In this document: piece after piece, positions 1 through 64,000 of the stretch
How the letters are laid out: each line of letters begins with the position of its first letter
How positions within the stretch are numbered: the first letter of the stretch is position 1
Virus record (IMG/VR): IMGVR_UViG_3300035665_000001
Location: 1 to 64,000 of that record
Reading direction: 5' to 3' (one strand)
DNA length: 64,000 nucleotides
Program-made: the position numbers and the translations under genes
The notes under the pieces: generated by a model
What the model saw: the letters and a program-made list of their open reading frames with translations, nothing else
What the model was told of the DNA's origin: nothing
Databases searched by the model: none

Positions 1-136
1 TGTCCTTGTTGTCCTTGTTGTCCTTGTTGTCCTTGTTGTCCTTGTTGTCCTTGTTGTCCTTGTTGTCCTTGTTGTCCTTGTTGTCCTTGTTGTCCTTGTT
101 GTCCTTGTTGTCCTTGTTGTCCTTGTTGTCCTTGTT
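1..136. repeat. Perfect 9-bp tandem repeat (TGTCCTTGT) x15, encoding (GQQ)n on the minus strand
   Basis: Directly visible and continues to the window edge; in frame with the 1106 ORF (GGA CAA CAA). Confidence 0.97.
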
Positions 137-1106
137 TTGGTGGTTCAGCACCTTCACCTGGTTTAGGCATATCATCGCCCATTCCGTCCATCTGATCAGT
201 AACATCTTTTCTATCAGCTGGCGAAAGTTTATTCAATTCTTCAACAACAGCATCATACATATCCATGTAAGTGTTGTATCTGTCATAATTGATATAATCA
301 TTAAACAACCCCATAGGTAATTGAGCATACCCACTTTTAACCAATGTATAGTTGGTAATAAAATCACCAGTATAATTGACTGCATTGCCATCAAGATTAA
401 ATGCTTTCATTAAATAGAAATCACCATTCGCATAATGCATAATTTCATGCAACAATACAAATTCACAATACAAATAGGCATCTGGAATATCACCACCCTG
501 TGATTGATATTTCTTACCATGTTTGAATTTTGGATTAGCTTTTATACCTTTTACAGTAGCAAATTTCATCAAGCTTTCCATAAAAGGTACATAAAATAAC
601 AGATGTGCGTCTGGTGTACAGGCAGCAGTTTTTATACTATCGTATTGTGGTAAAAGTTTATCGGGAGTAAACCATAAAATAGGTTCAATTCTTTTAACCT
701 GAAATGAATTCGACAAAGGATAGAATTCTGGAACTTCATACTTAACAGCGTTGAATACTTTTTGAAAAATTCTTCGATCAAACTTAACATCCGACATAGG
801 TACATCTTTAATAAAATCAAATGCCGTATCTTCATACAAATTATGTATTATGGTTGCGTTTAATAAAGGTGATTTACTAGCAAATTCTAATTTTTCAGCA
901 ACTTTACTTTCCAACATTTCCTGAGCATTAGCTTTGCTAATGCTTTTTGCTTTTGCAAACTCCTCAATAATATGTTGGATATAATCCTCTTTACCAGTAG
1001 TTACAGTAAATTTTGTTTCACCAACAGCATTATATGTATTCGTTAAACCGGCCTCAGTTAAGTATGTTTTAAACATTGAATCGATGTTCTCAAAAAAATC
1101 ATTCAT
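1..1106 (-). CDS. Zincin-like (HExxH) metallopeptidase-domain protein, DUF2201/VWA-partner type, with GQQ repeat; 3' end runs off the window
   Basis: Not in the ORF track because there is no stop in the window. Read by hand from ATG 1106: MNDFFENIDSMFKTYLTEAG...TAACTPDAHLLFYVPF...CEFVLLHEIMHYANGD...VNYTGDFITNYTL...PPKQ(GQQ)n. Lies 3 nt downstream of a MoxR-type AAA gene. Confidence 0.8.
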   Translation of the reverse strand, partial: MNDFFENIDSMFKTYLTEAGLTNTYNAVGETKFTVTTGKEDYIQHIIEEFAKAKSISKANAQEMLESKVAEKLEFASKSPLLNATIIHNLYEDTAFDFIKDVPMSDVKFDRRIFQKVFNAVKYEVPEFYPLSNSFQVKRIEPILWFTPDKLLPQYDSIKTAACTPDAHLLFYVPFMESLMKFATVKGIKANPKFKHGKKYQSQGGDIPDAYLYCEFVLLHEIMHYANGDFYLMKAFNLDGNAVNYTGDFITNYTLVKSGYAQLPMGLFNDYINYDRYNTYMDMYDAVVEELNKLSPADRKDVTDQMDGMGDDMPKPGEGAEPPKQGQQGQQGQQGQQGQQGQQGQQGQQGQQGQQGQQGQQGQQGQQG

Positions 1107-1109
1107 AAC

Positions 1110-3140
1110 TTATCCTCGTTTTAATCCAAATTTAACTAAAATTTCTCTGATTTTTGTAGCAGTAGTATCAAGTTCCTCTGTTATTTTTGCATCCATATAA
1201 TCTTCAAGCAAAATAAGCATCAAATTTTGACTAAGTGCTAATTCATCACATGTGGCTTTTAATGATATATACAAATTACTTAAATATTGATTTGTTCGTT
1301 CTGCTTCCTTAACTTTTCCAGCATATGCAGCTTTATCAGTTAGAATATTCAAAATAACATGAATATATTTCAAGTATTTAACATATAATTCACATGTTTT
1401 AGCCTCTAGCATAGGTACATCATTAACTTCACCCGCAGCATTAACAAATTTTGCAGTTCCACTACTTTTTTGATTTTCTACAATTTTATCAGCAACAAAA
1501 TCCGTAATTTCTTGAACAAATTTTTGTGGTGATGTTAAATTTGCAGTTAAATAATTATCAAAATGTGGTGAATCATATAATTGTTCAGGATCATCATAAT
1601 AAGCGTTAAATATTTCACTAATAGTTTTAACCCCTTCTACTTTGCGTGTTTTAATTCCTTCATACATAACTTTTACAGAATCATTATTACGAATAAATCC
1701 ACCCGTAACATCTAAAAAATTATCAGGCGGTACCTGTTGTTTTTTACATGTAAACGTCAATTTATTACTCCAGGCATCATGAAATTCATTAACCATTGCA
1801 TCAATAAATATATCAAAATCTTCATCAGAGTAACTGGTATCCAAATTAAATTTACCAACTTTTCTTTCATCTGAATTATTCAACGCATTAGTTTCCCAAT
1901 CATCATCATCTTCAATTGATTCCTGTGTTGAAGAAAGTGTCGATTCTAAACCAACAACCGTAAGTCTATTAATGATATTAACATTTGTCATACTTACAAT
2001 ATCAGTTATCTCTCTAGGTGACAGGTATACCACGGTTCTTTCATTTCTTAAATTGAATAATTTTTCTTCTTTCTGAATATCATTTCCACGCCAATCAACA
2101 GTTGTAGATTGATAATGGCTTAATACGGTTTTAATAGCACCTACTGTAGCAGTATTACAATCAAACCCCATTTTCAATTCAAGATCTTTTGGTCTTTCAT
2201 TAGATAGCAAATAGGTTTCTAATGATGCCCAAGATGCTCTCGCAGGAATAATATCAACAACATCGCGAGTATGACTTGTTAATTCACCAACACCAGCATC
2301 ATCAGGATTTAATGCACCAGCAACCATGATTTCCACAGGTAAATCAAATTCTTCATTAAAAGATTTTTCCAATAATAATTTTCTAATTGAATTGAATACC
2401 TGAGCATCAGCTCTAGTTAATTCATCTAATAATAATAAAAATTTATATTTTCCTTGACCTTTTTTTCTTTTTTCTTCTGGAATGACTTCCTCATTTTTAA
2501 GTGTTTCCTGCATTTTTTTCTGAATTAAATCAAGTAATTCAGGTTTAGAAAACGATGTAGTCATTACGGGTAAACCATTACTATCTAATTCAGGAGAATT
2601 ATTTGCATCTTTTGCTTGGTTTGCCGTTGGAATTCCAGTAGTTGATTCACGATGTAATGTTGATACATCAATGTGTATAAAATGTAAATCTAAATTATTG
2701 GCAACTTGCATCATATGTGCAGTATTGTGATGAATAAATCCTTGAGCATCCTGATACAAATGTGTATCCGTAGCAATATTTAAATCATATACTAATTCCT
2801 GTGCACCCGTTAATGTTGATTTTGTAATCTTAACAATTGAACCATCTGCCTTCTCTACAGAATCCCCAATATTAAATTCATTTACAAATTTACAATCCTT
2901 TTTATTATAAGCCAATTTATGTTTTTCAGCAGTTTCAACTTTAGTGCCATCATCAAATTCAATAACGTTAATAACATCTTCCTTTGTCATTAGAAAAGGA
3001 ACAGGTTGATAGTGTCCATTTTCATCCTTTAGTTTAATTGCTGATTTCACATAATATTCTTCATCACAGACAAATTCAACACCTTCTAATCTGGCTACAG
3101 CTTCAAATAATTCTGAAATTTCTACTTTTAATTCCATCAT
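1110..3140 (-). CDS. C-terminal half of split tandem AAA+ (MoxR/AAA_5-like) ATPase: C-intein (aa 1-139) plus C-extein
   Basis: First 139 aa end in VYDLNIATDTHLYQDAQGFIHHN|T (intein blocks F/G). Then Walker B LLLLDELTRAD, sensor VAGALNP and LSPRE. Lacks its own Walker A GK. Confidence 0.9.
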   Translation of the reverse strand: MMELKVEISELFEAVARLEGVEFVCDEEYYVKSAIKLKDENGHYQPVPFLMTKEDVINVIEFDDGTKVETAEKHKLAYNKKDCKFVNEFNIGDSVEKADGSIVKITKSTLTGAQELVYDLNIATDTHLYQDAQGFIHHNTAHMMQVANNLDLHFIHIDVSTLHRESTTGIPTANQAKDANNSPELDSNGLPVMTTSFSKPELLDLIQKKMQETLKNEEVIPEEKRKKGQGKYKFLLLLDELTRADAQVFNSIRKLLLEKSFNEEFDLPVEIMVAGALNPDDAGVGELTSHTRDVVDIIPARASWASLETYLLSNERPKDLELKMGFDCNTATVGAIKTVLSHYQSTTVDWRGNDIQKEEKLFNLRNERTVVYLSPREITDIVSMTNVNIINRLTVVGLESTLSSTQESIEDDDDWETNALNNSDERKVGKFNLDTSYSDEDFDIFIDAMVNEFHDAWSNKLTFTCKKQQVPPDNFLDVTGGFIRNNDSVKVMYEGIKTRKVEGVKTISEIFNAYYDDPEQLYDSPHFDNYLTANLTSPQKFVQEITDFVADKIVENQKSSGTAKFVNAAGEVNDVPMLEAKTCELYVKYLKYIHVILNILTDKAAYAGKVKEAERTNQYLSNLYISLKATCDELALSQNLMLILLEDYMDAKITEELDTTATKIREILVKFGLKRG
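2724..3140 (-). mobile_element. Split intein, C-fragment (139 aa)
   Basis: IEFDDGTKVETAEKHKL (block B-like His), VYDL (block F) and terminal His-Asn followed by Thr(+1) at 2721-2723. Confidence 0.9.
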
Positions 3141-3173
3141 CTTTTCACCTTTTAATATTTAATATTTAATATT

Positions 3174-3181
3174 TATTTATA
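3174..3181 (-). promoter_or_regulatory. T4-type late promoter TATAAATA upstream of the C-intein gene
   Basis: Exact TATAAATA on the minus strand about 35 nt upstream of the start; the genome encodes a gp55-like sigma. Confidence 0.7.
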
Positions 3182-3320
3182 GTATTTTTCCATATTTATT
3201 ATCTATTTTTAAAACCTCAGATATGGAAATTGTAAATATACCAATTTTTCATTTGTTATCCCAACATTAAAGCATTTTCAAAGAAAAGTTTCACACAAAT
3301 CTACTACGAATATAGGTTAC

Positions 3321-3353
3321 AAAAAAAATCCCCAGTTTTTCAACCAGGGATTT
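3321..3353 (-). terminator. Rho-independent terminator between the two halves of the split AAA gene
   Basis: AAAUCCCUGGUU-GAAA-AACUGGGGAUUU followed by a U-run on the minus strand. Confidence 0.75.
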
Positions 3354-3412
3354 AAATTTTTGAATAGTGTTGACTTAACTAAACACTCTCACATTGTTGA
3401 TAAAAACACATA

Positions 3413-5032
3413 CTATTTTAATTTTTCAGCTCTAATTTCTAAAATAGTTTTATATAACACCTCATCGATCTCAACTATAATTTCCTGATTACCTCGTAAA
3501 CATTTACCAATACCAGGTTCTCCAGAGATAATGGGTACATATTTTCTAGCCTCTTTAGCCGTTGATTCGGAATCACCATCCATTTTAATTTTAGTAAGTA
3601 ATTGCTGTTCTAATACATCTCGCCATTCGGTTTGTGGATGTGTACTACCATCAAAATCAATTTTAGATGTTTGTTTTATCAAATCAACCATAATTTTTTT
3701 AATTTTTGGATATAAATCTGATACAGCTCCATTTGTGTAATTTTTAAAATTCAATTCCACATTTGTCATCAATATTGATGCTTCTCTAAAATTTGCAACT
3801 GGTAAATTTGCGTTGATATATAACAGTAATTGTTCCCACCGTCTAGGTGAAGATCTAACCTCAACAGATTTATCATCATAACTTAAATCTTCAGCAGTTA
3901 AATTATCATAGAATGTATTAAACACTTGTGGGTTTAATTTGATACTTGGAAATTCCTTCGATATATTTTTTTCATATTTTTTAAGGAAATAATCAAACCA
4001 TTGTTCTTTATCAGGGGATTTAAATTCCATTTCTACGAAATCATTATTCATAGGAATATCTTCAACACCATCGTCACTCAAATTTGATGCATAAACAATG
4101 AAAACTCCAGGTGGAATTTTATCATTACCAATTTGTCCATTCAAAATATTTCTAAGGATGTTTCTGATTTTCATATTATCATTTCTAAAATATTCATCTA
4201 AAAACAATATACAGTTATATGATTCCCTAACATTTGTGATCAAAGCTTTATTGTTTGTATAACCATCTCTAATTGTTCTATCTTTTTTAAGATTAGTAAT
4301 CAGTTCTTCCGTAGTCAATTTTAAAGATTTCATCGATTTTAATTTGGTGACCAAATTTGATTCCGATTGTACGATTTCAAATTTTTGTGAGGTCAAATCA
4401 TTTAAACCACTACTATCTTGTGATGTAGTAACGACTGCAGAATCAGAGGAAATTTTATCACCAACCATAATCATAAATGGAATATTGATAATGTGTTCCT
4501 CAGTAATATGTGGTGCCTCAATAGTTATTAATGGTAAACCTAATAATTTTGAGAACCCACGAATAAAAGAAGTTTTACCCGTTCCTGGATCACCAGTAAG
4601 CATAATAGAATTTTTTACACCCGATGAAGCTGCCTGTCCGTCCATTAACGACAATAATGTAAAAATTTGTTTATTGAACACGTTGTTATTATTTACATTT
4701 GGAGCTTTAAACATCAGTTCCTTAGAACTTAATGCTTTATCAAGTGAACCACCAGCTTTCACCGAACCACCAGATTCATCGGGAATATATTTTTCAACAA
4801 CACTACCATCCAAATTTAAAAATTTTGCAGATTTTGCCGCCTCTACATATTTTTTCAAAGATGCAGTTTTTGTATCTAAATCTTTTTCAAAATCACCAAT
4901 ATTTTCATCTGTAATTTTTTTATCTTTGTGGTTTAACACAGCATTAATCAGAGCATCAAATGTTACATTTGTTCTAGATGTAATCTTATCGGAAAGTTTT
5001 GCTTCCGTAATTAACGAATATGATAATTTCAT
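3413..5032 (-). CDS. N-terminal half of split tandem AAA+ ATPase: complete AAA module 1, Walker A of module 2, and N-intein
   Basis: GDPGTGKTS, LFLDEYFR and RSSPRRWE, then a second P-loop ISGEPGIGK followed directly by CLRGNQEI... and a stop 29 aa later. Confidence 0.9.
   Translation of the reverse strand: MKLSYSLITEAKLSDKITSRTNVTFDALINAVLNHKDKKITDENIGDFEKDLDTKTASLKKYVEAAKSAKFLNLDGSVVEKYIPDESGGSVKAGGSLDKALSSKELMFKAPNVNNNNVFNKQIFTLLSLMDGQAASSGVKNSIMLTGDPGTGKTSFIRGFSKLLGLPLITIEAPHITEEHIINIPFMIMVGDKISSDSAVVTTSQDSSGLNDLTSQKFEIVQSESNLVTKLKSMKSLKLTTEELITNLKKDRTIRDGYTNNKALITNVRESYNCILFLDEYFRNDNMKIRNILRNILNGQIGNDKIPPGVFIVYASNLSDDGVEDIPMNNDFVEMEFKSPDKEQWFDYFLKKYEKNISKEFPSIKLNPQVFNTFYDNLTAEDLSYDDKSVEVRSSPRRWEQLLLYINANLPVANFREASILMTNVELNFKNYTNGAVSDLYPKIKKIMVDLIKQTSKIDFDGSTHPQTEWRDVLEQQLLTKIKMDGDSESTAKEARKYVPIISGEPGIGKCLRGNQEIIVEIDEVLYKTILEIRAEKLK
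3416..3502 (-). mobile_element. Split intein, N-fragment (29 aa)
   Basis: CLRGNQEIIV matches intein block A (C1-L-x-G-x-x-x-I) and sits at the GK|T insertion point of a P-loop. Confidence 0.85.
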
Positions 5033-5035
5033 TCT

Positions 5036-5428
5036 CTACTCCCAATTCATAATTTTTTTAAATTCATCTGGTGTATCTACCAGAGTTTTCATCATTTCAG
5101 CATATCTATAAATATATCCAGTTTCAAGATAATTAACACATGGAATAACATATCTTTTTCCCGTATCTGGATCAACGATACCGCCATACATTCCAATGAT
5201 TATTTGAGTTCTGTCTTTACCTGTTGTATCTATTGTAGCCACAGATGCTCGTACTTTTGCTAAATTTTCTTCAGAAATATCAAATTTTGTATCGGTATTA
5301 CTTTGGTTACTAGTTGCAACTCCATAAGATGTTGCAACATCTTCAAAAATCTTATTTGATATTTTATAAGAAGATTTAGTTTGAATTTTAGTGGAAGTTT
5401 GTTTTAACATATCAGCCAACTTACTCAT
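5036..5428 (-). CDS. Hypothetical protein, first gene of the AAA/peptidase late operon
   Basis: ORF with AGGAG SD and TATAAATA at 5470-5477; 3 nt from the AAA gene. Confidence 0.75.
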   Translation of the reverse strand: MSKLADMLKQTSTKIQTKSSYKISNKIFEDVATSYGVATSNQSNTDTKFDISEENLAKVRASVATIDTTGKDRTQIIIGMYGGIVDPDTGKRYVIPCVNYLETGYIYRYAEMMKTLVDTPDEFKKIMNWE

Positions 5429-5521
5429 TTTAACTCCTTCAATATATTATTTTTAATTATAATTTTCTATATTTATATCTTTTTTTTAAAAAAGCCATCA
5501 CTTATATCACATTAATTATTC

Positions 5522-8500
5522 TTAAACGTTTTTCTCCAAATAGTCCAACCAAAATTGAATAAGAAAGAAGTCATCATATTCGGCAATAGTTTTCGATTCA
5601 ACATACTGAATATAACTACTAATACAGACAATATCATCCTCAGATAAACATCTACCAAATGTTTCTTTCTCTAACGAAACTATATCAGAAATAAAAGTGG
5701 TATACGGTTTATCAGATTCAACTTTTTTAATCTCATAACCATAATGTAGTTCTAACTTTTTGTTAAGTAAAAATAAATCCATATCAATTTCATTATGCCA
5801 TTCATTAGTGGATAAATTTTGTTTTAATCTGTAATAAGTATCAGTCATAACAACACGGGTATCATCTGATAAAATTTGATAATTAACTATCAACTTTATT
5901 TTAAACAATAAGTTACGAAGATTTACAACCAATTTAATTAACATTTGACCATATTTTAATTTTTCATCAACATAACCTGTGACATCAAACAATTTTATCT
6001 CTTTCAATCTATCTTTAAAATGTTTAACATCCAATTGATTATAAGCATACGTAGCCGTCAATATTTCAAAAACAGTTTGTTGATCTTTATACAATTCAAT
6101 AAGCACACTTATATCAACGATATTCTGTTTAAAATCATATGCATGAACATCATTCATATATTCTGAAAAAGTCTTAGTCCCATTCAAATGGTTTTTATAC
6201 GCATTTAAAGTTGGGGTTATATCCATAAGCGGTAATTCAAAATTAATATCAAATGATTTTAATAAATTTTTGTTCAACGATGTTAATGCATACCGCTTAG
6301 ATTTTATATTATCCAACTCATAAAACAAATAGAAATTTTTATTTTCTGCTTCGAGGGTTTTTATTTCTGACATAACCAATTCATAGGATTCAACATCTAA
6401 ACCATCTAATACACCATACAACAAATTTATTCGTTCTAACCTAGTTATCAACATATTAAACATTTCCCGAACATTAGCTTTAAATACTAATGTAGGTACA
6501 GCCAAATTAGTAATCTCGGGTCTAAATTCATCTCGATCATATTGCCCCAATGAGGTATTCACAAAATAGCGAATATCAACATTATAAGTATATTTTCCTA
6601 AACCATTGCCAGATTCTGCACCTGTAACAACAGATGCAACAATATTTTTTATTTCGATAATACAATATCGATTTTTATTATTACGCAAAACCAATTTATC
6701 TCCAATAGTTACATTTATTTTTGTAAATGGAGTAGTATATTGTGCAGCATTATTAATATCATAAACACTTTTAACCGAACTTGGAACTTTCGTCATAAAA
6801 GTTATAAATTTACTGCCCGTTATATCCACAGTAGTATTACCAGATATAGGTACCGACAACCTAAAATCAAACAAAAATTCAGATGCTGGATCGGGATATG
6901 CAAATTTTGGATCAAATATTGTCGTATTATCAAACTCATGTCCCGGAAAACCAACACCATTATATCCAACAAAAACATATCCTAGTCTGTCAGCTAATAA
7001 TGTAGTATCCACTGTAGAAAAAGTAACAGCCCCTTTATCCAACATATCCTTTAACGCACCAGATAGATATAGAGGTCTAGTTACCAAAATTCCACTTTCT
7101 GGGTCAGCATATGTCATTTTTGGTACATCTGGGTTTAATTCTAATGGTGCGTAGTGAACATCTCCCATCTTTACAATTTGCGAATTTTTAGGTCCATCCA
7201 AATTAAAAGTTATATGACGTACAAATGCTTCACCAGTGGAGTAAGTAATTTCACATCTAACATCATATGTTCCAGCATCATAAAATGTATGTGCTACCTC
7301 ATTACCATCAAGAACCAATGTTTCTACAAACCATTTATATACTGCTTGTATTTCATTTCCGATAGCGTCAACAGTAGTTTCCATTTTTGCTTTTAATTCG
7401 ACAGTAAATGGGACATTACCAGTATATGAAATAGAATCGGTGTAATCTACTTTATCGGGAACTATAATATTATTATTGATGATAATATCAGTCCATTGCT
7501 TTCTATGTTTTTCAATCAACATATTTTTTTTATTTTCTAATTTTACAACTTCAACACAATTCTTAAATTTTCCAATAAGTTCCACAAAATTATAAAAATC
7601 ACATTTGATACTTTCATTATAATACTCAATATTACTAATAGTTTCGGTTGATAATTTAACGTTGTATTTAGTGTCCACCGAATACTCAACAATCATTTTT
7701 GTAATTTCTGATAATACCTGACTTTGTGTTAAGATTAACGCAGATATTCTACCTTTTTGACTAAACTTTACAACATTATCTTTATTTTTTAAATAAAATG
7801 GGTGAAGAATTAAAATACTGTGGTCCAATTTCTCATAGTCGTCCGTAACTCTCAAAATATTATGAAACCATCGAATGTAATTTATTCGCATCAACTGATT
7901 ATCAAAATATAATTTTTTTAAATTTTTTTCATTCAATAAAAATGCCTTTTCATTAGGTCTAGTTGAAATTATAAACTCATAAAGTATATCCAACTCGGCA
8001 AACAATTCACTTCTAACAACTTTATAAGTTTCATCATCAAATAAATCTGTTAAAATATCTACCGATTCAGAAAAACCGGTAGAAACTTTATCATGGGTTA
8101 TTTCATCCAAATATAATTTATCGATATTACCAATTTTAGTAAATATAGAATCAACCGAATCACTAAATTTTTCAAGTGCGTATAAAATATTAAAATCAAT
8201 TATATTTTCATTGTAAAAAGCGTTATATTCATTTAAAAATTGAATGTAACTTCCTTTATTATATAAATCGGTCAAAACATATGAAAACGCTTTAATTGGG
8301 GTATATATTTTAGTATCAATATATTCATTAAAACCAAAGAATACATTTTTCTTTGCAATAACTAATATAATTTCAACCTTGCTGACGTGCGATTTAAAAT
8401 CAATCAATTTATTCCGACACGATATTTTATTTTCATCGATACCCAAAAGTATATCATCTAGACGCTTACTTTTCAAATCTTCAAGATCAGCAGTTAATTT

Positions 8501-9952
8501 TTTTAAAAATAAAGTATAATCACGTTCTATCGATTCTGCGTATGTTGGTGGGGACAACTTATATGATGCAGTGAAAAATGTTAACGCTGCAGTTTTTAAC
8601 AATTCCTGAACTTTTACAACCTTTTGAACAAACGTATCAAATTCAAAATTATTAAGATGGTATGTTTCCTGCGTCAACAAATTATTATATCGAACAACCC
8701 CAAATTTATAATCGTTTCGTAAATCATCAATAGTAGAATCACCATAATTATCTATATCCAATTTTGAATATCGAAATATATTTGATGTCATCAAATTATA
8801 ATAATATTCCTTAACACTCAACAAAAACAGTTCAGTTTGATAAAATTCAAATGATAAGGTTACTGATTTGCCTGATTCGGAATATTTTTGGGTATAAACA
8901 ATTGGCTTTTTAACAACTTTAGTCATTTCAATTATATCCGAAACAATCTCCTTTAATGTCATATCAGTAATAATATAATCACAATCAACATTTATTTTAC
9001 CATCTTCAATCAATGTAATGTATGCTGAAAATCTATCAAGCATTTTATTGTATTCCGACTCAGTTTTATAATCAACATACATTTGATGTGATGCAATATC
9101 AGAAATAAATAATTTAACACGATTTGAAATAGATTCAAACGTATTTACTAAATTAGTAAACCTATAAACTCCTGATGAAACTATATTATTTTCATATGAT
9201 AATAAATTGTTTTTTATTTTTTCTACAATATCAAAATATTCGAAATTGGTTTGTTCAGGAGTTATCGCTATTGATTGTGATTTAACTTTATCAAATACGT
9301 CGGTATATTCATAAATTTTATTTTCAATCATTTTTTCGGTTGATACCATACTATGTAACTCAACTTTATTTTTATTGAGATACATAGTGTACAACCCATA
9401 CATATAATTGTAAACATCAGTAATGAACGTGCTCGATACATCGAAAATCTTTTTAGTTGGAACAGTTACTCGAAGAATATCATCAACATCATATGGATTA
9501 TTTGAAAAATAATAATATGGAGCAACTGTGTTATCACTATAAATTCTAGCATGTGTTAATACGTTTTGAATTTCATCAACCTCAACTTTTATCAACGGAG
9601 AGACAACAAGCATTTGTTCAAAACGATATAATGAATTAGTGAATGTTACTTTAGTATGAAGAATCTCTAATTCATATAAGTATGATCTAACTATTGCAGA
9701 TTCGATTTTATATTTTTCAAAAGTTACATTTAATGATTGTAATACTTTATCTATTTCACTATTTAATTCAGCAGTTACATCTATTTGTTTCAATACAAGT
9801 TCCAAATTGAATTTAAGAACATTATATTCATCAACAATTTTTTTATAATGAGTAATTTCAGTAGGTTGATCAATAAATTCATAAGTATTATGTGCTGATA
9901 GATTAAAATCCATAACAGCAACATATAATGAATTAAATTTAGTTCTAAACAT
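5522..9952 (-). CDS. Large helical/coiled-coil protein with a central PKD (Ig-like) domain
   Basis: 1476 aa. YTGNVPFTVEL...YKWF...HTFYDAGTYDVRCEITY fits the PKD pattern (~7200-7430). Confidence 0.7.
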   Translation of the reverse strand: MFRTKFNSLYVAVMDFNLSAHNTYEFIDQPTEITHYKKIVDEYNVLKFNLELVLKQIDVTAELNSEIDKVLQSLNVTFEKYKIESAIVRSYLYELEILHTKVTFTNSLYRFEQMLVVSPLIKVEVDEIQNVLTHARIYSDNTVAPYYYFSNNPYDVDDILRVTVPTKKIFDVSSTFITDVYNYMYGLYTMYLNKNKVELHSMVSTEKMIENKIYEYTDVFDKVKSQSIAITPEQTNFEYFDIVEKIKNNLLSYENNIVSSGVYRFTNLVNTFESISNRVKLFISDIASHQMYVDYKTESEYNKMLDRFSAYITLIEDGKINVDCDYIITDMTLKEIVSDIIEMTKVVKKPIVYTQKYSESGKSVTLSFEFYQTELFLLSVKEYYYNLMTSNIFRYSKLDIDNYGDSTIDDLRNDYKFGVVRYNNLLTQETYHLNNFEFDTFVQKVVKVQELLKTAALTFFTASYKLSPPTYAESIERDYTLFLKKLTADLEDLKSKRLDDILLGIDENKISCRNKLIDFKSHVSKVEIILVIAKKNVFFGFNEYIDTKIYTPIKAFSYVLTDLYNKGSYIQFLNEYNAFYNENIIDFNILYALEKFSDSVDSIFTKIGNIDKLYLDEITHDKVSTGFSESVDILTDLFDDETYKVVRSELFAELDILYEFIISTRPNEKAFLLNEKNLKKLYFDNQLMRINYIRWFHNILRVTDDYEKLDHSILILHPFYLKNKDNVVKFSQKGRISALILTQSQVLSEITKMIVEYSVDTKYNVKLSTETISNIEYYNESIKCDFYNFVELIGKFKNCVEVVKLENKKNMLIEKHRKQWTDIIINNNIIVPDKVDYTDSISYTGNVPFTVELKAKMETTVDAIGNEIQAVYKWFVETLVLDGNEVAHTFYDAGTYDVRCEITYSTGEAFVRHITFNLDGPKNSQIVKMGDVHYAPLELNPDVPKMTYADPESGILVTRPLYLSGALKDMLDKGAVTFSTVDTTLLADRLGYVFVGYNGVGFPGHEFDNTTIFDPKFAYPDPASEFLFDFRLSVPISGNTTVDITGSKFITFMTKVPSSVKSVYDINNAAQYTTPFTKINVTIGDKLVLRNNKNRYCIIEIKNIVASVVTGAESGNGLGKYTYNVDIRYFVNTSLGQYDRDEFRPEITNLAVPTLVFKANVREMFNMLITRLERINLLYGVLDGLDVESYELVMSEIKTLEAENKNFYLFYELDNIKSKRYALTSLNKNLLKSFDINFELPLMDITPTLNAYKNHLNGTKTFSEYMNDVHAYDFKQNIVDISVLIELYKDQQTVFEILTATYAYNQLDVKHFKDRLKEIKLFDVTGYVDEKLKYGQMLIKLVVNLRNLLFKIKLIVNYQILSDDTRVVMTDTYYRLKQNLSTNEWHNEIDMDLFLLNKKLELHYGYEIKKVESDKPYTTFISDIVSLEKETFGRCLSEDDIVCISSYIQYVESKTIAEYDDFFLIQFWLDYLEKNV

Positions 9953-12137
9953 ATTTTTTCTCCATATCTAACCATACCATATCTATTTTTTCCTGTTTTT
10001 TAATAAATTCTGCATTTCTTTTAAATTCCATATTTTTATTATGTGTGAATGCAACTATATTACTAAGTATGTTATTAAATGTTGTTATAACATCATCAAA
10101 ATTTTCCTGTCCACTTGAAATGGTAAATTTATGAGTAATAGTATAATCAAACAAATCAGAAACAACACTAATATCTTGATTTATATCAAACGCTATAGTA
10201 ACAACAGTTTTGAATATATCTTTAACATTTGTGAGTTTATTATCAATATCAAGAATCAAAGTTTCACTATATTGCTTATTCAATATATGACTGTGTATCA
10301 TTCCATATAGTAATTTTGTTTCAATAAGTAAATAGCGATTATACATTTCCAATCTACTAATATCAAATATCTTATCTGTAAATTCTCGATCCCACTCTTT
10401 TACCAAGTGTGTTTGAAGCATTGTCAATAATGATTTATAATACGACAACAACTTATTTCTATCATCTACCGAATACCATTCAACATCACATTCGTAATCT
10501 ACAAATTCCTGAAAATGAGTGTTTAATGTACCAACAAAATTTCCACGCAGTAAATTCACATATCCCATATCAGTAGAAGCATCAGGAATATATTTTTTAA
10601 AGAATGGTAATCGATTATCAAAATAATCCTTATACCGCAAAATATATGCAGTGATAGTATCATCCAAATCAATGATGGAGGCGGTTAACTTATTCAACTC
10701 AATTTCTAGAACCTTATTATCAATTTCATGTGCTTCCTTTAGTGTCATCAATTCATTATATTTTTTATCCAAATCATTTTTTTCATTGGTATAAAAATTT
10801 ATTTTTGCCAATACAGCACTGTTATCAACATTTGCATTGATGAAATTTTTATCAATTTCATTTATCGCTACATTTAATTGTCTATTAAGTTCAACACCTA
10901 ACTTGGAATAAATTTCAAATTCAGCAACTTTCTCCCAATAAGTTTCAGTTGCATATTTTTTAGCTACTATATCATACGTTTGCTGTAATTCATCTAACAT
11001 CGTATCAAAGGCATCAACTATATGTTGATCGATTTTACCTAAATGCAGATTAGTGTAAAGGTATTTTAATTTCTCTAAGGTTATCTCTCTATACTTAAAA
11101 TATTTTTTCTCATCATCGCTAGTTACTACCAGAAGCAACACTTTTTTCTTATCGATAATAAGTTGATCAACCTCAGCAATGTATTTTTTTAGTTCATCTA
11201 CTTTTTTACTGGTCATTTTAAATAAAAATTCATTATTATTAAAAGTTTTATGTGATTGTAACCATAATAATGAATACTCTTTTACTGCTAACTCAATCGA
11301 AAAATTGTATTTCTTTGTTAATGTTTCATACCATTTATCAACTAATAAATCATAGACCTGGGTTGATGAAGTTTCTTCTAAAGTTTTTTTACCAAACATA
11401 ATACTTGAACCGTATGTCCAGTATGTTTCATATTCATCTTTAAACTCTTCAACTAAATCCTGATAAAATACCTCCGTTCTTTTTTCCCATTCCTCATACA
11501 GCATTCGCAAAGTAACAGAAAAAAATGTATGTGGTAATAATTCAGTTTTTATTTTAGATAACTCAACAACATGATCTTGAATATTCTTCTCATAATGAAC
11601 AAAATCATCAGTCACTTTTACCATAATATCGTGTAATGTATTGATTTCTTGTGTAGTATCAATAACATAATTGTCATTATAAAAATAATTGTTTTCAACC
11701 ACCTGTGATTGATAATACCTAATAAAATCGGTTATTTTTTGAATATCATCAGTTAAAATACTCAAATTATGACTAATAAACTCATTATCATCCATAGACA
11801 ATTTACGTTTCAATATAATTTTTTCTTTGTTTGAAACCAACGAATTTTTATTAATGATTAGTTCATTATACTGTTGTAGTATTGGTAGCCCATAAGTATC
11901 AAAATCAATGATAAATTTTGACAAATCATACAATGTCGTATGGAGCTCACTGTCTAAACGTTGTGTAGAATTTTTATGGTCGTTAATCGACATCACAGTT
12001 GCCTCATCCAACCCATAATTTTTAATGAAATCTTCTGATAAATTTTGAAAATAACTGTCTATTTTTGAGTTATATGGATACCCACTTATAAATTCAAGAT
12101 TTTGTCGTACATCAATTCTAACCATTGTATTCCCCAA
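9945..12137 (-). CDS. Hypothetical coiled-coil protein
   Basis: 730-aa ORF overlapping the start of the next gene; heptad-rich with no recognised motif. Confidence 0.75.
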   Translation of the reverse strand: MGNTMVRIDVRQNLEFISGYPYNSKIDSYFQNLSEDFIKNYGLDEATVMSINDHKNSTQRLDSELHTTLYDLSKFIIDFDTYGLPILQQYNELIINKNSLVSNKEKIILKRKLSMDDNEFISHNLSILTDDIQKITDFIRYYQSQVVENNYFYNDNYVIDTTQEINTLHDIMVKVTDDFVHYEKNIQDHVVELSKIKTELLPHTFFSVTLRMLYEEWEKRTEVFYQDLVEEFKDEYETYWTYGSSIMFGKKTLEETSSTQVYDLLVDKWYETLTKKYNFSIELAVKEYSLLWLQSHKTFNNNEFLFKMTSKKVDELKKYIAEVDQLIIDKKKVLLLVVTSDDEKKYFKYREITLEKLKYLYTNLHLGKIDQHIVDAFDTMLDELQQTYDIVAKKYATETYWEKVAEFEIYSKLGVELNRQLNVAINEIDKNFINANVDNSAVLAKINFYTNEKNDLDKKYNELMTLKEAHEIDNKVLEIELNKLTASIIDLDDTITAYILRYKDYFDNRLPFFKKYIPDASTDMGYVNLLRGNFVGTLNTHFQEFVDYECDVEWYSVDDRNKLLSYYKSLLTMLQTHLVKEWDREFTDKIFDISRLEMYNRYLLIETKLLYGMIHSHILNKQYSETLILDIDNKLTNVKDIFKTVVTIAFDINQDISVVSDLFDYTITHKFTISSGQENFDDVITTFNNILSNIVAFTHNKNMEFKRNAEFIKKQEKIDMVWLDMEKKYV

Positions 12138-12210
12138 CTAACGTGATACTGTTTATTTTAAGTCTTATAAATTTTTAACTTTTTATTATTTATGACCTTA
12201 AACATTAAAA

Positions 12211-13153
12211 GAAAAAATTGCGGAAATAAATAAATTAAAATACAAAAAAGAGAAAAATACCTGTATGAAATTAAAATATTTGGAAGAAAGTTATGATTGA
12301 TATTAACAATACTACAATAGAAACCGGAACTCCAGAAGTTGAAAAGTTCTTCTCAATTGAAGCTAAAAATAGAAATATATCAACATTAGAGAAAATAAAT
12401 TTTACTAATGCTGATTTAATGGAAATTTTAAATATTTCAGAAGAAATAGAACATCACCCATTAAGTAAAAATTTTTACACATATTTGATTGCTAGTAGAG
12501 ATGATAATTTCATTTTTTCAAATTTAGTCTTTATAAATTTTTTAAAAAAAGGTAAATTACCAATAAAAACACTAACTAAACTATTTAATAATACAGAGGA
12601 TTTATCAGAAAAAAACAAATATGATTGGTTGGATTATACTACATATCATTTTCCTCATTGGTTTCCAGATAATTATGATTTAATTCAACTAAATATTTTC
12701 AAACATCCATTCAACAAATTGGTAGCTACAAATTTAATTGAGTTTGTTTCCAGTAAAGACGTATCAAAACTGATAATATCAATTTTTAATTCTCTTGATG
12801 AAAATGAATTTGTTGGAATTTTTAAAAAAAATTTATCTAACTTTAAATCCAATTCTGAGTTAGCATTGTTTCTTTCAAAATGTGAAAATTCTCCAAAAGA
12901 TATTTTACAAATATGTTATGATCTTTTAAAACGTGATGACGACAAAGAACTAATTGGAACACATAAAAATTGTCCAAAACCAATAAAAATCGAATTATTT
13001 AAAAAAACACAAGATATAAAATTCTTACCAGATCATGTAAAAGATATGTTTTTATTTTAAACGAAAAAATTGCGCAAATGACGTAAATAAATACATTAAA
13101 ATACAAAAAAGGGAAAATACCTGTATGAAATTAAAATATTTGATAGAAAGTTA
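12211..13153 (+). repeat. Imperfect ~85-bp direct repeat (12211-12293 and 13063-13153) flanking a gene
   Basis: Both copies contain ATTAAAATACAAAAAA...AAAATACCTGTATGAAATTAAAATATTTG..AGAAAGTTA. Confidence 0.9.
12293..13060 (+). CDS. Hypothetical protein
   Basis: 255-aa ORF; C-terminal 'ENSPKDIL / HKNCPKPI' resembles short helical (LRV-like) repeats. Confidence 0.7.
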   Translation: MIDINNTTIETGTPEVEKFFSIEAKNRNISTLEKINFTNADLMEILNISEEIEHHPLSKNFYTYLIASRDDNFIFSNLVFINFLKKGKLPIKTLTKLFNNTEDLSEKNKYDWLDYTTYHFPHWFPDNYDLIQLNIFKHPFNKLVATNLIEFVSSKDVSKLIISIFNSLDENEFVGIFKKNLSNFKSNSELALFLSKCENSPKDILQICYDLLKRDDDKELIGTHKNCPKPIKIELFKKTQDIKFLPDHVKDMFLF

Positions 13154-13475
13154 CACACATAAAATTTCTATATACCCAATAATCAGTGTTATCTATGATG
13201 GTGAAGTACAAGCAGAATACGAGTTTAAAGATGATGGTCAAGTTATCGAAATACAAGTATGTCTTCGCCCAGATGAAGGTGTAGTTAGTGATAAATTTGT
13301 CCAGTCGTTTATGAACGATATTAAATTTGATGAATTGGGTCCACTAAGAGATAAGGCATTTGAAAAATTCAAAGGAGAAAAATTCTTAGTCGACCCAGAA
13401 AAACTAACTAAAGAAAAGGTACAAATAAAATCATCAAAAGGTTGGGAATACGCAGAAGAAGAAAAAAAAGATTAA
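13125..13475 (+). CDS. Hypothetical protein, possible internal head protein
   Basis: Starts MKLKYLIES (LxE leader motif). Confidence 0.7.
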   Translation: MKLKYLIESYTHKISIYPIISVIYDGEVQAEYEFKDDGQVIEIQVCLRPDEGVVSDKFVQSFMNDIKFDELGPLRDKAFEKFKGEKFLVDPEKLTKEKVQIKSSKGWEYAEEEKKD

Positions 13476-13482
13476 AACTACA

Positions 13483-14307
13483 TTATAAAACATTTTCTAG
13501 ATCTGGTCTTTCCTCTGCAGTGGGTAGAGTGATGTTCAATACAACATATAATACACCATCACTCAAACCCTTCTTAACACGCATTTTTTGACCATGTTTT
13601 GTATTTTGTGGAACTTTAATTTTGAAAACATCACCAAAAAAATTAATTTCTTTTTGCCCACCAAAAATTGCAGTTTTTAAATCAATAGTTTCCATAATAA
13701 AAATATCATTATTTTCAATAGTCATATTGTTTGGTGGTGTTATTTTAATAGTGATGTAAACATTACCAACGCGACCATTCATACTTCTTCCTTTACCTGA
13801 AACCCGCATTTTTGTACCATTCTTGATTCCAGCTGGAATAGTCAATTTTATATTTTCACCATTGATTTCAGTCGTAATATAATCACCATTAACTGCTGTT
13901 TCTAATGGGATAGCAACATCAACATGTATATCTAAATTGGCCTGTGGTCTAGGTGTTTCAAATGGTGAACCGCCACCAAAACTAAATGAACTACCACCAG
14001 CTCCACCACCAAACATATTTCTAAGCATTTCATCAATATCCATACCAGATGATCTATGATATTGATGAAAACCTTGTCCAGTGCCCTTGTTAAACATAGA
14101 ATCGCCACGCATATCATACTGAGATTTTTTCTCAGCATTGCCTAACACTTCATATGCGGCAGCAATTTCTTTAAATTTTTCCTCAGCATCTGGACTTTTA
14201 TTTCTATCGGGGTGATACTTATTCGCTAATTTTCTATAAGATTTTTTTATTTCATCAGCACTTGCATTTTCACTAACACCGAGAATACTATATAAACTTT
14301 TAGCCAT
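13483..14307 (-). CDS. cbpA: J-domain co-chaperone, CbpA/type II DnaJ
   Basis: J domain with HPD (KYHPDRN), G/F-rich linker, DnaJ C-terminal domain, no zinc finger. Confidence 0.9.
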
Positions 14308-14309
14308 AA

Positions 14310-14786
14310 TTATTTTCCTTGAATAATAACCATTGCAGCACGTAATAATCTGCCGTTTAAAATGTAACCTTTTCTAAGTACCTCTACGATTGAATTATCA
14401 TCCAACCCATTATCAACTTTCGCAATTGCTTCATGAAAATTAGGATCAAATTTTTCAGTATTAATTTCCTCAACACCATGTTTTTTCAAAGTATTAAGTA
14501 AACCCTTATAAAGTAATCCAACACCAACCCTAACATCATCTGGCATATCAACTTTCAATGAATTCTCAAAATTGTCCAAGGTTTCGAGCAAATCTTTTGA
14601 AAATCGTTCATTAGAAAATCTAACAGCATCTTCTTTTTCACGTTGTAATCGATTTTTAAAATTTTGAGAATCGGATAGTGCTCGATAATATTTGTCTTTA
14701 TATTCATTTACTTCATTGGTTAACTTTTCAAAAGTTTCGGGTGTATTTTCTAATACATCATCTTCATTCATCATATTTGTTCTCAC
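14310..14786 (-). CDS. grpE: Nucleotide exchange factor GrpE
   Basis: FDPNFHEAI...[18 protein letters not shown] GrpE signature; lies between dnaK and the J protein. Confidence 0.95.
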
Positions 14787-14797
14787 AGTTTGAAATT

Positions 14798-14821
14798 GGG
14801 GACAAAACTTAATTTGTCCCC
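14798..14821 (-). terminator. Stem-loop between dnaK and grpE (attenuator or stabiliser)
   Basis: GGGGACAAA-N6-TTTGTCCCC inverted repeat with a weak U tail. Confidence 0.5.
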
Positions 14822-14834
14822 ATAAAATTAAAAT

Positions 14835-16124
14835 TTAGTGTTCAATTTCCGCCTCAAGAAAATCATCATCTGGCATAGATGCTGAATAGGTTTGATTATC
14901 CTGATTTTGCGATGCCTCATGCAACTTCGTACCAATTTCCTGGAACTTATTCATCAAAGTTTCATGAATTTTTTTAAGATCGGAAACAGTTGATGTTTCG
15001 TTACCTACCAATTCCTTTGCAGAATCAATAACAGATTTTAATTCGGCTGTATCTAAGGCTTCATTTTCCTTAATAAACTTTTCTGCCTGATTAATCGTAC
15101 CATCAATTGAGTTTGTAATACTAATTTTTTCAAGCTTATCTTTATTTCGAATGTTTGATTCCTCCGCATCTGCAACCATTTTAGAAATTTCATCATCAGT
15201 TAACGTACCACTACCAGTAATAGTGATTGAATTAGCTTTCCCCGTAGATAAATCTTTTGCAGAAACAGAAAGAATACCATTGGTATCAATATCCATCTTA
15301 ATTTCAATTTGAGGAACACCTCGTGGTGCAGGAGCAATTCCACCCAATTCAAATGTTCCTAACTGCTTATTATCAGAAAATAACTGTGCCTCTCCAGTAG
15401 CAATCATGACAGATACCGCAGGTTGGTTATCAGCCGCCGTTGAAAACACCTGTTTTGCAGATGTAGGAATAGTTGTACCTTTTTCAACCAGTTTAGTCAT
15501 CACACCACCCATAGTTTCAATTCCTAAAGATAATGGTGTGACGTCCAATAAAACAATATCATCAACATCACCTGCTAATACACCTCCTTGAATAGCAGCA
15601 CCTGCAGCAACCACTTCATCGGGGTTGACAGTATTATTCAAGATTTTACCATTAAAAAACTCAGAAACTTTTGTTTTTACTAATGGAATACGAGTTGAAC
15701 CACCAACCATTACAACTTCCTGGATTTTTGATTTATCTAACCCAGCCTGTTTCAAAGCATCTTTGATATGGGTGAGAATTTCATCAACCATTGGTTCAAT
15801 CATAGAATCTAATTTAGCTCTAGTCACTTTCGAAATCAAATGTTTTGGACCTGAAGCATCAGCAGTAATGTATGGTAAATTAATTTCAGTTTCCATAGTT
15901 GCAGAAAGTTCTTTTTTTGCTTTTTCAGCAGAATCCATTAAACGTTGCATAGCAAGTGCATCATTAGATAAATCCATACCAGTATCAGATTTAAATTGAG
16001 AAATTAAGTATCCCATAATCGCCTGGTCTACGTCCTTACCACCCATAAAAGCATTACCATCGGTTGATAAAACTTCAAATGTTCCTTCTTCACCAACATC
16101 AATAACTGAAATATCTAATGTTCC
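14835..16124 (-). CDS. dnaK: DnaK (Hsp70), exon 2
   Basis: GTLDISV...VVMVGGSTRIP...NPDEVVAAGAAIQG...LLDVTPLSLGIET...PAPRGVPQIE. 429 aa after the splice junction. Confidence 0.95.
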   Translation of the reverse strand, partial: GTLDISVIDVGEEGTFEVLSTDGNAFMGGKDVDQAIMGYLISQFKSDTGMDLSNDALAMQRLMDSAEKAKKELSATMETEINLPYITADASGPKHLISKVTRAKLDSMIEPMVDEILTHIKDALKQAGLDKSKIQEVVMVGGSTRIPLVKTKVSEFFNGKILNNTVNPDEVVAAGAAIQGGVLAGDVDDIVLLDVTPLSLGIETMGGVMTKLVEKGTTIPTSAKQVFSTAADNQPAVSVMIATGEAQLFSDNKQLGTFELGGIAPAPRGVPQIEIKMDIDTNGILSVSAKDLSTGKANSITITGSGTLTDDEISKMVADAEESNIRNKDKLEKISITNSIDGTINQAEKFIKENEALDTAELKSVIDSAKELVGNETSTVSDLKKIHETLMNKFQEIGTKLHEASQNQDNQTYSASMPDDDFLEAEIEH

Positions 16125-16457
16125 CGATTTGTTATCGTAGGGGAATTTAACCCCCACTTCTAATAGTTTCCTATTAGTCCAGACTATATCTTAGTTTGTT
16201 AATTTTCAAACCTTCCGCACTCTTGGAGTTTTACCTTCTTCAGCATTATCTGGTCAGAATCCATACTCTAGTCGTTGAACCTTGAACTTATTTCTAAGTC
16301 CCTTGGCTGCTGATTTTCCAATCTTAACCCTTTTCAAACCATTATCCCTATCTTCACAGATTTGATTGTGGTGTGTTAAGCTCTAAGGACGTCCCAGCAA
16401 TTCACGGAATTTTTTTAAACTGGAGGCTTGTTATGCTGCTACTGCAGCCAATAGTTC
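16125..16457 (-). ncRNA. Group I self-splicing intron (333 nt, no ORF) in dnaK
   Basis: Exon ends in U (GGT GGT|) and intron ends in G (..AAATCG|GGA ACA). Core elements in order: GAATTGCTGGGA (P), AATCAGCAGCC (Q), GTTCAACGACTAGA (R), AAGATATAGTCT (S). Removal restores DFGG-GTLD. Confidence 0.92.
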
Positions 16458-17048
16458 ACCACCAAAATCCACAACACAAATGGTTTCATCTTTTTTCTTA
16501 TCAATACCATACGCTAATGCTGCTGCAGTAGGTTCGTTAATAATACGTAACACATTAAGACCGGCAATTTTACCAGCATCCTGTGTTGCTTTACGTTGTG
16601 AATCATTAAAGTAAGCAGGAACAGTAATAACTGCATCAGTAACAGTTGTACCTAAATATGCCTCAGCATCCACTTTTAATTTTGAAAGAATCTTAGCAGA
16701 AATCTCTTGAGGCGTGTAAGTCTTACCATCAATCTCAACAGCGGCAGCACCATTTCTATCTACAATGTTGTATTGTACTTTAGTTTTTGCTTCCTCAGTT
16801 TTTTTCTCATTACTCATTAAACCCATAATACGTTTAACAGCTTCAATTGTTTTATGGGGGTTTGTTACTGCCTGACGTTTTGCAGACTCACCAACCAAAA
16901 CTTCATCACCTGCAAAAGCCACAATTGATGGAGTAGTATTATTACCCTCACGATTTGGGATAATTTTTGACGTTCCATTTTCATAAATGGAAATACAACT
17001 ATTAGTGGTTCCTAAATCTAAACCAAGCACAATTTGTTTTTTACTCAT
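16458..17048 (-). CDS. dnaK: DnaK (Hsp70), exon 1
   Basis: [54 protein letters not shown]. 197 aa; spliced product 626 aa. Confidence 0.95.
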
Positions 17049-17074
17049 AATATTTTCCTCATTAAGCTAAATTA

Positions 17075-17872
17075 TTAATTAATGTATTTTTTTTCAATAA
17101 TTGGTTTGAAAAATTGTATCCAACTTTCTCTATTCCAATTGGTTTTCGAATGACAGCTATTACATAACACTATCAAATTTTTTTCATCTGAGTTTTGTTT
17201 ATTATAATCTATATGATGAATGTGTAGTTTTGATGTAATTTCAAAACGGTTACACAGTTGGCATTGTAAATTATCACGAACCTTTATCAGATATTTCTTT
17301 TGCTTATTAAAGCCTACATCGTATTCACCAAAACTTAAACCACCTTGCCAATTATGATGATATTGTAGTTTTGGTGTATTCTGGTTTTGTTTTAAAAACC
17401 CAGTATCATCATAAGATCTTTTACCTTTCCTTGAATCAGAAGCCCATTGCTTATATTCATCGGTATGTTCTTTACCAAAAAAAGGATTTTTTTCACCAAT
17501 TCTCGGATTATCTTTCAAATACATTTTCAATGAATTTGAAATTTTACTCGATACCATAGGATCACATGATGGATTGTTTTTTCCAGAAAAACGGTCTGAC
17601 ATAGTTTTTCTTAATTCAGCAGCTCTATCACGTCCAATTCGATCTTCCCAACTGATTGTTTTTTGCCAATTAATTTGACATTTTTTAGAACAATATCGCC
17701 TTTTTTCAGATCCAACCCTTAATAATCCTTTTCGTGGTCCAGTTTTAACAATTTTTAATTGTATCACCACACCACAAAATTCACAGTTTTTAATATCAAA
17801 TAATTTATGGTCCATATAACATTTCCTAAAATGTATATTACTATACATTATTTTAATGAACATATGATCCAT
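17075..17872 (-). CDS. Free-standing HNH homing endonuclease with NUMOD3-like DNA-binding motifs
   Basis: GEKNPFFGKEHT (NUMOD3-like); CQLC...LHIHHIDYNKQNSDEKNLIVLCNSCHSKT (HNH). Confidence 0.85.
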   Translation of the reverse strand: MDHMFIKIMYSNIHFRKCYMDHKLFDIKNCEFCGVVIQLKIVKTGPRKGLLRVGSEKRRYCSKKCQINWQKTISWEDRIGRDRAAELRKTMSDRFSGKNNPSCDPMVSSKISNSLKMYLKDNPRIGEKNPFFGKEHTDEYKQWASDSRKGKRSYDDTGFLKQNQNTPKLQYHHNWQGGLSFGEYDVGFNKQKKYLIKVRDNLQCQLCNRFEITSKLHIHHIDYNKQNSDEKNLIVLCNSCHSKTNWNRESWIQFFKPIIEKKYIN

Positions 17873-17897
17873 TTATACCACTGTTTTTAATATCCAG

Positions 17898-18395
17898 TTA
17901 AATAAAATTTTCGGGATATTTGTCAATAACATCGGATACTATGTTATACGGCAATATTTCACCAAATCGCAACTGTATTGATCGATATTCCAAAATATCA
18001 AAAAAATCGTTATACTTGATAAAATTATTAGTTAAGTATATGGCAATTAATAAATTTTTATTTGAATATTTACCTTTTAAAAAATGAAAATCATCATTCC
18101 TGGATCGAATAACATCAACTACTGAATAGTAAATAATTGATAATTCTTCTGGAAACTGTTTAGGTCCTCCAAATCTATCCTTTAACAATATATCACTTTC
18201 AATATCATAAATTACATCCGAACGCATAGTTAAATTGCGATTTGATAATTTTGTTTCACGCACATTTGGTTTATAAACTTTAAAAATAAGATAATCGCCA
18301 AATTTTATATTTGGAATATCACCATAGTCAAATGTATCACCAAATTGCTGTCTTACAGCAAAAATTGCCAATGACATTGATAATCCTCTCTTCAA
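17898..18395 (-). CDS. Hypothetical protein
   Basis: ORF track; start uncertain; ends KYPENFI. Confidence 0.65.
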   Translation of the reverse strand: MKRGLSMSLAIFAVRQQFGDTFDYGDIPNIKFGDYLIFKVYKPNVRETKLSNRNLTMRSDVIYDIESDILLKDRFGGPKQFPEELSIIYYSVVDVIRSRNDDFHFLKGKYSNKNLLIAIYLTNNFIKYNDFFDILEYRSIQLRFGEILPYNIVSDVIDKYPENFI

Positions 18396-18415
18396 AAAAA
18401 AATTATACCAAAATT

Positions 18416-18835
18416 TTATTTAATTGGAATGTAATGAATCTCTTTTTCTTTTATAGTTGGAGTTACAACAACTCTTAATATACCATCAATAATTTCTGCA
18501 TCAATTTTATCAACTGGAAACATTAAACTATAGGCAACATCAAAATTTCTTTTTGCAATATCACGTTTGATATATTCTCGACCATCATCAATATTTTCAT
18601 CGGATTTTGAACCCATAATTCGCAATGAATCTTCGGACAATTCAATTTTGATATCTTCTTTTGAAAACCCAGCAACTGCAATTTCTAAATGGGCAATGCC
18701 ATCTTTAGTATAAACGTCGGTCAATGGATATTTACTGACTGCTTTAGTATTAGTAAACACCTGTCCAAAAAACTCATTGACAGCATCTTCTAAAACAGCA
18801 TTAGCGGGGTAAAAATGTATATTTCTTGTTCTCAT
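18416..18835 (-). CDS. Small heat-shock protein (Hsp20/IbpA-like)
   Basis: YPLTDV...LEIAVAGFSKEDIKIEL...YIKRDIAKRNF...AEIIDGILRV alpha-crystallin domain; ATG 18835 is 7 nt after AGGAG. Confidence 0.92.
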   Translation of the reverse strand: MRTRNIHFYPANAVLEDAVNEFFGQVFTNTKAVSKYPLTDVYTKDGIAHLEIAVAGFSKEDIKIELSEDSLRIMGSKSDENIDDGREYIKRDIAKRNFDVAYSLMFPVDKIDAEIIDGILRVVVTPTIKEKEIHYIPIK

Positions 18836-18841
18836 AATCAA

Positions 18842-18860
18842 ACTCCTTGGTTAAGCAAAT
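18842..18860 (-). promoter_or_regulatory. ROSE-like RNA thermometer hairpin over the hsp20 SD
   Basis: AUUUGCUU-AACC-AAGGAGU: the U(U/C)GCU motif pairs with the SD with a bulged G. Confidence 0.6.
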
Positions 18861-19465
18861 TTATTTTATAATTTTTGTGCAATTCACAAAAATTTTGAAT
18901 TTTTGAGAGGAATATTATTTTTTTAGTAGATTGTCTCAATCTTTACAATTGAGAAACTTTAGACATTTCGTTACGAAAAATGATTTTATGTAATCCAAAA
19001 TAAAATAAACACCATAATAGTCGATTATTATATTTTTATTTTTAACAATAACAAAATTTGTCTATTGTACACAATACAGAACTTAAAAAAATTAACATTC
19101 TTATTTTAAATGAACTAACACAAACCTAAAGATTGGTGTCCACCAATGCTCGTTTCCAAGACTTACAAGGATTAAGATTGATCTTTATGATAACTAAAAA
19201 AATCAATCATGGTCTTTAGTTCAATAGACCATCAATTAAAAATCATAATTACTAATTTGTTAAAATTATACAATGAATTTTTAAGAAAATAAATCATTTT
19301 CAAAAATTATTTAATAATTACCTATACAATAATGTAATTTAGGTTAAACAAATTAATATCCCTTTTTAAATATTATACTATATCAAGGGGTGATTTACAT
19401 TCTATTTTTATTTATATCGGTAATTTTTTTCATTACCCTATCATTTTAAAAAAATTATACAATAA

Positions 19466-19495
19466 ATTTTGGGAAATTTTAAAATTTCCCAAAAT
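19466..19495. terminator. Perfect palindrome downstream of the acidic repeat gene
   Basis: ATTTTGGGAAATTTTAAAATTTCCCAAAAT is self-complementary. Confidence 0.55.
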
Positions 19496-19514
19496 AATTT
19501 TAAAAATTTGTTTT

Positions 19515-20135
19515 TCACACCAATTTTCTTAACGCTTTTAATGCAGCTAATTCAACTTCTGACGGTTTACCAGATGCAAGTTTATCCTGAATTTCAGAAA
19601 TCAATGGCAGAATACCTACTCCAGCCTTAGATGTTTCGATATTTGAATCTTCTTCATCTTCATCATCAAGAGAAAGTTCGTCACTGTTATCTTCATCGTC
19701 TAATGACAATTCATCTGTATCTGTATCATCCAGAGAAAGTTCGTCACCATTATCTTCATCGTCTAGTGATAATTCATCTGTATCTGTATCTGTACCTGTA
19801 TCATCAAGAGAAAGTTCGTCACCACCATCTTCACCATCGAGCGTTAATTCATCATCTTCATCATCGAGAGAAAGTTCATCACTGTTATCTGCATCATCGA
19901 GTGTTAATTCATCATCTTCTACAGGGGCTTCATCATCTAACGTTAATTCCGCTTCCTTTAACTTATCATCCAAATAAGCTGCATTTTCAGCGGCATTTCG
20001 TAAAATCCACATATCATATTCAGTTAACAACGAAATACCATAATTTTGAATATTAACTGCCTCAACCAAAGCAACTCGTTGACTCTCTGCGGTGTTTTTC
20101 ATTTCTTTTAAAACATCAATCCTTTTCATATTCAA
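19515..20135 (-). CDS. Highly acidic protein with EL(S/T)LDD repeats, probable late head/scaffold-type protein
   Basis: About 8 copies of EL[ST]LD[DG]; TATAAATA at 20159-20166. Confidence 0.75.
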   Translation of the reverse strand: MNMKRIDVLKEMKNTAESQRVALVEAVNIQNYGISLLTEYDMWILRNAAENAAYLDDKLKEAELTLDDEAPVEDDELTLDDADNSDELSLDDEDDELTLDGEDGGDELSLDDTGTDTDTDELSLDDEDNGDELSLDDTDTDELSLDDEDNSDELSLDDEDEEDSNIETSKAGVGILPLISEIQDKLASGKPSEVELAALKALRKLV

Positions 20136-20176
20136 ACCTTTTAAATTTAATTTATACTTATTTATAGTTGTTTAAA

Positions 20177-20749
20177 TTATTGTTTAAAAATAATACATGA
20201 CCAAACGTAAGTATCTCGATCCGATCCATGCAATATCTCAGGTTTATCAGACAATTTTAATATTGTGTTTCTTGGTAACAAATATTCACTTTCATCCCTC
20301 TCAAGGGACTTTTTGGAAATATTAGATGCAAATTGTCCTTTTTTTGCATTAATTTCGAGAATATGTGCGGATTCTGCTTTTGATACACCATGTGTATCAA
20401 ATACATCCTTTCTAGCGGCTTGTCTATCTGCAAATTTTTGTGCAATCCCGTATTTCGTAGATGTTGACATATACGCAGGTATATGCATAGTATCATCACC
20501 AGACATAGTTGTTCTAGGATCATGTCGAATACCCGAATATAACGTGATATTTTTTGGTAATTTTTTTGATACTATTTTGTCAAGTGTAGGTATATGATGA
20601 ACGTCCACAAATTCGGGTATTTCGGTTCCATTTGCATGATGCTTATACAATTCTCTAGAAAGTGGTCGAGATAAATCAGTATAATGCCTTATTTGATCCA
20701 CAACAGTAATTTTTTTAGCTTCATACAACAACATATCAATTAATCGCAT
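20177..20749 (-). CDS. ADP-ribosyltransferase (Alt/VIP2-like)
   Basis: TLYSG...AYMSTS...HILEI...DESEYLLPRN (STS and ExE motifs). Confidence 0.85.
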   Translation of the reverse strand: MRLIDMLLYEAKKITVVDQIRHYTDLSRPLSRELYKHHANGTEIPEFVDVHHIPTLDKIVSKKLPKNITLYSGIRHDPRTTMSGDDTMHIPAYMSTSTKYGIAQKFADRQAARKDVFDTHGVSKAESAHILEINAKKGQFASNISKKSLERDESEYLLPRNTILKLSDKPEILHGSDRDTYVWSCIIFKQ

Positions 20750-20759
20750 AATTTACTCC

Positions 20760-21407
20760 TCAAATCAAAAAACCGTGTTTCTCAAGCATAGTAATATTTT
20801 TCTGTGAAAATTTTGCATAATACTTTTTACCATTAAATTTTACAACTGATAAATTTTCATTCAAAAAAACAATTTCTGACCCATAAGGAATATCATTACA
20901 TATTGGTTTTTCCATTAGCCTATTTTTAAACAATGAAATTTCCACATTTTCGGGTAACATATCAGAAAATAAATCGGTTGATGCAAAATAGGTTGTTCCA
21001 CCATCTTCATCTACAGATTCTACAAGCAAACTAATGGTATCCATTTCTTCTTTTAAAATACAATAATGTGCATCCAAATAACTAAAAACTTTAGAAATGT
21101 CATCATTTATCACTATATCCGCAAATTTTTGTAAGTTTTCATACTTTGATTCCTGTATGCCTTTCATAAACTCAGTATGATTGTTACTATTAAAAATAGC
21201 TGTAACACATTCTAACATACATAAATATGAATCAATACGTGTTTTAAATATATCAAAATTAGTAACTACTGTTTTTTTCTCATCAATTATTCTCTTAGCA
21301 TTCTCTAAAGCTGTTTGGCGTTCATCCTCTAGCAACCGATGTAAACTATTCTCAACAAATTTAGTTTCCTGTATTCCAGCAAGTATTCGCATTTCTTCAG
21401 TTAACAT
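20760..21407 (-). CDS. Hypothetical protein, possible head-associated protein
   Basis: MLTEEMRILAGIQE...LLEDE; several LxE sites. Confidence 0.7.
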   Translation of the reverse strand: MLTEEMRILAGIQETKFVENSLHRLLEDERQTALENAKRIIDEKKTVVTNFDIFKTRIDSYLCMLECVTAIFNSNNHTEFMKGIQESKYENLQKFADIVINDDISKVFSYLDAHYCILKEEMDTISLLVESVDEDGGTTYFASTDLFSDMLPENVEISLFKNRLMEKPICNDIPYGSEIVFLNENLSVVKFNGKKYYAKFSQKNITMLEKHGFLI

Positions 21408-22078
21408 ACTTTATCTCCATATAAATTCTTTAATACCGTAATAAATTTTGGTAAAATTTGAGATAATGGACTTTCCTCATCATAAAAATTATAATCTTTA
21501 AGAGCATCTCGCAAAGTATTTTTATTATTTTTCATCGAATTAGTAGGTTCATCATACAAATCCTTACCAAATTGAATTCCTTTATGTACCATAGGTGCAA
21601 CCACACCATATCGCATTATTTCAACTGTGGTTGGTGTATTTCTCAAACCCTGGACGGGAATTGTCACATCACCTGATAAAAACATTTCATCAATTCTTTT
21701 TCTTAACTGCTCAGGTGTTGTTTTTTCATCAAATTCAAGTGTCAAAACTTTATCAATTATTTTTCCAATATGAGTTTCAGTCAAATAACATAAAATTTGA
21801 GTTGGTATATATTTGGATATTGCGGGAACAATGAATTCTAACAAATTATATTCATTTGTTTTACTTTCATTCAAAATAGGATTTAGAGAAAATTCACCGG
21901 AATTTAAAAGAATTTTTTCATTTTTAGATATTTTTTCGGCAATTTCTAACAAATTGTTAGCTGTAACTTTTGATTTTTCACTAGCTATTGCTAATAAAAT
22001 TTTAACCTGTGCTTCATTCAACCCCAACAATTGAATTTTAGTTAAAATTTCATCATACTCAATAATTTCTACAAACAT
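21401..22078 (-). CDS. Hypothetical late protein
   Basis: ORF with AGGAG SD and late promoter at 22108-22115. Confidence 0.75.
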   Translation of the reverse strand: MFVEIIEYDEILTKIQLLGLNEAQVKILLAIASEKSKVTANNLLEIAEKISKNEKILLNSGEFSLNPILNESKTNEYNLLEFIVPAISKYIPTQILCYLTETHIGKIIDKVLTLEFDEKTTPEQLRKRIDEMFLSGDVTIPVQGLRNTPTTVEIMRYGVVAPMVHKGIQFGKDLYDEPTNSMKNNKNTLRDALKDYNFYDEESPLSQILPKFITVLKNLYGDKVC

Positions 22079-22084
22079 TAAAAC

Positions 22085-22126
22085 TTCTCCTACTTTAATA
22101 ATAAATCTATTTATAAAGTAGGAGAA
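22085..22126 (-). promoter_or_regulatory. RBS-sequestering hairpin with embedded late promoter
   Basis: 13-bp perfect inverted repeat TTCTCCTACTTTA/TAAAGTAGGAGAA; TATAAATA at 22108-22115. Confidence 0.75.
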
Positions 22127-22139
22127 AGTATTTGAATTA

Positions 22140-22874
22140 TTAATTGGCTTTTTTAATCAAGAAATATTGGTATTCTGCAGTATCATTATCTTTAATGATT
22201 CGTGCCAGATTTTGCTTCTCGGAGATTGCAAGTTTAACCCCAGCAGATCCAATTTTTAGAATTGAAATAATACGTTCTAAATCCACTTTAAATGGTTCAT
22301 CCAAAATACCATCATCGACAGTAAATGGTAAATCAATATCTACCACATCCACATCATTAGTTAATTTTAAAGATAACGCATCTTTACTACTTTTTGTAAT
22401 GAATACACTAGCATTGAAAATTGATAAACTCAATTTTTTTAGAATATCCGTGATTGTATCTGCATCCAAAGTTACCTCCAAATCGGCAACAAATCCACTT
22501 AATTTTTTAGGTGTTTCTGGTAACAATGATTTTGCAACATTTTTGTTTTTAATATTAGTATTATCAATTTTAAAATGTGTTTCAATTGCAAGATCCTCAT
22601 CATTTTTCTTAAATTTAACCGAACTTTTTTGAGATGCAGATTCTAAATTAATGATTTGTTTAATAAAATCTAATTGTGAAAATCCCTGTACTGTAGGCAT
22701 ATCAATATCTGGTTTATTTTTATAATTAGCAACAATAATCAATGCTCTTGTAGCTTCATATGCGACAGCCAGTAACTCATTCGAATCTACATCGTGTTCA
22801 ATTTTCACAATTTCAATCATCTTAGAAACTCTAAAATTCTCAATAATGTCATTTAAAAATTCAAAGTATTTCAT
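22140..22874 (-). CDS. Probable DNA polymerase sliding clamp (gp45-like)
   Basis: 244 aa, alpha/beta pattern ending in ..AEYQYFL, next to the gp55-like gene; family resemblance only. Confidence 0.55.
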   Translation of the reverse strand: MKYFEFLNDIIENFRVSKMIEIVKIEHDVDSNELLAVAYEATRALIIVANYKNKPDIDMPTVQGFSQLDFIKQIINLESASQKSSVKFKKNDEDLAIETHFKIDNTNIKNKNVAKSLLPETPKKLSGFVADLEVTLDADTITDILKKLSLSIFNASVFITKSSKDALSLKLTNDVDVVDIDLPFTVDDGILDEPFKVDLERIISILKIGSAGVKLAISEKQNLARIIKDNDTAEYQYFLIKKAN

Positions 22875-22952
22875 TTATTTTACCCTTTTAAGTTTTATGT
22901 TTAAAAAATATTACAGTGTTATAATACTAAATATTACCAAAAATAGAATTGT

Positions 22953-23645
22953 CTAGCAAATATAACCATCCATTTTTTCTCTTTTTCTTCTAATCGATTC
23001 AAAATCGGTGTCAATATCAGTTCTATTATCTAATGCTATTTCAATTGCTTGATCTTTTATTTCTCGATTTTTCTTTTCTTTTTTTAGAATTTGCCTGAAA
23101 GCATTTGTTATGATTTGAGTGAGATAGGAGAATGATGACGATTTTTGTCCGAGTTCATTTGTTTTGGTTATATCAAATTTAGTTATACCTTTGATAGATT
23201 GATAAATTGCTTCTGCTTTCATATCATCTAAATAAGTATAATGTCTAAATTTTGTTTGTGTTGCAACTCGATCAACAGTTAAAACTACAATTTCTCCCAA
23301 TCTACGAGTACAGTATGTTTTTAATGTTGCTGCAGCAATTGATTTTTCCTTCTCAAGATGCATAGAGTTTTTTTCGGGTAAGGTGCTTAATTTAAGTATT
23401 TTCTCATCCCATTCATTTGCCAATTTTTCTAAAAAATTAAATTTATTATTCTGAGCTAATTCAATCTCATATCGCAATTCACTTTCTTTTACATAATGTT
23501 CAGATTGTGGTCGCCCTTTCTTTTTTGGTGATTCATCAACCAAATAATTGGGTTCATCCTCAATTTGAGGATCAATTTCATTATCAAATTGAGAATCTAA
23601 TAGTGATCCATAATCTAATAGGTTTGTGTTGTGTTCGTTATCCAT
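22953..23645 (-). CDS. Late transcription sigma factor (T4 gp55-like)
   Basis: HYVKE...FRHYTYLDDMKAEA...KFD...FSYLTQIITNAFRQILKKEKK matches the gp55 pattern. Confidence 0.88.
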   Translation of the reverse strand: MDNEHNTNLLDYGSLLDSQFDNEIDPQIEDEPNYLVDESPKKKGRPQSEHYVKESELRYEIELAQNNKFNFLEKLANEWDEKILKLSTLPEKNSMHLEKEKSIAAATLKTYCTRRLGEIVVLTVDRVATQTKFRHYTYLDDMKAEAIYQSIKGITKFDITKTNELGQKSSSFSYLTQIITNAFRQILKKEKKNREIKDQAIEIALDNRTDIDTDFESIRRKREKMDGYIC

Positions 23646-23730
23646 GGTTATTATTCCTTTTATTCGTATCTAATATAGCAATTATACAAAAAACTAATAT
23701 ATTAATGGGGTTTAAATCGGTAAATTTTCA

Positions 23731-24243
23731 TCACGAGTCCCAAAAATCTCGATAATCTAACCCAAATTTATAAGGATTAACTTTATTAAGTCCAATAACA
23801 TAAAAAATATAAGATGCCACCCCCGATCCACGCATAAAATATACACCTGCCGATGTTTTATCAAGGTGACGTTTTAATAAAAAAGCCATTTTTAGTAATA
23901 ATTCATTATGATTATGTTTACATATATAGTTAAATTCTTCACGAATGTAATCAGAACTATCAGGAAACTTTTGAATCAATTGTGTAATTTCTTTTTCCAA
24001 ATCAACATAATTTAACAATGAATAGTTAAAAGGTTTAATATTATCACTAAAAACTTTAATTCCATTAGATGATGCATACATTAAATCTCGTTCATCATCT
24101 GAAATATACTCTGCATATGACCCCAACATATCAGACACCTTTTCTAAATTTAAACCAGAATTCATTATAAACGAATTAGAATAAAATAGTTTGTTATGTT
24201 CATCCGAATAAATTAAACCTTCTGCCAATTTTTTCATAACCAT
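23731..24243 (-). CDS. DNA polymerase III alpha (DnaE)-like fragment carrying the RGS motif
   Basis: MRGSGVASYIFYVIGLNKVNPYKFGLDYRDF corresponds to DnaE GRGS.AGSLV.Y.LGIT.VDP....L.FERF. Confidence 0.8.
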   Translation of the reverse strand: MVMKKLAEGLIYSDEHNKLFYSNSFIMNSGLNLEKVSDMLGSYAEYISDDERDLMYASSNGIKVFSDNIKPFNYSLLNYVDLEKEITQLIQKFPDSSDYIREEFNYICKHNHNELLLKMAFLLKRHLDKTSAGVYFMRGSGVASYIFYVIGLNKVNPYKFGLDYRDFWDS

Positions 24244-24271
24244 TTTTAATCCTGTATTTCACACATAATCA

Positions 24272-24679
24272 TTACTTTGCTTGCATCAAATGTAGTAACA
24301 CTAATTCTGGATACTTTTCCTCAAATTCAGAAACCATATTAACAGCAATTAAAAAATTTTGTCTATCAATTTCAGTTAAAGTAGTATGAGTCTTTAAAGT
24401 TCTACCTTTTATATCATTTTCATGTTTATATTCAATATCATGGTATTCCCTTATAAATTTAACCGAAGCATAAATTTTAGCTTCCAATTGAGTATCAAAC
24501 AAATTCGTAGTGGGACAACATAATTTCTTACCAAGAGTGGTTTCAATAAATGCCAACTTATCACTATCTAGAGATTCGGGTGAATGAAATTTTTCTTCTT
24601 GTGGGTTTAGTATTTCATTTAATTTTGTACTTACAAGCCATACTATATCACCATATTTCTTTTCTGTCATATCAATCAT
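24272..24679 (-). CDS. Hypothetical protein
   Basis: ORF in a tightly packed operon. Confidence 0.7.
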   Translation of the reverse strand: MIDMTEKKYGDIVWLVSTKLNEILNPQEEKFHSPESLDSDKLAFIETTLGKKLCCPTTNLFDTQLEAKIYASVKFIREYHDIEYKHENDIKGRTLKTHTTLTEIDRQNFLIAVNMVSEFEEKYPELVLLHLMQAK

Positions 24680-24687
24680 AACTAAAA

Positions 24688-25290
24688 CTATTGTTCCCCC
24701 GAAATCATACTAAAAACTCTATCTGGTCGTTCATCAACAATAATATTTTTTATTTTATTAACTACTTGAGCATCATCATGTATTGCGTTAACAAGGGTAT
24801 AAAGTAAATCTCGATTATTATCTTTTTCTACTAATAAAGTTGCATTTTTCAGTTTTGCCTGATAATAACATGGAGTAATAATAACACCATTAACCATAGT
24901 AATTATAGGTGCTATTTCATCAAACGCAGTTGGGTTTATTTCAATAGTAAAACCATATGGATGTTCTAAAATAACCCAGGCAGTTGATGTTCCATGACGC
25001 AGACTACGAAATTTCCAACCACTTCGATATTTTTCTTCAATAATAAAAGTTCGAATTTTTGATGAAACACGCCAATTTCCACGCCAATTTTCAAATGACA
25101 TAGGTAAACTACCATTCTTATTCAACCGCACCATAAAACCAACATCACCATGAACTTTTAATAAAAACTCATCATCATTTAATTTCTTAATTTTTTTAAT
25201 ATCATCAATATCAATTTCTCTAATATCATCAACTTCTGTTATATCAATCATACTACACCATTTTTTAATTGTTGAATTTTGAAAAATCAT
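24688..25290 (-). CDS. Hypothetical phage protein
   Basis: ORF overlapping the upstream helicase fragment; start uncertain. Confidence 0.7.
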   Translation of the reverse strand: MIFQNSTIKKWCSMIDITEVDDIREIDIDDIKKIKKLNDDEFLLKVHGDVGFMVRLNKNGSLPMSFENWRGNWRVSSKIRTFIIEEKYRSGWKFRSLRHGTSTAWVILEHPYGFTIEINPTAFDEIAPIITMVNGVIITPCYYQAKLKNATLLVEKDNNRDLLYTLVNAIHDDAQVVNKIKNIIVDERPDRVFSMISGEQ

Positions 25291-26410
25291 CTAAATCGAT
25301 GAAACCTTTTTTTATACCATTATCAATAATACGCTCTAATTTACCTTTATAAAACAATTCACTCATTTCAGACTGTTTTAAATCCCATATAACTAAGTTT
25401 TTCTTTGGTCTAGTAACAGCAGTATAAACTACACGTTTTTCCTCATCAATATTATAAAACCCATCCTCTACCTGTTCAAGTATCGAAAAATCATAAATAA
25501 AAATCACGTTATCCCACTGCAACCCTTTAGCCTTATGCACCGTCATCAATTGTACCTTGTGTGCAGATTTTTCTTCTAAGAATTGTGCCTCGAATAACAT
25601 TTCTTCTAACGCCTCCATCCAATTACTTAATCCCTCTCGATTTTTAACCTCATTTAAATCTCTATAAAATCTTTTCAAAGAATGTTCTACTTGTTCAACA
25701 GTTTTAGTAGGAGATTCAATCATTTTCGCAATTTCTGGAATCGCCAAATGAAAACTACCAAATTCCAAATGTTTGTAAATACTACATATTTCTGGTATTT
25801 GTTTAACATCAGAAAACATATTACTAATATCCTGCATACTAGTACATTTGCTTATACCAGAAGCAATTTTCAAAGGGATACCACCCTTAGCCATCTTAAT
25901 AATATCAACAACAATAGATTTATTATATCCATGACTAACTATCGACAGCATATTCATCAGAAATTTTACTTCAGCTCTTTTAAGAATATCAAATTCTGTG
26001 TGTAGATAATATGGAATTTGTAACTTACCCAATATTTTTGCGAGTTGTTTTATAGCCGCATTAGTTCTAGCCAATATACATGTTTGATGTAGTGGTTTAT
26101 CAAGCAACTTTAATTCATCAATAAATTCCTCAGAATCGTAAATATTGTAAACATCACCGGCATGTGTATTGGCGGCTTTTGAAATTTTAGATTCGTCCAA
26201 TGAGTCATTATTAAAATCAATAGTATCAGCAATTTCATTTGCAAGAGAAACAATTTCAGGTGATGATCTAAAATTATAACTTAAAATTTCAACGGTTGGA
26301 TTAAAATCATCTATAAACCTACTCATCAGTTTTGGTTGAGAACCCCGAAACCCATATATGCTCTGTTTTACATCACCCATCATTACCAATTTAGCTTTGT
26401 TTGAATTCAT
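25265..26410 (-). CDS. UvrD/PcrA-like SF1 helicase, C-terminal fragment (motifs III-VI)
   Basis: GDVKQSIYGFRGS (III), NFRSSPEI (IV), ILARTN (IVa), MTVHKAKGLQW (V), EEKRVVYTAVTRPK (VI). Own AAGGA SD 9 nt before the ATG. Confidence 0.9.
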   Translation of the reverse strand: MNSNKAKLVMMGDVKQSIYGFRGSQPKLMSRFIDDFNPTVEILSYNFRSSPEIVSLANEIADTIDFNNDSLDESKISKAANTHAGDVYNIYDSEEFIDELKLLDKPLHQTCILARTNAAIKQLAKILGKLQIPYYLHTEFDILKRAEVKFLMNMLSIVSHGYNKSIVVDIIKMAKGGIPLKIASGISKCTSMQDISNMFSDVKQIPEICSIYKHLEFGSFHLAIPEIAKMIESPTKTVEQVEHSLKRFYRDLNEVKNREGLSNWMEALEEMLFEAQFLEEKSAHKVQLMTVHKAKGLQWDNVIFIYDFSILEQVEDGFYNIDEEKRVVYTAVTRPKKNLVIWDLKQSEMSELFYKGKLERIIDNGIKKGFIDLDDFSKFNN

Positions 26411-27368
26411 AATCTAGTTTCCTTTCGATACTTTCATTGTATTTTATTCGTATTAATTTAATATTTTTTTTACTGCAATAATCATCTTTGAGTTTATCGT
26501 TATCCTGGCGATGTTTTAATTTTTGTTGTTTTTCACACTCAGACAAATCTAATTTTTTAGAAAAAGGATAATATTCGAAATGATGAATACCATCAAATTC
26601 AATTATAATATTTTGTTGTGGTAAATAAAAATCATACCTTAATATTGAATACTTAGATTTTCCTCTTAAATCCGAAAATGTTTTTTCTCTTTCAAATTGA
26701 ATATTATTATTCTCCAAATATTCTCGTATTTTGCGTTCACCATGACTCTTGTCAGTAAAACAATTTGGACATCCTAAACTCCCCAAATGATCCCTACCCT
26801 TTCTTTGAAATTGATAACCACATTTCAAGCATTCAATATCAACATCACTATGTTTTCCCAAATAATTCACATACAAAAAAACATCACCAAATATTTTAAC
26901 AGACTCAAGTAAATAATTATCGAATGATATTCTATTTTTTTTGGAAATTTTAGTATTAACACATCGGTCATTTGGACAACCATGTCCAGAAAGATGATTG
27001 CCAGGTATTTGGTAGAATAACGAATTACATTGTAAACACAAAATCCCAATTTTAGTCAAACTGTTAATATAATTTGAGTCAACATACTCATACATATCAC
27101 CATGAACTTTTTTTGCTTTGTTCACAAACTCTCCAAAAGTGTAGGTGTTATGCTTTGCCAACTGTTTATATTGGCATTGTTTGCAACCATGCCCTTTTTG
27201 ATGACTACTATAATTTTGTTCAAAAACTATATTACAAACCTTACAAAAAATTTTAATTTTTCTTAAATTTTTAGTTGAAAACTCATCAGGCACTAATTCA
27301 TAGGAATACTTTAATTTTTGGTCATTGGAAACCTTTTTCAAAAAATCAACTTTCTTCAATATCAACAC
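26391..27368 (-). CDS. Putative homing endonuclease (zinc-ribbon repeats plus C-terminal PD-(D/E)XK/Vsr-like domain) inserted in the helicase gene
   Basis: Repeated CxxC...H..G.GC modules, KKVHGDMYEY, and SHGERKIREYL...LRYDFYLP..NIIIEFDGIHH. Confidence 0.8.
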   Translation of the reverse strand: MLILKKVDFLKKVSNDQKLKYSYELVPDEFSTKNLRKIKIFCKVCNIVFEQNYSSHQKGHGCKQCQYKQLAKHNTYTFGEFVNKAKKVHGDMYEYVDSNYINSLTKIGILCLQCNSLFYQIPGNHLSGHGCPNDRCVNTKISKKNRISFDNYLLESVKIFGDVFLYVNYLGKHSDVDIECLKCGYQFQRKGRDHLGSLGCPNCFTDKSHGERKIREYLENNNIQFEREKTFSDLRGKSKYSILRYDFYLPQQNIIIEFDGIHHFEYYPFSKKLDLSECEKQQKLKHRQDNDKLKDDYCSKKNIKLIRIKYNESIERKLDYEFKQS

Positions 27369-28074
27369 CAGTAATATTTCTTAAACTAATAAGAAAATGA
27401 TATTGGGCATAATTAAGATCTTGAGCCTCATCAGTAATAATGTATTTTACATTCTGAAAAGTAGCACGAACCCTATCAAAACAATCCGCATCATCCAAAA
27501 CAAAATTAGCCAAGTGAATCATAAAATCAAACATAACCAAATTATTTTTAATCAGATATTCTAGCAATCTAAGAGTTTCATCATCAGTAAAATCCTCCAA
27601 CTGTAAATCTTGCGATACATTACTAATAAATTGTTTGTTAAATGTACCTTTTTCCTTCTTTTTGCCATATTTTTTAAATTCTTCTTCCATAAATGCTTCA
27701 GGAAATTCATGCACTATTGTTGGAACAACGGTATAACCAATATCCTGAAAATAAGGTTTTATCAATTCATTCCAGCAAAAAGAATGAATAGTCGAAATGT
27801 ATTTGAAATCATACTTTTGCTTTTCAAAAAATTTATTAACCCTTTCTTTTAGCTCGTTAGCAGCTTTTCGAGTAAAAGAAAATGCAACAATCTCATTAGG
27901 TTTAACACCTTGATTGATTTTATCACTAATAAATTCTACACATGAAGTTGTTTTTCCTGATCCCGCAGCAGCTAAACATAGTACGTGTTTATCCCTTGTA
28001 GAAGCAAATTGTTGTTGTTCATCAGTTAAATTACTTTTCTTACTCACTGGGTTGCTCCGAATTAATTGTTTCAA
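27346..28074 (-). CDS. UvrD/PcrA-like SF1 helicase, N-terminal fragment (Q motif, I, Ia, II)
   Basis: LTDEQQ, AAAGSGKTT, FSFTRKAANELKER, STIHSFC, ITDEAQDLN..QY. Confidence 0.9.
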   Translation of the reverse strand: MKQLIRSNPVSKKSNLTDEQQQFASTRDKHVLCLAAAGSGKTTSCVEFISDKINQGVKPNEIVAFSFTRKAANELKERVNKFFEKQKYDFKYISTIHSFCWNELIKPYFQDIGYTVVPTIVHEFPEAFMEEEFKKYGKKKEKGTFNKQFISNVSQDLQLEDFTDDETLRLLEYLIKNNLVMFDFMIHLANFVLDDADCFDRVRATFQNVKYIITDEAQDLNYAQYHFLISLRNITGVDIEES

Positions 28075-28153
28075 TTAATCAATTATACTCAATATTTTAG
28101 AAAAAAATATATAAATAGTTTTGATTGTTAATTATACACTAAGGAGTACAAAA

Positions 28154-28402
28154 ATGGCAGAATTGAAAAAAACCCCAATTAGATCAGTTAATGAAGATAT
28201 CATCAGTATGGAATTTGATGTAAATCCAAACATTCCTACTGCAAACTATAGCAATGAAACGGCTGAAAGAATTCAACAAGCAATTGTTAAAAAATTGAGA
28301 GCTGAGAAACTGAAAAAAATGATTGAATCTGAATTAAAACAAGATACAAAAGTTCTTGATGGTGAAAGTTTAGGATTCTCATTCACATTCAATAGTATGT
28401 AA
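28154..28402 (+). CDS. Hypothetical late protein
   Basis: AAGGAG SD before ATG 28154; TATAAATA at 28110-28117. Confidence 0.7.
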   Translation: MAELKKTPIRSVNEDIISMEFDVNPNIPTANYSNETAERIQQAIVKKLRAEKLKKMIESELKQDTKVLDGESLGFSFTFNSM

Positions 28403-28409
28403 GATAAAT

Positions 28410-28652
28410 ATGAATGGCGTAGAAAAGAATGAATTCGATTATATCGAACATAAAAAAATAAATGTAAATAAACAACTGTTTTCTCTAATGAGAACGGATT
28501 ATTTTGAAATAGATACAGTTCTAAAAATATTAAATTTAAAAACATTACCAGTTGAAATTTCTGTAAATAACAATCAGGTCTTCATTAGAGATTTAACAAA
28601 TTATATTGTTTCGACTGATTTTAAACTAAAACCAAATATCAATAAAAAGTAA
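28410..28652 (+). CDS. Hypothetical protein
   Basis: 80-aa ORF following the previous gene. Confidence 0.6.
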   Translation: MNGVEKNEFDYIEHKKINVNKQLFSLMRTDYFEIDTVLKILNLKTLPVEISVNNNQVFIRDLTNYIVSTDFKLKPNINKK

Positions 28653-29399
28653 CGCTGCAATTTTACTATCTAAACAGATAACATATTCCAACATCAAAAT
28701 CTTGTAATTCATATCAAACATACGTTTAACCGGTATCTGAACCTTATCAGGTACCGCAATGTTTCCCAAAATTTCAAGTGATTCATCCAAAATAACCTCA
28801 AGATATTTTCCATCTGAAGTTTCCTGCAAATTTGTGGGATCCTCAACAATACTTAAAATAAAATCTCTATATTTATCTACCGTATCCTCTATAGATCTTT
28901 CGGCTTCACGAATATAAAAATCTCTAGGAACAAACCTTTTAGTGTTTCCAACAAACATACTTCTTGGGTAAGTAATTACTTTTGCATTTGTTTCATGACG
29001 AACTGTAAATAGATTCATACCGTTGTACATTTCATTATGATCCAATACAGTGACCTCATCACCACTGTTAATATCGATAAAATGTTTATTTCTAACCGAA
29101 GATGTGTTCCGCCTTCTTTCCTCCATTTGGGTTAATGCAATATTCACATCATCAGTTGTACCCAACACATCTTTAGAAATCTGAATAACAGTAACTCCAG
29201 GGGTATTACCATTATTAGCAACGTTATATTGTAACGCATCATTAACAGCTGATGCGACATTTTTAGTTATGTCATCAACACTTACCGTTTCAACCGAGGT
29301 TACTGGTTGTGGAAGTATTGATTTACCATTTTTTTTGAAAAAAACATCATTAATGTCACCAAAACTTTCCCCACTAATTTTACTAAAATCGAATGCCAT
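28626..29399 (-). CDS. Hypothetical protein
   Basis: 257-aa ORF with AAGG SD. Confidence 0.7.
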   Translation of the reverse strand: MAFDFSKISGESFGDINDVFFKKNGKSILPQPVTSVETVSVDDITKNVASAVNDALQYNVANNGNTPGVTVIQISKDVLGTTDDVNIALTQMEERRRNTSSVRNKHFIDINSGDEVTVLDHNEMYNGMNLFTVRHETNAKVITYPRSMFVGNTKRFVPRDFYIREAERSIEDTVDKYRDFILSIVEDPTNLQETSDGKYLEVILDESLEILGNIAVPDKVQIPVKRMFDMNYKILMLEYVICLDSKIAALLFIDIWF

Positions 29400-29431
29400 T
29401 TTAAATACCTTTTTTAACTATTTTTATATAT

Positions 29432-29568
29432 TATATCTGACATTGAGCAGGGATGTTTCATAAATTTTTGATTTTTAATAACTAAGTTCTTGATGGCATA
29501 AAAAACATCAGAAATACTTACTTATAAATCAATATGTTAAGCTATACCTGCTCAATGTCGGTTATATA
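29432..29568. repeat. Inverted-repeat-bounded intergenic element
   Basis: GACATTGAGCAGG (29439-29451) / CCTGCTCAATGTC (29547-29559), perfect 13 bp and GC-rich relative to background. Confidence 0.8.
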
Positions 29569-29590
29569 GGATATTTATATCATTTTTTAG

Positions 29591-29623
29591 CAAAAAACCC
29601 CAACCTAAAGGTTGGAGTTTTTT
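29591..29623 (-). terminator. Rho-independent terminator after the fibre genes
   Basis: AAAAACCCCAACC-TAAA-GGTTGGAGTTTTT stem with T-runs on both sides. Confidence 0.7.
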
Positions 29624-29635
29624 AAATTAAAATTA

Positions 29636-31036
29636 TCAAAAATACAAATATTCAATCATAACTTTTGCTAATGATGTATCACCAATCTCGGTTAATGTAG
29701 TGTTGTAAATATTCAAATAAGTGCCATCACCAGTAGTACATTCAACATCAAAACTAATACCGGCTGAAGAAACAATTCTCGCAGTACCATAGTGTAATGG
29801 TTTTACGATGTTATGAGTTAACACACCAGTAATTTCAAACTGTGTAAAATCTGTTTGTGCATAAACAGTAATATTCACATTGTTTAATAAAAAAGAATCT
29901 ACTGCAACTCGTGGAATTAAACTAATCGTGTCGGTTAATGCCTGATCACCCAATTGTCTAGCAGTAACTTCATCAGAAACAGAAGTGGCAATTGTTATAT
30001 CCGCGTTTTGTCTAATAACGGCTTCACCTGAAATAGCGTTATTCAACGCAGTTTCAGATACTTGTCTAGCAGTTTTTTCTGCGTTAATTGTAGCAGTTAA
30101 TGTTAAATCAGCAGATTTATATTCTGTGGTTAATATATTTATAGCATCATTATTAGACAATACATAACTTGCAAAAGTAGAATCATTAGTGGTATCAACT
30201 GAATTAACCAAAGTAACAATTTCTGCAAATGAATCTTTATCAGCATCAGATGCAAGTAATATAGAATCAATTCTCATCTTTTCTACTGTAATAGCATTAT
30301 TCAACTTTGCATCTTCGAGTTGTCTACTATTAATTTCATCAGCAAGTAACACAGATAAAGCTGCGTCCGCTGCTTGTCTAGATGCTTCCTCATTAGAAAT
30401 AGATGTAGCCAAAGTTGCATCAACAGTTTGTCTTTTAGTTGATTCTGTTAAGATAGATGTTGATAATGTTACATCGGAAGATTTATATGCAGAATCTAAC
30501 AAACTAATGGTTGACGCTAAAGAGGAATATGCTGTTTGTCTTGCAGACATTTCTGCAGCAATAGAAGTTGATAAACTAACATCCGCCAACTTATATGCTG
30601 AATCCAGGGATGATATTATTGATGTTAAAGTATCATCATTCAATTGTCTAGTATTAGCCTCATTAGCAATTGATGCTGTTAATGAGGTAACTGCAGCATT
30701 TATTGCAGAATTAATTGCTGCAGCAACATTTGCATTTGGATTAACAGTAATGTAATCTGCGATCTCTTTTAATGTGTTTAAGGCTTCAGGGGCGGAACCA
30801 ATTAAATCAGCAATCACCTTTCTAAATGAACCATCAACGTTTGAATCACCATTCAACACAGTTAATAAGTTGTTAATTTGTGTATCTGCTGATGTTCTTT
30901 CAGCAATTTCAGTGTTAATTGCAGTAGCTAATGCTGTTTCCGCATTAGTTGCGTTAGTATTAATCGTTTCCAATAATGAGGCCAAGGTTGTTGGTAAACC
31001 TTTTATACTTCTTTGACTATATGTAATTTGTGTCAT
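29636..31036 (-). CDS. Coiled-coil fibre/structural protein
   Basis: Repeated E..xRQxxD..L coiled-coil units and APEALNTLKEIAD motif typical of phage fibres. Confidence 0.7.
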   Translation of the reverse strand: MTQITYSQRSIKGLPTTLASLLETINTNATNAETALATAINTEIAERTSADTQINNLLTVLNGDSNVDGSFRKVIADLIGSAPEALNTLKEIADYITVNPNANVAAAINSAINAAVTSLTASIANEANTRQLNDDTLTSIISSLDSAYKLADVSLSTSIAAEMSARQTAYSSLASTISLLDSAYKSSDVTLSTSILTESTKRQTVDATLATSISNEEASRQAADAALSVLLADEINSRQLEDAKLNNAITVEKMRIDSILLASDADKDSFAEIVTLVNSVDTTNDSTFASYVLSNNDAINILTTEYKSADLTLTATINAEKTARQVSETALNNAISGEAVIRQNADITIATSVSDEVTARQLGDQALTDTISLIPRVAVDSFLLNNVNITVYAQTDFTQFEITGVLTHNIVKPLHYGTARIVSSAGISFDVECTTGDGTYLNIYNTTLTEIGDTSLAKVMIEYLYF

Positions 31037-31123
31037 CTTTTAATCTCCATAAATTATAATTGTATAGTAGTTTCTACTATTTTTTTTGTATTTAAATCTG
31101 AATATATCAAAATAGTATTTAAA

Positions 31124-33088
31124 TTATCCACCAAACAATGTACGAACGTTACCACCATTTTCCGTATATGTATATTGAATCACTAAAGTTGAATTTTCAA
31201 ATGTAGTAATATCATCCCATTCAGTAATATGTAGTGAAAAATATATTTTATCACTAACAGTAGCCGATAAATTTAATGATATTCCATTTGCAGCAGTAAA
31301 CCTAACCTCTCGAAAATTTAAAAAATCTAAAACTTTTCTACCTTTAAACACATCTAAACCACCAAAATAAACAGGGTTAAATTCAACATTACATACCTTA
31401 TCATGATTATTGGTATCATTGAAAAAAGTAGTAACCAGATTGTTTAAATATGAAATATCACAACCTAACATTGAATTAACATGTAATACACTAGTATCAA
31501 TCTTATGAGATGTTGAAACCACATGATCCAAATAATTTTTTTCTAAATTAATAGTATTGTTGATATTCGTGTTTAAGGTTTCAACAGCAGTTTTTCTCAC
31601 ATTTATTTCATCATTGACGGCATTTTTTCTATTTACAATTTCTTGTGCCAATTCAGTATTTACTGTGTGGACCGCAGAATTATTTGATATAACGTAACCA
31701 GCAAAAATAGAATCATTTTCGGTATCAACTGAACTAATTAAATTTACAATTTCTACAAATGAATCTTTATCAGCAGATGCAGCCGATAAAATTGCGTCGA
31801 TTCTTGTTTTTTCAGTATTTACACGAGTTAATAAATCAGTATTATTGTTTTCAACAGTGATTTCCAATTGTGATACACGATTAACAATAACATTTTCCTG
31901 ATTTACAGCACGATTTCTTTCAATATCAATTTCAGTCAATGTAAATGTTTTACCTGAAATCTCATCCTGGATAAACGTTCCATCCTGTTGTTTTACTGGT
32001 ACAGTTACATAATTTTTACTAGAATCAAAAATGATAAGTGGCATAACACTGGCACCAGTATCAATTTCCAAACCAACATTATCAGTTAAAATTCCAGAAA
32101 ACCCTTTGTTGATGGTGATTATATTATCGCTAACATTGAGGGTAGTTGTTTGAATATTGACATTTTTACCTTTTATAGTTAAATCACCATCAATATTTGT
32201 GTTACCATCAACTTGCAATGATTTAGTGATTCTTACATTGTTGGGTATATTAGTTTCATCTTTCAGTTCATCCCATTGAATAATGGTAGTAGTCCCTTCA
32301 TCACCTCTGAAAACTTCAATACCAGCATTTAAAACAGGTGTTCCAACCGCATTTGAATTTAAAGTAACGATATTATCATCTAATTTAATCTCTTTTGTTT
32401 GAATCGATGTTGTTGTTCCTTTAACAGTCAAATTACCATCAATAACTGTGTTACCACCAACATATAAATGACCTTTAATATGCGAATTTAATTCTGCGAT
32501 TAAATCATTTATAACCGTAATAGTACCACCGACAGTTAAACCTTTTTTAAATGTAACGTTACCAGTTTTTAATATTTCGAGATATTTTGTGTTTATCTCT
32601 AGATAATAATCAGTGGGAACAGTTTCATCTTTTGTCATTAACAAATTTTTATTACCCACATCAAATGCATCTGTCCAAAAAACACCAGTTTTTGGTTTAC
32701 TAACAAATAGATATGCTTGACCTGAAAGTGGTGAATCAAATGTTATTTTGACAGAATTCAAACTAACATCAACACCAAATGATTGCCCAAAAACTTTACC
32801 AAAATTATCATATACAATAATCTGTAAATCATTAGTATGAAACTCAACAGGGATTACCCATTCTAACAAATCTGTAGGTTGTTCAAAAGTATAAACCTCT
32901 TTTTCGTCAGTTAATGGAAACCATCTACCACGTTCCTCACCATCAGCTAAAGTAGCATACAAGTATAATATACCATCAACTACATATAATTCACCGTGTC
33001 GAGCTACTTTTGGTAAAAATTTATCACTGAAACGAGCAATAACTCTATTATCGGTAACAATTGATTTTATTGTTAAATTACCAGCCAT
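31124..33088 (-). CDS. Virion structural/fibre protein
   Basis: Two IDG(N/D)LT(V/I)KG...DNI.T.N beta modules plus a coiled-coil module shared with the next gene. Confidence 0.7.
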   Translation of the reverse strand: MAGNLTIKSIVTDNRVIARFSDKFLPKVARHGELYVVDGILYLYATLADGEERGRWFPLTDEKEVYTFEQPTDLLEWVIPVEFHTNDLQIIVYDNFGKVFGQSFGVDVSLNSVKITFDSPLSGQAYLFVSKPKTGVFWTDAFDVGNKNLLMTKDETVPTDYYLEINTKYLEILKTGNVTFKKGLTVGGTITVINDLIAELNSHIKGHLYVGGNTVIDGNLTVKGTTTSIQTKEIKLDDNIVTLNSNAVGTPVLNAGIEVFRGDEGTTTIIQWDELKDETNIPNNVRITKSLQVDGNTNIDGDLTIKGKNVNIQTTTLNVSDNIITINKGFSGILTDNVGLEIDTGASVMPLIIFDSSKNYVTVPVKQQDGTFIQDEISGKTFTLTEIDIERNRAVNQENVIVNRVSQLEITVENNNTDLLTRVNTEKTRIDAILSAASADKDSFVEIVNLISSVDTENDSIFAGYVISNNSAVHTVNTELAQEIVNRKNAVNDEINVRKTAVETLNTNINNTINLEKNYLDHVVSTSHKIDTSVLHVNSMLGCDISYLNNLVTTFFNDTNNHDKVCNVEFNPVYFGGLDVFKGRKVLDFLNFREVRFTAANGISLNLSATVSDKIYFSLHITEWDDITTFENSTLVIQYTYTENGGNVRTLFGG

Positions 33089-33115
33089 ATTATAAACTCC
33101 TTATTATGTTTTGTG

Positions 33116-33745
33116 TTATTTTACTTCTAACACTTTAAAAATATGTTTTATTTCATCAATCAAACCATCAACGTTATCACTTTTAGTTAACTGACTGCGA
33201 ACCATTGTAGAAATCAACGTATCGATAGATTTCCAATATTTGGTGGCTTTCAATGTTTTACCTGTTATTTCATCCTGTTGAAGAGAATATGTTTGTTTAA
33301 CATCCGAAATTATTAAATCAATGATACTATTAAGTGTTTCACTCTTAACAGAAACCATAGGTTGAACATACATTATTTGTCCACCATCTTCAAAATCTAA
33401 AATTGATGAACTGGTAGTATGGTGTATATCTGTAATGCCAACCATTTGTTCAATAGTTTTATCAAGATCAGAAAAAACCTCATCTGGACTCGTAACAGCC
33501 TGAGTTTCGGTGTTAGTGGATTCATCATCGGTGGGTTCTTCATCAACATCATCGGTTTCTTCAGTATCCTCTGTAGCATCTATATCTTCGGTACCATCAA
33601 CAGGAGTTTCCGAATCATCGGTAACATCACCATCTAAATCCAATGAATCATCATCTAATGATAAATCTTCTTCTGGTGCTTCTTTATCAGCTTCCAGCAA
33701 TCGTCTTCTAGCAGATTCAGCAATGATATTTTTTAATCTAGCCAT
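33116..33745 (-). CDS. Acidic hypothetical protein, possible internal head protein
   Basis: MARLKNIIAESARRRLLEAD then a D/E-rich linker; GGAG SD before ATG 33745. Confidence 0.7.
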   Translation of the reverse strand: MARLKNIIAESARRRLLEADKEAPEEDLSLDDDSLDLDGDVTDDSETPVDGTEDIDATEDTEETDDVDEEPTDDESTNTETQAVTSPDEVFSDLDKTIEQMVGITDIHHTTSSSILDFEDGGQIMYVQPMVSVKSETLNSIIDLIISDVKQTYSLQQDEITGKTLKATKYWKSIDTLISTMVRSQLTKSDNVDGLIDEIKHIFKVLEVK

Positions 33746-33886
33746 AATTAATTTCTCCAATAAAATAATTCTTTTAAACTATATTTATTATCATCTGACA
33801 TTCCTAAACATTTAAACAATTCAAAAAATGTAAAATCTGTAGGATAATAAATAAATTCAACAATTGAGGTTAGAGGATTCAAAATA

Positions 33887-34600
33887 ATGACAACACAAAT
33901 TAATAAGATTATAGCTGTAGAAGGTTTGGATAAAACTGGTAAAACCACATTCGTGGAAGAATTTGATGCCACTTACCATAGTTTATTTGGGTCAACAATA
34001 AACGAATTGAAGAAATTTTCATTTCCCAATGCACTAACTCCCATTGGTAAATCAATTCGGGATGAATTAAATTCTGTGATACCAAACAAATCTATAGTTA
34101 ATACCCCAAACTTTCTTGCTGAGATGTCCCATTATTGGTTAGTCGAATTATTCGAACAACACTATGAAAATTCAATTGAAAAACCCTCCAACAATATCAA
34201 TAAAGAAGTGGTACAGGTAAAAAGTAGAAACTATATCTTTGATAGATATTTCATTTCTACATTAGCATACCAAGCATTTTATAATAATAGTAAAGCAGAT
34301 TTAGATTTTATTAAAACCTCGTTAAACAATAATAAATTTATTAAATTTCCAACAGATATTATTTTACTTGATTTACCAAATTCAATTATAATTGAAAGAA
34401 CTCTAGCAGATAAAGAATCGGGTATAATTGATGCCAATGATACAACAGACGAACTTATTCTTAATAAAAGACGTGAAGCTTATATAAGTGCGATTAAGTT
34501 TTTAAAAGGTGCCGGTATCAATATTCATTGGTTTGAAGATGTTAGTAAAATTGATACCGGTGATCTAGTAAGAGTTTTGATGGGTAAAATTTTCCAATAA
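33887..34600 (+). CDS. tmk: Thymidylate (dTMP) kinase
   Basis: IAVEGLDKTGKTT P-loop; IFDRYFISTLAYQ motif. Confidence 0.88.
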   Translation: MTTQINKIIAVEGLDKTGKTTFVEEFDATYHSLFGSTINELKKFSFPNALTPIGKSIRDELNSVIPNKSIVNTPNFLAEMSHYWLVELFEQHYENSIEKPSNNINKEVVQVKSRNYIFDRYFISTLAYQAFYNNSKADLDFIKTSLNNNKFIKFPTDIILLDLPNSIIIERTLADKESGIIDANDTTDELILNKRREAYISAIKFLKGAGINIHWFEDVSKIDTGDLVRVLMGKIFQ

Positions 34601-34616
34601 CCATCAGTCTTAAAGA

Positions 34617-34814
34617 TTACATAAGTTTTAAAACTTCAATAACTGTAGTTTTTCCACCTAATTTTTTTGAAATAAGTTGCAATTGTTTAAATAAGTCAAT
34701 ATCTTTTTCGGATGCTTCACCATTTTGACACATTGCAACCCATTTTTTAGCATCTTCTTCTGTTGTTTTACCTTTTATTCCAGGTGCACTTTCTTTTAAA
34801 TCACTAATACGCAT
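34617..34814 (-). CDS. Small hypothetical protein
   Basis: AGGAG SD; starts MRISDLKES. Confidence 0.65.
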   Translation of the reverse strand: MRISDLKESAPGIKGKTTEEDAKKWVAMCQNGEASEKDIDLFKQLQLISKKLGGKTTVIEVLKLM

Positions 34815-34830
34815 TATTTTCTCCTTTTTT

Positions 34831-37662
34831 TTAAATATATTTATATTTTTCTATTATTTTTAATTTTAAATCGGGAAATTTATCATCCAACCATAAGGTT
34901 TCAACGGATAAACTATCTTTAAATAAATTAGTTTTGTGCAAATCACTCATAAGAACTTTAAAATCAAACATGGCATCTAAATAAACACCCATAGGTATAT
35001 CTAACAGTTGACGCAATTCAAATTCTTTATCAAGACGAGTTTTACTATCAAAGGTATTCAAATATAATTCAATAAATGTTCCCAATACAATCTTATCACA
35101 TTTTAAATTTTCGGAAAGTAGCATTTTTTTACTTTTTTCACTAATATCTGTCATATAATATGTTATATATTTTACTTCATCATACATGATAGTTCTTATG
35201 GAATCAGAAAATGTTCTTATAAATAATAATTTATCATCTAACGCATCTAAATCATACCCAAATGATTTAATTTCTTCATTCTTTTCATCAATATCACCAC
35301 CATCATACAAATTATATTGTTCAGTTACCAATTTTTTAGATAATAAAAATAAATAGTCATATATTTCATCAAAATTAGTTTTTTCTGTAATATATAGTAC
35401 AGTTTTTAGTGCGATATTAACCGCTTTCAATCGGTGTGGCGTCATTGATGTCAACGTAAATCGTTTATGCCATACACCACTTATCAACTCATAATTATAA
35501 TCATCCGGATTATCTACAACAGACCCTAACAAATCTAAATCTAATTTATCAATAAAACCATCTCTATTAACATCGTAAATTGGTTTTCCATGATTATCAA
35601 ACATTATTGCCTGTGCTAAATCTGGTGAAACAGTTTGTTGACCAGATAATAATTCTTCCTGAGTTATATTTGATTTACCAACATTAGTGATGTCGATATA
35701 TAATTTTGATTTATCAACCAAATTGAGTAATCTATTAGATTTTTCTATTATTGCATCATAATCTAACCCATATTTGTTTTTAATAACATCAAGAATATAT
35801 TTACTATTCAATGAACCAGATTGTAATGATTTATAAGCCAATATACAAACCACATATTCAATCAATTGAGTAAATCTAACATTTAATAAATCACCATAAT
35901 TGAATAAATTATAAAATGATCGATCGAGTTCAAAATCAACTTTCACATTATCATAATTAAATCCAATGTTACACGTTTCAGACACAGTAAATATCCTAAA
36001 ATCAAAATGTTTGATGTCAATATTATTTTTATCAGTAGTAATAACTACCCCACGAATAATAACTTTTTTACCATCAACGAGAATTATCAATCCAAAAGCG
36101 GAATTTATAAGAAGGTCCTTACTATCTACAGTGACAATACCTTCATTGTCACTTGATTCATCAGAAACAACCACACCATTGTTATTTTCTACAATAAGTT
36201 TCAAAGAAATATTTGCCAATGTATGAATTTTTAAAGTGTTATCATCCCCCCATACCAACAAACATTTCAAATCATCTTGACCAACATTATCCGTTTCATA
36301 CGTTGGTGAAATAATATCTTGTATAATTAATGGCAATTTATCGTATGGTATTTCATTCTCATAAACAAATATCGATACTTTTTTTGATAACTTACAACGA
36401 TCATTTAAAGTTTCCTCATGTAACTTTAAAGCTTCTATACCTGCAAGATAACCACTCAACCGATATAGTGTATCAGTAACATCTATCCTAACCGTGCCAA
36501 ACAATGATAATTTGTCAGAATTTAACATAGGTATATTAGTACGATTAAACGCATTTGTAACCAAATTATTATCTAGTAACTTTAAATATATATAAAGAGT
36601 TTCACTCAAATCATTACATAAATCATCTACAATTTTTAAATTACTCTCAATAGAATAAGTGGATAATAATTCTGTCAACTTAGAATTTTCATATAGATAT
36701 TTTAACTCGTTTATCTCATTAACAACATAATTAATTGTATCTGGATAAAACACTTTTTTTTGTCCCTTGTAATCAACTGTCAATTTACTTGAATCGATAA
36801 CATTGCCATTGGCATCTAATCGATGATTATCAATTAAAATCTTATACCAATCAAACGCAATTTTATACTCTTTGTCTATTATGGTATTACGCACAAATCC
36901 TTCCAAGCTACCCAATCTATCCTCAGTAATTATTTTTTTAGGTTTATAATCGTTCAAATCACGTATTTTATTACCAACACTATAATCGGTATCATCCAAT
37001 TTAACACCACCATATCTATTATCTAACATACTCAGTTCAAATTTTAGATTTGTCGACCAAATTTTTGGTTGTGTTATAATATATCCAGTCAAATAAAATG
37101 TCATGGTGACAACAGCTGAACATTTTTGTGATTCAGGGTCAGTATCAATTTCAACAGAATCTAGAAAAACCTCAGTTGTAGAAATAGGTGAACCTGGCAA
37201 TGGTTCAATTGTTACTTGTTGTGGTGAGTTAAAATATGGTATTATTTGTTCAGTTATTTCGAAAGCTTGATAATCGGATGATGCCCAACAAACCAACTCC
37301 ATCGTAAATTTATATGGTGAGGGATTCATGGTAACATAACCAATGTTATACCCATATTTACGCATATCAACAGTGATAGTATCATGCGGTGCACGTCTTT
37401 TATCAGTATTTCTCTCAATACCAACCATTCTAAATGATAACATAGGAATACTAATATCCTTCAATCTATTAACATTTGAGGTTGCATCATTATCAACATT
37501 ATTTTCAAGATGGGATATAACATCTGAAGGTGAACCATAATTGATAGGTACAACTTTTATCTTTCCAGTTGCATCAGAATATGGAATTTCAGAGAATAAA
37601 CTCGCAAACCCAACCAAATATGTTTTTATTTGTTGACCATTGAAATGTAGATTTTTATTCAT
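34831..37662 (-). CDS. Tail terminator/sheath stabiliser (T4 gp15-like) with long C-terminal extension
   Basis: HFNGQQIKTYLVGFASLFS..VVPINYG..IPMLSF..PSPYKFTMEL..QAFEITEQIIPYFN is the gp15 pattern. Follows gp13/gp14; late promoter at 37697-37704. Confidence 0.8.
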   Translation of the reverse strand: MNKNLHFNGQQIKTYLVGFASLFSEIPYSDATGKIKVVPINYGSPSDVISHLENNVDNDATSNVNRLKDISIPMLSFRMVGIERNTDKRRAPHDTITVDMRKYGYNIGYVTMNPSPYKFTMELVCWASSDYQAFEITEQIIPYFNSPQQVTIEPLPGSPISTTEVFLDSVEIDTDPESQKCSAVVTMTFYLTGYIITQPKIWSTNLKFELSMLDNRYGGVKLDDTDYSVGNKIRDLNDYKPKKIITEDRLGSLEGFVRNTIIDKEYKIAFDWYKILIDNHRLDANGNVIDSSKLTVDYKGQKKVFYPDTINYVVNEINELKYLYENSKLTELLSTYSIESNLKIVDDLCNDLSETLYIYLKLLDNNLVTNAFNRTNIPMLNSDKLSLFGTVRIDVTDTLYRLSGYLAGIEALKLHEETLNDRCKLSKKVSIFVYENEIPYDKLPLIIQDIISPTYETDNVGQDDLKCLLVWGDDNTLKIHTLANISLKLIVENNNGVVVSDESSDNEGIVTVDSKDLLINSAFGLIILVDGKKVIIRGVVITTDKNNIDIKHFDFRIFTVSETCNIGFNYDNVKVDFELDRSFYNLFNYGDLLNVRFTQLIEYVVCILAYKSLQSGSLNSKYILDVIKNKYGLDYDAIIEKSNRLLNLVDKSKLYIDITNVGKSNITQEELLSGQQTVSPDLAQAIMFDNHGKPIYDVNRDGFIDKLDLDLLGSVVDNPDDYNYELISGVWHKRFTLTSMTPHRLKAVNIALKTVLYITEKTNFDEIYDYLFLLSKKLVTEQYNLYDGGDIDEKNEEIKSFGYDLDALDDKLLFIRTFSDSIRTIMYDEVKYITYYMTDISEKSKKMLLSENLKCDKIVLGTFIELYLNTFDSKTRLDKEFELRQLLDIPMGVYLDAMFDFKVLMSDLHKTNLFKDSLSVETLWLDDKFPDLKLKIIEKYKYI

Positions 37663-37758
37663 ATTTAGTTAAACCTTATAAGTAGAAACACACCTATATT
37701 TATAACCCATTTGAAGAAAAAATATCAATTATAAGATTATCAAAAAAAGATAACCAAC

Positions 37759-38520
37759 CTATAATCGCATAGTCATGATGTCCAATTCAGTATCAAGTGA
37801 TCGTTTTTTAGGTTTACTAGGATTGTCGGATTTTACTTTTTGTTGTTTTATTTCTTCATTGGAAGCAATTTGAGTTTTACCATCCATGATATTTAACACT
37901 TCTTCTAACTTAGCGTATGTATCTTTATAGTTTTCACCAACATCATCAAACTTATCTAACTGTGATGTATAATTGTCATATGTCGCCTTATTCAATGTTA
38001 ACATACAAAATATGTTTTCCCATAAATTTGCATTTCCATAAAAAACATCTGTTACTTTGTATCTAGTTACATCCCTAACAGTTTCAACTATGTCACCGAT
38101 AAGTGGTTTTCTACCTAACTTTTCAGACAATTCATCAACATGCAAAAATATTTGCTGATCGCTACCCATTGGCATCATAACTCCCCATTTAGACATATCC
38201 ATTTGATATTCCTGTGGTGTCCATGTACCTATCATATCAATAGGTTCTCCCAAAACGATGGAGTTAGTATCTTTCAAGATATTATCATCAAAAACAGTAT
38301 TTGGATTTTTAGAATTTGGATCAATGGGGAAATATTTTAATGGGGCACCATTCAATCTAACTTTTTCTCTTGCGATGCGTTTGATTAACTTAATATCTTT
38401 CAATTTTGCATTATTTTTCCCAGCATATACTTTTAAAGAGTCAGGACCAGATTCTTTAATCGAGTGAGTTATTGAAAAACCGGTTGGTAAAATTTCATTT
38501 AAAAATGATTCTCTGTTCAT
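37759..38520 (-). CDS. Neck protein (T4 gp14-like)
   Basis: REKVRLNG..LKYFP, MSKWG, LGRKPLIGDIV; synteny with gp13 and gp15. Confidence 0.7.
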   Translation of the reverse strand: MNRESFLNEILPTGFSITHSIKESGPDSLKVYAGKNNAKLKDIKLIKRIAREKVRLNGAPLKYFPIDPNSKNPNTVFDDNILKDTNSIVLGEPIDMIGTWTPQEYQMDMSKWGVMMPMGSDQQIFLHVDELSEKLGRKPLIGDIVETVRDVTRYKVTDVFYGNANLWENIFCMLTLNKATYDNYTSQLDKFDDVGENYKDTYAKLEEVLNIMDGKTQIASNEEIKQQKVKSDNPSKPKKRSLDTELDIMTMRL

Positions 38521-38673
38521 GACATTTCCCGAATATTGATAGATACTATATATTTATGCCAAAAAATTATATTATCAATACGATATTGTTAAGAAATTTT
38601 AAATATTATCGTGTGTTGGTTAAATACAAAACCACTATAAGGTAACTATTTTTAGATGCGGACTATGCAAAAT

Positions 38674-39348
38674 TTACCCAATGTATATGCCACCACAATC
38701 CAATACTGACTTATCCCATAATTCCTGTTCTAATTTGTCGATTTCAGTTTGAGCTTGAGAAATCAAATCGGAACCATTCATAGATAAATCATTTGGAGCA
38801 GAGACGCCAGTGTATTTACTTCTTATCAAACCAAGATTAAATTTTGCTTGTGCGAGTGCATATTTTTGTACCCATGGATCACCGTAAATTGGTGCCAAAT
38901 CTTTATATTTCATAACTTTAGCGGCAACATTTTTATCAGTTGTAGGTGCAAAATCTGTTTGAAAATAACGAACGCCATCCTTATACAAGATACGAGTGTG
39001 TACCGGATTAGTTGTTTTTTGTAAAGCATTATCATTTTGTATCATCCCCAACATAGTAATCTCATATGCCTGTCCAAAAGTCTCAGGAATAAGTGTTACA
39101 CCAGTTCCACCAGTTAACGCATTTATAGAAATAATGAAATCAACGTCATCGGGTACTAAATGATAATTTTTACCTGCGGTTAAACGCAATACCGTCCATT
39201 CTTCATTCCATGCTTCAGACGAATTGTGTCCATAATAATTGATGGTATGATAGATAATCATATCCAAATCGGAATCCGATAATTCAACATCAGTTTGAGA
39301 GGAACCCAACATAGATAAAATGTAGGTTTTTAAAAAATCTTTAGTCAT
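38674..39348 (-). CDS. Neck protein (T4 gp13-like)
   Basis: LKTYILSMLG...DVEL; WVQKYALAQAKFNLGLIRSKY...MNGSDLISQAQTEIDKLE. Confidence 0.85.
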   Translation of the reverse strand: MTKDFLKTYILSMLGSSQTDVELSDSDLDMIIYHTINYYGHNSSEAWNEEWTVLRLTAGKNYHLVPDDVDFIISINALTGGTGVTLIPETFGQAYEITMLGMIQNDNALQKTTNPVHTRILYKDGVRYFQTDFAPTTDKNVAAKVMKYKDLAPIYGDPWVQKYALAQAKFNLGLIRSKYTGVSAPNDLSMNGSDLISQAQTEIDKLEQELWDKSVLDCGGIYIG

Positions 39349-39378
39349 TGTGAATTCCTCTAAACAAAAAAGTATATT

Positions 39379-39741
39379 TTATCTTTTTTTCAATAATTTA
39401 TTTTTTACTTCTTGTGTTTCAGTATTATTTTCAGCAACAGTAACCACTGAATCTTCAACTTCGACAGCAATAGTATCAGTGGTAACATCAGCTACTTCTT
39501 CAACTTTAGTAATTTTATCTTCAACTTTTGCTTGTTGTTTAGCAGTTGATTTAACTTCATCAATAACTGGTTCAATTACATCTGGAACCTCACCAACCAA
39601 TCTTAAAACTCGCAAATAACCACCTGTTAACTTTTGATCAACAGTTACTTTTGAACCTTTAAAAAGGGTAACAGTTTTACTCTTCCCAGGAATTGTAAAG
39701 TTAAAAAGTCCAGTTTGTGTACTTTCATATACATAAGCCAT
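39379..39741 (-). CDS. Hypothetical protein
   Basis: AGGAG SD before ATG 39741 (MAYVYES). Confidence 0.7.
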   Translation of the reverse strand: MAYVYESTQTGLFNFTIPGKSKTVTLFKGSKVTVDQKLTGGYLRVLRLVGEVPDVIEPVIDEVKSTAKQQAKVEDKITKVEEVADVTTDTIAVEVEDSVVTVAENNTETQEVKNKLLKKR

Positions 39742-39788
39742 ATTTATTTCTCCTAATTTTATGATATATTTATGATTCAACAAAAAAA

Positions 39789-40133
39789 TTAATTTTCAAT
39801 TAAACTAGTTGTTATTGTATGTAAATATCTTCTGAATTTCGCCTTCTCAGATTTTGCCCTTGAAAGTTCTTTTTCTTGTTGATTCAAATATTTATCATTT
39901 TTTTGTTGATGTGATAATTGTGTTGATGATTTAACAGTTTTAATCGTCACATCTATACTTCTAATTATGCGATCATAAAAATCTAATAGTTCCCTTATTC
40001 GAGATTTTGTTTGTCTAAGTATTTTTTGATTTGATTCTCCAGCAAGAATACTTTTTATTTCTTTTTCAGTAATAAATTTTTTCGTAGCCTCAGCTTCAAT
40101 TTCAGACTTAGGACCACCAACATTAACTATCAT
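39789..40133 (-). CDS. Hypothetical coiled-coil protein
   Basis: ORF with AGGTG SD. Confidence 0.65.
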   Translation of the reverse strand: MIVNVGGPKSEIEAEATKKFITEKEIKSILAGESNQKILRQTKSRIRELLDFYDRIIRSIDVTIKTVKSSTQLSHQQKNDKYLNQQEKELSRAKSEKAKFRRYLHTITTSLIEN

Positions 40134-40143
40134 TTATCACCTA

Positions 40144-40425
40144 TTATTCAAAAATAGTTTTACCTTCACGCATTACTTTACAACCCAATTCATCTCTTGC
40201 AGGTTTTGTAAAAGTTTCACCAGTTTTTGGATTTCTAACTTTTCTATCATTTTTATGTTTTTTAAATACTTTAAATAATGAACCAAATTTAATTTCACCA
40301 CCAGCTTTAACTTCCTCTACAATAACCTCCAAAATACCATCCCAAATACGATCACATTCAGATTTTGAAACTTTTTCTTCACCAATGATTTTTTGTAATT
40401 GTACAACTAACTCTGATTTTGTCAT
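40144..40425 (-). CDS. HU/IHF-family DNA-binding protein
   Basis: MTKSELV...RKVRNPKTGE arm motif. Confidence 0.9.
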   Translation of the reverse strand: MTKSELVVQLQKIIGEEKVSKSECDRIWDGILEVIVEEVKAGGEIKFGSLFKVFKKHKNDRKVRNPKTGETFTKPARDELGCKVMREGKTIFE

Positions 40426-40533
40426 TTTTTTATTCCTTCTCTTTTGTTTAAATTTTATTAGTTAAAATAAGTTGTTTCTTTTATTTTTATTTATATCTTT
40501 TTTCCCGCAAATCTTATAAAATAAACATTTTTT

Positions 40534-41187
40534 TCATAATTTAGTAGTTTTTTTTAAAAAATCTATCAACAGGATGTATGCATATCCAATCGAATGTGGT
40601 TTTTTATATCTATACTTACCATCATTAATACCCAACAGCTTAAATTGCTCATCAAAAACGGGAATTCCATAAGTTTCATCTAAAATTTTTCTATCATTTT
40701 CAGATTTATTTTTTAAAAGTTTATCGGTGTGAATATAATTTTTCATTTTATCATAATTATGCAATGCACCCGGTCTAATAATAGCTATCACAATTGCAAT
40801 ATCTAATACAGATGAAACCTCAAACTCCCGCAAAATAAACGGATATTTGGTTAATTGATACGGAAATTCATAGTTCCAAAGTTGATGCCAATCAATATTA
40901 TTTTCATCGATCAATTTAACGAAAATATCCAAATCCTGTGATGTAATACCATCCAAATAGGTATTGTTTAAAATATCTATCTTTTGGTATTCGCATTTTT
41001 CCATAGTTTTATAATCTAAAACAGCAACACCATTAAATGATGGAACTGTTTTGTAGAAATATACCCCTGCAGGATGTGGTTGTCTATCACCGCGATCGTT
41101 AATAACACATCCACGAATAAGGTTCTTTTTTATATTGTTAGATTCAAGCGATGGAATATCCAAATCTAAATCTGATAATTTAACCAT
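40534..41187 (-). CDS. Minimal DNA polymerase III alpha (DnaE)-like catalytic fragment
   Basis: SDLDLD (DxD), HPAGV, KIDIL (third Asp), AIIRPG and YKKPHSIGY motifs in DnaE order. Confidence 0.8.
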   Translation of the reverse strand: MVKLSDLDLDIPSLESNNIKKNLIRGCVINDRGDRQPHPAGVYFYKTVPSFNGVAVLDYKTMEKCEYQKIDILNNTYLDGITSQDLDIFVKLIDENNIDWHQLWNYEFPYQLTKYPFILREFEVSSVLDIAIVIAIIRPGALHNYDKMKNYIHTDKLLKNKSENDRKILDETYGIPVFDEQFKLLGINDGKYRYKKPHSIGYAYILLIDFLKKTTKL

Positions 41188-41210
41188 ATTTAATTACTCT
41201 CACTACAAAT

Positions 41211-43058
41211 TCACATTCTTGGGTTTACTGATATAGTAGATATACCACGCGATTTAGTAACCATAATAATCTCTTTAACTTTTTCTTTAATTTCCTCTCT
41301 ATGAGAAATCAGATACACTTTCATTTTTTCCTGCTTAGAAACATTCTTAATAAAAGTAAATACCGATTCTAATAAAGTACCATTTATACCACTATCTAAC
41401 ACCTCATCCATAAAAATAGCATCAAATTCAACATTATTTTTCAATTTAAATACTTTCATCAACGCCATCATTAACATAATGTTGCCGATTCTTTTCTCAC
41501 CATTTGATAATGATCCCGGATTAACTTCCTTACCCAATTTCATTACTCTGATTGTAAAATCGGGATTAAATTGTAGATGAATATTATAATCGGGTATCAA
41601 TTTTTTAAAATTTCTAAGAATTTCATTTGTTTGTTTGATATATCTTCTAAGAAATTTTCCCCTATTTTTAGGTTCCTCAGCTATTTTAATATAATTTTTC
41701 AAATCAGTTATAACTTCAACAACTTTATCTATAGTGGATAAATCAATCTCTCGTATAAGTTCTCTATTAGCATCAATTTCAGTTAAAAAATGATTTTCTT
41801 GATTAATAACCTGTTCCAATTCTTTTTTAATGTTTGTTAGCACTATATCAATGTTATCAAGTTCTTTTTTATCAACAGTTAACTCAATCTGATCAAGTGC
41901 ATCTTTTATTTCCTGTAACAGTGATTTTTTTTCCGTTAACGATTTTTTAATTTTTGTTTCCGATTCTTCGTGCTTGGATACACTTTTATCTATCGATTTC
42001 ATTTTCGATTCATATGATTTCAACTTTTCATCACTGGCCAATATCGCAGATGCATCCTGCCACGTTTGTTCACATGTGGGACAAATACTATCTTTTAAAG
42101 ATTTATTTTTTTTCTTTTCACTTTCATATTTTTCAGATATAATTTCAAATTCTCGATTTTCACGCTCAATTGCGGAACATATATCTTTTTGTGCAACTTT
42201 TAATTCAGAAATACTTGCAGATATATTAATCTTATGTTCATTTAACTCATTGACAAAATCATATTTTTCTTTTTCAGTTGCAAAATCAATGCTGGCATAA
42301 AAATCAATTTTGTTATTCAATTCTGCAATCTCTTTTTTTCTTCTGGATTCAAAACGGTCATATGACGTTTGTAATCTTACAATTTGTTCTTGTATTTGCT
42401 CATTGGAATATTTTATTTCTTTTGCACTCGATTCTAAATCTGCAAGTTTTACTTGTTCATCTCGCAATTTATCTTTAATATCCGCTAGTTGCATATTATA
42501 AACATCAAAATTAAAAATATTCTCCAACACCTTTTTCTGGCTAGATGGCAGCATATTTAAAAACGGTTTATTATGTTCCGATGCAACTGAAAATAAAGAT
42601 GTTTGTAAAAAAGTTTCAAAATTCATACGAAACAATTTTTGTATCAACACATCATTATCCTTATCATCGGCTTTAGATATATTATGCCATAAATAACCAT
42701 CATTTGCAGTAATATCAGATACCAATCTATACAGATTTAAAACTTTTGGTTTTCTACCTCTTTCAATTTTATATTTGACTTTTTCAACAAAAAATTCTAA
42801 CTCTACTAACGCATCTTTCCCTTTAATATAATTAACGATTTCATTCGCCTTAACATTTGAAACTGTTTCACCAAAAATAGCATATGTTAATGCTGCCATG
42901 AAGGATGATTTACCCGAACCAATTCTCGAACCCTCAGTATCTTTATCAATACCATCAACCAATATTACCGTAGATGAGAAAGTATTAAAATCCACCTCCT
43001 GCATCGCTCCATAACTATAAAAATTCTGAATTCTCAATTTATCAAACTTAATTCTCAT
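41211..43058 (-). CDS. Recombination ATPase, gp46/SbcC/Rad50-like
   Basis: IQNFYSYG, GSGKSS, CPTC zinc hook, LSNGE signature, FMDEVLD, LISH. Confidence 0.93.
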   Translation of the reverse strand: MRIKFDKLRIQNFYSYGAMQEVDFNTFSSTVILVDGIDKDTEGSRIGSGKSSFMAALTYAIFGETVSNVKANEIVNYIKGKDALVELEFFVEKVKYKIERGRKPKVLNLYRLVSDITANDGYLWHNISKADDKDNDVLIQKLFRMNFETFLQTSLFSVASEHNKPFLNMLPSSQKKVLENIFNFDVYNMQLADIKDKLRDEQVKLADLESSAKEIKYSNEQIQEQIVRLQTSYDRFESRRKKEIAELNNKIDFYASIDFATEKEKYDFVNELNEHKINISASISELKVAQKDICSAIERENREFEIISEKYESEKKKNKSLKDSICPTCEQTWQDASAILASDEKLKSYESKMKSIDKSVSKHEESETKIKKSLTEKKSLLQEIKDALDQIELTVDKKELDNIDIVLTNIKKELEQVINQENHFLTEIDANRELIREIDLSTIDKVVEVITDLKNYIKIAEEPKNRGKFLRRYIKQTNEILRNFKKLIPDYNIHLQFNPDFTIRVMKLGKEVNPGSLSNGEKRIGNIMLMMALMKVFKLKNNVEFDAIFMDEVLDSGINGTLLESVFTFIKNVSKQEKMKVYLISHREEIKEKVKEIIMVTKSRGISTISVNPRM

Positions 43059-43168
43059 ATTATTCCATTCTCAATTCTCAAACAAAACACACAACAAACA
43101 CCACATAATATATTTTTTCAAATTCATACTACCCAAGCAACTATACATCTTTTAATATTGAATCACAA

Positions 43169-44236
43169 CTACTCTTGATACGTCTTCGATAATTCTCTAA
43201 GAAATTTTATTGATTCTCGATCTACAGCACCAACTAAATCTTTATTATTTTTTATCATCTCATTTAATACAAAATCCATATATGATTGATCGGAGTTTAT
43301 TTTAGTAGATGATTCATCGTCAGTATCATCCTCATCGTCACTATCTAGATCATCCCATACAAAATACTGATCATCCAAAACCAAATCATTAATACCATGT
43401 GTTAGCAACAATTTTGATTTCAATTCCTCCAATTCAGAATATTTCAAATTTGTATCTATAATCAGTTTAAGATTATCACCAACAGAAAAAATAGTTGTTA
43501 AATCATCAATTTCCAATAATTCCGAAACCTTAAACCTATACATTCTTGGGTGATGGTATTCTATAAATTCTCTATCACCAGTATTCACATCTAAAATAGT
43601 CCACCCACGTTCATCGGAATCCTCACCATAAAAAAATCTACATATATTTCCAATATATGTTAATTTTCCCTTAGTTTGTTTTTTATGGAAATGTCCTAAG
43701 AACACATGGTTGTACTTTTCAGTAATTGTATTCGCATTAGCACCTTCTTCAGCTTTTATAAACTGATTTAACATAAAACCCTGTACCTCTATATGACCAC
43801 ACATATAATCTGCGATTGGAAATTGGTGATCTTTAATGTATGCATTTGGAAAATACGGTAACATATAAAAATTTTTATTATATATTTCAACTATTTGTGG
43901 TTCATCTACAATCTTAATATTTTTATATCCTGAAAAAATATGTAAGTTATGTCCATTTGAATCGTATGTTTTTTTAGACATATCATGATTACCTGCTAAA
44001 ATATAAACATTATCGAAAGTATCACTAAGTAATTTAAACGCTTTTGCTAAATGATTCAATGTGCTAGTTGATATAGTTTCTTTTATATCTAAAGTATCAC
44101 CCAAATTAATCATAGTAGTTATGCCGTATTTTTTCGCGTGTTCGCACTGCGTACGAACACCATTCAAAATTATTGCATCAAACTTACCATTTGATTTCCC
44201 AAAATGCCAATCCGTACTCATTGTAATTTTTTCCAT
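43169..44236 (-). CDS. Recombination nuclease, gp47/SbcD/Mre11-like
   Basis: DWHFG, LGD, GNHD, GH and GHFH metallophosphoesterase motifs; GGAG SD before ATG 44236. Confidence 0.93.
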   Translation of the reverse strand: MEKITMSTDWHFGKSNGKFDAIILNGVRTQCEHAKKYGITTMINLGDTLDIKETISTSTLNHLAKAFKLLSDTFDNVYILAGNHDMSKKTYDSNGHNLHIFSGYKNIKIVDEPQIVEIYNKNFYMLPYFPNAYIKDHQFPIADYMCGHIEVQGFMLNQFIKAEEGANANTITEKYNHVFLGHFHKKQTKGKLTYIGNICRFFYGEDSDERGWTILDVNTGDREFIEYHHPRMYRFKVSELLEIDDLTTIFSVGDNLKLIIDTNLKYSELEELKSKLLLTHGINDLVLDDQYFVWDDLDSDDEDDTDDESSTKINSDQSYMDFVLNEMIKNNKDLVGAVDRESIKFLRELSKTYQE

Positions 44237-44472
44237 AATCTCCTCGCAAAGCAAACAAAATAACGTGTTGTAGATCATTCATACAATACATTATACATTC
44301 TTTGTTCAATTATTATACCTTATTATTAAGGCATTTTTTTCCCAATTACGACATTTTTTTTCATATCACCGCTACCACAAATCAAGTAAATAACTTACAT
44401 TTCTAATTTCCAATATGCTTTCTGTGAAATTTATAAATAGTTTTAATTATAATAATTAGTGGAGAAAATTCA

Positions 44473-45453
44473 ATGGCACAAAATTTTGATAATACCCAAA
44501 AAATTGTTGACATTCATGGAAATACAGTCACGTATATAAATCCATCAAAAATTGTTAGTGATAAATTTGGATTGAAGCTTATTGGCAACAACTTTAATGA
44601 TGATGCCGAAATAAAAGAGGTAATTAATGAAAATTTTATCGTATTAACACAAAACTTTTATGATGAAACACCACCCACAAATCCTGTTTTAGGACAAAAT
44701 TGGTGTAGTTCAACAGATAACTTAACATACAAATGGTTTGGGCAAAATTGGGTGCAATCCGATAAAGATGTAACTTATGATTCATTTATGTTTATTAAAT
44801 ATGATATGACAAATGTTAAAGATTTTGTTCTAGATGAATTTGTATTTAATTTTACTATGAACAACATAAAGTTATACAACCAAAATATGTCAGATGTTAA
44901 ATTTGTTATCGATCCGTTCGATTCAAGAAAACTTATTATCCGAGATAAAAATGTAACGATGCTTTACATTTTGGTTTTTCATCCTAAAGACAGGATTTCC
45001 AACCCAATTTTAAATAAAAAACTGGAAATATTTACAGCATCAGGACAAACACAATTCGATATAAGTACATTTTTAGACAACAATGAAATCAATACCTTAT
45101 CAGTAGCTTTAAATGATACCATGTTAAAAAATAATGAATTTTTTATTGCTAATAATATTTTAAACATTGATGGTTTAATTTATAGAGTTAGAAAAGATAA
45201 TAAATTAACTGTTTGGAAATATGGTGGAAGTTTAACTGGATACTATTCATCTTTTAAAATTCATACAAGTAGAAGTGAATCATTTTTAAGAATACCAAAA
45301 TTTTTCAAAAACATTGAACAATTGGAATTAATAGATGTGGACAATAAAACCACTATAAACCCAATTGAAACTATTGAATATGACAATTTTGTACATTTCG
45401 AATTTTTAAATAAAAAAAATGTTGTTGCAAATATCCACGCCAGAATAATTTAA
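44473..45453 (+). CDS. Baseplate/tail structural protein
   Basis: LKLIG...NENFIVL.QNF...PPTNPVLGQNW motif seen in jumbo-phage tail proteins; late promoter at 44432-44439. Confidence 0.6.
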   Translation: MAQNFDNTQKIVDIHGNTVTYINPSKIVSDKFGLKLIGNNFNDDAEIKEVINENFIVLTQNFYDETPPTNPVLGQNWCSSTDNLTYKWFGQNWVQSDKDVTYDSFMFIKYDMTNVKDFVLDEFVFNFTMNNIKLYNQNMSDVKFVIDPFDSRKLIIRDKNVTMLYILVFHPKDRISNPILNKKLEIFTASGQTQFDISTFLDNNEINTLSVALNDTMLKNNEFFIANNILNIDGLIYRVRKDNKLTVWKYGGSLTGYYSSFKIHTSRSESFLRIPKFFKNIEQLELIDVDNKTTINPIETIEYDNFVHFEFLNKKNVVANIHARII

Positions 45454-45469
45454 AAGGAGTTACAACTTT

Positions 45470-45856
45470 ATGATTTTCCCATTAAATGCTAATAAAATTG
45501 AACAATTAGAATTAGACCCAGAAAAAGTAATAAACGGATATATCTGGTACAATACAGTTGAAAAAGTATATAAAACCTGGATCGATGGTGTGTTGAATGT
45601 ATTCATTACTGATCACACTGTAAATTCAATAATGGTTGACAAATTATTGTTGCCACATCAATTTACTATTTCATTTTCAAATGCACATAGTGTCATCATC
45701 AAACATAATAAAAAAACAAAAAATTTTAACTACAATGTGTATGATACTATCGATAATTGCAATCTATACTGTTCTCTCGAAATTATTGATGAAAATGAGG
45801 TAAACATTGATTTCGTAGATCCAGTTACAGGTCACATCTTTATGTATTTTGAATAA
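45470..45856 (+). CDS. Small structural protein
   Basis: G.IWYNT motif and IKHN domain similar to the C-terminus of the next gene. Confidence 0.6.
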   Translation: MIFPLNANKIEQLELDPEKVINGYIWYNTVEKVYKTWIDGVLNVFITDHTVNSIMVDKLLLPHQFTISFSNAHSVIIKHNKKTKNFNYNVYDTIDNCNLYCSLEIIDENEVNIDFVDPVTGHIFMYFE

Positions 45857-45920
45857 GATTATTCAACGTAGGTAATAAATAAATAAAAACTCCAACTTAA
45901 TTAATTAAAGGTGAACAATA

Positions 45921-47894
45921 ATGATTAAAAGTAAATTACATAATCCTATAATCGCACAGAATTCGCATATCGAAAACGCGGTTGTACAAAAAGTAAATAA
46001 TGATAACGAACTGGTATTTTCAAACCTTGATTCGATTACACCCGTCGTTCCAGAAACTGGAAGAATTTGGTTCAACACCGATAAAGGTCAATTTCATTTT
46101 GCAAACGTAGGTAATGGTGGTAATGGTAAAAATTATGTTGACGAATTTTTATCAAGAACTGATTTAAGAGCACAAGAAGTAGTAAGTAAAATTGATTTTC
46201 AAGACACTTTAAAAATCAATGATAAAACTGGTGGCAATATCTTGACAGTTGATTCTACTAGCAAAGACATCCATATTACCGGTAATTCTTTAAGTGCAAC
46301 TTTATCTTCAAACACAACAACTACAATTGGTGGAACAAACACCCTAAATGTAACTGGTGATGAAACAGAAACATTTGGTAGCAAAAAAACTGAATCAGTA
46401 ACATCAGATTCTACTCTTACCATTGGTGGAAAATACACTACTATTGTCACAGATGATGTTTCAGAAACATACAGTTCAAACAAAAGTGTTGCAACAACTA
46501 AAGATTATACTACTACAGTAGGTGGAAAATACACTTCATTGGTAACAGGTGTAGCTGCAGAAACATTTTCATCATCATTATCAACCACAGTAACAGGAAA
46601 TTTTGTTGAAACCGTTGGTGGTACAGTTACTATAACAGTTGCAGGTAATGTTACTGAGAATTTTTCTTCTAACCAACAAACCAATATTACTTCCAATTTA
46701 GGTATCAAAGTTGGTGCAGTGGCAACTTTAACAGACGGTTCTGGAAATACTAAAGTCGAAGCAAATAATACAAACAATACATTAACTGTAAACTATGCTA
46801 CTATCAATATTAATGGACAAACAGAAACCCATAAATTGAGTAACAAATTTACAATTAATGATGGTTTGAGCGATAAATTAATTATTGACAATTCAAATGA
46901 TAAAATAACTGCTATCTATGATACTATTGAAAATACATCAAATATAATCAAATCTAATGTTGCTAGTATTTTTGCATTAACAGATAGTTCAAACAATGAT
47001 AAAATTATTGCAAACCACGTTAATAACTCATTAAACATACATTATGCTGAAACAACCATTACAGGCAATGCAACTGTTGATGGTAATATGTTAATTACTG
47101 GTGATTTAACTATTGGTGGTCAAACTACAAAAGTTGATGTTGCCTCAGAAAATTTAAGAATTGCTGACAACGTAATCATTTTAAACAGTAATTTAACAGA
47201 AGCAACCGATCCAAGATTAGCATCAGCAATCGTGGATGGCGTAGATGTTGATTATAATGCTGGGGTTGCAATTAATAGAGGCAGTCAAGGTATTCTGGAT
47301 TTAATCAAATGGGTTGAATCTACCGATACATCATCAAATGTCACCTTACGTGACGCAGTTGCAAAAACTTCTGTTTGGAATTATGAAGCTGCTACACCCG
47401 CATATGAGTTACACCAAATAATCAATGCATATTCATTAGCAAGAAAAGTTAAAGATAAATCAGGTACACATTGGGTTGGTTATGATGGTCATGAAGGTTT
47501 AAATTATTCGGCTGCAAAAGCTGCTGGTGCAACTACAGAAGAAGCGTTAGATTATTCATTTAAATTAGATGCAGATTTACTTGATAATTCTGTTGATGCT
47601 ATCGTTGAAGAACTTGATAATCTTAAATTTGATAGTAAAAATTCAAAAAGAGTTGGACAAACCCCATCAGTAGGAACTGAATTTACTATCACTCATAACT
47701 TAGGAACAGTTTATGTAGATGTTAGAACTCAAAGAGAGGATGACGGTAAATGGTATTTTGATATTTTGCCTATTCAAGTAATTGATGCAAACACTATCAA
47801 AATTGTTGCTTCAGAAGCTACTAAAATTAGATATATGATTTCTGCCATTGAAGGGTTTGATGTTAATCAAGCCACAGAATTAGTTATCATTTAA
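45921..47894 (+). CDS. Virion structural protein with gp5-C-like beta-helix repeats
   Basis: Octad repeats T.TVGG/VTG..TET (~46300-46740); C-terminal ITHNLGT domain. Confidence 0.7.
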   Translation: MIKSKLHNPIIAQNSHIENAVVQKVNNDNELVFSNLDSITPVVPETGRIWFNTDKGQFHFANVGNGGNGKNYVDEFLSRTDLRAQEVVSKIDFQDTLKINDKTGGNILTVDSTSKDIHITGNSLSATLSSNTTTTIGGTNTLNVTGDETETFGSKKTESVTSDSTLTIGGKYTTIVTDDVSETYSSNKSVATTKDYTTTVGGKYTSLVTGVAAETFSSSLSTTVTGNFVETVGGTVTITVAGNVTENFSSNQQTNITSNLGIKVGAVATLTDGSGNTKVEANNTNNTLTVNYATININGQTETHKLSNKFTINDGLSDKLIIDNSNDKITAIYDTIENTSNIIKSNVASIFALTDSSNNDKIIANHVNNSLNIHYAETTITGNATVDGNMLITGDLTIGGQTTKVDVASENLRIADNVIILNSNLTEATDPRLASAIVDGVDVDYNAGVAINRGSQGILDLIKWVESTDTSSNVTLRDAVAKTSVWNYEAATPAYELHQIINAYSLARKVKDKSGTHWVGYDGHEGLNYSAAKAAGATTEEALDYSFKLDADLLDNSVDAIVEELDNLKFDSKNSKRVGQTPSVGTEFTITHNLGTVYVDVRTQREDDGKWYFDILPIQVIDANTIKIVASEATKIRYMISAIEGFDVNQATELVII

Positions 47895-47908
47895 TAAAAT
47901 CACTTTTT

Positions 47909-47946
47909 TAAAAGTCCACTAAATTGATTTTAGTGGACTTTTTTTT
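47909..47946 (+). terminator. Rho-independent terminator
   Basis: AAAGTCCACTAAA-loop-TTTAGTGGACTTT plus T-run. Confidence 0.85.
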
Positions 47947-48069
47947 GCAAAAAGTTTTATTTATAAAATTATTAAAAAAATAAAAATAACGATTTATAAA
48001 AAAAAGGTAATTTTATTAGATTACTATAAATAAAATTTGAAAATAAAACAAAAATAATTATTAAGGAGA

Positions 48070-50643
48070 ATGAAAATGTTAGTAGGCGTAGAAACACAAC
48101 TTCTAGACGCATCACCATCGTATCCAGGTGGAGATTCGTCATTTATACCAACTATTGTTACATTTGCAGAAAAAGGTCCTGTCAACCAACCTGTTTTAGT
48201 TGGTTCTGCGATGGAATGTTTAGAAATTTTTGGTGAAGCTATTTTAGCTAAGAAACAATATGGTATGTTTGCAGCATATGAATTTTTTAAACAAGGTTCA
48301 GGTGCATGGATTGTAAGAGCAGGTGCTGATCAAGCCGGTTATGCTGAAACAACTATCAAAGCTAGAGATGGTAAACCATTGTTGACTGTTAGATATAAAA
48401 CATCAGGCGAATTTGGTAATTCATTAAGAGCTGTATTCCAAGACATCAACCCAATTAATTTTGATGGTGTTGTTACTATGCAGGTTGTTATTGAAATGAT
48501 AAACCCATTAACACCAGATGAATGGGCATTGACTGAAAAAACCCCATATCCAGCATATATTCCAGTTCCTGGAAAAAACAGATTCAATGTTGACTTTGCA
48601 ACTCAAAGAGTTTATACTGCAATTGATGATGAAGATCAAGTAAACCATTTTGGTGAATATTTGTATGATGCAAAAACTGATAAATGTATCAAACAAGTAA
48701 ATGAAATCGTTGCAAAACAACAAACTGAAGATTTTATGTTTATTTTTGAACGTGATCCATTTACATCAACTATTTTAATTGAAAAATTAAAAGCTACTGT
48801 AAATTTTGCAGGCGGTTCAAATGCAATTGAAACAGCTTGGGCACCAATTTTCAACTTAGCTGGTTTCAAAAAATATGATGCTGCAAGAGCTGAATTCAGA
48901 GCAGAATCAGATAAATATACAATGGCTAAAAATGAATATGTACAATTACCAATCAATGTTCAAAAATATGTCAAAGACAACAACATCTTAGTTATTGGAG
49001 ATTTAACTCTCAGAGGTATGATGGAAGTTGTTTATGGTGATAAATTAAAAGATTGGGGTGTTTACAATGGTTTTGATACAACTGTAGGTTCAGTAGCTTA
49101 TGCAACAGCTTATCCAGATGTTAAAAATCCAGCGGTAAAAGATACAGACACAGTTAAGTTAACAGACATCAATGGTGTTGATACCGATGTTCAAGTTGGT
49201 GATATTAGAAAACATGTAATGCCTTTGGGTGGCGATGTTACTAAACACAATTATTACTTATCAACTGCTGAAGATAAATTCTTAACACAAGAATTATTTG
49301 CTAAAGATTGTCCTCAGGTTGCTGGTGGTCCAGAAAGTTTGGCACCAATTGAAGGGACTGACCATTATTATAATGTTACTGTTCAATTCTCAAATGCTGC
49401 ACAAGTATTAGCAGAAATTATTGAAAAAATGAATAACATTAAAAGAGATCCTGCAAACCAAGCATATAGAGTTGATGCAATTTCACCAGGTGAATGGGGT
49501 AACAATTACCAGGTATCTATCGATTATAATGTATCTGTAGATGAAGTAACATTCCACGTATTCCAAGAAAGAGGTCCAAACTTAGTTGAAGTTGAAAATG
49601 GTGTTTCGCAATCAAATAAAGCTGATAGAATGGCATTTAAAAACATCAAAATTAGTATTGCGACACCTGTTGACCCAACAAACACACAAACTATTCCTGT
49701 GAATGATGTTGATCCTGATACAGGTGCAGAATTACCTATGCCTTTGATGGGTGGTGCTGATATGTTTACAGAAAAAGATTACCAAAATGATGATAAACTA
49801 GCTCCTTACATCGCAGGTTCAGTTGCACATCAAACTGGTGTTTGGGCAGTACAAAACTTTGAAGAATTTGCATATAAAGCATTAGCTTGTCCTTATTTCT
49901 CACAATTTGGAATGGTATCTGGTGAAATGGTTTCTTTAGCAGAAAATAGAAGAGATTTCCATTGTATTATTGATACACCAGACGTTACAGCTGCATCAGT
50001 TGTAAACTGGAGATTGGATGGTAATCACAACTCTAAATTTGAATCGATTTACTTCCCTTGGTTGATGAAATTAGATCCATACACTAAAAAAGTTGTACCA
50101 ACACCTCCATCTGGTTCTGTGTTACAATCTATTGCCTTAACACAGAAAAATGGTAAAATTTGTGATGCACCTGCTGGTACAAATAGAGGGGTTATCTTTG
50201 ATGCTCAAGCAATTTCTAAAGACATCAAACTTTCACAAGTTACAAGAGATAGATTGTATGGAATGGGTGTTAACCCAATTGTAAAAGGTTTAACAACTGG
50301 TATTTGTATTATGGGTCAAAAAACCACCTATGCAAAAACATCACCAATGCAAAAAATTGGTACAATGCTTATGATTGAGCAAATTGTAAGAGATTTAACA
50401 TTATCTGGTAAAAATTGGTTGTTTGATTTATCAATTCCATCACTTTGGTTAAATATCCAAAATTCATTCCAATCGTATCTAAACACATATGTATCAAGTG
50501 GTTGTTTAGCTGAAGCATCTGCTAACGTAAGTGCGGCATATAACCCACCAATCGTATTGGCTCAGTCAAAATTGAATGCACTGGTGGCAATTAAACCAAG
50601 TCCTTACATGGAACATTTGATCATCCCAATTTCGGTCAGCTGA
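48070..50643 (+). CDS. Contractile tail sheath protein (gp18-like)
   Basis: FAEKGPVNQPVLV..FG; YFPW, PPSG, APAGTNRG, RDRLYGMGVNPI, GQKT; late promoter at 48025-48032. Confidence 0.93.
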   Translation: MKMLVGVETQLLDASPSYPGGDSSFIPTIVTFAEKGPVNQPVLVGSAMECLEIFGEAILAKKQYGMFAAYEFFKQGSGAWIVRAGADQAGYAETTIKARDGKPLLTVRYKTSGEFGNSLRAVFQDINPINFDGVVTMQVVIEMINPLTPDEWALTEKTPYPAYIPVPGKNRFNVDFATQRVYTAIDDEDQVNHFGEYLYDAKTDKCIKQVNEIVAKQQTEDFMFIFERDPFTSTILIEKLKATVNFAGGSNAIETAWAPIFNLAGFKKYDAARAEFRAESDKYTMAKNEYVQLPINVQKYVKDNNILVIGDLTLRGMMEVVYGDKLKDWGVYNGFDTTVGSVAYATAYPDVKNPAVKDTDTVKLTDINGVDTDVQVGDIRKHVMPLGGDVTKHNYYLSTAEDKFLTQELFAKDCPQVAGGPESLAPIEGTDHYYNVTVQFSNAAQVLAEIIEKMNNIKRDPANQAYRVDAISPGEWGNNYQVSIDYNVSVDEVTFHVFQERGPNLVEVENGVSQSNKADRMAFKNIKISIATPVDPTNTQTIPVNDVDPDTGAELPMPLMGGADMFTEKDYQNDDKLAPYIAGSVAHQTGVWAVQNFEEFAYKALACPYFSQFGMVSGEMVSLAENRRDFHCIIDTPDVTAASVVNWRLDGNHNSKFESIYFPWLMKLDPYTKKVVPTPPSGSVLQSIALTQKNGKICDAPAGTNRGVIFDAQAISKDIKLSQVTRDRLYGMGVNPIVKGLTTGICIMGQKTTYAKTSPMQKIGTMLMIEQIVRDLTLSGKNWLFDLSIPSLWLNIQNSFQSYLNTYVSSGCLAEASANVSAAYNPPIVLAQSKLNALVAIKPSPYMEHLIIPISVS

Positions 50644-50681
50644 GGTAAATCAATAACTTAGGAAGCCTTTTTTGGTGAAAT

Positions 50682-50713
50682 GAAAATACCCAATTTCGAT
50701 TGGGTATTTTTTT
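50682..50713 (+). terminator. Rho-independent terminator after tail sheath
   Basis: AAAATACCCAAT-TTCG-ATTGGGTATTTT plus T-run. Confidence 0.85.
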
Positions 50714-50714
50714 G

Positions 50715-50779
50715 TCTTTTTATCCTATTAGTGTTTTAACTATATTATACTATACGAATACGCTAATAGGATAAAAAGA
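50715..50779 (+). promoter_or_regulatory. Hairpin sequestering the RBS and start of the endonuclease gene
   Basis: 17-bp perfect inverted repeat TCTTTTTATCCTATTAG / CTAATAGGATAAAAAGA covering AGGA and the A of ATG. Confidence 0.75.
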
Positions 50780-51846
50780 TGAATGAGATTAAAAACCCAA
50801 CTCAATTACTAGCATCATTTCCACAATTGGGTTTCAATTTGGATAATTATGATATTGTTGCAAAATACGCAGGCTTTTTGGAATATGTGTTAGATGAAGA
50901 AATATTATTAAATATAGATAATGTACGATTACATGTTAGGGAATTTTTTAAAGAAGAATATGGTGTAACCTTTCCAAGGGTAAGTAAAAATTCATCAAAA
51001 TTTTGGATTGCTAGAGGCTTTTCTGAAGAAGAAGCGAAAATAAGAACTAAAGAATTTTATGATACTAAGATAAAAAATAACCGTGTATTGCCAACTCAAC
51101 TGCAATACTATCTGAATAAAGGTATGTCAGAAGAAGATGCTAAACAGGCTCTTAAAGATGAGCAAACCAAGCGTGTAAAAAAATTAACGGATAAAGAAAT
51201 AGCTAACCCAATGCTGAGAAAGCAACGTTTGTGGAATAATATCGAATATTGGTTGAATAAAGGTTTCACTGAGATTCAAGGGATGCAACTTATTGAAGAA
51301 AAGTTTAAATCTAGAAATCTTCAAACGATGGTTAAATTAACTAAAAAATTCCAAGATAAAGGCTTGAATTATGATGATGCACTAGAAAGTGCTCAAAAAG
51401 ATTATAAAAAGAGAGCAAAGAAAACTATGGATACTAGAATAGAAAATAATTCTTTTGGGTTTCAAAAAGCGTCAAAACAATCCTTGAAAGTTTTTCAACC
51501 GTTGATGGATAAGTTAGATGATGAAAGCATCGAGTATTTTGTGGGTGTTGAAGGCAACACAGAATACTTCTTAGCCTCCGGAACAGAATATTTCTACTCC
51601 TATGATTTTTGTGTTCCATCTAAAAAATTAATAATAGAATATCATGGTGAACACACCCACCCTAATCCTAATATGGATCCAGAAAGTTGGAAAAATTGGA
51701 AACATTGCTGGACTAAAAAATCAGCCAATGAGTGTAGAGCGAAGGATTTGAAAAAGATTAGATTAGCAGAGAACAAAGGATATAAGGTAATTGAAATTTT
51801 TGAAAGTGATAATTATGATTTATTGTCTTATCTTTTAGAAAACTAA
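50779..51846 (+). CDS. Putative free-standing homing endonuclease (PD-(D/E)XK/Vsr-like) with repeated (F/Y)W..(K/R)G.(S/T)EEEA motifs
   Basis: SYDFCVPSKKLIIEYHGEHTHPNP...DLKKIRLAENKGYKVIEIFESD; three N-terminal repeats. Confidence 0.75.
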   Translation: MNEIKNPTQLLASFPQLGFNLDNYDIVAKYAGFLEYVLDEEILLNIDNVRLHVREFFKEEYGVTFPRVSKNSSKFWIARGFSEEEAKIRTKEFYDTKIKNNRVLPTQLQYYLNKGMSEEDAKQALKDEQTKRVKKLTDKEIANPMLRKQRLWNNIEYWLNKGFTEIQGMQLIEEKFKSRNLQTMVKLTKKFQDKGLNYDDALESAQKDYKKRAKKTMDTRIENNSFGFQKASKQSLKVFQPLMDKLDDESIEYFVGVEGNTEYFLASGTEYFYSYDFCVPSKKLIIEYHGEHTHPNPNMDPESWKNWKHCWTKKSANECRAKDLKKIRLAENKGYKVIEIFESDNYDLLSYLLEN

Positions 51847-51868
51847 CTAATTTAGATACATTTAGGTT

Positions 51869-51897
51869 AAAAGGGATTTTTTAAAATCCCTTTTTTA
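51869..51897. terminator. Bidirectional terminator between convergent genes
   Basis: AAAAGGGATTTT..AAAATCCCTTTTTT. Confidence 0.75.
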
Positions 51898-51904
51898 TGT
51901 GTGA

Positions 51905-52198
51905 TTAAGAATATTTGTCAATATTTAATGTGGTGAATACTCGACTGTTATCATATTCAAGAAAACTATCGTCAAGGTTATGTATTGTGGATTCATCGAC
52001 AATAACAGAATATTTAATTTTCCCATAAGAAAAAACGATATTTCTTACAATTCCAGTTAATATTTGTGATGGGAATTTAACTAATACAGGTTCACCAATT
52101 CTAAATTTACTCTCATTGGAAAAACAGTTGGTTTCATAATCATCTAAAGCATGTTTATATTGCATATCTCGATATACATCAACACAAACGTCTATCAT
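51905..52198 (-). CDS. Hypothetical protein
   Basis: 97-aa ORF; SKFRIGEPV SH3-like start. Confidence 0.6.
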   Translation of the reverse strand: MIDVCVDVYRDMQYKHALDDYETNCFSNESKFRIGEPVLVKFPSQILTGIVRNIVFSYGKIKYSVIVDESTIHNLDDSFLEYDNSRVFTTLNIDKYS

Positions 52199-52217
52199 TT
52201 TTACATTTCCTCATTCA

Positions 52218-52439
52218 TCATCGTTTATTAGATTTTTTAATTTCTTCATTTTCTTTTTCACGTTGGATAACTAACTGATCTATCCAAAATTTTCGTTCAT
52301 CTGGTGTCATCATCATAGTTTCACTGCGTTGTGTATGCATGTGATAATTTAATGCCCACACTTCAAAAAGTATATTTTCGGATTGTTGTTTTAGAGATTT
52401 TAATATTGGTAAAACATCTTTTGCTCTAAAATTCTTCAA
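52218..52439 (-). CDS. Small baseplate-hub assembly protein (gp51-like)
   Basis: MMTPDERKFWIDQL..QREKENE pattern; coupled to the gp26-like gene. Confidence 0.6.
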   Translation of the reverse strand: MKNFRAKDVLPILKSLKQQSENILFEVWALNYHMHTQRSETMMMTPDERKFWIDQLVIQREKENEEIKKSNKR

Positions 52440-53227
52440 CCCTCTTCGGAGAAAAAATTTGTAATATCCACCACAACATCGGTTTTTTCTTTATAACCAC
52501 AATGTGAACATTTCACATCTAAATCCATAACGGTACCAATTTTATTAACCTCTGTAAAATGATTAACAATAAACTTAAAATCTTTTGGGTTTGTTTGTTC
52601 GACCCATTGAGCGATTAACATTTTATCGGTTACTGTGTTCTTACTACCATTGAATTCAACATCAACTCGCTGAATACAACTTACAATTTTATCCAATTGT
52701 TCAGAAATATCATTATCATTAGCTTTTTGAATTTCAACAGCCTCTTTAAAAATAATAGGAATCATAAAAATTTCATAATTCTTAAATTTCAACATCAGCT
52801 GATCAAATGATTCTAATCTTCTAACAGGTAATTTAGTATAATCCACTTTTATTTCATTATGACTATTACATTCCGAACATACCCAACTAACTTTAGTCAT
52901 ATTACCATAAGTTAACACTCTAGCCTGTAACAACATTGATTCAACGTCAGCCCTAATCAACATTTCGGGTTTTTTCAATCCTAATATTGTATTTTTCAAA
53001 ATAATCATTGGAGCTTTTAAATCTTCTACTAATTTCTGATCAGTCCATATTAATTCATCTTTAGTGGTTAAAGATCTAACCTGCACAATACCATCGGGGG
53101 TTATTCCATTCTCTTGAAAAATATCATGCACACTACCATCCTCAAAATATGGAATTCCCTTTGAAGGTAAAACCATCTCATAGTAAGTTGGTTCCTGGGT
53201 TTGTAAAAGTGGGTTAAATTGACTCAT
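52436..53227 (-). CDS. Baseplate hub protein (gp26-like)
   Basis: LPSKG..VRSLTTKDEL..D..MLLQARVLTYG..CSEC...CSHC...TNFF. Confidence 0.8.
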   Translation of the reverse strand: MSQFNPLLQTQEPTYYEMVLPSKGIPYFEDGSVHDIFQENGITPDGIVQVRSLTTKDELIWTDQKLVEDLKAPMIILKNTILGLKKPEMLIRADVESMLLQARVLTYGNMTKVSWVCSECNSHNEIKVDYTKLPVRRLESFDQLMLKFKNYEIFMIPIIFKEAVEIQKANDNDISEQLDKIVSCIQRVDVEFNGSKNTVTDKMLIAQWVEQTNPKDFKFIVNHFTEVNKIGTVMDLDVKCSHCGYKEKTDVVVDITNFFSEEG

Positions 53228-53403
53228 TTAAAAAATCTCCTTTTGAAATTTTATTTTTAGGTTATTTTACATTAATACATTTATTTATTAGAAAATTGTT
53301 TGGTTTTTTAAATAATTGAATAAATAAATAAAAATTATGATGGCATTGATATAAATAATAACAGATAGTTAAGAACTGGCTAAAGGCTTAAAGGAGAAAT
53401 ATA

Positions 53404-54432
53404 ATGAAATTTGTTGAAATCGTGGAAATGGTTAGTGATATTGAATCAAAGTGTGAACATCTAACCGATGCTAAATTAGAATTACTTGAAGCAATTCTAA
53501 CAGAAGGGTCGGAAACTTCATTTGATTTAATGCACCATATTGATTATTTAGTAGAATTTGTTTCAGCTTATTCTGATAAAAATGCTAGAACAATTACAGA
53601 ATCAGTAAATTGTGGTAAAGTATTAGATGTAGTATTACAAGCAGTCCAAAGAAATACAAGAGATATGAATGCTTTTGTTACTGAAGCGTTAAATGGTGTT
53701 GGTGAAATTGATGTAGAATTATCACAAGATGAAACTAAATCGGTTACTCTACTTTCAATCGTAACAAACGCATTAACTGAAATGTATGGTATCAGTGAAG
53801 TAGAAAATATGCCAGCTGAAATGATTTTTGATATTGTTAATGAAGTCAAAAATTTAAAAATTAATGATGAAACCGATGAAATGGATTTATCTGAAATTGT
53901 TGAAGAAATTTCAGAAGCTTTAAAATCAGCAATCAGAGATGGTTCAATTGATTTTGACACCGATAATTATACAGGTGAAACATTATCAGAATTCTTAGAT
54001 GATTATACTGATACAGCTGATTTATTAGAAGAAATGGCGAAGGTTAATGAAGAAACTTTATCAGAATCAAAAGATAAAGATGGTGTTCGTCTTATGAAAA
54101 AAGCAAAAGATGCATCAATGTTAATTGAAAGCAAATATAAAAATTGTGCTAAAGGTGATGTTGAATGTATGAAGAAAAAAGCGAAAGCTGCTAAAGAATG
54201 GTATTCTAAACATGAAATGCCTGGTGGAGTTGACGTAAATAAAGTTAACCTTATTGGACGTTTAGGTGCACACATCCGTGTTGCTAAAAAAGCATTCAAA
54301 AAATTCCACGGAAAAGATCCCACACCAGATTTGATCCAATATGTTTGGGTTCCTGGAATCATTAAAAGAATGAGAATGAAAAATGCTAAATTGAAAGGTA
54401 AAGCAATGATTAAAAAACAAGGAATGAAATAA
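53404..54432 (+). CDS. Late protein, possible prohead core/scaffold
   Basis: Acidic, LxE-rich N-terminal two-thirds and basic C-terminus; TATAAATA at 53350-53357. Confidence 0.6.
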   Translation: MKFVEIVEMVSDIESKCEHLTDAKLELLEAILTEGSETSFDLMHHIDYLVEFVSAYSDKNARTITESVNCGKVLDVVLQAVQRNTRDMNAFVTEALNGVGEIDVELSQDETKSVTLLSIVTNALTEMYGISEVENMPAEMIFDIVNEVKNLKINDETDEMDLSEIVEEISEALKSAIRDGSIDFDTDNYTGETLSEFLDDYTDTADLLEEMAKVNEETLSESKDKDGVRLMKKAKDASMLIESKYKNCAKGDVECMKKKAKAAKEWYSKHEMPGGVDVNKVNLIGRLGAHIRVAKKAFKKFHGKDPTPDLIQYVWVPGIIKRMRMKNAKLKGKAMIKKQGMK

Positions 54433-54517
54433 TTTTTTCATAGTTTGTTTTAAAAAAGGGGGAATATAATTTCCCTTTTTTTTGCATTTTAAAATTAATT
54501 TTTTGAGAATACACATC

Positions 54518-55183
54518 ATGATTGTTACAATAAAACCAAAAATTGATAGTAAATTGAAAATAATGTTTGATAAATTATTATCGACTACAGACAAAACATT
54601 ACCATTACATTTTAAATTTTTAAAAAATTTAACAGTCGAGTTACGTGAACAGTTTATGCAATACTTTTCATATACTACCAAATATGATTTAAAAGAATAT
54701 AATTTACTACACCGGAAATATAAAAATAACGAAAATATGCTCATTGATGCGATTCTTGATATGGTTACAGATTATAAAGATAGTGCTGTGTGGAAAACAA
54801 ATCATCTTGAAAAAATGAGAGGCATTTATTTAGGTTCAATGTACCAAATAAAATACAAAAATTACCACCATGATCCATTTCCACTCGTAATTTTTCTAAA
54901 CAGTTATGATGTAAATCATCAAAATTTTCAAGCAATAAATTTACACTATTTTTTTCCACAATACCGAGACTATTTAATAACTCAAATTCTAAGAATAAAC
55001 CAACCTAGAATAAAAAGTGGTAAGGAACCAATATTAACATTGCCTATAGTAAACAAATTAATACCAAGTGTAGGTATGGCTTATAGAAACTATAAGGCAG
55101 AAGAAATAAAAGTAATTGAAAGAATCAGTTACACCCGGTGGAAAACCTATTTACAAATCGATCATAGACAGGTTATACTATGA
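54518..55183 (+). CDS. DNA end protector protein (T4 gp2-like)
   Basis: HDPFPLVIFL...FQAINLHYF.P..R..L...AYRNY matches the gp2 pattern; start uncertain. Confidence 0.65.
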   Translation: MIVTIKPKIDSKLKIMFDKLLSTTDKTLPLHFKFLKNLTVELREQFMQYFSYTTKYDLKEYNLLHRKYKNNENMLIDAILDMVTDYKDSAVWKTNHLEKMRGIYLGSMYQIKYKNYHHDPFPLVIFLNSYDVNHQNFQAINLHYFFPQYRDYLITQILRINQPRIKSGKEPILTLPIVNKLIPSVGMAYRNYKAEEIKVIERISYTRWKTYLQIDHRQVIL

Positions 55184-55245
55184 TTTTTTTATTACTGATT
55201 ATACTAACAAGGTGAATAAATAGAAATAGTTATAACATTGAGCAG

Positions 55246-55698
55246 ATGGGAAAAAATATGAGAATTTATAATACACTTAAAAAAATGATTACTAACACGG
55301 ATTCTAATGAAATTAGTGATGATTATGGTTTGACCGACAATTTCTCAGCATGTGGTATAAAAGTAAAGCTATCAAAAAAAGAATATTCTATATGGTCAAA
55401 ACAATATTTCCAAGGAAGCACATCATATAAAATATTCTTTAACAAGGTATATAATAAAAATTTAATGAGAATGCAAACCATTATCGATGATGCGTATGCA
55501 CTTGCAAAACAGGGATGTGTTATGCAAGAAACTTATGTAAGTTTCTATTTAGATGAATACAATTTTATAGAAATACCATTTGATATATTCTCAATAAATT
55601 ATGATATAAGTGATGCTTCAAAACGTATGACTCAATGGGATATATCTAATAGAAAACGAATTCTAAAAAAATACCCAGAATATGAAACAGATAATTAG
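55246..55698 (+). CDS. Hypothetical protein
   Basis: 150-aa ORF. Confidence 0.65.
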   Translation: MGKNMRIYNTLKKMITNTDSNEISDDYGLTDNFSACGIKVKLSKKEYSIWSKQYFQGSTSYKIFFNKVYNKNLMRMQTIIDDAYALAKQGCVMQETYVSFYLDEYNFIEIPFDIFSINYDISDASKRMTQWDISNRKRILKKYPEYETDN

Positions 55699-55748
55699 TC
55701 ACATATGAAAAAATTACTGACCGTTAGAGTTTATAAAGGAATATACTA

Positions 55749-58700
55749 ATGCCAATTAACAACAGAGCAATACAAGTAGAAACATCTGAATTTACCGACA
55801 GAATTAAAGATGCTGGAAATGATTTAGCAGAATTATCATATGTTATGCGGGATTTGGAATCAACATTAAATAATTCTAAAACAAGAAAGGCAGAACTTGC
55901 AAGACAAAAACTTACCGGTAGATTAACCGACGAGGAAGAAGCTGCATTGACAGCATTGACAGCTCAAATTGAAGCATTAGACGCAGTTAGAAAAAGAGGT
56001 GCACAAAAAGCAAAAAAATTAGATGCTCTGCAAGAATCTTTGGGTAGAAATATGGTAAACAGAGATCGGATGCTAGGTGATTCAATGACTGGCGTTCGTG
56101 GTGCATTGTTTCACGGTATGCGAGGTGTTCAAGCATTTACTGGTTCACTTGGTAACGTAGGAGAAAGTCTTTCCGAATTAAACACCGTAGTAGGTAGTAC
56201 AGGAACACAATTAAACAAGTCGTCCCAGGATTTATCCATAGTATTTGGTAAATTAGCAGATGCAGTATTAAGAGCCCGTGGACCATTTGCAATATTAGCA
56301 GCCGTAATAGGTGCAGCAGGTATTGCAGTAAAAAGGTATCACGATAGATTGGCAATCGCCCGAGACATGGGTGGTGGTGCTGGTTTATCTCGTGATTTAC
56401 AAAGTATGTCCACCAAACTAAATGTTGATCCTGACCAGTTAAAAGCATTGTCAAATACTATATCCGAAAGTTTTAACGTATCAATGACTAACAATCAAAA
56501 AGAAATCGCTAAGGTCTCTTTAAAAAATCAATTAGATGAAAAAGTTATGGGTAAAGAATATGCAGAAGATTCTATGGCATCAATGGCGGAATTAAAAGAT
56601 TCATTCACTGCAAATTCTCCAACAGCATTATTAACAAAAATGTCATCAGCTACGTCCGTTTTAGCTAAAACTATGGGTATTAGTAATAAGATGGCACTTG
56701 CACATATCAAGGCAATAAATCAAAATACAAAGGAACTTGCAGGTGAAGAAAATAGTGATGTTCAAGAGGCTATAAATGAAGGATTCATGGAAATGTCAGC
56801 TGGTTGGGATGCTAGTGGTTATGACCAAGAAACTCAGAAAAAACTAAGGGATACAGCAACTCAAAATCTTTCAGATGATAAGGTTGGGCACTCTGGAATC
56901 AGATTGCAAGAAAGTTTACATGATGGTTCTAAAGGTGGTCAAATACTACAGGCTAAAATGGAAAAAGCCAATATATCTGCTGACGATGCGTCTAAGTTAT
57001 ATCAGCGAAAATCGATGGGTGCCGTTATGACACCCGACGAAATGAAAAAACTTGCAATGCTTTCACAAATGCAGGCTGAAGCCGATGCAATCACAATGGA
57101 AGATCTTAGTAAAACTGCCAGAGAAAAAAGAGGAACAGCAGAAGGTACAGATGCAGAAAACAAACTAAGAATTCTCAGAGATAACGGGGCAAAACAAAAT
57201 TCTGGTGTTGCAAATGCCACCAATAAATCCTCAGTCAATGATATTTTATCCAAATCTGCAGCAGGTGATAAATCCTATGCCGCAAACAAGGATAGTGAAA
57301 AAAATACAGCTGCACTTAATAAACTCGTTGCTGGTATGGGGATAAAAAATTCTAAAGATAAAGATGATTTTTTAAAAACCTTACAGAATAGCCAACAAGA
57401 AGCAGAAAAAATAGGATTTGATAAAGATAAGTATAATAAGGCTTTACGTACACAAAGAGAGGCAATATTAAATAAAAACGGTGTGGCACTTTCTGGAAAA
57501 GAATCAGATAGTGAAATTGAAGCTAAATTCAACGAAAAAACTTCTACGGATCAACAGGAGTCTGCGAAAGATTCTGCGTTTTCAGCTGCATTAGACACTA
57601 ATAAATTAACTTCATTTATAGATAATTCTGCTACTTCAGGTGCTACTCTTGCAGGTAAAACAGTGCAAGGTCAAGACTTTAGAAACAATACAAGCGAAAA
57701 AACTTTAGCTGAAAACGAATTAACAGCTAACATGACTGGTGCTGAACAGGTAGAAAGAAAATTAGCAACCTTAGCTAGTGGTGCATTAGATACATTTGAA
57801 AATAAAATAATGGAAGTGGTAGAAAAAGCTATTGATCCTATAAACAAAGCAATAGATGGTTTAGTTAAGTCATTTACCTGGTTAAAAACTACATTAGACC
57901 CATTATTTACCGCAATAGGTGAATTATACGATAAAAATTTAAAACCCGTAATTGATAGATTTACCGCATGGTTTTCAACTGAAGGAATGGATAAACTAAA
58001 ATCATCGTTTGAAACTTTTGTAAATTGGTTATCATCTGTAACAACAAAGTTAGGTCCTATTTTTTCAGCAGTGACCGATTGGGGTGAAAAACATATTTTA
58101 CCCTTATTCAAAAAAATTGGAAATATTGCTGCAGCTTTATTTGGTGCTGCAGTAGATGTAGGAGAAGGGGTTGCAGGTGGTGTAACATCCGATACTGGAA
58201 CAGCAGCAATTGTAGGTTCCTTTAAACTATTAGGGGGCATAGTGGATGCAGTCACCAATAATTTGGAAATATTATTGACTGTATATGCAGGTCTTAAAAC
58301 TGCAATGTTGGCAGAAACATCAGCAAGATGGTTGATGGCAAAAAAACAGCAAATCTCATCTGCTATACCTGAGGTTACAGGTAGAGTAAGAGGTGCAGGA
58401 TCAAAACTTGGAAAAGCAGCTTTATATGCAGGTGCAGCTTATGGTGCAGCACATCTTATGAGTTCAGATGCACAGGCAGATGATGGTAGTGAAGGAGAAG
58501 ATAATAAATCAACTATTGAAAAAGTAATTGATAGTCCTGTTACTGATATAGCTTTGATGGCTGGTCCAATGCTCAAAAACTTAATTCCTGGCATTGGAAC
58601 TACACTAATGACCGCGTTAAGTGGTTTAGGTCCATTAGTATTAAGTGCATTGAGTGGTTTGGGTTCATTCTTAATGAGTACACTTACTCTAGCTGGACCA

Positions 58701-61700
58701 GCAATTATGACTGCACTAGGTACAATCGGTACTACTATCGCTACTGCACTTTCACCACTTTTATTACCAATTGCCGGAGTAGTTGCTGCAATTGCAGCGG
58801 CAGTTTTATTATTCAAAGGATGGAATAATGCTGCTGAAGATTTCAAAGATTCTGAAGAAATGAAGGAAAAAAGAAAGTTATTAGAAACTAATACTCCAGA
58901 AGCGAAGGCTTATGCAGAATCAATTTCTGAAACTGGGAAAGCTTTTTGGGATGGCAAAAAATACGTTGATGAATTTGGTAAAACTATAGAGGCACAACCG
59001 TCATTATTGCAAAAAACATCAAGTGCTCTATCTGCTCTATCGTTAGGTTTTTTTGATCCTGTAAAAATAGAAGCTAGTTTAAGCTCTATTGGTACGATGT
59101 GGAATTCGATGTTGGAGTTCTTTAAAAACATCGATCTCGCAAAAATATTCAGTGATTTATGGACAAGTGTTACTAATTATTTTACCGAAGCAAAAGTTCA
59201 CTTAGTTGAAATATTCTCAGGTTACTCAGAAATTTTTACAGCACCATTTAAAGCAGTTCAAGCCTGGTTTAACGGCGAAATGTCATTTAAAGAGGCTCTA
59301 GAAGTAGCATGGCAAGGAATACAAGGTGGGTTTGGAAAAATAGCTGAAAATCTTGGTGAATTATTAACAATGCCTTTTAGAACTGTTCTTAATTTTTTAG
59401 AAACGGGAATAAAAAACTTAACATCTCATTTACCATCATGGTTAGGTGGTAGAGATGATAAAAAAGAAGAAGAGGCTAAAAAAGAAGAGTCCAAAAAAGA
59501 AGAAAATAAAAGTAGTTGGTTTAGTAGACTTTTACCAATTTCATCCGCACATGCAGATGAATTACCAAAAGATGGAAAATTACCTCCTGCATTTGTACCA
59601 CCACAAGCTAGTAATTTAACTACGAGTGATATTGAGCTTGAGAAAAAAGAAAAAGAGAAAGCAACAATTGAAAAACAAACTAAAAATTTAGAGTTGGCTA
59701 AAACTAATGAAGATGCTGCACAAATAGAAGCAGAAAAAGCTGAGTTAGAAAGAATCAATAAATTGAAATCATTGGATGATTTAAAACTTCAATTGAATGA
59801 AAATGAAAAAATAGCATTAGAAAGAGAAAAAATTGAAAAAGATGCAAAAGATAATAAAGATGCTGCTATAAAAGCTAATCTTGACAAAGCAAAAATTGAA
59901 AAAGAGGCTGCTGAGAAAGCGTTAGAAGATGCAAAGAATGCATCTAATCAACCATCATTCTTTGCATCATTAGGAACATTTTTCTCATCATTAGCTGGGT
60001 CAGCACAATCATCTATTGGTGATATGGTAAGTTCTGCAAAACAATCAGTTAACAATGGTTCTCTAATCAAGGATATAGGTACAGGAATCAAAGATACTAC
60101 TAGTAGTGTTGGTGATTACGCAACAAAAAAATATAATCAATTTAAATTTAATGAGGTTGACGCAGCATTAGCCTTCCAAGGTGGTGCATCGATAAAAGGA
60201 CTTAGTGACGTCCAAACCAGAGCATTAGCAGCAAATACGGCAAAAACTGAAAGTGGTGGTAGAATAGATGCAGACAATAATCAGGGGTATTTTGGTCAAT
60301 ATCAATTTGGTGCTGAAGCTTTAGCTGAAAGTGGATTAGTTGATAAAGAAAAACTAGCAGCTGCAAAAAAAGCATCTAAGGGTGGCTGGTACAAAAAACG
60401 ATCTTCAGATGGATCTATGGGTGGTCATGAAGCATTTTTAAGAGACAAATCTAATTGGAAAATTCAAGGTGGGTTAGATGAGTTTTTAAAAAATAAAGAA
60501 TTACAGGATAAATCTTTCATTACATACACAAATAAAAACGTTGCAGGTGGATTTAGAAGTGGTGCACTTTCAGAAAATGATGATGCTGGAAAAATTGCAG
60601 GTTATTCTAAGGCTGCACATTTAAAAGGTGTTGGTGGTGCAAACAAGCTATTTAAACAGGGTGTTGCTTCTTACGATGGTAATGGTAAATCTACTGTTAC
60701 ATATGCTAAACAAGCAACAGATGCAATGGATAGCACTGTACATGCTATAAATGAAAGAATTGGGAAAGGTGGTAAACCAGAACAACCACCATCTCTATTA
60801 GCTAAAGTAGGTCACGCGTTAAATCCAATAAAATCTGCATCTGCCGATGAGTTTAATCCAGGGATAGTGAATACTTCGGAAATGTCAAATAATCTTGTTG
60901 CTGGTGTTAATTCCGCACTTTATAAAGGTGTTAATGATGATATTGCCCGTGGTGTGAAATATAAAATGGGTTCGAGAGATTCATCTAGTGGAGCGATAGA
61001 CTGTTCTGGGTTTGTTTTGGAACAAATGCAATGTGTTAAGGATGCAATCAATGACCCATCACAGATTTCAGATGCAATGAAAGCTATGAAAAAGGGTAAC
61101 ACTGCTGCTGGTATTACTCAAGAACTTGCAAAATTATCTGGCAAAGAATTAACAGGTAAGGATGTTAATGCTGCAAATTTAAAAGAAGGTATGACCATTG
61201 GTATTGATAACAATAAGGCTAATAACAATGACCGATACAAAGGTATTGATCATATTGCTCAAGTTGTAAAAGATCCAAATACTGGTGAATTGATGGTTAG
61301 TCATTCAGGTAGTAAAGGTCCAACAATGTTACCTGTTGAAAAATTCCTGAAGCAAAATGCAGGAAACGATATGACTGCTGTGGATCCTTTATTTAATGTT
61401 CGTGGTAAAGAAAATTCACCAATTACTTCAAATGGTAATGCAACACAAGCTATTTCAATACCAACTCAACAGGCAACTCAACAAGAAACCCAACAAGCGT
61501 ACCAACAACTGGCAACGGTTCCAATGAGTGAAGATGATGTCCTTTCTGTATTAAAAGCTATTTTAACAACACTAAGACAATCAAATGGTATTTCGGGTCC
61601 TGCATCAACACCTATTAATTCAACACCTACAGCACCAGTTAATAATGTGGTAACAACACCACTGACCGATTCTTCGACCACACAAAGTGTTGTTCAAACA

Positions 61701-63407
61701 CCACCGACTAATGATGTTGCTGCTCAAACACAAGAAGCTACTACTAATGCGGCACAAACACCTGCATCCAATGCAAATCCACAAGCTGCAGAAATTGTTC
61801 CAGAAATATCAGAAAATGATAAACGTATAGCAGCTTTAAAAGCGGAAATAGCGGCAGCTGAAAAAAGCGGTAATGGTTTGCGAGCACAGGCTGATCAATT
61901 TAGAAAAGATGGTGGGTCTGAAGAAGGTGCAAAAGAAATAGCAGGTGCTGCAGAATTGCATGATAAAAAAGCAAAAGAATTGAAAGAGGAATTATCAAGA
62001 CTACAACCATCACCTATAGAGGCTGTAAAGCAAGGTGCGGAAAAATCTAACCTAGAAATAACAGATGCAACCAAACAATCTGATGAAAAAGCAAAAATGC
62101 AGGCAACAATTGATGCTGCAATAGAAAAACAAACAAAAGCCAGAGCAGAACAGGTTGAAAAACATGGTGAAGATTCAACAGAAGTTAGAATGATTGATGG
62201 AGATTTAAAAAGTCTCAATAAACAAAAAACTAATTTGGCAGATAGCACAATCATACCCACGATACAAAAAGATGCAGAAAATAAAGTTGGTGAGATAACA
62301 AACACCACACCTAAGGAACATCATTTAGATGGAACAATAAAAGGATTAGAAAACGCAGCAAAAACTTATAAAGATCGTGGAATGAATGATAAAGCATCTG
62401 AAATTGAATCTCAAATAGAGGCAATGAAAAATTTACGTGATGAGAGCATTGAAAGAGATAAAACCCCTGTTGAGAGAACAGCACCTAGAAATCCCACATC
62501 ATATGGTGGTATAGGAGGATTTATTACTAGCCCATTGAACAGTAGTTCAGCAGATATAGGGAAAACATTAGCTAGTATGGGAAATAGTATGGCAGATGTC
62601 GGAAATTTAATGACATCAACAATTTCGGATGCTTTTGATTTTAGTGGGGATGATATTTTAGACACTATTGCAGAATCCACAACTATTGATTCAAATGAAT
62701 TAGGTTGTGACATTGGTGAAACAATGAGCAATGGCAGTTTTGGAGATACATTCACAAATATGTTTGAAAATTCAACAAATCAATCAGATTTATCAGACAT
62801 GGGGTCATCTGACAGATTATACAGTGGTCCACTTGCACCAACAGGTGGTTCAGATATGATGTCTAGTATGAGTTCCGCAATTACTCCTAACTTTTTAGGT
62901 TTTGAAAATGGTGGTTTAACACCATCACAACCAAACTCAATATTAGAAGCATTAACTGGTATGCAAGGTGCGGCAGGAATAGTTCATACAAATGAATTAG
63001 TAGTTCCACAAGGGTTAGTTGGAACTTTACAGAATTTAGTTGCTCCTAATGCAGCATCTACACCTGGCTATATTCCATCATCATCGGGAAGTACACCTAG
63101 TGCAATATCTGGAATAACTCCAGGGTTTAGTGCACCCGTAGCATCATCGGGGTTAGCTGCAAATAGTGCTGCTCCTGCAAATCAAAATAAAACTGAAAAC
63201 ACTACTAATTCGTCAAATACTGATAGACTATTAGGATTAATTCTAGCAGAATGTCAAAGACAATCTGGTTTCTTAGGCAGTAGTGCGAGAGAGGCAGCTG
63301 CACAAACTAAACAATCTGCTCAAACATATAAAACAGGTGTCGATAGATTGGATAACTCAAGACAAATGGACATTAATTCAAAAAGTGATAGTATTAGAAT
63401 GACTTAA
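55749..63407 (+). CDS. Tape-measure/tail-associated protein with lysozyme-like and NlpC/P60 peptidoglycan hydrolase domains
   Basis: 2552 aa, Ala-rich helical with hydrophobic segments. TESGG...NNQGYFGQYQFG (~60245-60310); YKMG...IDCSGFV...HIAQV (~60960-61265); FENGG...GIVH.NE.VVP. Confidence 0.85.
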   Translation: MPINNRAIQVETSEFTDRIKDAGNDLAELSYVMRDLESTLNNSKTRKAELARQKLTGRLTDEEEAALTALTAQIEALDAVRKRGAQKAKKLDALQESLGRNMVNRDRMLGDSMTGVRGALFHGMRGVQAFTGSLGNVGESLSELNTVVGSTGTQLNKSSQDLSIVFGKLADAVLRARGPFAILAAVIGAAGIAVKRYHDRLAIARDMGGGAGLSRDLQSMSTKLNVDPDQLKALSNTISESFNVSMTNNQKEIAKVSLKNQLDEKVMGKEYAEDSMASMAELKDSFTANSPTALLTKMSSATSVLAKTMGISNKMALAHIKAINQNTKELAGEENSDVQEAINEGFMEMSAGWDASGYDQETQKKLRDTATQNLSDDKVGHSGIRLQESLHDGSKGGQILQAKMEKANISADDASKLYQRKSMGAVMTPDEMKKLAMLSQMQAEADAITMEDLSKTAREKRGTAEGTDAENKLRILRDNGAKQNSGVANATNKSSVNDILSKSAAGDKSYAANKDSEKNTAALNKLVAGMGIKNSKDKDDFLKTLQNSQQEAEKIGFDKDKYNKALRTQREAILNKNGVALSGKESDSEIEAKFNEKTSTDQQESAKDSAFSAALDTNKLTSFIDNSATSGATLAGKTVQGQDFRNNTSEKTLAENELTANMTGAEQVERKLATLASGALDTFENKIMEVVEKAIDPINKAIDGLVKSFTWLKTTLDPLFTAIGELYDKNLKPVIDRFTAWFSTEGMDKLKSSFETFVNWLSSVTTKLGPIFSAVTDWGEKHILPLFKKIGNIAAALFGAAVDVGEGVAGGVTSDTGTAAIVGSFKLLGGIVDAVTNNLEILLTVYAGLKTAMLAETSARWLMAKKQQISSAIPEVTGRVRGAGSKLGKAALYAGAAYGAAHLMSSDAQADDGSEGEDNKSTIEKVIDSPVTDIALMAGPMLKNLIPGIGTTLMTALSGLGPLVLSALSGLGSFLMSTLTLAGPAIMTALGTIGTTIATALSPLLLPIAGVVAAIAAAVLLFKGWNNAAEDFKDSEEMKEKRKLLETNTPEAKAYAESISETGKAFWDGKKYVDEFGKTIEAQPSLLQKTSSALSALSLGFFDPVKIEASLSSIGTMWNSMLEFFKNIDLAKIFSDLWTSVTNYFTEAKVHLVEIFSGYSEIFTAPFKAVQAWFNGEMSFKEALEVAWQGIQGGFGKIAENLGELLTMPFRTVLNFLETGIKNLTSHLPSWLGGRDDKKEEEAKKEESKKEENKSSWFSRLLPISSAHADELPKDGKLPPAFVPPQASNLTTSDIELEKKEKEKATIEKQTKNLELAKTNEDAAQIEAEKAELERINKLKSLDDLKLQLNENEKIALEREKIEKDAKDNKDAAIKANLDKAKIEKEAAEKALEDAKNASNQPSFFASLGTFFSSLAGSAQSSIGDMVSSAKQSVNNGSLIKDIGTGIKDTTSSVGDYATKKYNQFKFNEVDAALAFQGGASIKGLSDVQTRALAANTAKTESGGRIDADNNQGYFGQYQFGAEALAESGLVDKEKLAAAKKASKGGWYKKRSSDGSMGGHEAFLRDKSNWKIQGGLDEFLKNKELQDKSFITYTNKNVAGGFRSGALSENDDAGKIAGYSKAAHLKGVGGANKLFKQGVASYDGNGKSTVTYAKQATDAMDSTVHAINERIGKGGKPEQPPSLLAKVGHALNPIKSASADEFNPGIVNTSEMSNNLVAGVNSALYKGVNDDIARGVKYKMGSRDSSSGAIDCSGFVLEQMQCVKDAINDPSQISDAMKAMKKGNTAAGITQELAKLSGKELTGKDVNAANLKEGMTIGIDNNKANNNDRYKGIDHIAQVVKDPNTGELMVSHSGSKGPTMLPVEKFLKQNAGNDMTAVDPLFNVRGKENSPITSNGNATQAISIPTQQATQQETQQAYQQLATVPMSEDDVLSVLKAILTTLRQSNGISGPASTPINSTPTAPVNNVVTTPLTDSSTTQSVVQTPPTNDVAAQTQEATTNAAQTPASNANPQAAEIVPEISENDKRIAALKAEIAAAEKSGNGLRAQADQFRKDGGSEEGAKEIAGAAELHDKKAKELKEELSRLQPSPIEAVKQGAEKSNLEITDATKQSDEKAKMQATIDAAIEKQTKARAEQVEKHGEDSTEVRMIDGDLKSLNKQKTNLADSTIIPTIQKDAENKVGEITNTTPKEHHLDGTIKGLENAAKTYKDRGMNDKASEIESQIEAMKNLRDESIERDKTPVERTAPRNPTSYGGIGGFITSPLNSSSADIGKTLASMGNSMADVGNLMTSTISDAFDFSGDDILDTIAESTTIDSNELGCDIGETMSNGSFGDTFTNMFENSTNQSDLSDMGSSDRLYSGPLAPTGGSDMMSSMSSAITPNFLGFENGGLTPSQPNSILEALTGMQGAAGIVHTNELVVPQGLVGTLQNLVAPNAASTPGYIPSSSGSTPSAISGITPGFSAPVASSGLAANSAAPANQNKTENTTNSSNTDRLLGLILAECQRQSGFLGSSAREAAAQTKQSAQTYKTGVDRLDNSRQMDINSKSDSIRMT

Positions 63408-63459
63408 TTTGTATAATTAACACTAAATAATTTATTATTATAATATAAAAAAGGACAAC

Positions 63460-64000
63460 ATGGAAATTTTGAATGAAAATTTAAACCATTATTTAAATGA
63501 AAATAACAATTACACACCTTTAAATGAAGCTGCTACTCCTATGTGGATGTCTTATATGGATGCGTTTAACGCTTTCATGGAGCAAAGTGGTAAAAGACTA
63601 GATAGATATACCACATATGATGAAATGGATCGGTATCCAGAAATACATTTGGCACTTGATATTATCTCAACAGAAATTTTTGTATTTGATCAAATAGCGA
63701 ATTCACCGTTTTTATTTAACACCAACGGAAAAATACCAGAACCAACATTAAATACATTAATTAAAAAATTTACAGATGTTTTAAAATTAAAAGAAACATT
63801 ACCCTACGCAGTAAGACAAGCATTAAAATATGGTGACAGTTTTTACTTTTTAGTTAAAAACAGTAATGGTAATATGGCTGGTTTAAGACGAATAGATAAC
63901 AAAGATATTGATTTTATCGAATATGATGAAGTAGGTATCGAACCTATGAATTATTACATTTCTAAAAAGAAAGTAGATGAAGCTCAAATGGGTAGTTATT
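63460..64000 (+). CDS. Portal vertex protein (gp20-like), 5' part
   Basis: Not in the ORF track. AAGGA SD, ATG 63460; RLDRYTTYDEMDRYPEIHLALDII..E and VRQALKYGDSFY. Confidence 0.85.
   Translation, partial: MEILNENLNHYLNENNNYTPLNEAATPMWMSYMDAFNAFMEQSGKRLDRYTTYDEMDRYPEIHLALDIISTEIFVFDQIANSPFLFNTNGKIPEPTLNTLIKKFTDVLKLKETLPYAVRQALKYGDSFYFLVKNSNGNMAGLRRIDNKDIDFIEYDEVGIEPMNYYISKKKVDEAQMGSY

What the first reader, a model, noticed from the sequence alone, without database searches (positions are those of the whole stretch)
25265..28074. UvrD-like helicase fractured by an endonuclease gene with no splicing element
Seen: the N-part ends DEAQD...LRNITG+VDIEES*, and the C-part starts MNSNK+AKLVMMGDVKQSIYGFRG. 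Removing 971 nt (27366-26396) gives ...NITG-AKLVMMGD, normal motif II-III spacing. The endonuclease ORF fills the entire insert and overlaps both halves, leaving no room for a group I core, and there are no intein residues. The C-part has its own SD, and all helicase motifs are intact. Known: Aeh1 nrdA is split by mobE and works as two polypeptides. Inference: a two-chain SF1 helicase split within RecA domain 1A, or an unrecognised RNA-level or ribosomal rejoining mechanism.
Basis: partly seen in the sequence, partly recalled or inferred. Interest (0 to 1): 0.75.

Follow-up and report, generated by a model that had tools for sequence, protein, structure and literature searches.

The report
Phage helicase split by homing endonuclease
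A selfish endonuclease gene has inserted into the only UvrD-type helicase gene of a freshwater jumbo phage, and relatives indicate the helicase keeps working as two separately made proteins, even where the endonuclease was later lost.

Summary
On the minus strand, a UvrD/PcrA-type helicase is cut between motifs II and III. The pieces are an N-part (28074-27346) and a C-part (26410-25265). A 325-aa endonuclease ORF (27368-26391) lies between them and overlaps both. I found no intron (Rfam, permissive search) and no intein. One correction: the insert is 956 nt (27366-26411), not 971 nt.

About 35 related metagenomic loci explain the locus. Most relatives have an intact helicase of about 606 aa. 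Five lineages carry the same N-endonuclease-C layout, with endonucleases only 51-70% identical to each other. Three lineages have lost the endonuclease (one keeps a remnant) but stay split, retaining a stop codon, a GAGGA ribosome-binding site and an ATG. Both halves are as constrained in split lineages as in intact ones. One split allele is 98-100% identical to an intact allele except next to the insert, which marks a recent homing event.

The endonuclease has three zinc-finger modules and a Vsr-like nuclease domain.

Verdict: this is a gene fractured by a free-standing homing endonuclease, and the helicase is made as two chains. That is a new example of a known kind (Aeh1 nrdA/mobE; the intein-less SbcD case of Dassa 2009). 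No RNA-level or ribosomal rejoining is needed. Protein assembly and enzyme activity have not been tested.

The parts
27346..28074 (-). Helicase N-part (242 aa plus stop, TTG start). It carries the Walker A motif AGSGKT, motifs Ia and II (DEAQD) and the 1B-like insertion. Native sequence ends at the GGT codon (27369-27367). The tail VDIEES and the TGA stop (27348-27346) come from the insert.
   Evidence: PF00580 positions 1-235, 3.6e-29; aligns to PcrA residues 10-236.
26411..27366 (-). The inserted mobile DNA (956 nt), bounded by comparison with intact alleles.
   Evidence: 22 + 11 = 33 residues restores the spacing seen in the intact relatives.
26391..27368 (-). Free-standing homing endonuclease ORF (longest form 325 aa from GTG 27368; the likely start is TTG 27359). 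It has three treble-clef CxxC...H..GHGCxxC zinc-finger modules and a C-terminal Vsr-like nuclease domain (DFYLP...IEFDGIHH...ND). Its last 6 codons overlap the first codons of the C-part.
   Evidence: phrog_559, 2.2e-55; pLDDT 91.8; Vsr 1CW0, I-Bth0305I 3R3P, AbaSI at the top; AbaSI nuclease core, E 0.003.
26420..26426 (-). Ribosome-binding site (GAAAGGA) for the C-part, lying inside the 3' end of the endonuclease ORF. The equivalent GAGGA is kept in every split relative, including those that lost the endonuclease.
   Evidence: The region is unstructured as RNA.
25265..26410 (-). Helicase C-part (381 aa, ATG start). It carries the last strand of domain 1A, motif III (GDVKQSIYGFRG), the 2A/2B domains and motifs IV-VI.
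   Evidence: PF00580 positions 238-270; PF13361 1.2e-31; aligns to UvrD from residue 240 and PcrA from 247.

Best explanation
A free-standing homing endonuclease gene, with no intron and no intein around it, sits inside the only UvrD/PcrA-type helicase gene of a ~306-kb freshwater myovirus-type jumbo phage.

Inferred mechanism of spread: during mixed infection the endonuclease cuts endonuclease-free helicase alleles near the motif II-III coding region. Repair from the endonuclease-bearing genome copies the gene, together with roughly 120-180 bp of flanking helicase sequence on each side.

What the cassette does to the host gene (shown in the sequence): it ends the upstream half with a stop 1-6 codons after a conserved Thr-Gly. 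Its own 3' end supplies a GAGGA-type ribosome-binding site and an ATG for the downstream half. The helicase is therefore made as two polypeptides.

Inferred outcome: the two chains reassemble non-covalently into a working SF1 motor. The N-part supplies motifs I-II and domain 1B. The C-part supplies motif III and domains 2A/2B.

Later history (shown by relatives): the endonuclease can decay or be deleted, leaving a permanently two-piece helicase.

Status of each step. Shown here: the anatomy, the absence of intron or intein, recurrence in relatives, the endonuclease-less scars, purifying selection, and the recombination mosaic. Inferred: cleavage activity and target site, physical assembly of the halves, and ATPase or unwinding activity.
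For: Anatomy.

No intron or intein: Rfam found nothing at E<=10, and no intein domain or extra residues appear against the intact homologue.

Relatives: among 71 close helicase clusters, 12 are C-part-sized and 59 are intact.

Same layout elsewhere: N-endonuclease-C occurs in the window, L007, L018/L033, L032 and L034. All four closest endonuclease orthologues (51-56% identical to the window's) sit at this site.

Endonuclease lost, split kept: L003/L004 has a 48-nt spacer and comes from two independent assemblies. L015 has a 41-nt spacer. L006 has a 120-nt spacer that still reads as the endonuclease C-terminus.

Selection: between split lineages pS is 0.6-0.8 (saturated) while pN is 0.08-0.25, and no ORF is broken. 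Median pN/pS for split-split pairs is 0.27 (N) and 0.21 (C), against 0.29 and 0.32 for intact-intact pairs. The flanks that travel with the endonuclease give ~0.30, and the endonuclease itself has dN/dS 0.09-0.22.

Homing signature: L007 (split) and L031 (intact) are 98-100% identical at the nucleotide level except ~60 codons upstream and ~40 codons downstream of the insert. There identity falls to 50-80%, and L007 instead resembles other split alleles. The junction-flank tree and the distal-gene tree disagree as a mobile cassette predicts.

No backup gene: this is the only UvrD-family gene in the 306-kb record.

Assembly prediction: ipSAE 0.82 against a best control of 0.00. That mark was reached by 51 of 78 solved complexes and 2 of 108 mismatched pairs.

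Field persistence: the identical allele appears in lake metagenomes dated 2016, 2020 and 2024.

Precedents: PMC3045599, PMC2677866.
Against: There is no experimental evidence that the two chains bind or unwind DNA. The complex prediction may simply recall the single-chain PcrA/UvrD fold.

Because the cassette moves by homing, some split lineages may be recent converts, so part of the measured constraint may date from periods when the gene was intact.

Synonymous sites are saturated, so the ratios are rough.

The record is about 85% complete by CheckV, so a second helicase in the missing part cannot be excluded.

The endonuclease has no ATG and no clear ribosome-binding site, so how it is expressed is unclear. 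Its cleavage site is unknown.

The RNA evidence consists of two short contigs from a single metatranscriptome, and they could be DNA carry-over.
Confidence: 0.8

Rival explanations
1. Recent inactivating insertion: the helicase is a dispensable pseudogene in two pieces, and the halves have not yet had time to decay.
For: Homing can be recent, as the L007/L031 pair shows. Only one genome carries exactly this allele. Many phage accessory helicases are dispensable (general knowledge).
Against: The split persists in at least 9 distinct loci at 63-88% amino-acid identity with saturated synonymous sites and not one frameshift or stop. Constraint is not relaxed compared with intact relatives. Lineages that lost the endonuclease still keep both ORFs together with the ribosome-binding site and ATG. 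This is the only UvrD-family gene in the record.
Confidence: 0.07
2. The halves are rejoined at the RNA level by an unrecognised self-splicing or trans-splicing element whose core overlaps the endonuclease ORF.
For: Vsr-like endonucleases do occur inside group I introns, for example I-Bth0305I in recA (PMC3239194). The last exon base before the insert is a T, as is usual at group I 5' splice sites.
Against: No Rfam intron family matched at E<=10 on either strand. The ORF fills the insert and overlaps both halves. There is no significant RNA structure at either junction (z -1.06 and +0.29). The base before the C-part ATG is T, not the terminal G of group I introns. The endonuclease-less scars are 41-48 nt, too short for a ribozyme, yet keep stop, ribosome-binding site and ATG. 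No joint was seen, and an RNA-library contig lies inside the insert.
Confidence: 0.03
3. Ribosomes bypass the gap, as in the T4 gene 60 hop, to make a single-chain helicase.
For: The T4 gene 60 hop is itself part of a mobile endonuclease cassette (bioRxiv 10.1101/2022.08.31.505936). In L003 the scar is 48 nt, the two halves lie in the same frame, and a GCT before the stop recurs 66 nt downstream.
Against: The window's gap is 956 nt. No matching take-off and landing codons recur across loci, and the halves lie in different frames in most loci. A ribosome-binding site and ATG are conserved in every split locus. No stem-loop is present at the N-part end.
Confidence: 0.02
4. The two halves are both functional but no longer act together. 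For example, the N-part could be a stand-alone ATPase and the C-part an accessory DNA-binding protein.
For: Neither half has been assayed. The constraint measured here would also fit independent functions.
Against: An SF1 ATP site needs motifs I and II from the N-part and motifs IV-VI from the C-part (established SF1 helicase mechanism). All of these motifs stay conserved in both halves. The halves always remain adjacent and in the same order. A large shared interface is predicted.
Confidence: 0.05

Closest known systems
Aeromonas phage Aeh1 nrdA-a / mobE / nrdA-b (Friedrich et al. 2007 PNAS, cited in PMC3322345; Crona et al. 2011, PMC3045599)
   Same: A free-standing homing endonuclease is inserted in an essential-type DNA-metabolism gene with no intron or intein. 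The two halves are translated separately and, in Aeh1, reassemble into an active enzyme. Short terminal tails are created by the insertion.
   Different: The endonuclease here is Vsr-like with zinc fingers, not HNH. The host gene is an SF1 helicase, not a ribonucleotide reductase. The tails are only 1-6 residues, against the longer tails in Aeh1 that were shown to be essential. Activity is untested here. This case adds a natural series of alleles: endonuclease present, decayed, or lost.
Intein-less SbcD-like fractured gene with a Vsr-like endonuclease, from the Lake Gatun metagenome (Dassa et al. 2009, PMC2677866)
   Same: A Vsr-like free-standing endonuclease lies between the two halves of a phage-type DNA-repair gene without a split intein. 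The ORFs overlap, and the source is freshwater.
   Different: The host gene differs. That case has 25- and 9-residue inserted regions at the break, against 1-6 and about 0 here. It was a single locus with no population or selection evidence.
Fractured genes with split inteins (Dassa et al. 2009, PMC2677866)
   Same: The gene layout is the same (host N-part, endonuclease, host C-part). The endonuclease superfamily is the same in half of those loci. The setting is phage or metagenomic.
   Different: Those loci carry split-intein halves that ligate the protein. No intein residues exist here, so the product stays as two chains.
I-Bth0305I and the EDxHD homing endonuclease family (Taylor et al. 2011, PMC3239194)
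   Same: The architecture is an N-terminal DNA-binding region followed by a C-terminal Vsr-like nuclease. The Foldseek match to 3R3P has probability 1.00 and TM-score by target 0.56.
   Different: I-Bth0305I is intron-encoded and uses NUMOD/helix-turn-helix motifs. This protein is free-standing and uses three treble-clef zinc-finger modules (DUF4379/DUF723). Sequence similarity is too low for phmmer to detect.
T4 topoisomerase gp39 / mobA / gp60 and the split gp43 polymerase of Aeromonas phage 25 (reviewed in PMC2988022; cited in PMC2677866 and PMC3045599)
   Same: These are replication-enzyme genes split into separately translated pieces, with an endonuclease gene at the break.
   Different: The endonuclease families differ (HNH, GIY-YIG). 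T4 gene 60 additionally needs a 50-nt ribosomal bypass, for which there is no sign here.

Membership tests
Gene fractured by a free-standing homing endonuclease (genes-in-pieces, Aeh1 nrdA/mobE type) | The host coding sequence is interrupted at a point that is contiguous in homologues, with nothing lost. | tested here: met
   the Pfam profile reads 1-235 then 238-270, and 22+11 = 33 residues equals the intact spacing.
Gene fractured by a free-standing homing endonuclease (genes-in-pieces, Aeh1 nrdA/mobE type) | The insert is an endonuclease ORF with no intron or intein around it. | tested here: met
   no Rfam intron at E<=10; no intein domain; no extra residues; no junction RNA structure.
Gene fractured by a free-standing homing endonuclease (genes-in-pieces, Aeh1 nrdA/mobE type) | The downstream half has its own translation start signals. 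| tested here: met
   a GAGGA-type ribosome-binding site 8-11 nt before an ATG in all 9 split loci, kept after endonuclease loss.
Gene fractured by a free-standing homing endonuclease (genes-in-pieces, Aeh1 nrdA/mobE type) | The element is mobile, moving by double-strand-break repair with co-conversion of the flanks. | tested here: met
   L007/L031 mosaic: 98-100% identity falling to 50-80% at the flanks; flank tree disagrees with distal tree. Cleavage itself was not tested.
Gene fractured by a free-standing homing endonuclease (genes-in-pieces, Aeh1 nrdA/mobE type) | The two polypeptides assemble into an active enzyme. | not testable with these tools
   Only indirect support: purifying selection and the predicted complex at 0.82 against a control of 0.00.
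Fractured gene with split intein (Dassa 2009) | An N-intein at the end of the upstream half and a C-intein at the start of the downstream half. | tested here: not met
   the tail is 6 residues, the C-part starts in native sequence, and there is no intein Pfam hit.
Group I or group II intron carrying a homing endonuclease | A ribozyme core flanks or overlaps the ORF. | tested here: not met
   (nothing at E<=10). The ORF overlaps both exons. The 41-48 nt scars in L015 and L003 are too short for a ribozyme.
T4 gene 60-type translational bypass cassette | Matched take-off and landing codons, a stop right after take-off, a ~50-nt gap and a take-off stem-loop. | tested here: not met
   the gap is 956 nt, there is no matched codon pair and no stem-loop, and the halves lie in different frames.
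UvrD/PcrA/Rep (SF1A) helicase | The N-terminal and C-terminal UvrD domains with motifs I, II, III, V and VI. | tested here: met
   (PF00580 at 102.7 bits; PF13361 at 110.9 bits, both above the curated cut-offs). (PcrA, UvrD and Rep are the top PDB hits). The motifs can be read.
Vsr-like / EDxHD homing endonucleases (I-Bth0305I) | A C-terminal nuclease domain with the Vsr fold. | tested here: met
   1CW0 (probability 1.00, TM by target 0.51), 3R3P (1.00, 0.56), plus AbaSI and PvuRts1I. E-values are weak (~0.02); the profile matches the AbaSI nuclease core at E 0.003.
Vsr-like / EDxHD homing endonucleases (I-Bth0305I) | The composite catalytic residues E, D, H, D are conserved. | tested here: inconclusive
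   D246, E257 and H263 are invariant, and D291 is nearly invariant, in 56 homologues. D259 is invariant among the 5 orthologues. I did not map these residue by residue onto I-Bth0305I.
Vsr-like / EDxHD homing endonucleases (I-Bth0305I) | An N-terminal NUMOD / helix-turn-helix DNA-binding region. | tested here: not met
   the N-terminal region consists of three treble-clef zinc-finger modules (PF14311 DUF4379 / PF05265 DUF723) instead.

The most novel reading that the evidence does not exclude
The split has become a stable, selectable gene architecture that outlives its parasite. The lineage may cycle between fission (endonuclease invasion), a permanent two-gene helicase (endonuclease lost, ribosome-binding site and ATG kept) and re-fusion. 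The rare intact alleles with a split-like junction and odd motif II-III spacing of 31, 32 or 34 residues (L035, L036, P0055, P0058) would then be healed scars. At least two endonuclease variants and one unrelated small ORF compete for the same site. If so, this would be a natural record of endonuclease-driven gene fission and fusion inside a RecA-like motor domain.
Probability: 0.25. Interest if true: 0.6.

Novelty: new member of a known kind. Interest (0 to 1): 0.5.

Why it matters
Genes fractured by free-standing homing endonucleases are known from only a handful of cases, and one (Aeh1 NrdA) has been proven biochemically. This locus adds an SF1 helicase cut inside its motor core, between motifs II and III.

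It also comes with an unusually complete natural series at a single site:
- empty sites;
- occupied sites with diverged endonucleases;
- a decaying endonuclease;
- clean scars that remain split;
- a fresh homing event with a visible co-conversion tract.

That makes two long-standing ideas testable on real alleles: that endonuclease invasion can permanently break genes, and that the endonuclease's own 3' end supplies the translation signals that neutralise the damage.

For helicase mechanism, a natural two-chain UvrD-like motor would be a useful reagent. For metagenome annotation, it warns that half-helicases of ~240 and ~380 aa in jumbo phages are not pseudogenes.

Tried and rejected
- Megablast of the region against GenBank phages found nothing. 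tblastn gave only ~25% identical helicases. Close relatives exist only in metagenomes.
- A single-protein scan of viral contigs with the C-part found nothing. The N-part and an alignment query did find relatives.
- Rfam in permissive mode gave only chance-level CRISPR and snoRNA hits, so an intron is rejected.
- The promoter and terminator scan was at chance level (24 found against 28.5 expected; 1 terminator against 1.0), so there is no evidence for internal transcription signals.
- RNA folding at both junctions is not different from shuffled sequence. This rejects a regulatory hairpin or bypass stem-loop, at least in this genome.
- phmmer of the endonuclease against the PDB found nothing meaningful. 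A fold search and a profile search were needed instead.
- I first expected the split alleles to form one clade. The C-part tree rejects that, forcing at least 6 changes, and co-conversion explains the pattern.
- The upstream fragment in L005 looked like ribosomal protein bL35. It is instead the C-terminal end of a longer endonuclease variant shared with L040.
- RNA evidence was thin: one metatranscriptome with two short contigs and no joint. This is weak and cannot exclude DNA carry-over.
- dN/dS proper could not be computed for many pairs because pS exceeds 0.75, so I compared raw pN/pS between split and intact pairs instead.


Full report
**1. The observation**

The window is the first 64 kb of a 306,333-bp IMG/VR virus record at about 29% GC. 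The record encodes a tail sheath, a tape-measure protein and an SbcC-like nuclease, so it is a myovirus-type jumbo phage. It recurs in lake-water metagenomes dated 2016 to 2024.

Three overlapping ORFs in three different frames lie on the minus strand:
- N-part, 28074-27346, 242 aa
- endonuclease ORF, 27368-26391, 325 aa
- C-part, 26410-25265, 381 aa

The break is clean. Pfam PF00580 covers profile positions 1-235 in the N-part and 238-270 in the C-part, and UvrD_C follows in the C-part. PHROG 1967 splits the same way, at 145-386 and 389-674. The halves align to PcrA residues 10-236 and to UvrD from residue 240 or PcrA from 247. The break therefore falls between motifs II and III. From my knowledge of PcrA, that is in domain 1A.

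I found no intron: nothing matched in Rfam at E<=10. I found no intein either: no intein domain, and no extra residues against an intact homologue. Contigs from three other lake samples match with zero differences and bridge both junctions, so the arrangement is not an assembly artefact.

**2. Insert boundaries (a correction)**

The related viral contig L002 has an intact 606-aa helicase in the same gene neighbourhood. More than 30 intact relatives have 33 residues from the D of DEAQD to the G of GDxKQ. The N-part up to its Thr-Gly (22 residues) plus the C-part from its Met (11 residues) makes 33.

The insert is therefore 27366-26411, 956 nt. The tail VDIEES and the stop codon come from the insert. 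The C-part ATG and its GAAAGGA ribosome-binding site lie inside the 3' end of the endonuclease ORF.

**3. What the relatives show**

A search of 5.8 billion proteins with the C-part returned 78 relatives at 55-77% identity. Of the 71 analysed, 12 are C-part-sized and 59 are intact at 599-614 aa. The endonuclease's four closest orthologues are only 51-56% identical to it. All four lie between N- and C-parts of this same helicase.

After fetching about 35 loci, I found four states:

a. Intact 'type A' junction: KFTKLLQxxF[ST]...LVKVGD.

b. Split with the endonuclease: the window, L007, L018/L033, L032 and L034.

c. Split without it:
- L003/L004, two independent assemblies, with a 48-nt spacer;
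- L015, with a 41-nt spacer;
- L006, with a 120-nt spacer that still reads as the endonuclease C-terminus (GIKMIRIKYIENIEERLHAEFK*, against KLIRIKYNESIERKLDYEFKQS* in the window).

d. A few intact alleles with a split-like 'type B' junction and spacing of 31, 32 or 34 residues (P0049/L035, P0051/L036, P0055, P0058).

Every split allele ends its N-part at LR[DEN]xT[GS] plus 1-6 residues. Every one starts its C-part with M..S.KA.L[VI]M[VM]GD, preceded by a GAGGA-type ribosome-binding site 8-11 nt upstream. In state (c), that ribosome-binding site is essentially all that survives of the endonuclease gene. This points to selection for independent translation of the C-part.

**4. Selection**

Between split lineages, synonymous sites are saturated (pS 0.6-0.8) while pN is 0.08-0.25 in both halves, and no ORF is broken.

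| Comparison | Median pN/pS, N-part | Median pN/pS, C-part |
|---|---|---|
| split vs split (21 pairs) | 0.27 | 0.21 |
| intact vs intact (76 pairs) | 0.29 | 0.32 |

The 60 + 40 codons that travel with the endonuclease give about 0.30. The endonuclease is itself constrained (dN/dS 0.09-0.22). The split gene is the only UvrD-family gene in the record.

**5. Mobility**

On a C-part tree the split alleles are scattered, and at least 6 changes of state are forced.

The reason shows in one pair. L007 (split, with endonuclease) and L031 (intact) are 98-100% identical at the nucleotide level across the gene. The exceptions are about 60 codons upstream and 40 codons downstream of the insert. There identity falls to 50-80%, and L007 instead resembles other split alleles at 83-89%. 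This is a co-conversion tract from a recent homing event into a type A background.

Two trees confirm the mosaic. In the junction flanks, 12 of 13 type A alleles form one starred clade (97*) apart from all split alleles. In the distal gene, L007 pairs with L031 (99*) and L015 pairs with L016 (99*). The window, L018 and the intact type B alleles L035 and L036 group together in both trees. Type B may therefore be the native junction of the lineage where the endonuclease first settled, but re-fusion after loss is not excluded.

**6. The endonuclease**

The five orthologues conserve three CxxC...H..GHGCxxC modules (Pfam DUF4379 and DUF723) and a C-terminal DFYLP...IEFDGIHH...ND core. More than 1,000 homologues at 30-40% identity exist, and some sources label them very-short-patch-repair endonucleases.

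An AlphaFold model has pLDDT 91.8. Its top PDB matches are Vsr (1CW0), AbaSI, the I-Bth0305I catalytic domain (3R3P) and PvuRts1I. Probabilities are 0.97-1.00, the TM-score by target is about 0.5, and the E-values are weak at about 0.02. A family profile aligns the nuclease core to AbaSI at E = 0.003.

This places the protein in the Vsr-like nuclease superfamily. It has the domain order of the EDxHD homing endonucleases (PMC3239194, PMC2677866) but zinc fingers in place of NUMOD/HTH motifs. Alignment with L018 (MLKNDFL) suggests that the window's copy starts at TTG 27359. None of the candidate starts has a clear ribosome-binding site.

**7. Rejoining mechanisms**

- The 41-48 nt scars cannot be ribozymes.
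- Junction RNA folds no better than shuffled sequence.
- There are no internal promoter or terminator signals above chance.
- The one metatranscriptome available holds a contig inside the insert and shows no joint. This is weak evidence.
- Nothing resembles the T4 gene 60 bypass.
- ESMFold2 places the halves together at ipSAE 0.82 against a best control of 0.00. That mark was reached by 51 of 78 solved complexes and 2 of 108 mismatched pairs. The pass may partly be memory of the single-chain fold.

**8. Comparison and verdict**

This locus works like Aeh1 nrdA-a/mobE/nrdA-b (PMC3045599). Its closest published relative is the intein-less SbcD-like locus with a Vsr-like endonuclease from Lake Gatun (PMC2677866). 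It is not a split-intein fractured gene, not an intron and not a bypass cassette.

It is a new member of a known kind. New here are the host gene (an SF1 helicase cut inside its motor core) and the natural series of alleles at one site. That series includes other occupants: a longer endonuclease variant in L040 and L005, and an unrelated 84-aa ORF in L041.

Confidence in the two-chain reading is about 0.8. Assembly of the two chains, helicase activity and endonuclease cleavage all still need experiments.

Noticed in passing
L041:1158-1412; L040:3-239; L005:2-82: The same helicase site holds other inserts in relatives. L041 has an unrelated 84-aa ORF with no family hit. L040 and L005 carry the C-terminal end of a longer endonuclease variant (phrog_3339 4.8e-19; phrog_559 positions 528-602), cut off by contig ends. 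Their C-parts start differently (MSNGCYLVMVGD, MSECRLVMVGD).
   Followed up: partly
L035:2501-4315; L036:2378-4210 (also P0055, P0058): These intact helicases have a split-like 'type B' junction and motif II-III spacing of 31, 32 or 34 residues instead of 33. They could be the native target allele, cleavage-resistant variants, or re-fusions after endonuclease loss. L035 and L036 group with the window in both the flank tree and the distal tree.
   Followed up: partly
window 23731-24243 (-): A 170-aa ORF has a weak DNA polymerase III alpha / phage 'DNA polymerase' hit (phrog_11127, 1.5e-9; PF07733 weak in relatives). It is conserved as a stand-alone ~168-aa gene a few genes downstream of the helicase in all relatives.
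   Followed up: no
window 27346-27366 and 26390-26410; equivalent positions in L003, L006, L007, L015, L018, L032, L034: The N-part tails after the Thr-Gly codon are short and mostly acidic (VDIEES, DD, E, YD, E, ASD). The C-part N-termini are lysine-rich (MNSNKAK, MDSKKAK). This is reminiscent of the oppositely charged tails of Aeh1 NrdA-a/b but much shorter, and it may be chance.
   Followed up: no
window 25100-28300: This stretch occurs with zero differences in contigs from lake metagenomes dated 2016, 2020 and 2024. One freshwater metatranscriptome holds contigs at 27133-27324 (inside the endonuclease ORF) and 27550-27700 (N-part).
   Followed up: partly
window 41211-43058 (-): An SbcC-like protein (phrog_77, 3.4e-76) matches only profile positions 294-954 of 967. 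I did not check whether the N-terminal part is absent or encoded by a separate neighbouring ORF.
   Followed up: no
window 27357-27368 (-): The endonuclease has no ATG start and no clear ribosome-binding site. The candidate starts are GTG 27368, TTG 27365 and TTG 27359. Orthologues start with an ATG that overlaps, or lies 2 nt after, the N-part stop, which suggests weak or translationally coupled expression.
   Followed up: partly
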